DNA of 63,690 bases, filler included, from Choristocarpus tenellus KU-1152 (lineage: Eukaryota > Protista > Phaeophyceae): assembly GCA_964200185.2 (NCBI GenBank). It is 9 parts of 9 records of this genome, joined end to end, with 100 filler letters (N's around TTAATTAATTAA, not from the genome) between each part and the next. Parts side by side here need not be neighbours in the genome. Positions count along the whole stretch, not along the records: positions 1 to 11,737 come from CAXNAD020002162.1; 8 more parts are not named here. One strand, written 5' to 3'. Below, piece after piece: positions 1-63,690 of the stretch (position 1 is its first letter; every line of letters begins with the position of its first letter). A program made the translations under genes and the position numbers. A model generated the notes under the pieces. That model ran no database searches. It was not told the origin of the DNA and saw nothing but the letters and a program-made list of their open reading frames with translations.

Positions 1-63
1 GCAATGGGCGGTGTGGACGCCCTGGACATTTCCGACGTCAAGATCTTCCCGGGCTGTTTGTAA
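1..63 (+). CDS. Possible 3' end of an unidentified gene (AMGGVDALDISDVKIFPGCL*), truncated by the window edge
   Basis: Open frame 1-60 with GC3-rich, coding-like codons ending in TAA at 61-63; product not recognised. Confidence 0.35.
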   Translation, partial: AMGGVDALDISDVKIFPGCL

Positions 64-875
64 AGAACGAGGGGGGAAGGGCAGGGATATGGATATTGTG
101 AGGGCTCCGCATCCTCTACTTTGGCAGAATTTTGGTCATGTTCTCAAATTGGGTGCAGATTTCAGTTGGGGTTTTTTTCCTGCAGGGGTAAAACCCTACC
201 ACTTCCAACTTGCCCATTGTGTGTTTTTTTTTCAGTTGCCCCTCGCTTCAATCTCTCAGTAACAATAATATGGTACACGAACGAATGAAAAATTCCAGGC
301 AGGCGTGCATGCCCCTGTCAGTACACAAAACTTTCTTCTTTTATTTTCGTCTCCAGTAGGCTCCTTCCCCTTTCCGTACTTCATAGACCCAAGCCAACAA
401 CCTTCACAAGCGCCATCAATTATCCAGTCCTTGCACACACACACACAACCCATCAGTGTGCAAGCAAACGCGTTCGCGCAAGACACCCGGGTAGCAAAAT
501 CAAATGTTCTGTGCATGAGAACAGAACATGATACAGTTATCCAAGAAGAACAGGCAACTTTGACAGAGGACACTACTGCTACTAGACAGAAATTTATGCA
601 ATGGGTGTCCACGTCAGAAGCAGGAGGAGGGAGGGGTGCGCACGCTCGCATACGAAACACACACAGACATCAAAAACAAGAAACACCCGAAGCAAGTTAC
701 CTCGGCTTCCTTTTATTTGGTTCAGGCTAGGATGTTTTTTTCCTCAACAAGAATCCATTCCTCTCCCATCTGTTTTGTGGAGTCCACTTCACTATCAGTG
801 GCAAGCACTGTAGAGTGTGTGGTTGACTCACGAGAGCAAAATAAGGTGATGAATTCCTCCAAATCCTAACCTTAC

Positions 876-2120
876 CTCAGTGAAGGGCCTGAACATGAGC
901 TCTCCAGTCACCACCGCCCCCTCTTCCACAATGAGCTTGTTGTATGTGATCTTCATGAGGCAGCAGGGTGGAGGGGGGTGGTGGAATGCAAGGGGGCAAG
1001 TCAACCTTTTCATTCTTCTATCAAATAGAGTTGGTATTTGTCCTTGTAATAATACCTCATTCTTGGTACTGTCTCCTAAGCCATAGAACGAGCATTCGTA
1101 AGACTTTTAGGTCGACGTTTCAGAACTCAAGATAAGACAATTTTCCCGTCCCTATCCAACCCTTCTTTTCAAACTAAACGCACACAATTGTATGCAATAG
1201 GGGGTGATTTCTTCAGCTATCGATATGTTTACAATCGAAAGTGAACATTGAGCAAATAGCAGGACCAGCGAGAGGTCCACAGGAAATCCTTTCAACACTA
1301 AGGGGCACACAGTCGGATGGTAGAGCGAGCTATTTTGCTCGATAAACATATATTGCAATGTTGGTGAACTCAAGTTCTCCTTCTTGCCCCTCATCCACTC
1401 TTTACATGCCACTGCAGCACATATTCGGACCAAATTGAACTTGAGGTACCACAAAGATGAAAGAAGCAGGACCAATAGACTCACGCTGCCTCCAACTCTG
1501 GCAGCTTTTCTGACGATCAAACGGTTCGAAGTAACCAAGTCTGTCCCCTCAAAAGAGCCTGCGACTTCAGCGTCATCACAGCTCACCAAACCTCGCACAC
1601 AACCGCCTGAACACCCAAGATGCAATGATCAAATTTCCAGGAGAAGGTAAGATGGGAAGCATGGTTGCAGAATAGCAACATATCGTATCGAAGGAGGGAG
1701 GACGAACAATATTCCATGTTGGCACTGCATTCAGCAAATCCAGACTTTCCAAACGAAGTTGTTTCGCCTTTTTGCACCTACTCGGATAACGCAATGCCAC
1801 CCAATCAAGCCCTGCCTACCTCTTTGGACTACAAGATACTTGGTCTCAATCTTGCCGTCCAGATTTCCACGCACAATAACTGCGTCGCAATCGCTGATGT
1901 CGGCATTCATGATGACGAAAGTCCCTACCTCCAAAACCTTCGTGGTTCCCGGAGGTACGATAGACTTGGGGGAGGGAGGTTTAACAACCTTTTTAACTGG
2001 CTTGGGCTCAGGCACAGTCTCTTCAGGCACAGATGGGGGAACTACAGGACTCGTCTCGATCTTCGGGTGTGGGCTCTTGCTCCTCCCACGAGAGTGCTTC
2101 GTCGATTTCCTGCTAAACAT
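876..2120 (-). CDS. Bactofilin A (polymer-forming cytoskeletal protein) with N-terminal MFSRK peptide and Pro/Lys-rich linker. Exons 2120-1820, 1606-1485, 950-876. The 3' end is uncertain: either read-through to the stop at 828 or a short last exon near 508-500
   Basis: Spliced product MFSRKSTK...PEPKPVKKVVKPPSPK...VLEVGTFVIMNADISDCDAVIVRGNLDGKIETKYLVVQRGGCVRGLVSCDDAEVAGSFEGTDLVTSNRLIVRKAARVGGSITYNKLIVEEGAVVTGELMF has the bactofilin beta-helix repeat pattern and the typical C-terminal L-x-V-E-E-G-A-x-x-x-G motif. GT-AG introns (GTAGGC..TTCAG, GTGAGT..TGAAG) keep the frame. Confidence 0.88.
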
Positions 2121-2904
2121 TTCTGATTCTAGGGTCCTTGACAAACCACAAAGACAACCCTCCTAGCCTCTTGAATATCAACAAGAGCAACCCTCTCGTC
2201 ACGCCGTTCCCACGATCAAAACGCAGTTAGTCACTCCCTCTAAGCGTGCTTCAGGACGAGATGACGATATCTGTGTTCCCCTTGAGCTGTTGGTTTCAGG
2301 ATAGAAAGGTCTCTAGTCAGTTGACAATCCTTTACTTGTTTTACTCCCAACTTCGAACCATCGATCTACAACAACAATTGTACTATAGTACCTGATGTCG
2401 TGAAAAATTAGAAATCATAATCACACTGCATTGTCGTATTTTGGTTCGCCGAACGGTTTTTCTTCACTTGCAAACGGAGGGTCATTACAAAAAAAATACG
2501 AAGCCTTTTATGTGTTGGTTAAGGACCACTTTCTAGGGGGTTGGAGGGGGAAGGTGGTTGGGGTATACTGCGTGCGCTTTCGAGACGCGCGATTTTACTG
2601 GATGACCATTAAAATGTTCTTATGTCTATATTTCTACCTATTTTTCCATTATATATTTTGTTGTAGATATGGGGATACAACAACTAATGTACGAATTCAA
2701 ATAATTCAACAATCTAACACCAAATGTTATGTTACAATTATCTCTTTTTGTAACATCTGACTTGTAGAAGTCTATCTGCTATTTAGTATTCTTGTTCCCT
2801 CTAATGACAACTGTCTTCCCGCAAAATGATCATCACAACAGTAATTAAGTTATTGTGAAGCAGTAGTCTCTTAAAATAACCACCTACATAATATTATCTT
2901 AGTC

Positions 2905-2970
2905 ATATTATATTATTATGCCCTCTGACATTTTGCAGATGTGTCAGGGGGAAACCAATGAAAACTATAT
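2905..2970 (-). mobile_element. Short 5'-truncated copy of the 3' end of the CRE-like non-LTR element
   Basis: Reverse complement (GCAAAATGTCAGAGGGCATAATAATAT) matches the element ends at ~15830-15857 and ~55688-55706. Confidence 0.5.
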
Positions 2971-4640
2971 ACATATATATATGTGTATATAAAATGTCCT
3001 CAACATAAGAATACTATAAGACAATGCGTTAGTCATATCATAGTTTGGTGTGCGATTTCTAAACGCCCAACATAAGTAACCACAAATAAATCGTTGTTTG
3101 ATATTCTATTTCATGTCTATTGTAATTTTGTTACCCTCGAGACTGTCTGTGATGGGGGTACAACAAGAAGCAATATATAAGGTAGAGACTAAAAGCAACA
3201 CATCATATAAAACAATAACCACTGAAAGGAGTGTAATGTACTTCAACCTGAAGACACCACAACAAGACAGGATTTCACACAGACTACACGTGGGATTTTT
3301 CTTCTCTTGTTTCAACAAACACATCTTTGTTTATAGAAGTGCCGCAATTTCAGGGGTAGTTTCAGCTGTTTACTGATGATGAGGTTGAAGAGCAAACCAA
3401 AAATATAGGCACTCACAAATAATGAGATTGACCACAGGTAAAACAAAACCCTGAATGTGTATGTCCTCCACATTCAAAACATCACTTAAATCTTCCCTCT
3501 GGCAATACACTAAAACCAGACCATAACAAATAAGCCGGTGGTCCCTTGCCGTGGAAGCAACATGTATGGAGTGAGGGGGGATGGAGCAGTATATAATTCT
3601 GTGATCGGCAATGTGATATCTCAACTACATTGTTGTTGATGTGGTATTGTCACAATAAATAATAATAATAATAGGTTATATTTTGTTTTCAAACACAGCA
3701 TTAATAGTACAACAGGAGGAGAGGACTATTTAATATCAGAAATACCACCCCGCGTCAGTGTATGTATAACAATCAATTAAGCAGGAAAGCTACAAAAAGC
3801 AACTATGAAATTGTTGAAATTGTACCTGGACTCTCAAACAAACACTATGAGGCCGGACCAAAATTACACTTCGCATATACATTTCCTGAGTGATGTTCTG
3901 AGGGATTACTCTCCCTCTTGACTTGTCTCTCTCCTTTTCCTTGCCTCTTGTGGGTCTTCTTCAGTACGACGAACCTGTTGGCTTGTTTCCATTTGTTTCA
4001 CAGCAGATTAAAAAATATATGTACCCTTACTATATATGGTGTATGGAAATCAAATCAAATTTGCTTGGGAAAAAACTTAACCTCTCCTCCCAGCAATCCA
4101 ATCTTCACATTTCGTAAACAGAATGTGTTAGGATGATCACTCTCTACACCTCTACATAATTATTACTGGTACTTCTAGTAGTAGTAGTGTTGTTGTAGAA
4201 CAGAAAAAGAAAAGGAAAGTATCTTACCAGCTTATACCGGGTATCAAGTGTTTCTATAAATAGTATTAAGTATATCGGGCGTGATTTGGGTATCAACTGA
4301 TCATCCGATTATTAGACAGCTGCTCTACAGATACAAGTTGAATTGAATATTAAAATATCGAAAAATAGTAGAACAAGACAAACAGTAACAATACTAGTAG
4401 TAATAGTTGGATTCTTACTCCTTAAACTCTTCATCCTGTTTCTGGACCCTACAATTACCGTTGTTGACTTAATAGTAGTTCCAATAATTGTAGTTGTCAA
4501 TTTACAAAAAACCATTTCAACATCACACCACTGGACCACCAGATCGTGGGTGAGTTAGGCACACAGCACCACTATCAACAAACCTAGCCGCCAAACCTCT
4601 CTCCACCGGAACTCGTTTTTCAAGTGGTCGCAGCGACACC

Positions 4641-5542
4641 ATGCCCGCCGCTCCACGCAGCCAGAGTGCGTCCATGGCGGGACGAGTGATAATTGGTAAG
4701 GGTATCACCGTAAAGGGCGACATCAAGAACTGTGAAGAGGTCATTGTCAGGGGGTTCTTCGACGCGGGAAACGTGGAGGCCAAGAACGTCATTGTCGAGC
4801 AGGATGGTAAGGTTACAGTGTGATTCGCTCTTCCTTTTCGAATTGAGCGGATATAGACACGGCTCTACCCGTGTGTGTCCTTGTATCTGCTTGCCCTTAA
4901 GCGGCCACGTCCTTATTCTAAGAATGAGAGGTCTTTCAGATAGTACTTCACAAGCCATTAATGACTGTATACATGCCGGTGAAATACAGGCATTTTAACT
5001 GGTGCAACGAAGGCGCATAATGCCAAGATCTCGGGGAAATTCGACGGTGACTTGAGACTCAAGGAAGGTCTGAGCGTCACCAGCAGCGGAGAGGCGAAGG
5101 GGGTGAGGTTTGTTCCCTCTTTTGTCTGAAGGGGCGTGTTTAGGAAGCGCTGAAGTTACTCACTGGCCTGAACTTAAGTTGGAAAGACATGGGTGGGAAT
5201 ACCGAGTTTTGGATCTCCCCCCCCTTTCCGATCCATATTTGCCTGTGCACTCCATCGCATTCCAATATTTGTAGATTTTACATCTATTTCTATGCGCGAC
5301 GTGCTGTACTTGAACCCCCAAACCTCTCATGTCAGCAAGATATGTATGATGTAAGTCTCTTGCTCTGTGCGTGGGAAGGGCCCTAACTGTGCTGTGCCCA
5401 CTAGTTGTGTGCTCTAGGTATTGACCAAAAAGCCTATACCTCATCTCTTAATCAGATCATTCGGTACAGGGGAATTCAGGTGGAGAATGGTGGCAGGCTG
5501 TTTGGCGATATCCAATTTGCCACTGACGAAGATGGAGTTTAA
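4641..5542 (+). CDS. Bactofilin B, minimal 121-aa protein. Exons 4641-4806, 4990-5102, 5456-5542
   Basis: Spliced product MPAAPRSQSASMAGRVIIGKGITVKGDIKNCEEVIVRGFFDAGNVEAKNVIVEQDGILTGATKAHNAKISGKFDGDLRLKEGLSVTSSGEAKGIIRYRGIQVENGGRLFGDIQFATDEDGV*. Classic bactofilin start (IIGKGITVKGDI) and end (IQVENGGRLFG); introns GTAAGG..TACAG and GTGAGG..ATCAG are in frame. Confidence 0.93.
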
Positions 5543-8500
5543 TTTCGGGGAAATACGAGCCTAATGGGCTCTTGTTTACGTTGAAAAGTCGACGAATGTG
5601 AAAAGAGGGATGGGTTGGAGGAGAGGGGAACAAACGCCTTATTCTCCGTCTGCTGATTCACTTTCGTTGGCACGAACGAAAGTGTATTGTGAAAAGTGTG
5701 TGAAAATTAATGGAAGATCAAATGTGGGGGTGTACTGGGGGTGTTTATTGATGTCAGACTGTTTTTTGTTTTGAGGAGTAAATGGTGGATGGGCCAAGCA
5801 AGTCTCATTTGTAGACGCAAGAGGCGAGAGATCATGTAGCTTTTTGTTTTAGATGTAATTGAAAACGAGACCCCTTTGTTTTTCTGTTAAACTGTTAAAC
5901 TTGCCTGTGAAGCTGTGCTGTAGCTTTCGGTAAAAGTGTGGTGTCAGTGGGTGAAGGGGTGAAGAGGAGAGAGTACGGCAAGTGCAGTACAGTCTAGATT
6001 TGGTCTTGATTGACAACCAACTGGAACAGAAATGAAGCAAGAATATTTTTGAAGTAAAATCTATGCTGGACCAATTTTGATTGGCAGGTGTGTATAGCGA
6101 AAGCGAAGCCTCAGGTTGTGCTGTTCTTAAGTGTTGTTGGTCATGCTCACCACATTTCTGTTTTGCTTTAGGTAGTCGGTGTTGAGGGTAGGGTAGGGTA
6201 GGGCAGGGCAGGATAGGATGGATAGTTCCCCTGACTGACTCCTTGAACAGCTGCCTCCTTAGGCTACTCCAGTTGCACATTACAGGCATTCATTCAGCCC
6301 TCGGCATTGGCCATGCACAATGGCCATGTGCAGGTGTGATCATGGTTGTGTGGCGTATCCCCTGTTAGTTCTGACCCCCTCTACACTTTACACCGATTCA
6401 TTGTGCTACATTTTTTTTAAGTAGCTGAGGTTGTCACTGACAATCCTCTTTGCTGTTTGACCAAGTCATGTTGACTGGTCTACGTTCCTGCACTTCTACT
6501 GATTGCTTTCATAGCAGTAACCTCACAAAAGCACCGCCTCGACTTGACCTCCTCTGGGGTAGTTACAGAGAATGATCCTCTACTCTGCGCTGCCTTGCAT
6601 TTTGATGTAATGTGTTGGTGCAACAAGATTGGGTGAAGTAACTGGTCGTTTCGAGTGTCCTTCTAGCGTGCCTCTCCGATACATGTCATGCTTTTGTTAC
6701 ACATAGTGGTGAGTTGAATGTGCTGTGGATCAGCAAACAGTATCACAGTGTTCACTGCTGAGTAGGACTGACTGGGGATGGTTCACAGGGAAATGATGAC
6801 TGCTACAGGTTGTCCACCAAAGTGACTAGTAAGGGGCTTCATGGAGCTTTGACTGTCCTGGAATGTTGCGTAGGTGTGGATTATGCTGTAGTGGTTCTTG
6901 TTCGGGAGATGATCAAGTGCAGCAAATACTCATCCTCGGGTGCAGAGTTTCTTGCATCTCTATCACTTAATAAAGAGAGGAATGTTGGTGGTACTCTCAC
7001 TGGCATGTGTTGAGAATAAGGTGTGCTGTAGCATTGAATAGAATTGACTCTACTGTGGTCAACTTAGAACAGGACAACTCGTTCCTAAAGTGTTTCATTA
7101 GACTTGGTATTTCAAGGCTAGGATGCTTTGGTCTACGTAAGATCACATACATGTAATACATTTTTTGTAGATCCTTTTTGTACTTCCTTGTTTTCCATAC
7201 AGGGTTAGGGCTTTTGATCTTGCTCCGCTTAGTACTCTCAAACTGTCTCCCCCCAGGCGCTCCAATTTGCTTGTGAAGTTCAAGCACATCTCCTATCTGC
7301 CCTTTATGCAGTGGCTGCAAAGGTCATTAGAATTGGGATGACTAATTTTGTGGGTTGTGCATTTGGATCCTTCCAAATTGTGTATTACTGACCACAGTCA
7401 GCATGGTCACAGTTTTGCCGCACATACTCCCTTGAGGGTAAACCCTGCATGGACAGTATAGACCTTTTCTACAATAACTGCTTCAACCCTGCCCAATCCT
7501 CTCATGAATTGAATGACAGGGGGAATTGTACCCAAGGTCATTCCCCAAGTATGCTCCCAACACCTCCACTTGTGCGTGGGCCACATGGACGCCCTCCCAT
7601 ACCCAAGTAAGCCCAAGAAATAGAAAAGATGGCACCAAATGCATTCCTATACATGATTCCTGTATCGCTCGCTTGGTGGGTTTCCTAGAGATCCAGTGAC
7701 GCAATGACATTTTGCCAACACTGATGCAGGAGTTCGTGTTGTGGGTGCCACACCAACGGACAATTTTTGACCTTCATGTTTTTTTTCTTATAACAAGGAA
7801 ACTTTCCAAAATGCGAAAATTGAGTGAGATTCGTATGTTTTCCAAAATCAGGGCTCTTGGATGCAATGGTTCTTACGAGTGCCAGCAAACCCACGTCGAC
7901 CGCTTGATCAGTGCTCTTCTGGTGATTGATGTGCTCCAAAAGTTCTGAATTTCAGTTACGTTGCAGTCCCCATCCTATAGTTGAATCTGAACCTCGAGTC
8001 ACCTCGAAATACTCCTCATAGCCCACACAACTCACCCACAGAGAGTATTAGTTGTGCACCTCCCCATGGTTCATGCTACTCAGATGCTCCGGATCTCTAT
8101 TCCTCACAGGTACTCCACGCTGCACCCACAATCCCTTGAATGCCAATGTAAATGTTTTGTACTAGAGCTCTGTTGTCCATACCATTCTAGTGTCCCATTG
8201 CCCCTTCAACACAAACATGCTGCAGAAAATCATCATTCAGGAGGTGATTAAATTTTCAACATGTATTTGATAGCTATTAATAGAATAACACTTACCTATA
8301 TTCTCATTCCCTATAAGAAAAAGAAGTGGCGCATCATCTATTGATCGTCCGCCTGCCTCATCCTTGCACTACAACCCATCTTGGACTTCACCCATACAAG
8401 GTAGCACTCCAAAGTGAGTACTGGAGTATGCTGTGCCTTACACACATATCCATAACTTCCCCCCAATCAATAGTATGGTGCATGTTCCCTTGTTGCTTGT

Positions 8501-9935
8501 AGCATTGCCTTCCACCCTTGACCCAAACGTGAAACTGTCGCGTACAATAACCAATTCCTCTTTATTAGGAGACTGTGCCAGGTGGGGACGTTCCTGTCAT
8601 GGAGACATTGACTGTAAGATACCCAAGAGTGGAATCTAATGCTGTTGAGACCGTGTTCCGGAGGTTCCCGTTGTCAGGGCTCATGCTGTTAAGGTACAGA
8701 TGGTTGAGATCCCCTCTGCAGTAGAGTATACTGTGCTATTAGTACTGTCTCGAGCAGTACTTACTCTCCCTCAGTGTTACTCCAACATCTCCCTCTACCC
8801 CGAAACGAAATTTCGATAGATCCACCTCTTGTATGTACTAGTAATATCCGGTTCTATCTTGTAACACCAAGAAATCAAACTATGTTGTGCCCCTGGCATC
8901 GTACCCTCCCCCCCACCCCTGCTCCCCCATTTTTTGCTGCGTCCACTCTCCCCTTGGGTATTTTGCTGCTCCCTACTCAAACATCGCAGTGCGCCCTCCA
9001 CATATATTTAGCACAGATATGATCAGTACACGCATACTTACATTGTTTCAGAGTCAGGTTAACCCACCTAGTTGGGATTATGTGGCTGGCGGTAGACGAT
9101 GCCTGAATAGCGGCGTCTTATATTATATTCCAAAAGTGGATTGAATAGTAGAACTAGATCTCTCCCTCTGATCATTTCCTTTAATTATTGATTGAATCGA
9201 GATTATGAATAGGCTGAGAAAAGGTACATGGGTGGTCTGGCAGCAACCAAAAATCTAAACAATAGGTCAACAAGTCCGATATATTGTGTAGATATAATAG
9301 TGTCAATACATGCGACTTAAATTATATTTTGGAGTTTATGAAACCGTCATATCGAACAATCACCTACGATACTCTAAGAAATCCTTAAAAGGGATAAGGT
9401 TGGTGACGTAAATTAAAAACAAGTTCTACCACACCCAGCACCACATTTGTTATCATTGCTGGAGTTCTACACAATATCTACGCAACCTCTCCTTGTACTG
9501 GCTTTACGCGCGCGTTGCTGCTTGTGCGTTGCTTGGGTTCAGTCATCCCTCTGTTCGTCAACAGCAACCACTCGGCTGCTCCCTCAACTCTTCCTGCGTA
9601 AATTCATGCTGACGGTGTCGGCCTGCAGTTCACAATGAAGATCTGCCACCACATTTTTCCGCACGCTGCACTGCCTCGGGATTCGTACATCGGGTAAGGT
9701 TCCTATGACTACAAGAATACTACCGCCAATAGCAGCATATTCCTTTCCCTAATAATGCTTAAGGCTATAGACCATCGAAAACCCCAAAGCCAGATTTGCT
9801 GTTCACACACGTAATATGTGTAAGGATGGAGTACGCTCCCTCGTGTACCCCTCTCTGAGTCTGATAAATGACTGTTGATGTGTACTTGTTCCAATCATAT
9901 GGCGCCCCCTGCAACTGTACTGTATTTGTTCACAA

Positions 9936-10193
9936 GAGCCAAAGTATCTTAGAGGGTAGAGGCGAGTCCATTTGGGAGACAAAATCCAATGTTGCGATTT
10001 TGATGTAATTTTGACTATCGTATTTGTTAGGACGTGTCAATATCCATGTTCTGGAAACACCTTTTCATAACGTATACATTTTACCTACTCGAAAACATTC
10101 TGGAGTAGGAAAACGTTATATTAAAACCATGGGAAGCCAAGCCCCAAATGGACAAACAGGGCAAAACTCGTACCCGCTAAGATACTTTCACTC
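9936..10193 (+). mobile_element. MITE family 1 copy (258 bp)
   Basis: TIRs GAGCCAAAGTATCTTAGAGGGTA / TACCCGCTAAGATACTTTCACTC; flanked by ACAA duplication; internal sequence shared with seven other copies. Confidence 0.85.
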
Positions 10194-10319
10194 ACAACCA
10201 TCTATTGTATGATATCAGCGAAGATGTTCTCACTCTAAATTTTAGTGAACGGAGACTTTTCGAAGATAGTATTGCTAATCAACTATGGACACCACTGGTG
10301 AAGAGGACAATAAGCCAAA

Positions 10320-10570
10320 CTAATTGAAAGGTAGACAGGTTTGGATCCTTTTGCATTCTATGGCCACCTTCTTACACCCTATTTCATTGCTTTACGTCAC
10401 AATAGTGTACACAATATTGATATCCCCCCTCTTTCCACACACAGAGTGACACTACAACTAAAGAAAGACCCTTTCTGCAATGAAATGGCGTATTTTTACC
10501 CTTTCCTTGATCCTTAAAATGCAACCCTGCCTACCTCTCAATTTTTTTGGCTCAATGGGAGGTAGAGCCA
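10320..10570. repeat. Dispersed degenerate repeat shared with ~20540-20800 (unclassified TE relic)
   Basis: Shared blocks such as GGTAGACAGGTTTGGATCCTTTTGCAT vs GGTAGGCAGGTTTGATTCCTTTTGCAT, and GATCCTTAAAATGCAACCCTGCCTA vs GATCCTTAAATGCAACTCTGCCTA. Confidence 0.6.
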
Positions 10571-10949
10571 ATGATGGATCTACCGATCGATTGTTGTGTT
10601 GTCTGCGCATCCTGCTTGCGTATATGACATGTGGCATAATGCACAGGTGTGTTCATTGACCGATGCTCTTTGATTAGTATTCTCTTCTGGATGCGCTAGT
10701 CATACTAAATACAAATAGTTCATAGGTAGTTAATGTTGCTATTATCACCATACTAGTCCGAGGGATCCCGGACTCACAGTCGAAACGATAGTCATAATAA
10801 GTTACTACACACTGCTTGAGATGAGGCAACAAGGATCAAAAGAAAAAAAACAAATGAAATGGAATAGTAAGATGGGGAAAAAAAATGAAAATGAAGAATA
10901 GGACCCGCACAAGAACAACACCCATCACCCAAAAAACAGAAGGGAGAAG

Positions 10950-11103
10950 GGCTCAAAGTATCTGGAGGGGGGGAGTCTACACCAGGGTGTCCATTCGGAC
11001 CCTTCCAGGAGAAGTGCATCTACATGATCTATCCGACGCATGCAACCAAATCACCCAAAAATCGCGATATGGAAAAATGGGGCCGATATGGATACTTTGA
11101 GTC
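10950..11103 (+). mobile_element. MITE family 2 copy (poly-G type)
   Basis: Ends GGCTCAAAGTATCT / GATACTTTGAGTC with AAG TSD; core GTCTACACCAGGGTGTCCATT shared with other copies. Confidence 0.8.
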
Positions 11104-11701
11104 AAGGAAGGAAAGAAAGTTAACCAAGGATGCTAGAGAAAAATCCACGGAGAAAACAGCATCATTCAGCAAAGAGTGATGGTGATGGTTGGCGTTGGTG
11201 GCTTGGGAAACCTTGGCTATTGCATTGGTGTGACGTGCGATAGCTATCACAGCTTCCTTCGAACGCCATTCGGCTATGAACCCCATTGGCCCATTAACCG
11301 CACGCTCATACCACTCCTATTGTATAGTGACTCTGATGCTCCAACCCTCAAGTTCAATCCCAATCTTTTCAAGATCATCTTGGAGGCAAGTCCACCAGTT
11401 CATCTCTTGTGCACCTTGCTTCCATCTTTCCATTCGTAAGCTAGCCAAACATCAATTTCTTGGAAAGTGGCTCATCCCCCATGCGAGCAACTGATCCATT
11501 GAATAGAATCCTCTGCTTGTGCACAGCTAACGCAGTCAATAGAAGTCCCCACGTTATAGGATAACTGGAGTGGTAATGGACAGTCTCACCCACACTTGAT
11601 TCGGTCAAAGGAATTGAGACCAATCCACTTGTGACTCTAATATATGTACGTTCACTCCAAGTCATATATTGTCCTGTTCTGGCATATAATACTTACAATG
11701 G

Positions 11702-11737
11702 GGACCCAAAGTATCTGGGAGGGGGGGAGGGTCTACA
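11702..11737 (+). mobile_element. MITE family 2 left end, truncated at contig end
   Basis: CAAAGTATCTGGGAGGGGGGGAGGGTCTACA runs into the spacer. Confidence 0.65.
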
Positions 11738-11837
11738 NNNNNNNNNNNNNNNNNNNNNNNNNNNNNNNNNNNNNNNNNNNNTTAATTAATTAANNNNNNN
11801 NNNNNNNNNNNNNNNNNNNNNNNNNNNNNNNNNNNNN
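11738..11837. other. Artificial contig spacer (N44-TTAATTAATTAA-N44). Others at 14581-14680, 17430-17529, 38341-38440, 49544-49643, 53029-53128, 55884-55983, 59410-59509
   Basis: Identical 100-nt structure with stops in all six frames, present eight times. Confidence 0.98.
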
Positions 11838-12383
11838 AAAAAATTTGTAATGTAAAAACATCCTTCATTTTTCTCAACCCCTCCCCCCCCACCAAAAAAA
11901 AAAAAAAATAGGTCCCCCCCCCCCCCCCCCCGGCCAAAAAAACACGCTGCAAAACCTAGCTCTAACCAGGAATCTACCCATTCTGACGAAAAAGGATGAG
12001 ATTGCAGCCAACAAAAAGTGGTAAGCAGGCAGTACGACTGAAAAAGGTACACCCTATCACACACACATGCAACCTGATATCAGGGAAGAAAGTAAATATA
12101 TCTGGTAGGAGGGGTGCTGCTAAGTTATAAGGGCCCTATGACTTCCTGCTTGTAACTGTGTTCAAAGCACACATTGGTCCATAGGTGCACAGTGCATTCT
12201 CAAATATTTGCGATTCCATTCGGTTTGCAAAACCAAGACATTCTTATCAGTACCATTTATTAAATTATGTCATCTTCTAAGAAATCACCCTTCTCGAAAA
12301 AAACTCAAAACAGTCAAAACACACACAAACACGCCTCTCGGTTACTTGTACTATATACCTCTTACGGCATATATACATCAAAA

Positions 12384-12637
12384 GAGTCGAAGTATCTTAG
12401 AGGGTAGAGCCGCGTCCGTTTGGGGCCAACATCCAATGTTGCGATCTTGATGTAATTTTGGCTATCATGTTTGTTTAGAACTGTCAATATACTTGTTTCG
12501 GACACACGTTTTCATAACGTATACATTTTAACTACTCCGACACATTTCGGATTAGGTATAATGCCATTGAAAACCCATGGGAAGCCAAGCCCCAACTAAT
12601 GGACAAACCACTCGTATCCTCTAAGATACTTTCACTC
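12384..12637 (+). mobile_element. MITE family 1 copy
   Basis: TIRs GAGTCGAAGTATCTTAGAGGGTA / TATCCTCTAAGATACTTTCACTC; AAA flanks. Confidence 0.85.
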
Positions 12638-13956
12638 AAAGTGGTATAATATGTACCATTCGTATCGACAGACCGACAAAAAAATATATTATACTTGTTT
12701 GTCTGAGCCTGAGTCCTACCATAACACCAACTACTCCACATCTCCACTCTTTTTAGTTAAATTTTCAAGTCCCTGAATTCGGTAATAGGTTCATCGATAG
12801 AAATTGATTAATCTTTTATTCAAGAAAAAAAAGTCAAGATCCATTTATTTTTAATTAGCACATGAACACCTTGATCAGCAAGTACTATTGTAATATGTAG
12901 TACCCCATAAACAACATTTATACTGCCTAGGTATATTCATATATTTCTTTCTCTTCTTCTTGCCTTTACGGTGAACAGACCATGGATCTGTGGACAAACG
13001 CTTGCCACGATATGGTTTCGAACTGCGAGGGCCAGGGTCTGTTTTCACCTGCCACAGGTCCTCGAACTCGCTTCAAAACTCCTCACTCACCTTTTTTTTT
13101 GTTAAAAAAATAAAAGTGGAACATTCACCGTGAGTTACAAACACGATAAAAAATAAAGGAGCAAAAAAAGAAAAAAGAAAAAAGAAGTCATCATAACCAC
13201 ACAATTACAAAAAAATAAGTACAACATTCAGCATAAGTTGCATACATACACAGGAAGATGGGCACAGAACTGCAACAATCACCACATGTTATTATTATAC
13301 TAAAATATCCACGGACATGTTGCAGTTGTACATAATGTCTTCATGGAGGGAACAAGAAGAAGCATATAAAAGAAAGGAAAATCAGAAATAGACTTAACAC
13401 TGCATAGCATTGATCATGGAATGTTCTAGACAGGGGGAACAGGCCAGGGTGATAGAGCTAGGGATACAGTTCTAAGGTTAGGGTTACAGTAATAGGGTTT
13501 GGGTTAGGACTAGGGTCGGGTCCGCAGAAAGGGTTATGTTTGCTGTGAATCATTGCAGATGTAGCTTATTTTAACCTCATCAAAAAATAATCATGTCCAA
13601 TTCCATTAATATTTTATTAATTGTATGAACAAAGCAATTTCTCCTGTTGAAGTATACTCTATGTGAAAATCATTACAATTGTCGTTTCATTAACCTCTTA
13701 AGAGTAAAAAACATTTCAGTTTCCGCTTTTTTAATATATAAATATGATTTGTTGGAGAGGGGGGAAGGAGATCATGGTGTAAGGTTAAATAGTAGTATTG
13801 AGTAAGGGGAAAATTTCGTTGATAGTACACTTCGAAATCATAGACCCCAGTCAGGGGAGGAAACTTCTTCAAGGTGTATGAATATGATACGTCATCATGA
13901 GTGAGATAGATAGATACAATCGTCACCTTTCTGGGGGGTTGTTTTGACGTGGGTAA

Positions 13957-14182
13957 ATACATACATACATACATACATACATACCACATCATCACCCGCC
14001 TTGCAGACATCCAACACGTCGTCTTGAAGAAGCACCATGATAGACCTTATCCACACACACAAACAAACGTTATTACTTCTACTAATAATAATAAGAAGAA
14101 GAAGAAGAAGAAGAAGAAATGGGAGCATTAGTAGCAGTAATGGTCATCAGTGTAGAGTCAGTTAGAGTCAGTTAGAGTCAGC
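13957..14182. repeat. Microsatellite cluster: (TACA)n, (AAT)n(AAG)n, (AGAGTCAGTT)x~3
   Basis: Directly visible tandem repeats. Confidence 0.85.
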
Positions 14183-14338
14183 CTAAACCGCAGCCAATGA
14201 GTCAGGCATCATTTTTGTCTGAATATAATACCACGGTACTACTCTGAATCCATAACAAGGAGAGTCATTGCTGCGAGGAAACGCACGAGAACAAGAGCTG
14301 CTGCTGAAAACCGACAAACAACAGAGAGACAAAAGAAC

Positions 14339-14580
14339 GAACCAAAGTATCTTAGAGGGTAGAGTCGCGTCCATTTGGGGGTAAAAATTCAATGTTGCAA
14401 CTTGATGTAATTTTAGTTATCGTATTTGTTAGGAAGTGTAAATATCTATGTTCCAGACACACCTTTTCACAACGCATACATTTTATCTAGTCAGAAAACA
14501 TTTCGGAGTAGGAAAATGTCATAATAAAATACATGGGAAGCCAAGCCCCAAATGGACAAACAGGGCAAATCTCGTACCCT
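14339..14580 (+). mobile_element. MITE family 1 copy, truncated at contig end
   Basis: CAAAGTATCTTAGAGGGTAGAG...GGGCAAATCTCGTACCCT then spacer. Confidence 0.8.
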
Positions 14581-14680
14581 NNNNNNNNNNNNNNNNNNNN
14601 NNNNNNNNNNNNNNNNNNNNNNNNTTAATTAATTAANNNNNNNNNNNNNNNNNNNNNNNNNNNNNNNNNNNNNNNNNNNN

Positions 14681-14750
14681 CTCCTGGTCAGGGCCCAAAT
14701 GGATACCCTGGTGTAGAACCCCCCTCCCCCCCCCCACATATTTTGAGCCC
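14681..14750 (-). mobile_element. MITE family 2 end at contig start
   Basis: GGATACCCTGGTGTAGA, poly-C, then ATATTTTGAGCC. Confidence 0.65.
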
Positions 14751-15269
14751 TGAAATAGCTCTTAAATCAACCTCTTACCAGACCCAAGCAGGAAGTGAAC
14801 AGGGAGTGTAGGCGCCATTGAGCGTGCACTTCCTGTTCTCCTTGATGCAGTGAAAACCTTGAAATTGTTGATTCTGGTGAAGTGCTCTATGTAGAGACTT
14901 GAAGTCTTGTAATGTGAAGAGGTGACACAGTGTACTAAAGCACTGAGTTCAAAGTGAAAAGAGTTGTTATGTGCTCTGTGAAGAGGGATGTTTAATACTG
15001 TACACAGTACGGCACTGTGAGCAGAATAGTTATGCACTTTCTGAGTAGAGGCTTGTTACTATATAGAGTAAGTGGTGGATGTATTAACTCTGAGCATATC
15101 TCATCCTGGTACGCATTGGTGTAGACTTATTGCAGAGGAAAGTCGAAGTTTTACAAGGGGGTGACAACTTAAAACTGTACAAGAAGATACCGAATATATT
15201 TGTCCTGTATGTGTCACATAAACGGTGATGTACAAAGTTTGTATGATGGATACAGTCTACTGATCCCAG

Positions 15270-15860
15270 GATCGAATGTAATATTGGTGTAGGTACTGCT
15301 GCAGTGGTAGCGCGAAAGCACACCCACTACGAGGGATCTTTCGACCCTCGTAGTTTAAATATCAGCACCTTCACGGAGGAAGTCTTGGGTACCATGGAAA
15401 AGAAGCAAAAAAGTTAATTGGAGAAGTAAGCCACCCACATAGTAGGGGTGAAAGGGGCGGGAGGATACTGTAGGAGGAAGGCTGTCAACTCCCGTTTGTC
15501 AAAGATAGTGTCCGTCACTGCACAAGTAGCTCTCTTGAGATGTGTCATGCGCTTCAAGCTAGAGTCCCCAGGCAGCTGGGCAAGGAGGGGCCTGTCACAT
15601 TCTTGGGATGTTTCCCTAGCTCCTCGCCCACTTTCGTAGGGCTAAGCTACGTGAGAAAAATAACAGTGTACACATTTTATTGTAGTTACCAAACTTCAAC
15701 GGGGCATTGTTGTGTTGTTAGTTTTCAAACGGTTAATATTATCTAGAGATGTATCTTTTACATTACCGACAACTGTTACTCTTATAGCAGTCGTTGTGGT
15801 ATAGCTTTAGTTTTTCTCTCACATATATGCAAAATGTCAGAGGGCACAACATATTATGAA
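15270..15860 (+). mobile_element. 3' part of a CRE-like (RLE-type) non-LTR retrotransposon relic; second copy at ~55060-55710
   Basis: Degenerate ...RKHTHYEGSFDP...IVSVTAQVALLRCVMRFKL matches 55066-55525 at DNA and protein level; resembles the restriction-like endonuclease C-terminus of R2/CRE elements; shared AT-rich 3' end. Confidence 0.55.
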
Positions 15861-15999
15861 GTAACTACGACCGTACAGAGTGGAGCGTCAAAGTTATAAT
15901 CATATACCATGTAGATCGGTATACAGGAGATGTGAGAGCTTACACACTAAGGAAACGTTTCTAGTGGATGAGGCAACATTATCTATGTATCACGGAGAG

Positions 16000-16400
16000 T
16001 GAGCAGCCATTTTTTCTTCATGCCATCCCTGGAATAGCATTCATGCAATGTTTAATTTGGCGCCATGCCTTCCCTGACTGAGTGGTTTCTTGTGATACAT
16101 GATCCCACCTCTGTGGCTGATGGCAGCTGTGCAGGTGGGCACAACTTGTCTTTCCAACCTTGCTTGGGGCCGCAAACTCCCTCCACTTTCAGAATGACGA
16201 CTAACCTAAGGGACAACCTCCTCAGTACCGCCCAGTTCGCTAAGAGGAGCCCCATGGGCTATATTGTCCATGTCATCTCCAACAAGAGGAAGGGCGGTTA
16301 AAACAAGTGCAGATGCTCTAGGTCCGGCGACAAGACCAAGGGATGTCGCCCTACTCCGTATTTTCCGTAACCATGTGAGTGTATGATGCATGTCCCTCTC
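16000..16400 (-). mobile_element. Degenerate RLE-type non-LTR relic (post-RT region and zinc knuckle)
   Basis: Frameshifted peptides IRSRATSLGLVAGPRASALVLTALP and LRRLSLRL...VCGP...ITRNHSVRE resemble the CRE-clade ASAWL and C-knuckle RH..VR motifs. Confidence 0.4.
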
Positions 16401-16552
16401 TGCACGTTGCCTTCGATTTGTGTTTATGATTCTATTTCGTACTTGGAAGGATACTATATTCATGCATACATAAACCCACTATGGTCTCTTCATTATTTTA
16501 CTCCCTTACCACTATGACCTTCAAGGATTGCTTCCCTCTCTTCTCTCTTTTT

Positions 16553-16712
16553 AGCTCAAAGTATCAGTGGGGGGGAGGGGGGGAGTCTACACCAGGGTGT
16601 CCATTCGGGCCCTGACCAGGAGAAGTGCACTTACATTGTCCATCCGACGAATGCAACCAAATTCACCCAAGAATCGTGACATGGAAAAATGGGTCCCAAA
16701 TGTTGAAACCTA
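16553..16712 (+). mobile_element. MITE family 2 copy (right end degenerate)
   Basis: GCTCAAAGTATCAG, poly-G, GTCTACACCAGGGTGTCCATTCGGGCCCTGACCAGGAGAAGTGCA. Confidence 0.75.
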
Positions 16713-17529
16713 AATCGAATTAACCGTACATGTAAACAAAATGCGCAGACTACTAGCGACGAGGAATTATGGTGTTGTTGCAAAGAGCACTGATGAGTGA
16801 TATACGTAGTCTATGTTATGGATAGGTGTGATTGTGCTGTAAAACACCGATGTATTTATTCTGTTGTAACTGAGGTCATTGATCAGTCAAGAATGACGCG
16901 ATGTGAATTCAGTATTGTTGATTGCTCAATCCAGAATGATGTGACGTAAATTCAGTGTTATTACATCTATGTGTGTTTTTGATACACAGTTTGCAGAGTG
17001 GCGTTGATGCACTTTGAGAGATCAATGGCAGTCACGAAAGAAATAATAAACAATAAATGTACAACTGCCATCTTCTGCTGATAAGAAGAAAGAGTGAAAG
17101 AAATACAAACAACAGAACAGAACAAAATTGAAACAATATGTGATGCAACTCAAGTGACGTACACTATACTATACTATTTGCGTGGAACGCAGAGCAACTG
17201 TTCTGTACTAAGGTATTCTGATTATAGTTGATGTGGTGACGACGAACTAGTGAAAGTAACGTCTAGAACGTAACAGACCAATCAACAGTCAGAGTGTTGA
17301 CTTGTGGAACTGTATCGTATCAAGGAACAAACAGATGAGTAGCCTATGTTATAATACCGAATGGACATCCGCCACATTCTCGTCCGGTCCCCCTGTCCGC
17401 AAGTTTAAAAACATTCCTCTAGACACAGGNNNNNNNNNNNNNNNNNNNNNNNNNNNNNNNNNNNNNNNNNNNNTTAATTAATTAANNNNNNNNNNNNNNN
17501 NNNNNNNNNNNNNNNNNNNNNNNNNNNNN

Positions 17530-17594
17530 GTGTAACAAACGTTTGCACCTCGTTGAAATATAAGAAGAAATACTCGCTCTATTCGCCTGTAACA
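17530..17594 (+). mobile_element. Partial end of the 464-bp LTR family
   Basis: GAAATACTCGCTCTATTCGCCTGTAACA matches the end of 18870-19333. Confidence 0.55.
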
Positions 17595-18226
17595 CATATA
17601 TCGTTCGTTTGTAAACACGTACAAGGAAGTAAACATAGGGTCCAAGAAGAAGGTGTATACATATGATGGAAATTGGTTATTATTGAACACCGCGAACACA
17701 CATATTACATCAAAATCAAACAACAGTCACACGGACTGGAGGTGGCGTGTTCTCTATTGGGGGAGAGTAAAATTAACCAGGAGGGGTGTGTGTTTTGATC
17801 TTTTTATTTTTTAAACTAGTGTTGTGAACCAAGAAGAGAAAATAATAAAGTGCACCGCACAGCTGTGGACTGAACATTTCTAAAACATGTGCCACCTGAA
17901 AGTCAGGGGGCTGTTTAAAACTCGGAGCCAAAGCAATCAAGAGGTAGCCAAGGTTGTATTTAAAGGATCCCGAGAAATGGCAAAAATATACCATTTTGTG
18001 CAACTACAGAGAGAGGCTTTGCTATATTGCGGTGTTACTTTGTGTGCGGAAGTGGGAAATATATATTTTTCATACCTTGTGTGTATGGTGTAATGAAACA
18101 GGGTGTATTGCACAGGGTAAGGAAGCTCACGTAGAATACAAAAGGGCCCAAATTTGCCTACCCCTCAATTACGTTATCTCTCATTCGCACCCCCCTCTTG
18201 GTTACTTTGGATTGGAACTCCTTCTA

Positions 18227-18487
18227 GTGTGAAAGTATCTTAGAGGGTAATATTTTGCCCTGTTTGTCCATTTGGGGCTTGGCTTTCCACGGGTTTTTAA
18301 TAACATTTTACGTACTCCAAAATATTTCTGAGTAGTAGGTAAAATGTATACGTTAGGAAAAGGTGTGTTCGGAATAAGGATTTTGACATCTCCTAACAAA
18401 CACGATAACCAAAACTACATCAAAATTGCAACATTGGATTTTGTCCCCCAAATGGACACAGCTCTACCCTCTAAGTTACTTTGACTC
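18227..18487 (-). mobile_element. MITE family 1 copy (inverted)
   Basis: TIRs present; CTA TSD on both sides. Confidence 0.85.
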
Positions 18488-18869
18488 CTATCTTCTACAA
18501 CAGCTTTATAGATCAATCGGACGAACAAGGGAGATCCTTTCCTCAACACTACTGTGGTATGCAGAAATATCTTCTTGAAATGCATGGTAAGCTCTATATC
18601 TTCCAGTTCAAAAATATTTTTTCCCATATACATGAAATATTTTTCCATAATTTATTCTTGGTCGTTGGATATTGGATGTTTTTGCTCGTTCCTCATCTTC
18701 TGTTTTTAACTCCCTACAAGGGGAGAGGGAGGGGCCTGGCAATTGTTACAAACATCAACTGGTTTTGGTGAAGTCAATATTATTATTGCTACTATTGCTA
18801 TTATTGTTATTATTATTGATATAATTATTTATTTATTATTATTATTATTTACAGCAGTGGTAGTAGTAG

Positions 18870-19333
18870 TATTACAGCGTGCCCCAGAACTCACCTCCAT
18901 AGGATATGTAACTCAAATCCAACAACCTTAAAACGACGCTACGAGGGTCCACAGACGATCACTACGTATGGTGTAAGTTGATGCTTAGCTCAGTTGATGT
19001 CTCGCTTTTCGCTTTATCAAAAGAGGGTAAGGATCAAAGAACAGAGTCGTGTGGCCAACAACAAATCAGCCTTTCATTAACGTCATTCAACGTTTTTCTA
19101 CAGCCAAAGAGTTGAATTATGTCTGCAAACTGCTATGTAATTACTCCAATCATAAAAGTTTATTCTGTAACTTTCAGGAATTGACACCTATTCTGTAAGG
19201 TTATGTGTGCACTTCGAATCTTGCTCTGCATCTTCTATCAATTCAAAGGTCCTCTTATATTAATTCTTACGTATGTATACTGTTCGCGCATTTGACACGC
19301 AGAGAGAAATGCTCGCGCTATTCGCCTGTAACA
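18870..19333 (+). mobile_element. 464-bp LTR-like repeat (probable solo LTR); orientation is relative only
   Basis: Ends TATTACAG...CTGTAACA; collinear in reverse complement with 61844-62307, same length; no matching TSD at this copy. Confidence 0.7.
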
Positions 19334-19369
19334 GAAAGTCAAAAAGGTGAGCTTTGTCATCAGTCACAT

Positions 19370-20270
19370 CCACAGGAGGGGGGAATGTGGGGTGTTAGTG
19401 GATGATCTTTATGACTGGGTACATGTGGAGGAGTAGTAGTTTTACATCTTCAAAGATGGGCAAGATGTGTACCAGCACGGGCACAGAATAAGCATTCCAT
19501 TGTGGAGGTGATGTTCCTTGCAGCTATGGCCTGCCCTGAGAACCTCTCCAACGGGGTGTGGTTCAATGGGAAAATCGGGATCTGGTCAATTGTAGACACT
19601 GAGGTCGCTCAGCACTCCAGCAAACACCACCCCGAGGGCACGGAGGTGCTTGTGCCAGTCACAGTGGAAGGAGAGAGGTAAAAGAAGCTCAAGATCGAGG
19701 ATACCATTCTGGCAATCAAGGCCCATACGCCTAGGCTGGAAGGACACACTATGTTCGTGCAATAGGGTGGGTCAAAGCCATACATCATGGGAGGGATTGT
19801 GGAGGCAATTGAGGAGGTGGCAAGGGACAACATTGACATAGAGATCCAGACAGCCAATTCACCTGACCTCAACATAAATGACCTGGGATTATTTTATTCC
19901 ATCCAGCAACTGAAGGGAAGACGTGGGAGTGACCAATACAGGGGAGCTGGTGGAGGCCAGATGTTACAGGCGATATGTCTTGATGGCGGTTTCACAAACA
20001 CCAGTATGACATTGAAGTTCTAGATTTGATATATTTGTACCTCTTGATTATTTATTTATTATTTGGTAATTATGGTCTCCGATTGTGATAAGACATCATG
20101 GGGGCGTTCAACGTGTATCCCCAGGAGACACTAGAGCACGTCTGGCAGAGTCTCTTAGCAGTGTATGGTGGAGTTCTGGGGTCCAAGGGTGACAGCTTCT
20201 TCAAAATTCCCCAATCTTAGCAAGGAAAAGGCCGAGACATGGGCAAGTTCCCCCCGAATGCCCCGGTCAA
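19370..20270 (+). pseudogene. Degenerate Tc1/mariner transposase, plant-type (DD39D-like)
   Basis: Peptides DDLYDWVHVEE, VMFLAAMACP...WFNGKIGIW, QTANSPDLNINDLGLFYSIQQLK, broken by stops and frameshifts. Confidence 0.85.
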
Positions 20271-20539
20271 TGCAATCAAATACCATGCTGGAATAGAGTT
20301 TTGGAGGGCTTTGAGAGCGGAATTATCGATAGGTATTGACTACCCCATTTTGCTTGATATTTTTGTGGGCAACCTTTCAGTATCTGCACAATACAGCCAG
20401 AAAATCTAAACATGTGAAAGAAACATCTTGCTTCTTCATTAGGTGTTATTGGTAGAGGTGGTGATGCTGGCTTGGGGTGCCTTGGCTTCTGCTTCAGCAT
20501 GGTGTACATCACCTATTACAATTCCTTTCGAGTCAATCA

Positions 20540-20800
20540 ATTGAGAGGTAGGCAGGTTTGATTCCTTTTGCATCCTAAGTCATCGCCCTGTGCAATACAT
20601 TATATTTCCTGCTTCGTATGCACAATAATGTACGCAAAATTGATATTCCACCTTTTCACCCTTAAGATGACACCACAATCCAGCTAATCCTCTTTCCACA
20701 ATACCAATAAATTGCATCAGTTTGCCCTTTCTCGAGATCCTTAAATGCAACTCTGCCTATCTCTCGGTTTGAATATGGAATTGTTAGGCTCACTGCATGA
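20540..20800. repeat. Second copy of the degenerate repeat at 10320-10570; the decayed region may extend to ~21700
   Basis: Shared sequence blocks with 10320-10570. Confidence 0.55.
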
Positions 20801-21710
20801 AACCCATTGTGTTGCCAACCAATGTTCGTATACCACCTTCTCTGTTGGTTGGTTGCCATTGATCTCCATTCCTCAACCGCGATCCTAACCTTCTCAAGGT
20901 TGTCTTGTAGGCACATCCACGAATTCTTCTCCTATACAACTTGCTTCCGTTTCCCATAAGCAGGCTCCCCAAACATCAAAACCTTCAGAAGAAGTAACTC
21001 AGCCCCCATGCATGCTGACTCTGCAAAAAAGAGTTTCCATTTTCGCACAGTCGCTCTGAATACTCTCACACTCAGCTTTCACATAAGATGTTCATTTTTT
21101 TTGGGATGGTCAGTATGGGATCATTACATTCCCGTCTACTAAATTCTATGCAATGTAGGGGAAACATATGGTGATCGGAGGGAAGGTTCATCATATGATG
21201 GGCCTGATTGAGTGTCTCCATCAATGGGTCATATACCATACACTCCAGAGCGTAACAGAACCTCCAGTATAGCAATATGGTATATTAATACCTACTTCAA
21301 TCATGACCTGTAGTAATACATGGATGATAAAAAAAATATAATGTGTGTATAGGAGAGTTGATCATTATCATTCCCATTCATTGTTTTGCTGCATCGTGTA
21401 CCATCTTGCCGTTTGAGTTTTTTCCCAATAATCTCAGTTCCACCGTGGAAGATCGTCAGAAGAATAGGTTTACGTGACTTCCTGTGAAATTCCTTCAAGA
21501 GGCTGCTTCCGAAGGTGGACTCTCCTATCACTGGGGGGTTCCTTCTTAGGACCTCATGTGAACCATCATCCCTCTCTGCAACCTTGTCCTTATATCCAAC
21601 TTTAGCCTCGTTCTATTGGTAACAGTTCGTCTTGGTTCGTCTTCCCTAGTGATTATTTTCTCCAATTTTGTCTGGTGAAGCATATCGCCACAAAATCTCA
21701 CGATCCATAT

Positions 21711-21770
21711 TGACGACGCCGGTGAGATTCGAACTCGAACGTGCAAAACACAAAACTTAGTATTTCAAAC
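21711..21770 (-). pseudogene. tRNA-Ser-like 3' half (variable arm, T-arm, acceptor 3' strand)
   Basis: Minus strand TGTGTTTTGCACGTTCGAGTTCGAATCTCACCGGCGTCG-TCA: long Ser-type variable arm, GAG-TTCGAAT-CTC T-arm and a CCA-like tail; no D-arm or 5' half nearby. Confidence 0.55.
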
Positions 21771-22087
21771 GGAAAATATTTATTGTATTGAAAACTACTC
21801 AATATTATATTGGAAATCTATTTTAAAATGCCATTACAGTATTAGTTCGAACTAATATATAGAACTAATATATATTTTCCATGAAATTTCATAACAGAGT
21901 GGTGGAACGTTGTAGGAGAACGCTAGAGTTTCGGTTTACGTTGTTGTTCTGTATGTTGTGTATGTGGTAGATGAGGAGGATGTAGTTTCCTTTAGTTGTG
22001 TGGATGGACCAATAATAATACCAATTTATAAGTTGACCAAAACAACCCTACTCCACACAGCATCGATCATCAACGAGTAACACTATA

Positions 22088-25000
22088 ATGTCATCTGCTC
22101 CTGAACATAGCACAGACTGGATTACGGAAGTGAGTATGGAGGTCGAGGCATTCGGTGAAACCCCGCCTGAGGAAATTAAGACTGACTGCCCTGTCCAACC
22201 AGCATCCTCGGTACCTCCCCCACCTTCAGACCCTGCCAAAGTGGGGTCGCACTACCAGCACAGCTCGTACTCCCAGTACCACTATCAACCTACGCAAGTC
22301 GGTGCTCAGGTGTGCCATACTGTAGCACTTGTACAAGGAAGATACGTTCCATGATCTCAGGTAGATGTTATTGCATCACTCGTGTTTGATTTCCAATAGT
22401 TCCACCATGCTTTCACAACATTCGGAAGTCCTTTATTTTGCTGCAAGCTGATCCTGCTATATGAACTTTCCTCATATAAACAGTGGGGAGATTACTATGG
22501 GCAGTATCAAGTTGGATATCAGCAGCAGCAGTATCCTCCACCCTACAGTTATGGCGCCTATCATCAACAGGAGCAGTACCCACCTGTCTATAACAATGGC
22601 GCATACGCATCACAGCCTCACTACGGATATCAGCAATACTCCATGACGCATACAACTCCCCAAAATCCTGCGTACTATACACCTGGAGGTCAGCCGCGGC
22701 CACCACCGCCTCCACCGGTCCAATTTCCACTCCCTGTGCCATCCCAACCCCCAATTCAACCACCTCTTCCGGTGCCCCCCCCTCCAGGGATTCCACCTCC
22801 ACCTTCGCAACTGCCACCCCCAGAACTCCCACCACCCCCACTTCCTGTTCAGCCGCCCCTTCCAACATCAGGGCCCCAGCACACTGCATACACGAAAGGA
22901 GCGAATGGCGATGCACCTGACCCATGTACCACATCAAAGGGTCGTGTTATACTCCCAACAAATGAGCCAAGTAGCACATCTATCCAGCTCAGAGAAGCTC
23001 AAGGGTCAAGCTGCGCGCAGAAGGAAATGAGCCCGCAGACTGTGAAAAAGGGGAAAGTTGGTCAACGACCCAATCCGCAACGATTTCAAACGGAGACTAG
23101 TGTACAAGAAGAGAAAAGGGAAAACAAAGAGAAAAAAAAGGAAATTGGGGGTGAGGAAGGGAGCTGGCCTGAATCACTCAAGAGGTACCTTGCCCGGGCA
23201 TTTGCTGCAGGTACTGGTAAAGGTCCAAGTTTTCTAGCGGAAATGGAGAAGTCCCTCCAGGTCGTACTTAGTGATGTGATTGCTAATGACAACATCTGGG
23301 AGACTGATTGGGACAACAAGTCCATACCGAGGTATGAATAACAAGATGGAATGCACTTTGTATTTTGTTGTTTGAAGCTTGGACATGCTCATGATTCCTG
23401 CTCTCCAACCAATCTGCTCTCAAACACGTTCACAGCTGTTTCCCAACTACTACTTCAAGTATTACTTACCCCAGCAGGGATTCTCTGCCGAGCTGGTCTT
23501 TGTCACACAAACAAGCTCCAGAAAAAAACAAGAAGAGACGGTGGGTGAGGATCTATTGATTTGCCTTAACTGATGAGGAAATGTGGGTTCCACGATCTGT
23601 ATGATAAGGGTCATTGGGCGGATACTATGCATGGGCTGATTTTTTTTGTGGTACAGATTGGTAGGTGTATGTTGGAGCTCAGTAGAAGATTGGTAAGAAA
23701 TTTCATGGTGAGCTCTAATGTCCAGACTGCATTGGTGTGAACGATTGATGCTATAATTGTAATCCCACTTCACTGAGGCGCGAGAAAATCATTCCATTTT
23801 TGTGTAGGTGGCACACACCTTCTGTGATGTCACATCCATGCCTACTTATGTAGTATTCAACATTTACATGTTCAAGCATCACAGAAACTTAATGTCCACA
23901 TCACATGTGTTTCTCTCAATGGTTAATTACTCCTCTTAATGTTATTGTCATTTTCTCGTTGTCTATATGCAGACATGGCAATCTTGGTCGTTACAGCACC
24001 AGAGAGTCGCAAAGAAGAGACAGGTCATGTTCGCCCCAGGTCTCTGATGCTGACAAGGAGAGGAGAGAGCAAAGGCGTAGGAGATTTGAGAGGGGTGCTG
24101 CTTGTGCACCGAGTAAGGTAGTTCAGGCTAAGGCACCAACAGTGGTGACGGAAAATGGATATGTAGACTTGAGTGCCATCACAGTGAAAGGAACTTCCAC
24201 CGAGGTGGAGAAGGACTACTTGCGCCTCACACAGGTAAGCCTTCTTGTTTCCTTATTGCATTGCTTGCAATATTGCAAACATTGTTGACTCTTTGCAGTG
24301 GCTGCTGAGCAAAGAGACCATGTTGGCAATGATGAGAAAGTATCTGTGTTTTGTGATCAGCAGTTTGCCAGCGCTCTCATTCATCCTTCCGAATTTCTTC
24401 CAGTAAGCCCTTTGTAGGAATTTTTTCCTGGTGTAAGTTTTGAAGGACTTAGGTGAGGTACCCCTCAGAATCGTGCCTTGTTGTTTTAAGATAACCAGAG
24501 ATGGGATGCACCAATTGGAGGAAGGGAGTAAGGAACCCAATAGTGATGTGGTCAATACTTCCCAGTGCTGAAAGTAGGATACAGTTAGTTTACATATTTT
24601 TACAAGGATAAGTTTTTGGTGAAGCTCTATCCATGACATATTTCTTCTTGGGCTGGCCACCCAGGCTCCAGACCCGGCAACGGTGCGACCGCAACCAATT
24701 CTGGAGAAAGCTATGGCAAGACTTAAGGACAAACAGCTTACACAGAAGGTGGACTACATACACATCTGTTCCCAACTGAAGGCCATCCGCCAAGATCTAG
24801 TGGTGAGAGTGAGACACATGCATGGGTCACTTGAGTGAAAATGTTAAGATTGTTATTCACGCTGGAACTCAGCTCTTTTAGTTGCAGCGATCCCAGGATG
24901 GAAATCTCTGGAATTGATGTATGTGCAATTCCGAGCTTGTGTAGTGTATGGATTATTGCAGATTGTTGTGGTACTTACAAGATGATGATTCTCGAACTCT

Positions 25001-26428
25001 GCTGTTCAAATGTTCTTGTAAAATGAGAGGATAGCAAAATCTGCTAAGATCCTCAAGTGCTGACGCACTGTGGAGAAGACTATCACATGTTTCATGATAG
25101 CACCAGAATTGCTGACCAGTGTAATTTAACATACTTGTTGCTAGCAAGTGAAACTGCATAATAAATACTGCAATATTCTTCACTCAAAGCAACCAGCACT
25201 CAGTATATCATGCTTGCTTCTCTCTTTTTCTCACAGTCTATGGCACTAATCTCAACAATTGATGCTGATTGCTCAGAGCTGAAATAGTGCAATAGTGGTC
25301 TTTGGGAGTGTTTCGAGGTGGCTGTAGTAATTTCAGCATGTGGACTGCAGACTTTTGCACTAGGTGGTGTATGCAGTGCCTCCGACTGTAAGCAATGTAC
25401 TACTATTGATGATAAGCTCTCCATGGTGTTGTGCTGTACTCTCGCCATCAGGTTCAGCGCATCAAGAACTCATTCACAGTTAAAGTGTACGAGTCTCATG
25501 CACGAATAGCCCTTCAGCAGGTGAGATGATGTCACCACTAGAATGTGGTTTAATGCCACGCTCAAGGAGATCGTTTGAATTGGTTTAGACCTCCCTGTCA
25601 CTCCCATTGTCTGACCTCTACACTGCAGGATGATCTCAATGAGTACAACCAGTGCCAGACGCAGTTGAAGGAGCTCTATGTGAGCGGGCTACCTGGTGAT
25701 CAAGAGGAATTTACAGCATACAGAATTTTGTACTATGTCTACCTACAGACTACTCATACGTACACCGATGGGTCTAAAGGCCTTCTCATGATCATGCGTG
25801 AGCTGCCTTCTGGAAGTCACACTAATGTTGCCATTGGGCATGCTCTTCGAGTAAGGGAGGCCATGTCAATGATGGACTACCACAAGTTTTTCTCGCTGTG
25901 TAAGAGTGTCCCCAATCTCGGCATGCACATCGTCAAGAGGCTAGTGGACCCAATGCGGGTGATAGCTCTGCAACATATGATCAAAGCGTGAGTGTAGAGT
26001 GATACATATCGTATCGCATCGTATCATATCGTATCATATTGTATCGAATAATTTGTGCTTTGGAGACAAACTTGTGCTGAGAAAAAAAAATCATTTTATG
26101 CTTAATTTTTGTAAGAGTTACACCAATGTCAATAACTGCCTCCTGACTGAAGAGAATGTGCAGTGAAATCATCAGCATTTGTGTCAAATAGTCTTCACGT
26201 TAAATCATCTCCATGGTGGTTCTTGTACCTTTATTTTGTCCCAGGTATCGTCCATCAATTCCAGTAGGTTTTGTCCTTCAAGAACTTCTCTTCACTCCCG
26301 AGGAGGACGGACACAGCATTCTCAACAGTTATGGTGTGAAATTGACAGCAGCAGGTGATATTGATTGCAAGGCATCGGCAATCAACACCGCCGGATTGGC
26401 CACAGAGAAGCGCACCTCTCTACTCTAG
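22088..26428 (+). CDS. LENG8: LENG8/THP3-like SAC3/GANP-family protein with Tyr/Gln- and Pro-rich N-terminus. Exons 22088-22309, 22484-23331, 23436-23540, 23973-24234, 24665-24802, 25452-25520, 25629-25987, 26245-26428
   Basis: Motifs [109 protein letters not shown]; all GT-AG introns are frame-consistent. Confidence 0.88.
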
Positions 26429-26498
26429 ACTGCCTTTTTGTGGTGGCTGGTGAAAAGGAGACCAGGTATGTTTTGCAGGTGGTGGAAGATTTTTTTTT

Positions 26499-29400
26499 TT
26501 AGTCTGTATTGTGTTGACTCCGCTGCACAAGTAGATCTACTGGGGACAGCTTTGCTACCTTTATGGAGATCTTTGTGAAATCTCCCATGATGTGCTCATC
26601 ATTCTTGTTATCTTTTCTACCTCCACACAAGTCCCTATCGCCGCTTGATTTTCCTAATCGAGGACTCACAGTTGGTACTGTGCCTGGCAGTTGCTGTACC
26701 TGCTGAATGTATGCAGGACTAACCTGCATGTCAAGAGGGAGTGTGTGTGTGCGCGTGTTTAACTTGGCTTCTCTGATTGTCCAAATCTCAACAAGTATCG
26801 GTGACTAGTCGGATGTATGTATGGTACATGTTTAGAATCTGTGCTACAAGGGAGATGTGGTAATACTTCAGCAATTAGAGAGTCCTGAAGAGTGAGAATG
26901 TTGGAGTGGTGAGTGGTCTTACCTGCTTGTTGTTGCCTGATACCTCGTTTAGCCATGATGCTTTTGTTGATACTGGATTCTCGGTGATAGAACTTTTACA
27001 AAGGCTCCACTGTTTGAGGTCTTGCACAGATGGTTCGGAAATTACGCTCCCAAAGCCTCCCATGACTCCTCCATCAGCTAATTGCAGCACTGCGACCAGC
27101 ACCTTCACGGTCCTTCCATCAGTCTTGACCATGTGTTGGGGCAGCTGATTCAAAGCTGCACTGCATAGTTGTTTTACGTCTTCCCCCCCAGTCTCCACCA
27201 ATCCAACAATTATTGCCACCATGTTTCCTTGATGGATATGGATGGCGAGTACGAACGGGACAGTTTGCTAGTGTGGTAAGATCTTTGCTTGTCCTTGTCC
27301 ACAGTAGTTGTGTCATAGGCCGAGTCCAAAGTTTTGCAAACCATGTTTTTCACTCTTATAATTGATTTTTCGAGGAACAAACAAACTTGTGAAGGGTCTA
27401 ATTGCACTGCAGAGTCAGTCCCATCTCGACATGCTTACTTCTTCCCCAGTGCCAGATACATTTACCTATTCTCAGCATTTTTGTTCCAAGCAAAATTTCC
27501 TTGCCATGTGAGAGGCAAAAGTTTGTTTCTGAACCTGGTCACAGCCTTCCCGCAGTGGTTGTGAAATTCAAAATCCTTGGAGTGCATTACTGATATTTAC
27601 TTTTGTATGTTATTGAGTAACAGCCCAAGGTTGTTGTCAAGCGCGACAGCAGGCTCTCTGATTAGTCTTAGAACCTTACCTTGTGTCACCATGTTTATGC
27701 TGTTCCTGCAAGATGTAATTCTGAGGAACACGTTGGATACATTGACTTGTATCTCGTTGTTGTTAGTAGATGCCAGGCGTTCTAGCACCTTGGAGAAGCG
27801 CTCCCCATCTGCAGATATCTTGGTGAGTGCATCATTGTTCAAAGCAACATTTCGACAGACAACGCTGCAACGCAGCAGTACTGACTCTGTAAGATTCAAC
27901 AGGTCTTCAAGTGTGAGCCAGAAAAGAGCTGCTACCAATTCTTCGTCTACCATGTCAAGAGCTAGCTCCTTGCTGCCAGAGAGGCGGCACAATGCAGTGG
28001 CCACGTCCTGCTTGATTTGTGCATTCTCTGCCTTTGCCAAACGCGCCAGTGCTCCCATTCCTCCCTCGCTTATTATTTGTTTGTGACCAAGTGTGTGACT
28101 CGCCATGTCTCGAAATGCCTTGCTGACCAGTATCTTATCTTTTTCGTGCACAAGTAGGCCCTGGATGCAGGAGGGACAGAAGAACAGGTTCAGTTAATGA
28201 TCCTGTGAAGAGGTAGTGTGCTAGAGGTTGGTAAGATATGTAAGTAATCCTAGGATACGTGTTTGAGGTACATTTGTTGTTGAAGAGTGTACAAACCTTA
28301 TCAGTAGGAGGGGTTGGCATCAGAAACAAGCACTTGCCTTAAGCGCAACACATAGAGCGGATGAAACTGAGGTCTCAACAGCAGCTTGCTGTGCAGGTGC
28401 ATAGTGAGTAATAAGATTCACCACCACAGTGAGAGCATCCAGTCGGGTGATACTTGACAGGTGGGCGGCCCTGATTGTGTTGCCCAGCATTATGAAGATT
28501 GCCTGTGTTGATATGTGCCTGTGTGCTTCAAGGCAACAAGACAGATTGCACAAAGTGGCTATGCACAAGTTTTTAGCTACTGCTGAGCACATGGCATGTA
28601 GTGGTACAAGCACACCAATCACTTCTTGTTCTGCCAACTCCAATTGGCAGGTTTCAACCTTGCTTATGTTGAAAAGTATTGTAGCACACTGTTCAAGGGT
28701 ATCCTTGTCCTTAACAACCATAACTGCACGAATCGCATTAGTGATGTTCACTTTGCTAAGGGCACACACTGAGGCTATGCTTGCAGAGGATATCATTGCC
28801 AGTGCAGCACCGCACATTTTTTTTGCTTCAAGACCTCCGTTGGGGAACAAGGCCTGGTCAACAAGCATGCTCTCTGCCCCCATTTCGAGAAGTTTTGACT
28901 CATAAACTGAAATTTCACAGCTGAGATTATGGATTGCTCTCAAGCATATTGTATTCAGGTCAGGGCTTTGTAGCCTTGTCAGACGAATCAAAGCGAACAC
29001 AGTGTCTTGGTCAGCGATGAATTTCCGTGTGTCGTCTCTCGCAAGCAGGTTGAAAAGGGCCCTGGCCAAAATCTCTTTTGTTGACACCTCATTAACTCGG
29101 AGCACTGTAACAGCTATTAGATCCTGAACCACCCCAGTGGTGACAAGATTGATGATAGCTTCCTTCGGTAAGAACACGCTGAGAACGTTGCACAGTGCAA
29201 TTGAACAGAGGAATTGCACTTGAGCAGCCTCGTTGACCCCTGAACGCATCATGGCAATAAGTGCTGGCATTACACTCTTGTTTCCACCAAGAAAAGTCCT
29301 TCCACGGGGGTAGGTAGAGAGATTGGCGAAGGTCTTTGCACAGCAGAGGACGAGGGTAAAGTCTGTGGCGTTGGACATGATTATCAAGGAGGTGAGGAAG

Positions 29401-32400
29401 TTGTTGTCCATGATCACCCTGAAGAGTGTCATGTTGCAGAATGCTGCTGCACACAGTTGTTTGGTCTGTGGAGATCGATGAAGGAATAAAATATGTGAGT
29501 GAGTAGGCAATATATATGATGAGACTTTTGAAGGAACATGTGATAAGAGGGATTATCGGTGTGGATTTATACAGTGTGTGTGGACACAGTGAAGGTGACT
29601 CTAAAGGTAGGTACGTAGTTCACCTTGTTGAAGTGTGCATATGACAAATGTGTCAGGAGGAACACTCCCCCAAGTTCTATAACTTGAGTGATGGTGGGCT
29701 CATGATGAGAAAAGTTGTAGAGCACAGATGCGCACTGTCCGCTGAGGGCACCCCCGTCCACATCCTTAGCAGCCTCTAGTGCCTCCATTACCCCACCATT
29801 CAGCATCTGGCGCTGGAATAAGGTATTTGTAGAGAGATTCTGGAGTGTGCCCAAGCATGCGGCTTGGACAATTGGCTGATACTTCTTCACCAACTCCACC
29901 AGTAGTGGTATCACACTGTAGTCGTCTATCAGCCTGAGCAAGCACAGTTGGAGATAATTCAGCGTGTGACCATGATAACGAGGTTTAAAATTTAAAGCAC
30001 TACGTAGGAGTTCAAACTATGGTGTTATCTGAGTGAGAGTCCAAACCTCAAATCTAATATTGATATGTCAAAAGTGGGTGAAATGAGCCCTCAAAGTTGG
30101 AGACTAATTCATACTGACTTTGCATTGGATTCATTGTCAGGCTTTGACTGTCTTCATACTCTAGGTACTAGAATAGACAGCTTACAACATTTCTTTAGCA
30201 CTCTGAGGAGGTGATATGCATCACCCACAAAACATGTTTTAAGAGCACAGACACAAAATGTTGGCATGAAAACTCCTCCGCCTGCTGATGACTGGGGGGA
30301 GGCGGCAGTGTACAGTTACAGTCAACTGTTGTTTGGGAGGTGACATGATGGTTAATGATAGCAGGGATGGGTTGGGGAGGTGGAGGCTCACATCAAAATC
30401 ACATAAGAACTCTAAACTTTATAGAGAAAAAAAAAAATCTGACCATTTCTTTTTTGGTATGAAGTCTGTGATCTCCAAGCATTTGTGACAACTCACAGCT
30501 TGCAATGCTTGCCAACAACGCACTGCAGTTGCAAAACTAGTGCCTTTATCTCAAGCATGCCTATTCAATAAACACGATGTTCCGCCACAGTTCTGGATGT
30601 TCAAAAAGGAAAATTTCAGTCTCCTATTACATCCCCAAAGAGTGATGGAAAACACTAGATATGAACTTCAAAATGTACCGGCCAGCAATGGAGGGGTTGC
30701 ACGATATGTTGTATAAGATGAGGCTGATGTTCGTGGCATGACTCTGCCGGTTGCTCATCTCTCTTACAGCGGTCACCACCCCGGCGAGCACCACCTTGGA
30801 CTGCGTAGCTTCATTAGATACTAAACCGCATAGTAGGCAGAGTACATGGTGCTGCGCATCAATATGATCCACTCCTAATGCATTGATGAGCATGGTCAGT
30901 GCACCCTCAGATTCGAGTACACGTGCATGGTTTTCAGGATCTGCTGCCAGGCTACTCAGTCCTGCAGCAGAGATTGCAACTGCCATACACATTCAGTAGA
31001 AGTGGACTGGTGAGATAGATCGACCTAAGTTGGCAACATGGTGTATTGGGTGGTAAAACTTCAGATATTCAAGGATTAAAGCCTGTCATTTTCACTGCCT
31101 TTCAATAATTTCTTACCTGAATGCGGCTCAGCAGCGCTGAGGTTGCAGGAAAACGTATGCAAGATGCCCCCATCTAATAGGCAGCTTGTAAGATCACTAT
31201 ATTTGGACATTTCAGCCAAAACCATGATGCAGCTATGCCTGACTGAGCTCCCGCACATGTCCATCAACCTCTGGCATTCCGCCACGACATTCCTTTGGGC
31301 TAGATGTGTTCGACAAGACTTGAATGTCAACATGTTGAACATAGTGGCTGCACACAGTGCAACAGTTTCATTGCTGTTTGGTCCAAGCTTGGTGAGAATG
31401 CTCATTGCAATGTCAGCCACCTGATAGTCCAGGTATGCTCGCACATTTTCCAACACTGTGAGGTTATTTGTCATCAATGCACAAAAGTGCAAGACACCAA
31501 CATCAGTTGCCTCCTCTAATATATTGTTGATTGTGCGAAGAACTAAGCGCTGCATGGAGTCTGCTTGGGCAGCTGTTAACGTAACAGCCACATTTACAAG
31601 ACTGCTGATAGCTAATCGGGCAGTGTGTAAGTTCGCGTTGCGGGAAAGGAGGTTCAGAGCAGGTACTGCTCCATCTTGTACCTGTGATTTGCACATTCAT
31701 CAAGGCAAAGTGTGCACTATTACAGTTATATATATCTCACACACAGTATCAGTACATTGTACAAGGTCACTGTGTGAAGTATAGTTAGGCAGGGCAACAG
31801 CATGCAGAAATTACTTACCAACCACTCCTCAAGGCCATGCTGGGAGGAGAATGCAAGTAGAACCAATGCAGTGAGGTGCAGGACTTGGCCATCAGGGTGA
31901 CACACAAGAGCTTTGATAACAGGTACTGCACCTGCCTCAACAATCTTGGGTATCTTGTACCCTTCGCTGAGAATATTGACCAAAGACTTCAGACAGTTGT
32001 CGAGCACTTCTATGTCCTGGTCGACATGCATCAAATCCAGCAGTGCAGGCAACAGTCCGAATTCTTCCAGGAAGGCCTTGCTCATCTTTGTGACACATCA
32101 AGACAGCAGCATTCTCCACACCGTCAGAGGTGAAAAACAGTGCCAGTCTTACAGGGTATACTTGTGTGGATAGCTGTACATACTATGTCGAAGAATGTAG
32201 CACACCTGGTTCCGAAGGGTCATGTTGAGAAGCGCCGAGGAGCAATTTCTTTGAGCATGAATCTTTCCTGAGTTGGGCTCAGCAGTGGCTTCATGCATGT
32301 TTTTATTACCGATTTCGAAAGGCTGGGACACATCATTGTTGGATCCAACCTGTTCGTTGCAATTTCCTTTCTCCAGCGGGTCACCTTGGAGAGGGCTGGC

Positions 32401-32940
32401 GGTTGCTTTTCCCTGACCCCACCGGGACTTGTAGATTATTCCTGTCTCAATGGGCTCTTCTATCGTCTGAGGGACTAATCTTTCTTGTTCCTCACGTTGT
32501 TGTTCTATGCGGTTATCTTCCCTTATTCTTTTGATATGTGCATCTGCTCGCTTCAAGGAGCTTTTTGCTGGGTCCCAAGTTTCACCATAAGAATTTTGAC
32601 CATGCCTTCGTCTATCAGCAACCCTTTTTTTTGCCTTTTTGCTCTCAACGTTATCCTGCTTTGTTTTCATGTCCTTAACATGCTTATTGAGTGCACCCAC
32701 GACATCATCTTTCGCATAGTGATTTCTCCAAAAATGCCTCCTATGGTGGAGGTTCCACCTCCGCACCAGGGCTCGTAACTCTTCCATTCGAATTGGAGCA
32801 TTGTCAGGGTTTCTTCTAGGTGGGAAAAGCTCATATCGCTTTAGGTATGGCCTTAGCTTCTCTACACGACCTTCTTTGGGGATAGTGCAGAACCGTTCCT
32901 GTGCCAACTCAGCACAACGTGGTTGCGCACCGATCACCAT
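26499..32940 (-). CDS. Large armadillo-repeat protein, about nine exons (approx. 32940-32206, 32085-31819, 31681-31117, 30979-30679, ~29935-29624, ~29477-28338, 28160-27680, 27227-26923, 26723-26499)
   Basis: Many ARM-like helices (IVEAGAVPVIKALV, QDGAVPALNLLS, IISEGGMGALARLA..KQDVATALCRLS, AACLGTLQNLS); basic helical N-terminal domain; exact family not recognised. Confidence 0.8.
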
Positions 32941-33272
32941 TTTACTTCATATGTGACAAAAAATCTTTCATAAAACAAAGGCTTGGCGCTTTCGAGGCCA
33001 CAAATTGCGCTGATATAGAAGAAAAGACTGAGATTCTAGAGTGGTATTCTATTCCACATTGTCCCCTTTGCAGAGATGTTCAATCTTGATGTTGGGGATT
33101 TGCTTCGTTGACCTACTGTGTTCTGTAACTGCTACAACACTGCAAAAAGGGTTCAAATGAATGAAAATACTTACATCTCACTGAAATATTTCTAAGGCGT
33201 TTGCATTTTCAAATTAGCATCTCCTACACTCCTCTCTACTCTGCCTTACCCAACATCAACAAAAGGAGACAG
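32941..33272. promoter_or_regulatory. Putative bidirectional promoter / 5' UTR region between the ARM gene and RAD51
   Basis: Only 332 nt separate the two divergent predicted start codons. Confidence 0.5.
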
Positions 33273-35714
33273 ATGTCTGTGCAACAGGAAGCCCAGAACT
33301 CAACGCAGAACCAAACTGATGAGGTTGTTGAAGAGGTAGGATATAGATAAAAGGTAACTATAAATCGCTATTGAGGTCGAGAAACAACATCTGCTGACAT
33401 CATCACTTTCCACTTTGCCAAATCCTGTGTTCAGGTGGTTGCCGCCTTTCACCACATCACTGAGCTCGAAGCTCATGGGATCAACCGTACTGATGTCCAG
33501 CGCTTATCTGAGGCCGGGTTCTGCACGGTTGAGTCTGTAAGTGGCCTTCTTACTTGAAGATCATCGAGGCGCATGCCCTCATTGGCTAAAATGTAAAACC
33601 TTCCTTTTCCCCTTGATCTGTCTTTCCTTGCCAGATTGCTCATTCTACTCTTCGCAGGCTCGTGGAGGTAAAAGGTATCAGCGATCAGAAGGCTGCGAAA
33701 CTGAAAGATATCGTATACAAGCTGGCACCTATCGGGTTTACTACCGCATCGCAGCACTTGCTGCAGCGCCAAGACCTGATCACGCTCACAACTGGATCCA
33801 AGGAGCTAGATAAGCTGCTTGAAGGTGGAATTGAAACTGGATCTCTAACAGAGGTTTTTGGCGAGTTTAGGACCGGGAAGACACAGCTATGCCATACACT
33901 GTGTGTGGCATGCCAATTGCCTCTTGATTCAGGCGGGGGAGAGGGCAAGGCAATGTACATCGACACTGAGGGGACGTTCCGACCACAGAGACTCACTGCA
34001 ATCGCTGAAAGATTCGGGCTCAATGGTATGTGTCTGCTGAGACGTTGTCCTGTGTTTTCTTGTGTATTGGACCGTTTCAATGACACCACAATGCAGATCC
34101 TCGCTTGGACGTGAGAGACCATCACAACAACATGGTCTGCATTGACCAGCTATAGCACTTTTGCAATGCTTTTGATTTGACCATAATCTTGTTGCTCAGG
34201 GGATGATGTGCTGGAAAATGTGGCCTATGCCAGAGCACACAATTCAGAGCAGCAGATGGATCTACTCAAGATGGCGTCAGCAATGATGGCAGAAGACAGG
34301 TCAGACATTTGCTGTTGAGAAGTCGTCACTTAACAAGATCATCTCACAGGAAATTTGCTCCACTCCACCTTTTTGCAGAACCAGATATAGTGACCCTGCC
34401 TTCACTTGTTGCCTTTCCGTAAATTTAACTATATTGCGAACAGGTATGCTCTCCTTGTTATTGACAGTGCGACTGCCTTATTCCGCACAGATTACTGTGG
34501 CAGGGGAGAGTTGTCTGAGAGGCAGATGCAGCTGGCCCAGTGAGTACTAGTTGCTGCAGTAATTTCTATCAGGAAACGCGATCAATGTACCCTCTCCCCT
34601 CTCAACATAACTTCCTAGCGTGAAAGCTTTGGTAATGAAATCATCTATCAACTGTGTTCAAATGACGTAAAACTTTTAGATTGGCAACCCCACCAGTTTG
34701 TTGGAGTTGCAATGGGAGGTATAATTGCCTGCAGTTTGAGGAAGGGTTGAAAGGTTGGCAAAACAGAGTTGTGCCCTAGGGTACCCATGCCTTCCCACAT
34801 AAGATATCCTATTCTTGAAGTATCTGATTTATTTCTGTAACCTGTTCACTCCATTCTCCTTTCTAAAACACGACATTATTATTTTCAGGTTTCTTCGGCA
34901 GCTTACACGCATGGCTGAAGAGTTTGGGGTTGCAGTGGTACTTACTAATCAAGTTGTTGCCAACCCAGATGGTATGAGCTTTGCTAAGGACAGCACAAAA
35001 CCTATTGGTGGGAATATCATTGCCCATGCTTCAACCACAAGGTAGAGTAACTTTTTGCTGTTGCCATACCCTTCTCACTCAAATGAAGTGTTCAAGGCAC
35101 TTGTGAATCACCGATTCATTTACTGTTTCAGCTCACAATTGTTAGGGATTAGTAACACATACCTCCCCCCAATACAGATATGGTGTATTATTTGTAACCT
35201 CCTAACACACCTGTCATTAGTAAGGTATGGTGTGTGCATGCTACACAGTGTACAACAATGATCCATTCTCACTATTTCATGTTGATCAGGATTAGAGCAA
35301 CCCAATGCTGACAAAGTCTTTTGTTGCATACCAGAATTGCAACTCTGTAGATCCCTTTCTCCTGTACATGTGCTTCATATTCAAAGGGAGTTATTTGCCG
35401 TTTCCGCTCAGTTGTTAATTGGGGTCTTCAAAGTGGGGTATTCGTGTTGAGTTTTTTGGGAGTTTTAAACCATTCATGAACCTACCTATCCCTTGGATGC
35501 TGTTTTATTGTACCATGATTCAAACAAGTGCACCTCACATCCCATGCATTGCCCCTCCTGTGCAACTTGTCTCCACTTTTTTTTCTACAGATTAAGGCTT
35601 CGAAAAGCCCGAGGAGACAATCGAATCTGCCAAATTTTTGATTCTCCAACCTTGCCGGAGAGCGAGTGCCAATTCTCTATTGGGCCTGTTGGTGTTGAGG
35701 ACCCGAAGGATTAG
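33273..35714 (+). CDS. RAD51: DNA recombinase RAD51. Exons 33273-33335, 33435-33536, 33635-34025, 34200-34299, 34444-34539, 34889-35041, 35591-35714
   Basis: [26 protein letters not shown] (Walker A), [38 protein letters not shown] (Walker B), [16 protein letters not shown] (RAD51-type rather than the DMC1 GGH form). Confidence 0.95.
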
Positions 35715-35870
35715 ATCTTTCCCCAACCACTGTCATTGCATTACCTTGTAACTGATTGCCAGTTTTAAGGCCCAAACCAAAAGAAGCACACCTTGTTCTT
35801 CATCCAACACAAACAACAGATAAACAGATGGTGTTAATGTACATAAAAAGGCTATAGGTTACAATACTTG

Positions 35871-37079
35871 CTACTTTTTGTGTGTTGCTGCCGATAGTTT
35901 GTTATGAAGAGCCTCATATATTCGTGCCACTTTCTTATCCCCCAGTCCTGGGCATGCTGCCAAGTCTTCTATTGAGGCGTCACATATTGACTTCAATGAA
36001 CCAAAATTAGATGCCAACGTGAGCACATCTGACTTGTTTAAGGATCGCACAGTCCCAAGGCAGTCCTGTAGCAGTGCCAGGTAGTCAGCATCAACCTAAA
36101 AGGCAATCAATTGTGAAGGAGGTGGTTGTGAGTAGCATGGCAAAAAAGATTCCAATGCCTCCTTCCCTGGCACAATCACGTCACCTTTTCCTGAATGCTG
36201 GTGGCAGGCTTGTGCTCATAGGCCTTGTAAGTCTCGAGATACCTTGCAGCTTCCTGTTCACAAGAACGTAACAAACATTATGTCAATGATGACATGCCTT
36301 CATGATAGACTTCTTGGCAATCTGCCTCACACAAAAATTTGGACTTGTGAATGCGATAAAACAATTCTCGCCTGGGGAGTCCATGCTAATACAAGAGTGA
36401 AATCGTTGAGAATAGACATCTTGTTCATCTCCAGTAGAGGTTGGACATTATCCTCAACGTCCACTAAGCACAGCAAGACACGTAGGGTGAAGTGCTTTGC
36501 TAGGGCCTGAAAGAGAAGAGAATTGGAGGGGAGTGTCACAAACCGTTTAATGTGAAAGGTAGGCGGCAAGAGTTCGAACGAAGAAGATGGCAGCACCTTG
36601 ATTCTTTGGATGAGGTAGTCGGGTCGAAGAAGGTGAAACGTCAAGCTGATAAAAAGAGCGCACGCTGAGGGGCTCATGACGAAGTCGGCCAGGAGTCCTG
36701 GTGTTACCTCTTTTGGTACATTCCGTACGAACTTGAGAATGGGGTTGCCACGCTGTCGTGGATTGACCTATCATACAGCAAAGGGAAGGACAGACAAAAA
36801 ATACTCAGCTTCTGTACCATTGAACGCGAGGTTGTTCAGTTTTTCATTCCTTTATACCTGTAGTGCCCGTGAAGGACCATGGTGATGTCCTTCTAGTCCT
36901 GCCTGGGTTGGTATTTCTACTTTGAGATCTCCCCCTCCCAACAACGGACGGTCTCCCATCTGTCTAATTCCCCGTCCACCTCGATCTTTTGATGGTTCAT
37001 CCAAATAGGGATTACGAACACGTTTGACTCCCGAAATAATCTTGCCCGCCATCGATGAAGAGGAAGGGGTGGGTTCCAT
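35871..37079 (-). CDS. ERCC1: DNA excision repair protein ERCC1 (Rad10). Exons 37079-36858, 36767-36597, 36506-36372, 36253-36185, 36095-35871
   Basis: VNPRQRGNPILKFVRNVP, ADFVM...[57 protein letters not shown], and HhH2 TVRSLNKSDVLTL...ACPGLGDKKVARIYEALH; intron 3 is GC-AG. Confidence 0.93.
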
Positions 37080-37619
37080 CGGACACCGATCTCAACAGAG
37101 AAAACAACCTCTCCTCCCTACTCCACTTGACAAGATGCGTATCACCGAAACGAATTTTCAACGCCTGCAGAGCAAGGTTGTACAAATATATGGACTTCAG
37201 ACTGCGTGGCCCTAGTTTCAAGTTGATCGATGAAACTTCACGATCGTTGTCGAGGTAATAGATGCACAGAACCCACTTCACCAAACTCATGTTGGAGAGT
37301 GGAAACAATGATAAGCACCGGACATGAGAGTGGTGGAGAAGCAACAAAGGATAGGCAGGGATTGTCATTTACAAGGAATTGGTCCGAACCCTTGGTTCAT
37401 GGTCGTGTAATCGGGAAAAAAATGGCACATCCTTCGAGCGAGACTTACCAGGTCTCAGTCCTTGTCTCTAACGTTGCAGTGATGTAAGGTGGAGAGGATA
37501 TGAAGAATCAACTGTATGTATAATTGAAATGTTGAGAAGTGGACAAGTACAAAGAACAGGTATACCTGCCATTTGTTATCAAGTACACTACAATAACCAA
37601 ATACATTATAGTTGTGATA

Positions 37620-37800
37620 ACAGCGGATCATGTTGATGGCGGATGGATCATTTCATGGAGGATGGGTTTGAGCGAAATGGTGCGCGGAAAGTGCCCATAT
37701 GTTTTTTTTTGTAAATGTCATAAAACTTTTTTATGACCTCTTTTTGAATGGGAATCCATGTTGAAGGTGGTAGTAGGACATATTTAATTGATGATAAATA
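37620..37800. repeat. Dispersed repeat shared with ~59170-59325
   Basis: Shared AAATGGTGCGCGG.AAGTG.CCATATGTTTTTTTTGTAAATGT...TTTTGAATGGGAATC...GAAGGTGGT.GTAGGACATA. Confidence 0.7.
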
Positions 37801-38549
37801 CAGTACCTACACCGATTTTGTGCCAAATCTGAAAATATTAAATTTTGTGCCGCTTTTTTCGACATGCTAAAAAAAATAGCACTTCGATGTAGTTTCTTTC
37901 GGGGTGGCGTTTCATCGTCATTATGGATGGTCGACCGAGTGAGAAGAGGTGTTATTTTACCATATTATTAAATTGTATATCAATTATTGCTATCGTCCCC
38001 AAGTAGAAGAAGCTAACGCTGAGCGCTTATAAGTGTTGACATTATGTGATGATCGACCTCTTTCTACGAATATCTCAGTCATACCCGAATTATCGTTTGT
38101 TGCGATCTGCCCCCCCTCCTCCCATCCCCTGTCAGATACGCCGATGTGCATTTATCTATTTTTTCGGGAAACTTGTTTGACTTGTCACATATCGCAAGAG
38201 AACAACAGGGAGAAGAGGGAGAATAAGGCGGGAGAATAAGGCGACAACAGCCCAGAGCAAAAATATGGTTTAAAAAAAAATCTTCTATCACATGAAATAA
38301 GAAAAACACCAGTTTATCAATTCCTGCTCATTTGTTGTATNNNNNNNNNNNNNNNNNNNNNNNNNNNNNNNNNNNNNNNNNNNNTTAATTAATTAANNNN
38401 NNNNNNNNNNNNNNNNNNNNNNNNNNNNNNNNNNNNNNNNAAAGAGGAGTTGTTCGCCCCAAACCGCCCCCCCCCCACACACCCCCCCCCCCCCCCCAGA
38501 TCTGAAATGTGGACTCAAAAACCACTCCAGCTGCATCTCCAAAAAGATC

Positions 38550-38575
38550 AACTCTAACCCTAACCCTAACCTTAA
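38550..38575. repeat. Short interstitial telomere-like (CCCTAA)n tract; similar tracts at ~13475-13520 and ~56692-56718
   Basis: CTCTAACCCTAACCCTAACCTTAA and TAAGGGTTAGGGTTAGGGTTAGGGTT. Confidence 0.6.
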
Positions 38576-38958
38576 GTGTTTTCACTTGAAACTTTTCGTT
38601 CCCCTAAGGCAATAAGCAATAACGGGTACACACAAATCATCTACAATTCTCCATGAACACATCCAACTTTGCCTAAAGATGGTGGTGCCAACCCTTGAAG
38701 TTCAAAGCTTCTCTCTTGTATGTGTATACCTTTATTATGGAGTAAAATTTTGTGTTATACCCCCAATGGATACCCTTACTTGATATGTTTACTTTTGCAG
38801 TATCCTTCGAAAATACAGACATGTATTGTCTCTACACAACGTTGTTGACCCGTGCTCCCCATGCTTGTCTAGTCTCGCTGTATAGTCTCGCCTACCTAAC
38901 CCTTTTTTCACCCAAATTAAATATTCATAGTGTTGGTCATGTGCTTGCATGAATGCAG

Positions 38959-41900
38959 ACAGGTGGATGAACTCTGAGTACTCTGCAGGATTGTGGTCCT
39001 ACCTCACCTTAGATTGGGTCACCCAAATCATTGACACTGGCTGCAAGAGGCCTATCCATGCTTCTGATCTACCTGTGTGTATGTTTTGGCATGCTGTAAT
39101 TTTGAGTTCAGTTTTGGATTATGTGTGTTATTTTATTTTGGGCTACAATTTTGATATGGTTTTAACTGTGTGTGTGGACGAGCATTCTGTTTGTGTACGT
39201 GTGTTGTCAATGTTGATTGCACTTTTGCTGTCAATGCATGTGTAACTGTGTACTTTTGTGTATTTTCAATTCTGCATTTTCTTGTCTGAAATGCTTGGGA
39301 CTGGTTTTGTGCTGACGTGAATATTACTGTTGCAGTCACTTCACATTTTAATTTTTCCCAGCAATTTTTCCTTTTTTTCATGAGGGTTGCGGTTTCTTAT
39401 CTCCCCCCCTTGAGTGGAGGGTTAGGGTTTACACACCTGGTGTTTGATAGTTGAACTGTAGAGAGATACGTGGATCATGGCTTGCCAATGGAAAAGTAAC
39501 ATTTCAAGTGAATTGGAGTTAGGTCAACTCATGCATATACCCGAACATGTTTTTCAAGAGTTGCACTCTATTTTTTAGTTATGTTACCTGTTAAAGTACA
39601 TTTTATTGTTGTAATTGTTGGGTTCCTCTTGCCAACTTGGTGACACATGGGTATGACATCAGAGTCAGGGTTAGCTGTTGCTAGGATCAGTAGCAATTCT
39701 CTGAAACGGCCACAGTAAATATGACATCAACACAAGCAGGTATGATCAACTTGATGTAACAATGTGCACAAAGGAAGACATATTTTGCACTGTGATGTTG
39801 ACTAAGAAATAGATACATAGTTACTCTTAGCTTATTTCCAGAATATTTAGCCCATTTCACACTTTATCAAGATCCCATCTCATCTCAGTTGCATTCAAGT
39901 ATTTTATGTAAGACATCATTTCGTTTATATGAAAAATAAGCAACTTGTATGTGTTATCTTTCACTGCTGAAAAAAAGATTTTGTTGTGTGTAAGAATCTC
40001 TTTCCTAAATGAAACATACAGGCATCAATGGGACTTAGCAAAGACTATAAATTTCACCCGTTCACTCTCTAGTCTTTAATTGTTTTTCGTTTTGATCACA
40101 ATCACGCACAATCTCTTGTCCCTAACCCTAACTTATACAACTTGTACAAATTAAATTAACTGTCAGGAACTCGTTGATACCGACCGTTCTGCCAGCGTCT
40201 GGAGCAGTTTCAGCGCCCCCCCCTATGACAAGATGTTGGATCTTCAAGCAGGGGAGCAGTCTCTGAATTTGACTGTCAACCTTTTCAGGCTTGTTCGGAA
40301 ACGCTTCTTGTATCAGGTGGGTAACAGTATCCCATGGGAGTAGATACATACACTAAATTGCCTTGGTGTTTAACGAGGAGAGGACATCATTATCCATATG
40401 CCCAATGATTTGGCATGCACCAGCACAGCTAAGCTTGAAGCCCTAATCCTAATCCCACTAACTCAAATCCCAAGGTGGAATTATGAATGAATATGTCCTA
40501 CAAGTTTGGTCGGAAAAAGAGATTTTTTGTAGAGGTGTGCAGTGTTGGAAATATTTGACCGATCTGGTAGTAGTAACATGAAAGTAACCTTACTATCAAT
40601 TGCAGGCATTGTTCATGGTATCTCATGCTATCTTTGTGCATTGCAGTCCAATGGTCTAACATGTGCCACTTTTCTTAGGGTACGGTAAACTAACAATGTA
40701 TCTATTTCAATATATGGAATAATCTTTCTTGTAATACTTTCCTTCCTACAGTTCCATTCAATGATGACACCACAAATAAATTTAACCAACTCTCTCTTCT
40801 TCAAGAACCATTGAAGAACCATTGAGGAACCATTTTACTTCCACTATTTTTATTCGTCACTTATTGCATTTCTTCAAGCAGCTATCAGAGCTACTGCACA
40901 ACAATCAACCTGGATTTAGAGTATCAACTTTTTGGTATATTAATTACAAAACTATGATGTTATACAGTTACATATATATGGTGCTGGTGTTTGCTCCATT
41001 TTTTCAGCATTATTATGTTTTTTCACCGATCTGTATTTGTTGGCACTGTCGCAACTTTTATTTTCTTGAATATATTTGTTGAATACTGAATTACTATGTA
41101 GTATAATTATACATATATATATATACTGTTTTCCTGTTCTTTTGTGTATTTCTCTTTTTATGTGTTACCTATCTGACTATGGACTAGTTTGTATCATAAT
41201 AGAAATGTTGGAAATAATAGTCCTTGATACAGGACTAATGTAAACCGAAATCCTCTTTCTCTGAGAATGAGGAAAGATGAAAATGTATGTATATGTATGA
41301 TGTATTTTGAAAAATATACAGTTAAGTACGATTAGATACTGTGAATATTGTGTACAGTATGGGAATGAAATTTTGGGAAAAGAAAACCGTTGACTGCAGT
41401 AATGCTACTGTTTTCCAGGTTATTTTAGCATTGGGGCCATATGTTCTAAATGTTACGCTGGTTCCACATTTTTATATGTTGTCTCGGGGTTCTACCACAC
41501 ATGTAACCATCTTACATACCCTGTCTGGGAGTCCCCTCCCTCATTACATGCTGGTTGACTGTCCAATAGGAACATGCCTACTATGTGATTCTTCTTCCAT
41601 TCAAATGTAACGTAACTTTTGTAAGTTCCATTCTCACCTGGGACCGACCCATGTGATGAACCCTCTGGTCAAGGCTGAGTTCTTATATATTGGGAGGCAT
41701 GCAAATATGAGATGGTGGACTGTCATGATTGAGGATCACCAGTGCAAAGTCGACCAAGACACATTTGACGGGTTTAAAAAACCTGGTGAAACTGTCAAAG
41801 TAGGTGTTTATTGGGATGCCTAGGATGAAGGCCTCCAGTTGTACAAGCAGTTCGCTCACCCTGTGGTCTCACCCTGTGGTCTCATAGCTCATCTATCTCA

Positions 41901-44900
41901 ATTCTTCGGGCCAGAAGTTTATCTGGGGCAAGGACTAAAACAAAGTCACAAAGAACAGTGTGGTAACCCAATGTAACCCAATGCCTGGAGGCGAGAGGGC
42001 GTTAGACTGGGATGGATACCTCAGGGGACGGTGATGGCCATTGCGGAGTACTTTGTGATTTCCTGAATCACCGTGTCCCATCATCTGGAGAAGTATAACA
42101 GCCAAATTGCAAGGCGAGATGTGACCACCTTACAAGTATCCTCAACATTTGGGATGTCTGATCGGCACACTGTACATCCCTCAGCAATTGAGTGACCAAA
42201 GCTGGGGTCTCCTTTCCCTCGTTGTGGGGTCTGTGCAAGTGTGAGAAAGTGAAGGTTAGGCAATGGATTAAGTCATTCATGTCAGACCATTAGAAAGTCA
42301 ATAGGATGGGTTTCGTCATCAACCACACTGACAGGAGGGGGGGAAGTGGAATATTAGTGGATGATGATCTGTATGACGGGGCGGATGTGGATGAGAAGTG
42401 GTTTTTCATCGTCAGAGATGGGCAAGATGTGTATCTAAACCCCACTGACGATCCCCCCAATCCCCTACGGGAACAGAAAATGTGTTTCATTGTGAAGGTA
42501 ATGTTCCTTGTAGCTGTGGCCTGCCCTAGAAAGCTCTCCAATGTGGTGTGGTTTGATGGTAAAGTCGAGATCTTGCTACCTGAGGTTGATCATTGCTCCA
42601 GCAAACACCACCCCTAAGGTACCATGGTGCTTGTGCCAGCCACTGTGGGTGCAGAGAGGAATAAGAAGCTCATGAAAGAGGATAATATTCTGGCAATCAA
42701 GGCCTGCATGCCTAGGCTGGAAGGACACACCATCTTTGTACAGCAGGACGGAGCAGAGCCACATGCCACAGGGGCAATCATGGATGCAATTGAGGAGGCT
42801 GCGGGGGACGACATTGTCATAGAGAGCCAGTCAGTCAACTAACCTGATCTCAACATCAACGACCTGGTATTCTTTCATTTCATCCAGCAAATGAAGGAAG
42901 ACATGAGGGTGACTAACACAAAGGAGCTGGTGGAGGCCACAGCAGAGGTGTTTGATGTGTACCCCAGGTAGACACTAGAGCACATCTGGCTGAGCCTCTT
43001 TGCAGTCTATGGTGAGCTGCTGGGGTCCAAGGGTTACAAAGTCTTGAGTGAAAGTATCTTAGAGGGTATGAGTTTTGCCCTGTTTGTCCATTTGGGACAT
43101 GGCTTGCCACGGGTTTTTAATGACATTCTACCTAAACCAAAATGTTTCGGAGTGGGTGAAATGCATATGTTATGAAAAGGTGTGTCCGGAACAAGAATAT
43201 TGAAAAATCTCGTAACAAGTATGATAGTCAAAATTACATCAAAATTGCAACATTGGATTTTGGTCCTCAAATGGACGTGGCTCTACCCTCTAAGATACTT
43301 TGACTCCTTCACAATTCCTTATCTCAACAAAGGAAAAAGCCGAGGAGTTGTGCAAGCTAAAACCCTAACCCCGAAAGCTGTGATGAATGTAGCGAAATAC
43401 TGTGCTGGACTGGAGTATTGGAAGGCTTCAGGGACAGAATCATAGATAGGCATAGGCTGCCCCATTTTGCTTGAGATTTTGGTGGGCAACCATGTGAAAA
43501 AAAGTCTTGCATCTTCATTGGAGTTGTCTTTCATTTACTTCTGAATGGAAGTATCATGTATCTATGTATCTGCTTGGTGCCTAAATTTACCTTTGTGCCA
43601 TACGGTTTTTTCGTTGTTATATTGTGATGGTATTTAATCATGTACATCCATACAACCCTCAGACAAATAATATTAGTATTGCAGAGTGAAGCGAAGTGTG
43701 TCAAACCTGTCAAGAGTTTTAAACTCCTTTTAACTTGGAGGAACTGCTAAGAAATATTATTTTCTGTTCCAAACATACGCATTTAATAATATTGTGTATG
43801 CTTCAACTGTTGATACGTTTTGGTAATATATTTGGACTGTGGTGTACATAATTTATGTGGTATGGAAGTTTTCTTTGTGTACAGTATTTTTTTACTTTTA
43901 TTGAAACTTTAGTGATGTTTCAGGAACACCCACAGTACAGTGCTGTAGGGTTTACCAGTGGGTTTTTTGTACAGTAACGTCAAGGTATTTCAGAAATTTC
44001 CACCGTACGGTATGGTAGGGTTAGGGTTACAGTTGAGTATTTTCAAAACTAAGCACTAAATCTGGATTTTCAGCGATAAGATACAATAGTGATTACCCTT
44101 GTCAAAATCCTGTAGTATGATGGATTACGGCCCAAATATTGTACTCTTTTACTGCTGTATTCATTACTGTGATAATCTTTATGGTGATATGCCTTGATGA
44201 TACCCCTGTGTGGGATCGCATGTCTCTCTTGAACTCTAAACAGTGGTAAAGTCGCATGTGGCTTACGCACAAAGTTGTGAACTACTAGGTGGAAGAACCT
44301 GTTCCTTCTTTATGCATCATCCAGTCTAGTCCCTAAGTTTCATGCTCAATTAGCCAACCCCAGGACAGTTCGTCTTGCATTTGCTACTGTGCAACCAGTG
44401 GGCCTCACCTACAAACATAAGGTACCATTCTGGAATGACAGTATTCAGAGCTTCCGATCTACGATATTTTTGTTTGTGGATACTGATGGCAAACGTGTTT
44501 AATCAGATAAATTTAGTATTGCCTATCTTAACTCCATGTGGAAGCATTTTGGATTGGACACATCCACTGTCCTACATATCACTGTACCTCAAAACACTGG
44601 ACCAAGAACAAGATGACCAGACTTTGTAAACTAAGTGATGTCAAGGTTCAGTGCAACAAGTGATGATACAACTGAAGCAAACGCACAGGAAGTAAGGGAC
44701 AAAAGGGGGCAGCACTACTTGTCCAAGTGTAACAGTACTTTGTATGAATATATGACAAATAGTGCAATGTGCAATCCTGTTGACCGCAGTTTGGGATGTG
44801 ATTTGATTTTTTAACCCTAACCCTAAGTTTTTGTTATTGACTTTCGAGCTATCTATGTTATTGTTATAATGTAACCATCTCTGATGTGCTGGTAAGAAAT

Positions 44901-47900
44901 TAGGAAGTGCCTGCTTTTGATTATGCTAAGGTTCTGTAAAATTCTCATGTCACCACAACCCTGATATTGTCTTATCTAAGTGTCTCACACCACAAAGAAG
45001 GAAGTAGATTGTAACTAAGTGCAACTCTATATGGTGAATTGGTGACATCTTTGTTAATATTTGTGAATGGAACCTAGCTCTGGGTGATACCGCTAGGTGA
45101 CACACCCTACTCACTAAGCCTCGTAGGCAAACTTGGATTGATGCAAACCTGTCCAAAAATATATAAAAAAAATATGCAAACCTGTCCCTATCGGTCAATC
45201 GACATCATCAAATATCAGACTATCAGAAGCAATAACGTGGGTTCCTTTCTTTATTTCCTGAGTTTGACACTGTGATAGGGCTGTTGTTGATGGATTGCTA
45301 CAGGTTAATGATCAAAGAAGGTTAGCGTTCCACCATAGTTATTTTAGTTCTGACTAGCACCATAGCGACACTAATATTTCTTGACAGGTTTCTATTGGTC
45401 ATATTGTATAGAAAAGATATTGGGAATTGCCTCCCACATTTGTCTAAATGTCATTGTTTGACACCATGATGAAGCTTTGTTGGACTTGATGTAGTATCGA
45501 CTTTGAGAATATTCAGCTCCCCTTTTTTTAGAGTGAATCAATCGGTCTCCATCTCAAAAAATTAGTTTATCCTCTCAAAGAAGTATCTGCAGGTCTATCT
45601 ATCAAGATATTTCCTTGTGTATAAAGTGAAATAATCTAACCACTTGTTCGTGATGGTGGTAGATTTGTTTTGTACCATTTATATTGAGATCAATTTGGAT
45701 TGGCCTAGAAAATTTTGTTTGTGATACCGTCTACCTCTGTTATACAATGGTGATAATAGTAATTTTGGTACAGTTTTGACGCGATATAGTGTGGAATACT
45801 ATATCCGTTTGATAGGATCCCATAGGGAAGTATTAGCAACTCTGCAACATATTTCTAATTATTGATGTTCAAATGATCGTGTTTGAATATATTTTAACCT
45901 GAAACTTAATGTAATCCTTCTTCCCAAGTTAGGAAGTCGACCCAGTCACTTCCAGGTCCACTCATCACCATGATATCATAGTATTAGTAATAGGGACTTA
46001 CAGTCATCACAAGATACATGGTTGACACGGAACATACAGAACAACATGATGTATGAGGTCCTATGTTGAATGCTTTGAGTGAAATCACTTCAAGGAGAAT
46101 TCATTTGCCCATTTTTCATGTGAGATCTCTTCAGACCTGATGGAATGTACACCATGCCTGTGCCTGAAATGTAGTTGTGTTAGGAAGGTTTGACTGTAGA
46201 AGGGAGGATTAGATGTGAACATATTGCTAGTCAAACTCACCTTCCACATTGATCAAACATATGTGCAACAGTTATTGAGAGCTCATTGGTACCACCTAAT
46301 AGATGGTATCACTCTTGACTTCAGAATGCATCGACTAACTCCCACATATCCACACCCCTCTCTCCACCTTTGTATGTATGTCATTGGTACTCTTGCTTGC
46401 AGTCAACCTGTGTGCTGATCAGTGTTTGTACACGAGTAATACCTTTTTTAATCCTCAATAATATTGTGAGGTACATGGACAACTACAACCCTGCAAGCCC
46501 TACTGAAGGAGTGAATGCCATGGTCTTCATGTCCATCATCATGCTAGTCATCTTCCAGGTGCTGGACTGTTGGGTCTTGCAGAATGTTTCTTGAGAGCTA
46601 TTTGGACTTGACTTGTTTGAGCTTCCAGCAGCGATTTCCATGACCAAATTACCTTATTTCATCTTTAATATACATGTACATATGTAAGGCATGCAAAAGA
46701 CAGCATGTGTAACCTAGAGTAGGATAGAATCATGTACAATACATGAAAACATCTGCCAAGATGTGGAAGACCCTTTTTCTTAAGTACTTTTTACCCAAAA
46801 GAATGAGCAGAAAAATTGTTGTAGGAGGATGGATAGAATGCCTTTGAAACACAGTGTGTTTCATCTTCCTTTCATTTCCAGTAGTTGTTGACAATTCCTT
46901 TCATGATGCAAACATTTTCGTTCTCATTTTGTATATGTGAGATAGCATCCTCTCTCACTGCCCTTAACACTCATTTAAGAAGCAATGGTTGTGAATGCTA
47001 CTTCATCCCTAAATCTCTACTGCTGCATTATATATAGGCACTATGATCTGATCTTGTAGTACATACTTGGGTTCAAAGTAACCCTCACCCAATTCATAAC
47101 CAAGAAACTGAGAACGCAAATTGTTTTATAGCCCAAGAGAGGAGTGTAAACATTTTCAGTGTTTGTAAAACATTTTTTTTCCTTACTTTGTTCAAAGGGT
47201 ATTGAGATGCCAGTGCACCACAAGTTCACCAGTCTAGTGTGGGCCTAGTACCTCAGTGGTACTTAGCAATCTTGATATCTTGATTGAAGGTTTCTTGTTT
47301 TAGTGCAAGAGGTGCATCCAAAACAGACTGAAGCAAGTATGTGGATGCATTTAAGTTACTTGTGCTTAAATTTGAATTAGGACTTCAGGGCTCAGATTCT
47401 GCACACACCAAGTAGGAGCAAAGCCAGATGAGCAAAATTTCAGCATTTTTTTTCCATATTGCTATGTCCTTTTTTTCCCTTCTTCAACATGTTTGGGTTA
47501 AGGCAAGTTTTCAAGATATCTGATACAGGAATACCTATGATTAAATTTAGAGTGCTGTTATATCATAGCTACAAAAATGTCTAGAATTCTTCTCCAAGTG
47601 TCACTGTCTCACCAGTTGTAATGATTCAATCATCATTGGGAATAGGACAAAGATCATGTCAGGTTTTTGAGAGGAATTTTTTTCCTTCCATTTTTCATGT
47701 TGGGTTGACAACTGTAGTGGCTATTAGGTATTGTGATAGATAGCTATGATAAAAACTATCACTTAGATTTTAGAAAGTTGATTGGGAAAGAGGCTTCTCC
47801 TTTGTTATTATACATCAACCTGTTGCATGTATGTATATCCTTCCACAATAGGCAATGTCAACCTTCTCAGACCTAATTAACATGAAGCTGGGAAGACGAC

Positions 47901-49057
47901 TGGGCATCCATGCCCGATCTGCATTGATATCTGCAGTGTTCCAGAAAGCAATGACACTGGACATGAGCATGGTTGATGCTGGCCAGCTTCAGGCAAGTAT
48001 GTATACATGTAGGAGGGATGTATCGCATGTACAGGGACGAAAGGAGGGGGGAAATATACAAGCTTTTGGTGGAATCTAAAACCCAGTGATAAAACGAAAC
48101 AGGTGCTGCAAGAATCTGTGTGATGGGAAGTGTAACAATTACTGTCATATGGCCTTGTAGAGATTGAGTGTCCTGAGTGTGTTGTGGTAACCGTTTGGTG
48201 GGATATGCTTATATATGTACAGTATTATGTTGGTATGCATAGGATTCTCATGTGATTGTTTGGATTACCTGGTGAGCGATAACTTAACCTGAAAAAGTTG
48301 TAGAATGTGTACATTTGGATTTACAATTTTTTGTAATCTGTATTGTGTCAAGTTGTTCTACTGTGGTGTGGCATGGGTGAAAGATGACCCCATTAGTGAG
48401 TTTGCATGTTGTCTTCTATATTCCTTTAGATCTCTCAGACAATTGCTATTCTGATGAGGTTTGCATTTCCTTTTTGTTGTTCCCTCTTGGAATGGAGTAC
48501 TCTCATGTAACAGAACTCTATCCACGCTTTTCCCCTAAAGTAATTTCCCTAGTTACCTCCTTTATCATAGATCAGTCAAGCAAGACATCACAGTATGCGA
48601 TGAAATACAAGAGCACAAATTCTCTCTCTATATATGGAGTAGAATGTGGGATGAAACATTTCTTAAGGTTTCCAATTGCTGTCAACACATGCCTCCATTT
48701 TGGTTTTGGTTCTTGTGAACCCCTGGACACTTTCCTTCAAATAGAATGAACGGTTACTCATCATCTGAGACCTCTCAAGTTCCTCTATTGCTATTCAAAA
48801 ACCTTCATCTCAATCACCCAATCCTCTTTTTGTCTTTTCAGAACCATATATCTGTGGATGCAGAGGCAGTGCTCAATCTCATGCTTCACCAGGTGTTGTT
48901 TTGGTCATCGAGCTTTCAAGTCTTGTTTTCTGTCTTGTTGCTGTTTTGGGTGCTGGGGATGTCAGCCGTCAGTGGCCTGATTGTCATCTTCTTGTGTGTA
49001 CCTCTAAACAAGTCATTTCAGGGGAGACTGAAGACACTACAGCTTACGCTCATGAAG
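38959..49057 (+). CDS. Partial ABCC/MRP-type ABC transporter (L0 linker and start of TMD1). Visible exons ~38959-39074, ~46403/46423-46558, 47852-47992, 48842-49057
   Basis: AGLWSYLTLDWVTQIIDTGCKRPIHASDLP (L0 motif), GIHARSALISAVFQKAMTL, GQLQNHISVDA, LLFWVLGMSAVSGLIVIFLCVPLN; truncated by contig ends and small exons may be missed. Confidence 0.82.
42290..43335 (+). pseudogene. Degenerate DD39D-like mariner transposase inside an ABCC intron, interrupted by a MITE
   Basis: DDLYDGADVDEKWFF, KVMFLVAVACPR, IFVQQDGAEPH, PDLNINDL; stops and frameshifts; homologous to 19370-20270. Confidence 0.85.
43046..43306 (-). mobile_element. MITE family 1 copy nested in the mariner relic
   Basis: TIRs GAGTGAAAGTATCTTAGAGGGTA / TACCCTCTAAGATACTTTGACTC; CTT TSD; the empty site matches ~20180-20212. 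Confidence 0.9.
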
Positions 49058-49946
49058 GCAAGAGGGAGGGAGACAGAAGGCACCTGGGTTTGACTAGGGG
49101 GTGGCAATACTTGGGGTGTTTGAGGGGAGGAGGGAGTTTTGGCTTGTGGAGTTATCCCTCCCTGTCAGTGGAAATATTCTTCTGGTAATAAATTCTTGTC
49201 TACCATGAGATAACTGCTCCATTTTTTATCAGCAAGGCCAAATAGTAGAAATAGTAGTGAGACCATCAGTATCGTTTGTGGATTGAAATACAAGAATGGG
49301 GAGGCTGCATACCATGGTAAAAACTTTGCATGTACTAGTATTCATTACAATTAGCCCTGCTTGTGAAGTCATTTGGTATACTATCCCTGGTCTGTAGGTA
49401 TTATCCCTGTTCTTATTGTGTGCTATCTTGATCATTGTCAGTGTCAGTGGGAGAGTGATGGTTGTTTTTGAGAAAGTCATATTGTATATATCACAGAACA
49501 ATTGCTTCACATGTACGGTAGCATCACTGACGGTACATTGTATNNNNNNNNNNNNNNNNNNNNNNNNNNNNNNNNNNNNNNNNNNNNTTAATTAATTAAN
49601 NNNNNNNNNNNNNNNNNNNNNNNNNNNNNNNNNNNNNNNNNNNACGGATTTCTTCTCAGATATCCTCCTCCCCCCCTCCCCCCCAGATATTTTGGATCTC
49701 TGTTTTTATGGATAAGTTTTAAGTTCGACCTGAGAGCATTTATTTATCTTTGTTTCTTGAAATTCGATTTTCTCGCGCAATTCAAAAAATAAATAAATAT
49801 ATATATATCCTGTACATATTTTCTATGAAGAGCCGAACTTTACACAGAAATTGTCAGCGTCCTTAAAATGGGGATACCTCTAAGGACTCTGGGGGGGGGG
49901 GGGGGTACCTCTTGACTGCTTTGACTGTTGACTGGTATGGTACCAG

Positions 49947-52395
49947 GTGGAGGGACTGGTGGCAGATCGAAATCTGTGCTTGGGAGATCTGATCGGGACC
50001 ATTAAGACCTTCTTCGAGAAGATCGGTATCACGCAGGTATGCAATCAATGTATGCACGTTGTGAGGGTGCTTGTTCCTCCCCTTGATATTTTATTATTTT
50101 TTTTAGGAGTTTGTTATTTTTTATCGTATTTTTTTTGTTCTGCTGCCGTTGTGCTGTTTTGAAAACGCTCTACTGTTAGGAGGGTTGGGGCTGGATTATA
50201 ACTGTATGTATATAGTGTAAAATCTATATTTTTTGAGTTTGTAGATTTCAACGAGCAAAACAGTCCCCCTTCTGTTTTTTGTTTCTTCTGCTCCTGGTGT
50301 TCCTTCCTTTTGTTAAGCCTTGCTTTGGAGCCCGTACGGCGACCTGTTTTAATCACTAAGAATAATTATTCTCTGAAGTAGAGCTTCTTTGTTTTGAAGA
50401 GTATGTAAAGTGTGAATGAAAAATAAGATAAATAAATGGCTTCCGTTCCCCCCCCCCTTGGCTTCCTTTCGGTAGGTAGGATAAACCATTCGTGTTGTTT
50501 GGTGATGCTTGTTGTAAGCTATTTGCACTATTGAATATGCAGTATGTGTTTGTGGTGGGTAAACATCTGTACCTGAGTTAATTGGAGGGGATGAAGCAGC
50601 AGGAAGATAGAAAAAAAGAAAAAGCTCGGAGGATAGACCTAATGCCTGTTCTCCTCTCACCTTTGTATTGTAATGGTATTTTTTTTAGCAGTCAATAGTC
50701 AATAATCAGTTGAGGATGCCCGGGAGAGGAGGGGGGGGGAGTTGTATGCCAGTTGGCGTAGCAGCTCGATCGAACTAGACGGCTGTTGCATCAAACAAAA
50801 TAGGGTTTGGTGTATTACTGTATGGGGTTGTCATGGTGTGGCACTGAAAAGGAAGAAAAAATGTTGAAACTGTCGTTAGTGAGTAGTCTAAACTTTGTGC
50901 TGTTACGTTGAGAAATCAAAAATAGGCACATTTTTGAAACTCCAACTGGAAGAGAGGGACCGTTCTGCTTCCGACAGGCTATTGTGTTTGGTCCTGCATG
51001 TTATTTTGGGTTCCAGATCTTGATCAAAGTAGGTCGGGGTTGAGACTTGCAATAGGGCTTCAGGGGAGGCTGGAGGTCCCACACTTCTAGGCTCGTTTTT
51101 TGTGGTCAAGTTTGTCCTGTGGGAATGCTTCTACTTTGAAGTAGGGGTTTCTAAATTTTTATTTTTATTAGATGTCTGAGCCAAAATATTTGTTTGTGAA
51201 TTTCCTGTTTTACAAAGTGTATGTATATATATACACATTGGAAAAAAAGGCCACTTGAAAGTATAAATAATGACTTTGTCATACCTTTTTCTTTTTCATG
51301 TGTAAGACCTCCTACAGTAGTATACATCCACATTCTTTGAAGTGTATTTTTTCAAGAGATTTTTATGAAGTGAATGCATTGCGCTGTTCCGGTTGTTCTA
51401 ACCACTGAAAATTTTCTGCCCCCCCCCCTCCTCCTCCAAAAAAAATCTTAAAACAGAACCTTGAGTGACATGACTTATTTTATTTTGTTCCTTTCCTCCA
51501 TGCTTGTTCAGATCCGCTTTAAGCCTGCATACAACCCGTACACTGAGCCATCCATGGAAATATTTGGGTATCACCCAGATCTTGGAAAGTGGACAGAGAT
51601 TGGCAACAGTGGCATGTTCCGACCTGAGATGCTTCGACCAATGGGATTGCCTGAGGTGAGTATGACATGACTTTGAATGAATGCCTTGAAGAGAAGTTGA
51701 ATTATATTTTTTGCCGGGTTCAAGGTCTCTTCATTTCCCATTTATTCTCCTGTGATGAGCGTTACTCCATCCATCGGTTTAAGCCAGTGGGGTTTGTGTA
51801 CGTTGTGTGTTGCTGTGTGCATCACACATCTGAACAGCCTTAGATCAATTAAACGTACATTGCACAAATACGTAACCATGCTACTTTGAAATGTGACAAG
51901 GCCTACTGTGTAGGCCACCGTGAGAATCACTGCCTGGTTTGTGATAGTGATAGGTTGCTGTAACTGTTGCAAGGAGGTATAAATTAGATTGGCCATACCG
52001 TTCTCAAAACTTGACTATTATTACGTATACATCTTGACTCCATAGTTTTACGTAACCTCAACTTGTGTCTGATTGGTAAATGGCCGTGCTCATGCATGAA
52101 AGTAGTCTTGAGGAACTAAACGATATTCTTACTACATGCAAAAACCTTCTTTTTATAGGCGAAGAGACTACCTACAAGATGATGGCGATTTCACTTTTCT
52201 TTCAATACTGCAAATTCGTTGTGCCCCTTCTCAAATCCCGTTATGTAACAGGACGTTCGTGTCATTGCGTGGGGATTGAGCCTTGAGCGTCCAACCATGA
52301 TCAAGTACCGCATTAGTAACATCAGAGAGCTGTTCGGGCACAAGGCAGACCTCAATCGAACAAAGCAAGCACCTATATGCCGTTTCGACCAGTAG
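49947..52395 (+). CDS. FARSA: Cytosolic phenylalanyl-tRNA synthetase alpha subunit, 3' part. Exons 49947-50036, 51512-51655, 52252-52395
   Basis: [56 protein letters not shown], motif 3 [16 protein letters not shown]. Confidence 0.95.
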
Positions 52396-53149
52396 AACTC
52401 TGTTTCTCAGGTTCACTTACAACACAGAAAAACATCACTGACATTTTTATAGGAGTATTTGTGGGATAGACTGGAAGAAGTGGTCATTAAGTGCAAAGAA
52501 GCATTGTGGGAAGAGCTTTTCCTGCTCGACAAATGTGTATGTGGATTTCATGCTTGCCAGGTTACACTCACAAGCTATACTTCAGCGTACCTGCTTCCTT
52601 CTTTGAGAAGATTGAGGTGTAAGTAGCAAAGTTATAGCTGGTTATTCAAACCCAACCAATGGTAAGGAATGCGTAAACGTGCACGAAAAATCATTAGCAA
52701 ACCATGCATGCACACAGGCAAACCGGACTTGCTGGTCATTTGTACGAAAGGGCAAGTCCATTGGAATGATCATCAGGTACATAACCTATTCACAGTAAAC
52801 ATCTGTCAGAGAAAAAGACGAAGGAATACACGAATAAACAAGATGTCTTCCTCTTTTACACCATCGTACATAGATTGCCTACACATGATTATCCAAGGGA
52901 TAAGATGATAGCAGCATCTATCACTCTAATAGAACAGTTCATTTCCCCCTCAACTGGTCTGGTTAGGGACACACCACCCTGAGGTGACCTCTCCCTCCTG
53001 TGACACGGGTTCAAAGTATCTGGGGGGGNNNNNNNNNNNNNNNNNNNNNNNNNNNNNNNNNNNNNNNNNNNNTTAATTAATTAANNNNNNNNNNNNNNNN
53101 NNNNNNNNNNNNNNNNNNNNNNNNNNNNGATCCAATTGGGAGTGTTAAT

Positions 53150-53331
53150 AATGAAAAAGATACTGGGGTAGAGGGGTTCTATAATACCAGGGTGTCCATT
53201 TGGATCAGAATCAAGAAAAGCGCATATAAATTATCCATCTGATGTATGGAACCAAATCACCCAAAAATGGTGACATGAAAAAATTGACCCTAAAATGGAC
53301 AGCCGCCACCCCCCCCCAGATACTATGAGCC
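53150..53331 (+). mobile_element. MITE family 2 copy; another left end lies at 53008-53028
   Basis: CCAGGGTGTCCATT...AATCACCCAAAAAT...CCCCCCAGATACTATGAGCC. Confidence 0.7.
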
Positions 53332-53487
53332 TTTGGGTCTTCTTATTGTGGCACCACTTGTCCTCAACGTGTCTGAATGCCTGGTTGCATTCTTGCCGTT
53401 CTAATTGTTGTATCTAGCAGGTGACTACTTACCTCTATTTTGTTTTAGGTAGTTCTTACCAAATACACAACTATTGTAATTACTATA

Positions 53488-54252
53488 CTCCCTCTATCCT
53501 ATAGGTCTGGACCGTTAAAGTTTTTTTGTTAATAAATTTTGCAAATGGGAGATACAGAAACTACAGATAATACCCTTCGATACCCAACAACTTCGACTTG
53601 CCCATAGATTCCTTCAAAATATTTTTTCATTCGAAATGGTTGAGAAACCGATCCCTGAACACAAACTTTCAATTTCGAAAATGGCAGATAATCAAAAACA
53701 GCAAAACTGATCAAAAATGGCTGGAAACGATGGTTAATCAACCATAACGTCTCAACGACACCTCTCCGATGAAGATCCTGTGAGCTGCGTTGGATTCTTG
53801 GCGTTTCTTGCATTAAACTATGTACTCGTCACTCCCATTCTCTCCCTCAATCCACCAAGTTGTGGGCACATACATTGTTCGCGTCTTTGTCAATGGAGAT
53901 GAAGTGATCCAGAACGCGCTCAGTCAGGAGAAAATGAGAGTGTATCACCAAACCGAAGTTATTGGCTATCGAAGGATGTTATTTGTAGTTTCTGAATCGT
54001 ACATTTGAAATGATATTCACAATACACCATAATGATACACACTTGTGGGAGGGACGCAGCGAGAATATGCCCCATTCTCTGTTCCATTCATTCGGAGCTA
54101 TTTCAGAACGGAATTATTTCTAGAAGTCCTTCACATTTAGTACTGCAATGCAAAATATTCTGAGGAATCCAACGCAAAAGTCCGTTTTGTAAGCAAAGGT
54201 CACATCCCAAACAACTACAACTTTACGACCCAGACCTATGGGACAGAGGAAG
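53488..54252. mobile_element. Stowaway-like non-autonomous mariner element (765 bp)
   Basis: TA-CTCCCTCTATCCTATAGGTCTGG ... CCAGACCTATGGGACAGAGGAAG-TA (TIRs plus TA TSD); additional internal inverted repeats. Confidence 0.75.
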
Positions 54253-54703
54253 TACTATGTGATATTTTATGTATAGGCGTCTTTTTTCTTACGTTTCTTG
54301 TGGAAAGGTGTATGTGTGTGTAGTGTGAAAGAAGGAAGTACATAGGGAGGAAAAAGGAAAATACATTTTTGTTAGACGCCTTAACGAAAATTGTGAGATG
54401 CACCAAAATATTTTATCGAGACATAGATCGATGTCAAGTGTGCACTGCACGCAAAGAGAGAGCGTCACGTTCGTGCTGTTTGCCCTCCAACAACGACTTG
54501 CACATCTAAGCATCACCAATACCAGGAGGGGGATGGAAAATGGGGTGGGGTAAATCTCACCGTCCTTGCATCCCTGCTCATCCCAAGCATTTTGTGCAGT
54601 ACGTGACTATGACTACATACCTCCATCTTTTCTTCGTAGTTATGATGAAATATACGAAACAGGTCCACCAACACACACCGATGGTGAAGCATCTAGGTCA
54701 ACT

Positions 54704-54961
54704 GAGTCAAAGTGTGTTAGAGGGTAGGGCCGCGTCCGTTTGGCGGCCAAAATCCAATGTTGAAAGTTTGATGTGATTTTGGCTATCATGTTTGTTAAGA
54801 AGCGTCAACACCCTTGTTCCAGACACACCTTTTCATAACATAGACATTTTACCTACTCCAAAACACTTCGGAGTTGGAAAATATCATAAAAATACTGTGG
54901 GAAGCTAAGCCCCAAACGGACAAACAAGGCAAAACTCGTACCCTCTAAGATACTTTTACTC
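54704..54961 (+). mobile_element. MITE family 1 copy
   Basis: TIRs present; AACT duplication. Confidence 0.85.
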
Positions 54962-55059
54962 AACTCTGCAAAGGAATGGACTTTCCTTACACTATGGAGG
55001 ACGGTAGTCCATTCAAAGTGAACTGGAAATTCCGCATGGATGTGGTCTTCCATGCTGGT

Positions 55060-55710
55060 TAACTTGTGGACACCGGATCAACTCCCTACGGGGACCAAGG
55101 TCTTCTCCTAGATGCTACATTTGGAGAAGTGCAAGCAGCCTTCCATCTACCCCAATTATCCACCAGCAATGGTGTAGCTGCTGCTACACCTGAGACACGA
55201 AAGCACACCCACTACGAGGGTTCTTTTGACCCTCATAGTTATAACCTCAACACAATCACGGTGTAGTGTTTTGACCGCCTCAGTCAAGCAAGCAGAACGT
55301 TTTCTATATGGGTTTGCTACGCATGCAGTATGGGAGGGAGGGGTGGGAAGTTGCAGTAGGAAAAGACCTGTCAAATCCAGTATACGACAGATAGTGTCTG
55401 TCATAACACAAGGGACTCTATCGAGATGTGCCATGTGTTTTAAGCTAGAGACACCAGGAAGATGGGCAAGGAGGGACCTGTCAGATTCTTGGGATACTTC
55501 TCTACCTCCTTGCTCTGTGGTTTAGAGCTAAGCTAAGTTAGAGGCATAATAGGGGAGTGGTGTAGCATAGCCCATAATCAAATAGTAAATTGATTTTAGA
55601 GAGATATCTTTCACATTTACGATAACTGTTGCTTTAACAAGGCTCCACACGATACTGAATTTACTTTTCCCTTCACACATCTCCAATTAGAGGGCATAAT
55701 AATATACTAC
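55060..55710 (+). mobile_element. CRE-like RLE non-LTR retrotransposon 3' relic
   Basis: GLLLDATF...GVAAATPETRKHTHYEGSFDP...QAERFLYGFATHAV: RLE-like D..AA..E.RK..Y pattern; homologous to 15270-15860. Confidence 0.6.
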
Positions 55711-56385
55711 GTGAAAGCAAGTTTGTCTGAGGTCGTACCGTTATTGCCGTATGCCATATACCGTCATACCGATTGAGGTTCTTTTCCGAGAACTTTGGTT
55801 CAATTGTGAGGAGGTGTTCGTAGATAGTGCTGCTGGTACACTATAGACACCATCGGTGGAGTAGATTAGGAAATGCAGACACCNNNNNNNNNNNNNNNNN
55901 NNNNNNNNNNNNNNNNNNNNNNNNNNNTTAATTAATTAANNNNNNNNNNNNNNNNNNNNNNNNNNNNNNNNNNNNNNNNNNNNGTGTGGGGAGGGGGGGA
56001 GCGGAGGGGGAGGGGGGGGTGGATGGAATAGACGGATCATCGTGATGGTATTATGTGTATCATCATGAAGGCGGTATGCAATGAACCAAGCGTATCGTTA
56101 CTGGTTGGACAGTCAAGTAATTCGCGACCCTTGCTTACATCCTTGTGTTGTCTGAGTGTGTTATCCATGTGGGTCCGTGCCCTGTGGGCAGCCTTCCCCT
56201 TTAGCATAGAGTTCCCTGCATTTCTACGATACTCTGCTTTTTAACTCTTTTGCGTGGTTGTGGTGTGGTTAAGGCAAAGAACCCGCACCGCCTTCCTTAT
56301 CCCAGGAAAAAGAAGGTTGAATATTATAGCGTGTTGATTTCACAAGACACTGCTGTAGCTGTGGTAAACCCCTCCAGTGACCTTG

Positions 56386-56386
<1 letters not shown>

Positions 56387-56421
<35 letters not shown>
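56387..56421. repeat. (CT)n microsatellite
   Basis: Visible dinucleotide run. Confidence 0.9.
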
Positions 56422-56425
<4 letters not shown>

Positions 56426-57692
56426 TAAAGGAGGAAAAATCCCAAAGGTGACGTGGATGACATACTATTGTACCATCTTTGGAATGAAACGTTGTTCTAC
56501 CTATCTTTAGTGGAGATGTGATTGGAAGGCGGATTCCTGTTGGTGATGTGAAACGATACCCACTCTCTTTTTGTCCTTTTTTTTTTTAAATACAATATCC
56601 TGGCTCAATCCACAGATGGCGGATCATTACCTTGGCATGTCTGTGCATGGGAGGTGAAGGCGCTTTGGGATGTTACAGTAGGGTGGTGATGCTAAGGGTT
56701 AGGGTTAGGGTTAGGGTTGATTTGTGTAGGAAATGGATGAGTCCTGCCTTGTTGGTTGCCCTCATTGGGGCCATACACAAGCACCTTTTGTCTAAAGGGG
56801 GAAGAGGGCGTACTTGTCTGAGAAATATCCACAGTGTGTGTGACAAATGTAGTAAATAGGAATTCGTCTCGGTGTAGGCAGCAGTAATATGATATTTATA
56901 TTCCTAGCAATAATATGCCATGTATGGGGGATTAACTCTAGTCATCACAAAAAGGAATGCAGATAACAAGAGGGGATAAGAACTAGGAATTTGTGTGCTA
57001 TGGGAGGCGTGAATGTGTGTAGTGTGTGTTGTGCCTTTTTCGTCAAGTCCTCGGGTGGTGTTTCCGGCTATGAATAGTTAATGGTGTAGTGCTGTCAGTT
57101 CTGAGGTGTGACATATTAAGGTACTAGTAGTGTTGCATGCGTAAGTAGAGCACATGCTGTTCCAGTTCCAAACTTCCACAATAATATATTGATTCTTCTG
57201 AAATGGTGATGGTGATTTGAGATCATGGTTCATTTGATGGTGTACCTACCTGCTCCTCAAAAAAAATATTATTGTACCACTCAACACACTGATGTTTATT
57301 GCATGCTTGATGTAGAGAGTGGGAGTAATGTTGATGGTGAAATATCGTACTTCTAGAAAATTTATTTCCAAGTTGAATCTTGCACTGTTGTGAAGATTCG
57401 TTCTTTATGACCCAAAGTGTGTAACTTGTTCAAAATTCGAAATATTTCCTGGTCAGATACACTGTTCCACTGTAAGAACTAGGAGTTTGTGTGCTATGGG
57501 AGGCGTGAATGTGTGTAGGTCACATAACGAGTAGAAGAAGCAGTGTAGGGGGCTTGAAACTGATACGTTCTATTCACTCTGTCGTGTTAATGTATATCAC
57601 ATTATCTCGCATTCTTCAATTTCTTGTTTTTCTCCTACCTAGCAAGTGCTATATTGGTATTGTATTTTTTAGTATCCATAGTTACTTGCTAA

Positions 57693-57947
57693 GGTTCAAA
57701 GTATCTAGGGGGGNNNNNNNNNNCCGCTTACTTCCCCCCTCCCCTCCGCGCGGTTGTTTTGAGTGGGGTGTGGGGGGGGGGGGGGGGGGGCGGCGGCATC
57801 CATTTTGGGGGCAAATTTTTCATGTAACGTTTTTTGGGTGATTTGGTTGCGTGCGTCGAATGGATAATACAAGTACACTTTTCCTGGTTTGGGGTCAAAT
57901 GGACACCCTGGTGTAGACCGCCCCCGCCCCCCCAGATACTATGGAGT
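57693..57947 (-). mobile_element. MITE family 2 copy containing a 10-N gap
   Basis: GGTTCAAAGTATCTAGGGGG...GGACACCCTGGTGTAGAC...CCCCAGATACTATGGAGT; apparent TAA TSD. Confidence 0.7.
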
Positions 57948-58701
57948 TAACTGACTGGGTGGGTCAGGTCATGTACATGCCACACCCTCTCTTACCCTTC
58001 AATGGCATACTCACGCGTTGTCGATTCGGCAACAAAAATGGTCTCTTTTGTTTGTTTTTTCCACTGTGAAATACAGAAAAAATAATCATCTCTCAAGTGT
58101 GAACAGTTGGGTTTCCTTTCTCCCCCTGGCGATTTTTTTTGGGAACAGTTACATAAATACAGGTTGATCTTCTGTTAATTGAATCCAGAACTGGCTACAC
58201 ATATCTTTCTTTTACATCATACGAGGTGACTTTGAGCTGGAAATATATATTTTTTCATGTATATAATCCGTATATTTTCTGCTATCTCACCAGAAACACG
58301 AAGACCTTCTGACAACTGTTCAAATATAGACATAGCAGCGCACAGGTGAGATCCCCTGTCTTCAGGAGATACCACTGTCTTTGGGGAACACTTTTCACAC
58401 TCTTTTTGGGAATATAACTCCCACCAAACCAAAAATACTCTAATGAGCGAGAAAACAAGTGTTCCCCAAGGACAGTTGGGGCTCCCTAAGACAGGATGCA
58501 CCTCCCCTGTGCACTCCAACATTCTCCGAAATTGTATTAGTTGTATTTCAATGTGTTTGGTTTGTGTCTCCACTTCATTTAAGAAGTAGAGTGCAGAAAA
58601 CGTAAAGGGGAAAAATGGTGACAAGCGCCTTCGACCCTGTTGGTAACAACCATAGTGAGATCGAATGGGAGAATGCAACCAAGTACTACGAACAGGCCTC
58701 C

Positions 58702-58990
58702 TCAAGCTTCTGTCTTGGAGTTGGTGCTACCAACTTCGCTACTGAGTGAGGAGTTGAGTAAGTAAATGATAAGTAATACCACCACAAGATAAAATAATAA
58801 AGCAAGGCCTGAAAGATCATTAAATCGTCCACCAGCACGTTGCTGGAGAAGGTGCTTGTACTTGGTTGCTGCTGCTGCTGCTGCTGCTGATACAGCTGTT
58901 GCTGCTAGTAGATGGAGGGCATGCAGAAACGGACTAGGGAACAACCTTGCCGTGTTGCTTGTGTCAGGATGAAAACCAAGAGGACTGTAC
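58702..58990 (-). CDS. Possible terminal exon of a membrane protein
   Basis: Acceptor-like CACTAG then an open frame with a poly-Ala tract and hydrophobic LALLFYLVVVLLIIYLL; no family recognised. Confidence 0.3.
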
Positions 58991-59699
58991 CTAGTGCAGA
59001 TAAACACACACATACATTCAACAGAACAATCAAAGAATGAAAAAAACATAAGTCACTTGGAGGACATTATTAAATGGGAAGAGAAAGTGGAAGGTATTAA
59101 CACCCCCAAAAAAAAGAAGGAACAAGAAAACGGTAAGCTGGTACACATAAACAGCCTCTCTGCAAAAAAGAGGATGGAGCATACCACGGAGGATGAGTTT
59201 GACCCAAAATGGTGCGCGGGAAGTGTCCATATGTTTTTTTTTGTAAATGTTGCGGCACCTTTTAAGGGCCCCTTTTTGAATGGGAATCTGTGACGAAGGT
59301 GGTGGTAGGACATACTTAATTGATCTTGTACGTTTCCAATGTTCAGAAAGCAAAAGGTCAAAAAAAACTGGGACCCTCCAATTTTTCAAGTACAAAATCT
59401 TAAATTGTANNNNNNNNNNNNNNNNNNNNNNNNNNNNNNNNNNNNNNNNNNNNTTAATTAATTAANNNNNNNNNNNNNNNNNNNNNNNNNNNNNNNNNNN
59501 NNNNNNNNNTCATTACAGGTTCGGGAGAGGAAAATTTACTACTCTTGCTTTTCAGATGGGATGTGGTGATTTCGTTGCACTCTAGGCAGTATGGTACCGC
59601 ATCCCCTGAGACAATCAATGCTCGATGTGTAGAATTTTTACCGAAAATTCTTCAAGGACCAGCTGAAACCTTTTACTTTCAGGCGTTGGCAGGCACAGT

Positions 59700-59946
59700 A
59701 GAGTGGCGTTAGCGGGTTGAGCCGCGTCCATTTGAGGGACAAAATCCAATGTTGCGATTTTGATATAATTTCTGCTATACCGTGTTTGTTAGGAAGTGTC
59801 AACATCCTTGTTCCGGACATATACATGATACCCTACTTCAAAAAAGTATACATTTGATCTTAAATGCCATTAAATAAAACGTGGAAAAGCCAAGCCTCAA
59901 ATGGACAAGCAGAGCAAAAATCATACCCCCTGAGATGCTTTCACTC
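59700..59946 (+). mobile_element. Degenerate MITE family 1 copy
   Basis: GAGCCGCGTCCATTTG...AAAATCCAATGTTGCGATTTTG...GATGCTTTCACTC. Confidence 0.7.
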
Positions 59947-60019
59947 ACTCAGTATTAAGTACAAAGTATATATACTACTGTTTCACATCCACTCTCAAGG
60001 AACTCAATAATCTATCTTA

Positions 60020-60450
60020 CGACTTGTTGGAGGAGGGAGTACTTTTTGAGTTGAGTTATATTCACATTAAGGCTGTTGGGGAGGTGTTGAGCTTCTGGAG
60101 AGTTACAGGTTATTAACATATCCAGACCCCCGGGCTACCATCACTACCAAGTGATGTTTTTCGGTTGGATATGAATGCCTGTATTGATGGGCTGGGTGCC
60201 ATTTTGGAACAGCGAGGGAAGGATGGAAATGTAAGACCCCAATACTTACTAAGTCGAGCTATGTTGGAGAGGGAGAAACTGGATAACTACTAAGTTGGAG
60301 TGTGCACCTATTGTTTGGTATTTTAATATCTGTGCGATACTAAGTTCGATCCTTTACAGATTATAAGGCACTTCTGTATATGCTGAACAAGGCTGACAAT
60401 GTGCCCTGAGTGCAGCTTTGGTTTTAATTTTTAGCTGCTTGTCAACACAT
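60020..60450 (+). pseudogene. Ty3/gypsy pol relic (RT-RNase H)
   Basis: FRLDMNACIDGLGAILEQRGKDGNVRPQYLLSRAMLERE resembles the TDAS..GLGAVL.Q...RPI.Y.SR RNase H motif, followed by LECAPIVW and TDYKAL; frameshifted. Confidence 0.7.
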
Positions 60451-61735
60451 ATCCCATCATAGGCCACGGACCATTGTTGTTAACACGGACATGAATTCAA
60501 TGCTTCCCTTTTTTTGCGCGACCAGGACAGGTTAGTGAATAGGTTGAGAATCTCCGACCTTGCCGATGTTGATATCTACCCTCTGTTCCCCGATCGTATG
60601 TATAATAGATTTGATAATGATTTGTTTAATTTTGAAGTCGAGGATAACATTGTTAAGCATCCTGCTTTACATGTTATTAATGATATCCTATATCTAGGGG
60701 TGGGCGAAGTTGTGAGTTTGAAGTATCAAGTTGTTTTCGATTGAGGGTTTGTGAGCCCTTCGGGTAGCATAATGATTGTGCATGAGAAGGCAGAGTTCAG
60801 ATGAGTTTGTTGGTGTTTTGGAGGGGAGTTCTTTGGAGGGTGTAGAACCACAGACTGCTATGTTTTCTGGCACGGGAAATGTGAGATATTTAGAGGGTGA
60901 GTGGGATGAGTCGGTCACAAAAATAGAGGTGAGACCTTTTTAGGGATAGCCCTGGCCGATAATCCAAGTCAATCCAAATGAATGTAGCACACCTTTAAGA
61001 GAATGAGCAAGAATGCCAGTGTCGTATCCCCTGAGTAGGACAGTTAGGATTTTTATTGAGGAAGGAATTAGAAACGGTTCAGAAATAGCGGAGGAGGTTC
61101 TAGAAGAGGCAAGAAAAGACACTCTTGTGTAAGTGGCATACAGGTGTTGGAAACAGATTATATTCTGCAACGTTTGGTGTCCGAAGACTTGTGTTCAGCA
61201 GTATGATGTTGTTTCCCTTCTAGTTCGGAAACCCTCAGTGGCGTCCAATCGTGTGTGTGTTGAACGTCTCGTCTGTTAGATGGTGACTCTATTAGTGTTT
61301 GTTCTTTTTTTCTGTTGAGACTGTGGGTGATGGATGCACTTTTGAGTTGAGAAGACATACACTATGCTAGCGTTTCTGTTTGTGTAAGGGGGATAGACCA
61401 GAGTTTTTGTTGGTGGTGAAGGCACTGTTACTGCTAGCCTTTGATATGTCGGGGGTTCGTTACCCAGGGATGTGAGATTTGTAAATATTTGAAATAATTG
61501 ATTTGTTTAGTGGACATCATTGTTTTGCTTGCTTTGTCCCAAGGGGAGTTCAGAGCTATGGGATTGATTTTCACTGGTCCAGAGTCGAAAAGAGGGAGAT
61601 AGGATTGGATGTACAAACCTCAGTCTAGCATGGGAGGGAGTGGGGGCAGGGGAAGAACAGCAACACGAGCAGAAGTTGAAGCGTACACTAGCAGGAAGTG
61701 GGACAGGACCATTCAAAGTTTTGGGGGTGGGACCA

Positions 61736-62443
61736 GAGCCAAATCATCTTACTTGGTCGATCAGCGTCCATTTGGGGGCCACAATCGAATGCTGCGATTT
61801 TGATATAGTTTTTGGCTATCGTGTTTGTTAGGAAGTGTCAATATGTTACAGTCGAATAGCTCGAGTATTTCTTTCTTCGTGCCAAAATGCGCGAACGGTA
61901 TAAATACGTAATAATTCATATACGAGGAACTTTGAATTGATAGAAGATGCAGAGTAAGATTCGAAATGCATACATAATCTTACAGAATAGATGTGAATTC
62001 CTGAAAGTTGTAGAATAAGGATTTATGATTGAAGTATTTACACACCAGTTTGCAGACTTCATTTAACTCTTTGACTGTAGAAAAACGGTGAATGATGTTA
62101 ACTAAAGGCTGTGTTATTGACCACACAACTCAATTCTTTGATTCTTGCCCTCTTTTGATAAAGCGAAAAGCGAGACATTGACTGAGCTAAGCATCAACTG
62201 ACACCATACGTGGTCATCATCTGTGAATCCCCGCGTAGCGTTGTTTTAAGGTCGTTGGATTTGAGTTGCGCATCCTGTAGAGGTGAGTTCGGGGGCGCGC
62301 TATAACAAATATCCTTGCTCCGGACACACCTTTTCATATTGTATACATTTTACCTACTGAAAATGTCCTAAAAAAACCCATGGGAAGTCAAGCCCAAATG
62401 GACAAATAGGGCAAAACTCGTACCCTCAAAGATACTTTCACTC
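61736..62443 (+). mobile_element. MITE family 1 copy split by a solo-LTR insertion
   Basis: Left part 61736-61843 and right part 62308-62443 rejoin into the family consensus. Confidence 0.8.
61844..62307 (-). mobile_element. 464-bp solo LTR; orientation is relative to 18870-19333
   Basis: TGTTACAG...CTATAACA termini (TG..CA) with AATA 4-bp TSD. Confidence 0.8.
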
Positions 62444-63690
62444 ATCATGTACCATAGGAAAGCATGTTGATGTAGGGGGAAATCTGTTTTTTCTTGATTT
62501 TCCTCGTGCTGGGACGGAGGTGATGTCAAGGCCTTACTTCTGTGTTTAAATGTAAGCCTTGTGAGCGTCAAGAGGAATACAGTCACCCAAATTCCTACCT
62601 TGGGGTGTGTCGTGTTTTGTGTCACATCAATACACAAAGAATGTCCTTCCGTTCTTGTTAACTGTGGGGGAGGTTGAGTTAGCAGATGTACAAGAGACTG
62701 CACGACCAGCGCAACTCTCAAGGAATAGGGCTAGTTCAGGGTATAGGAGGCACCATTGGTGTCACCTATGAAATATATTGTACTGAAGATCTAGAAGTGT
62801 GTTGGGAGAGAGAGGAAACTTTGGTGAACTGTATTGCGTTGATAGTCACGTACTGGAGTGGTAGCCCGGTACAGGTGAAGGGGGAGCAGGCAAGAAGTAC
62901 TTCAAATGGAGATTTCTTGTGGCCAAGCGTACTGTTACATGTTTGACAGGGCGTAGGAATTTAGAGTCGACGCCTTAATATCTGACCTCTCCTCGAGGCA
63001 ACTTCTGTTGTAGGATGCCATAACACAGCTAAGTATTGAGGTGTGGAAAAAGTTAAGAGGGGAAGAGTTCGTTGTTGGGTGTCACCAAGCAGTGTCCGCG
63101 GAAAGCATTGACAAAGGATCTCCCCAGGAGTCAGCATCTGACCCTAACCCCTTCCTTGCGCAATACGACCAACGGTTAGGGCCATGAGCGGGACCTTGTG
63201 TGCAGAGCAGAAGGAGAAAAGGACAGCAGTCTTCATCGTTGTAGACACAGCATGGAGGGTCTTCTTAACATAGCTGAGGCGTTTGCATTATTTAATGTTT
63301 GGAGCATATGTGATCCTTGACTGGATCTATGCTCACTCCTTCAACAAATAACAGAGTTGTAAGCCCCAACGTGGGGTGGAGTCCTTACATGCTATCATAG
63401 ATCAGTTCCTGTGGTTGAACTGTCGATAATTCGATTGGATTCTCGAGACCTGACCATAGGATTGAATGCGGCACTGGAATTGGCTGGGGAAGGCCAACAC
63501 GTGATCGCGGGAGCTTGCTGGAGCTTGGAGTGCACACAACCGGGCAGAAACCAGCATAGTTACTTGAGAGACGAAGACGACACCCAGTCCGTTCGTGTAC
63601 GAAGACGCCATGGACATCACCACTTGCAACCGCAGAGCAGCAATTCGTAGGCCAAGACACCATGGACATTACTCCGTAAAATCGCAGAGC

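Follow-up and report, generated by a model that had tools for sequence, protein, structure and literature searches.

Bacterial bactofilins can function as sets of paralogs. In Myxococcus xanthus, BacN, BacO and BacP are co-polymerizing paralogs encoded by adjacent genes of a same-strand operon, and BacP carries a long disordered C-terminal tail through which it binds clients. The published work that we found on eukaryotic bactofilins covers their existence in stramenopiles and some fungi and the polymerization of one oomycete protein. A stramenopile cluster, including D7G0L1 of Ectocarpus, was published in 2019 together with the presence of the family in some fungi (Deng et al., bioRxiv 10.1101/617639). 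Filaments of PiBac (PITG_07992, UniProt D0N980) from Phytophthora infestans were seen by electron microscopy, candidates from Ectocarpus and Neurospora could not be expressed, and polymerization outside the oomycetes was stated to be unproven (bioRxiv 10.1101/617639). The first-pass annotation of the locus described here regarded the stramenopile homologues as proteins without established function, which is fair, although their existence and the formation of filaments in Phytophthora had already been published (bioRxiv 10.1101/617639). The stramenopile family was presumably acquired from prokaryotes.

We analyzed a window of 63,690 nucleotides, the whole stretch of DNA under study, from Choristocarpus tenellus, a brown alga of the stramenopiles. 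The first-pass annotation proposed two divergent, intron-containing bactofilin genes, here called A and B, and both were located exon by exon (Table 1). All introns of A and B are GT-AG and the two start codons lie 2.5 kb apart. Contigs of X3, an RNA-like run of the same study, skip exactly the four intervals given as RNA joints in Table 1, and a fifth junction, that between exons 3 and 4 of A, was seen in the same run. The two DNA runs X1 and X2 are colinear with the genome. A and B are both expressed in this one RNA-like run, with depths of similar order.

Table 1 Features of the A/B locus, in window positions.
Feature	Position	Strand	Description
Gene A exon 4 (start)	53-1	-	Acceptor AG 55-54; extends off the contig into G000:C23418
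Gene A exon 3	950-876	-	Final beta-helix turns ITYNKLIVEEGAVVTGELMFRPFTE; RNA joint 950/1485
Gene A exon 2	1606-1485	-	Mid beta-helix; RNA joints either side
Gene A exon 1	2120-1820	-	ATG 2120-2118; phase 1 end; GT donor 1819-1818; RNA joint 1606/1820
Gene A 5' UTR	2121-2360	-	X3 record 19 covers 1819-2360; limit is the reach of the RNA contig
Inter-transcript region	2361-4593	.	~2.2 kb, AT-rich; dispersed repeats ~2905-2955 and ~3897-3980
Gene B exon 1	4641-4806	+	ATG 4641; 13-aa N-terminus; initial beta-helix turns; phase-1 donor; RNA joint 4806/4990
Gene B exon 2	4990-5102	+	Mid beta-helix; RNA joints either side
Gene B exon 3	5456-5542	+	Final turns IIRYRGIQVENGGRLFGDIQFATDEDGV plus TAA stop; RNA joint 5102/5456
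Gene B 3' UTR	5543-5700	+	X3 record 22 (2040 nt) covers 5455-5700, 1794 nt more beyond

The bactofilin family is overwhelmingly prokaryotic and some of the closest database relatives come from bacterial MAGs, which would fit a reading in which bacterial contaminants, or genes left dead after a recent transfer, had been mistaken for eukaryotic ones. Against this stand the removal of five spliceosomal GT-AG introns in RNA, the occurrence of orthologs with matching exon structure in seven algal genomes, and the depth in the DNA runs X1 and X2, which is the same at this locus as over its flanks. Because of the spliced transcripts and the synteny, the contamination and pseudogene readings are ruled out, and we regard them as exceedingly improbable.

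The structure of gene A extends beyond what was first proposed. Exon 1 encodes the MFSRKSTK start, a Pro/Lys/Ser-rich N-terminal tail of ~60 aa and the initial turns of the beta-helix, and it is identical to the database protein P0003 (CAM9351218.1, 'unnamed protein product, partial [Choristocarpus tenellus]'), which is 100% identical to residues 36-163 of spliced A. A GT splice donor at 875-874 directly follows exon 3, and a 2511-nt RNA contig has a loose end before 876. The 30 nt of this loose end match 24-53 exactly and lead into exon 4. The window contig overlaps G000:C23418 by 36 nt, bridging exon 4, whose open frame continues there from L013:2952 down to a stop at L013:2613 and yields a low-complexity, disordered C-terminal tail of ~118 aa. 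With exon 4, the spliced product comes to ~284 aa in total. The first-pass annotation had described the N-terminal tail but missed exon 4 and the C-terminal tail; position 876 borders a splice donor, and the gene continues beyond it. On the B side, the extension of the RNA contig by ~1.8 kb past 5700 represents either a long UTR of gene B or an overlapping transcript. No product of gene B was found among the database hits. As A is annotated only as a partial unnamed product and B is absent from these hits, the Choristocarpus annotation can be improved.

Membership in the Bactofilin family was examined with the Pfam profile PF04519, which is 98 positions long and has a curated cut-off of 27.9 bits. 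P0003 matched profile positions 9-97 with a score of 60.4 bits (E 2.1e-16), which bears out the proposed assignment of A, and exon 2 of A by itself matched positions 41-78 (E 0.0012). In a six-frame search of the genome, gene B gave two colinear matches, one to positions 2-44 (23.3 bits) and the other to positions 39-79 (19.8 bits). Its exons 1 and 2 searched separately gave 20.5 bits (E 5.8e-4) and 20.0 bits (E 8.4e-4), and each of these exon-wise scores is below the cut-off. Orthologs that are 83-84% identical to B scored 60.8-61.7 bits, and exon 1 of B is 81-84% identical to exon 1 of its orthologs. Judged from these orthologs, gene B very likely belongs to the family.

The fold proposed for A was recovered by modeling. 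An AlphaFold2 model built from P0003 and an alignment is all-beta with a pLDDT of 88.4. By VIA, it matched the Thermus bactofilin filament (6rib_A) with a Z of 17.4 and an rmsd of 1.4 Å over 99 residues, and Caulobacter BacA (2n3d) with a Z of 16.1; unrelated beta-helices came next at Z ≤11.9. Foldseek alone found no significant match of the model in the PDB (best 2n3d, E 0.26), and the VIA re-alignment was needed. A profile of B orthologs had no match among PDB sequences at E ≤ 0.01, and the B ortholog of Discosporangium was modeled with a pLDDT of at least 82 in a complex run. In the HMMER alignment of the A family to 2n3d and 6ria combined with the A/B alignment, the position of the interface phenylalanine (F105 in Thermus TtBac, F130 in BacA) aligns with Val in A and with Leu in B, both hydrophobic but neither Phe.

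These substitutions bear on whether the domains still polymerize. The beta-helices may instead have lost this property and serve, for example, as a scaffold or adaptor acting through the disordered tails; A and B would then be homologous to bactofilins without forming a cytoskeleton. The absence of the bacterial interface Phe from both proteins is in line with such a role, as are the failed expression of the Ectocarpus and Neurospora candidates and the statement of Deng et al. on polymerization outside oomycetes. On the other hand, the substituted residues are hydrophobic, the A model fits a filament subunit with an rmsd of 1.4 Å, and an end-to-end contact was predicted above every control. 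In addition, B hardly changes at its terminal turns, where one subunit would contact the next: the C-terminal block encoded by exon 3 is close to invariant in an alignment of brown algae and Chrysoparadoxa. We consider a non-polymer role improbable.

A and B were described at first as quite diverged paralogs, and they align colinearly with 32% identity over 112 aa. Each of the two core introns of A has its counterpart in B at a distance of no more than one codon, and the phases (1 and 0) agree. A and B were not recovered as sister clades in a domain tree of 118 sequences, which is poorly resolved and from which no donor or order of events was drawn. The two proteins differ at their N-termini. 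The MFSRKSTK start of A matches, at the level of sequence, the membrane-targeting sequence of bacterial bactofilins, for which the consensus is MFSKKKK, with MFSKQAKS in BacA and MFSRKTE in the short form of CcmA (PMC12448750). Membrane binding by this motif has been demonstrated only on bacterial lipid mixtures. Among 205 family proteins that were retrieved, 68 begin with MF..[KR]..[KR]. The paralog L003 starts with MFSRKSSK and the A orthologs of Ectocarpales with MFKKK, but an MF-basic start is not universal among A orthologs (MINSLRRKS in Discosporangium, MVFGRRKS in the Ascophyllum model). No membrane-targeting motif was found in B, which starts with MPAAPRSQSASMAGR, or in the MATPTTAGR start of its orthologs. 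B is 83-84% identical to its Ectocarpus orthologs and A is 58% identical to its Cladosiphon ortholog; by this comparison, B is much the slower-evolving of the two. A has long disordered N- and C-terminal tails and is a putative anchored subunit, and B is a bare core.

The linkage of the two genes, which the first-pass annotation had put forward as a test, is conserved. A and B stand head to head in six further genomes, those of Discosporangium, Ectocarpus sp. 4, E. fasciculatus, Pylaiella, Ascophyllum and the non-brown alga Chrysoparadoxa, with start codons 0.6-3.6 kb apart among the conserved pairs. P0027 of Discosporangium was rejected as an A ortholog; it belongs to the L001 type of paralog and has no partner gene. 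The genes that flank the pair vary between genomes (DHHC, DONSON, a sulfate transporter), and a translated comparison of the part to the right of gene B (5543-11737) with the regions flanking the orthologous pairs gave no match; the DHHC and DONSON neighbors are absent here. A and B are an ancient divergent pair that has been together since before brown algae and Chrysoparadoxa split. The Choristocarpus genome contains at least 12 bactofilin loci, of which at least 10, besides A and B, are unpaired on their contigs.

A and B had also been suggested to be possibly co-regulated. Their transcripts, as seen in RNA contigs, begin at ~2360 and ~4594, at least 2.2 kb apart. RNA depth is 0 to ~1.5 across most bins of the interval between them, except at the two repeat elements listed in Table 1, where the depth sums other genomic copies and is very high in the DNA runs as well. 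A comparison of seven species for conserved non-coding blocks between the two ATGs, as candidates for a shared promoter element, returned only matches within Ectocarpus and simple repeats. Rfam and tandem-repeat scans of the window gave no matches.

The possibility that A and B form one polymer was explored by complex prediction, using Discosporangium B (~82% identical to B of the window) and a truncated A. The A-B contact scored 0.56, against 0.00 for the best control, and is rated weak. Among 78 solved complexes, 5 had marks of 0.60 or less, as did all 4 of the mismatches that passed. The runs share at least 86% of their contacts and the partners have a pLDDT of at least 82. The prediction may echo remembered solved bactofilin filaments and does not distinguish a hetero- from a homopolymer. 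The proposed two-subunit heteropolymer is a hypothesis with this weak contact prediction in its favor.

The cores of A and B each probably stack end to end into nucleotide-independent filaments, by analogy with bacterial bactofilins and the Phytophthora homologue. In a mixed polymer, A would supply membrane attachment as well as tails for regulation or client binding, the latter being the role of the BacP tail in Myxococcus, and B would contribute core subunits without a tether, which would set the length of the polymer or the density of its anchors. That A and B co-assemble as a single mixed, membrane-associated polymer is a hypothesis to which we would give slightly less than an even chance. 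A and B may instead be separate homopolymers that differ in site or stage, their pairing being kept by shared regulatory DNA or by a small interval that is rarely broken. The two proteins are only 32% identical and fall in separate clades, they differ greatly in evolutionary rate and architecture, and at least 10 further bactofilin loci in the genome are unpaired on their contigs; the lone Phytophthora protein polymerizes by itself and the A-B prediction is weak, all of which would agree with separate homopolymers. However, the linkage persists over very deep splits despite changing flanks on both sides, an anchored long-tailed subunit alongside a bare core is what co-assembling paralogs would be expected to show, and the two genes have a similar order of depth in one RNA run. 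We consider separate homopolymers possible but somewhat doubtful.

It is nearly certain that A and B are nuclear, spliced and expressed bactofilin genes with conserved linkage, that A forms a beta-helix and carries the motif and the tails, and that B is bare and slow. The whole picture, including the filament and the mixed-polymer model, we hold to be modestly probable. It is possible, and we put this forward tentatively, that in brown algae and their close relatives two bactofilin genes of bacterial ancestry are maintained as a module that serves as a functional membrane skeleton of the eukaryotic cell. In its mixed filament, A would be anchored to a membrane via a retained bacterial-type targeting peptide and bear regulatory or client-binding tails, and B would be the conserved core. 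If this is true, this lineage would possess, with the family expanded to at least a dozen paralogs, a cytoskeletal system without counterpart in animals, plants and fungi. The start of A suggests that a bacterial-type membrane-targeting peptide may outlast transfer into a eukaryote, a point of relevance to the integration of cytoskeletal parts gained by horizontal transfer. A pair of an anchored long-tailed and a bare subunit, kept over hundreds of millions of years, provides a concrete and falsifiable model. Since Ectocarpus, a genetic model for which knock-out tools exist, also has the pair, localization, knock-out and co-assembly experiments can be designed directly.

In the literature searched, we found no description of A/B pairing, of the membrane-targeting motif in a eukaryote or of the family expansion. 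The locus is best compared with four known systems. Like PiBac and the cluster of Deng et al., A and B are nuclear, expressed stramenopile genes of PF04519; unlike these, they are two diverged paralogs arranged as a divergent pair, found in brown algae and Chrysoparadoxa, and the pair is asymmetric, with an anchored long-tailed A and a bare B in a genome of at least 12 such loci. BacA and BacB of Caulobacter crescentus are likewise paralogs, which co-localize, and BacA matches the fold of A; they are located at the cytoplasmic membrane and have as their client a peptidoglycan synthase, which they recruit and which has no counterpart here, and the interface Phe130 is replaced in both A and B. 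The operon of Myxococcus BacN, BacO and BacP differs from A and B of Choristocarpus, which are separately transcribed, intron-containing eukaryotic genes. TtBac of Thermus thermophilus (PDB 6rib, 6ria) is the top structural match to A and, as a short-tailed minimal core, resembles B, but it is a single gene with ~24% sequence identity and has the Phe at the interface. Eukaryotic bactofilins were thus previously known, and what A and B add to them is a lasting pair and an anchor motif in one partner.

Reading of both strands gave two divergent genes, gene A and gene B, on contig C2162 of the 164-Mb assembly (27,310 contigs) that was searched, with GT-AG borders at all introns of both. The stretch is present in three public runs of one study (X1, X2 and X3). 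Contigs from X1 and X2 are colinear with the DNA and of even depth; contigs from X3 skip introns exactly, at 1606/1820, 950/1485, 4806/4990 and 5102/5456, with depths of ~400 for gene A and 500-1200 for gene B versus 13-16 for unspliced pieces. X3 behaves as RNA, though it carries no RNA label. Since its contigs skip exactly the predicted introns, they bear out the gene models of the first-pass annotation, which had placed two intron-containing genes here, and show expression of gene A and gene B in the X3 sample. The X3 transcript contig of gene B extends ~1.8 kb past 5700 with no long open frame in 5543-7500; the extension is a 3′ UTR of unusual length or else belongs to a transcript that overlaps gene B or is unannotated. 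G-over-C skew is strong (+0.40) in 5501-6000.

The 3′ end of gene A required revision. It had been placed at 876, but this position is followed by GTAAGG and the RNA contig goes on: a 2511-nt RNA contig over 876-950 continues with 30 letters that exactly match window 24-53, and this fourth exon is preceded by an AG acceptor at 55-54. The exon leaves the contig. The end of contig C23418 is the same 36 bases as the window start, and there the frame stays open for 110 further codons, with a stop at L013:2613 (L013 is a piece of C23418). If the fourth exon has no further splicing, gene A encodes ~284 aa, and the remaining ~2 kb of its RNA contig would be 3′ UTR. Two basic-x-Ser motifs of the disordered C-terminal tail (L013:2613-2945), HRRTIS and RVRRGS, resemble basophilic protein kinase sites, which hints at possible regulation by phosphorylation.

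Coordinates and sizes of the bactofilin genes, their parts and related loci
Feature	Position or size	Strand	Remark
Gene A exons	2120-1820, 1606-1485, 950-876; ATG 2120	minus	strand reading
Gene B exons	4641-4806, 4990-5102, 5456-5542 (ends in TAA); ATG 4641	plus	strand reading
Gene A N-terminal tail	60 aa		basic, Pro-rich
Gene A core	~105 aa		
Gene A C-terminal tail	~118 aa		low-complexity, RRxS-type sites
Further bactofilin loci (L001-L010)	contigs C1994, C10596, C13710, C6936, C4443, C22, C3983, C3817, C24137, C21812 and others		
Pair, Ectocarpus sp. 4 (L014)	A ATG 9543; B ~10630	A minus; B plus	starts ~1.1 kb apart
Pair, E. fasciculatus (L015)	A start 556; B start ~1710		~1.15 kb apart
Pair, Discosporangium (L018)	A 1309; B 1886	A minus; B plus	~0.6 kb apart
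Pair, Ascophyllum (L019)	A 10001; B 8298	A plus; B minus	~1.7 kb apart
Pair, Pylaiella (L020)	A 10001; B exon 1 6352-6209	A plus; B minus	~3.6 kb apart
Pair, Chrysoparadoxa australica, non-brown alga (L017)	A-like 9939; B ends 9083	A-like plus; B minus	≤0.86 kb

Individual exons of both genes match Pfam Bactofilin below threshold. The bactofilin beta-helix proposed earlier is borne out for gene A by the database protein P0003 (NCBI CAM9351218.1, 'unnamed protein product, partial [Choristocarpus tenellus]'), which is 100% identical to spliced gene A residues 36-163 and, where the cut-off is 27.9 bits, scored 60.4 across almost the full profile. Its AlphaFold2 model (alignment A2) is all-beta with a pLDDT of 88.4. 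Foldseek was weak for this repetitive fold; the top match in VIA-align was the Thermus bactofilin filament subunit 6rib_A (Z 17.4, rmsd 1.4 Å over 99 residues), followed by Caulobacter BacA (Z 16.1), with other beta-helices far below at 11.9 or less. BacA was also found by sequence with the A-family profile (E 1.3e-10). A profile from alignment A1, made of exon-1 pieces of gene A, gene B and two paralogs, was searched against 1.8 billion representatives and yielded P0003. Orthologs of gene B, 83-84% identical to it, scored 61-62 bits on Pfam Bactofilin, and its exons together with these close relatives make it very likely that gene B belongs to the family. Since the B-type database matches include no Choristocarpus product, gene B seems to be unannotated.

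Conserved linkage, which the first-pass annotation had named as a check of its proposal, was found in six other genomes, where orthologs of both genes lie head to head. The starts are 2.5 kb apart in Choristocarpus, a member of Discosporangiales, the earliest-branching order of brown algae. The flanking genes vary: Ectocarpus has DHHC, Discosporangium DONSON and Chrysoparadoxa a sulfate transporter next to the pair, and the right 6 kb of contig C2162 contain nothing recognisable. The pair has therefore been held together while its surroundings changed. Between the two genes, conserved non-coding blocks were found only within the genus Ectocarpus, and the two transcripts begin ~2.2 kb apart in the window; a compact promoter common to both genes is therefore, like co-regulation, hypothetical. 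The Ectocarpus B orthologs P0017 and P0014 (L014 and L015) are annotated with long N-terminal extensions, absent in other species, before the conserved MATPTTAGR; these are probably due to mis-called start sites.

Two repeats lie between the genes. The first, at 2905-2955, is a ~45-bp element with a 10-bp inverted repeat (CCCTCTGACA ... TGTCAGGGGG). In the DNA run X1 contig depths over this element add up to ~117,000, versus ~19 in the flanks; this depth and its many different adjoining sequences on both sides suggest thousands of dispersed copies, possibly of a MITE-like or hairpin repeat; it folds no better than shuffles (z −1.3), and ~30 kb of other C. tenellus sequence holds no copies. The second dispersed repeat, at 3897-3980, has depths of ~1,200 versus 19 in X1, ~320 versus 7 in X2 and ~180 in X3.

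Genes A and B align colinearly across the entire core at 32% identity, and their core introns lie at most one codon apart with matching phases (1 and 0), which fits a duplication within a eukaryotic genome after intron gain. The first intron position is also common to paralog L001; paralog L003 begins with MFSRKS, as gene A does, but has no intron at the first core position. In a FastTree of 118 core domains with low resolution, the A and B clades are separate and not sisters. A six-frame Pfam search of the genome gave 20 exon-level matches on 17 contigs. Ten loci besides the A/B locus reach the Pfam cut-off, two of them annotated full-length proteins (P0001 and P0002), so the Choristocarpus family has about a dozen or more genes rather than one pair, a sizeable expansion in this brown alga. 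The L001 paralog is adjoined at L001:6-599 (C1994) by a 197-aa open frame (GGELVVEGG...YSLVWFTP), which by eye resembles 2-oxoglutarate/Fe(II)-oxygenase-like proteins.

For complex prediction, P0003 (gene A core) was paired with P0153, a Discosporangium B ortholog standing in for gene B. The score was 0.56 against 0.00 for the best of three controls, with contact agreement between runs of at least 86% and partner pLDDT of at least 82. This was rated weak support. Of 78 solved complexes 51 reach the passing mark, as do 2 of 108 mismatched pairs, but a pass at 0.60 or under was seen for just 5 of these complexes and for every one of the 4 mismatches that passed. As solved bactofilin filaments exist, the pass may come from model memory, and the score does not tell a heteropolymer from two homopolymers. 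The prediction raises the likelihood of co-assembly of the two products slightly, to a little below even odds. The original observation is confirmed with the corrected 3′ end of gene A; gene identities, splicing, expression and linkage stand, and co-regulation and the heteropolymer are hypotheses.

An anchor/core asymmetry goes beyond the first-pass account. Gene A starts with MFSRKSTK, similar in sequence to MFSKQAKS, which experiments defined as the membrane-targeting sequence in Caulobacter BacA, to the consensus among 14,337 bacterial bactofilins (MFSKKKK) and to the start of the short form of Proteus CcmA (MFSRKTE) (PMC12448750). Paralog L003 starts with MFSRKSSK and Ectocarpales A orthologs with MFKKK; MF..[KR]..[KR] opens 68 of the 205 family proteins examined. 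Not every A ortholog model retains the motif. Such likeness would be consistent with membrane targeting in a eukaryotic cell. Gene B (MPAAPRSQSASMAGR) and its orthologs (MATPTTAGR) lack the motif and have almost no tails. Gene B is far more constrained than gene A: Choristocarpus and Ectocarpus share 83-84% identity in gene B, where a C-terminal block (IRYRGIQVENGG[KR]LFGDIQFA) hardly varies, and identity of gene A to the Cladosiphon ortholog is 58%.

Deng et al. (bioRxiv 10.1101/617639) reported bactofilins in ascomycetes and, among stramenopiles, in oomycetes, brown algae (with Ectocarpus D7G0L1) and some pelagophytes, observed Phytophthora bactofilin filaments, proposed horizontal transfer and noted polymerisation outside oomycetes as unproven. 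Our full-text literature search turned up no later study of what bactofilins do in eukaryotes, and nothing on pairing of the genes, on this membrane-targeting motif in eukaryotes or on the brown-alga expansion, an absence that is not proof of novelty. To the eukaryotic bactofilins already known, the present findings add a deeply conserved pair, the anchor/core asymmetry and the family expansion, which make their function directly testable in Ectocarpus.
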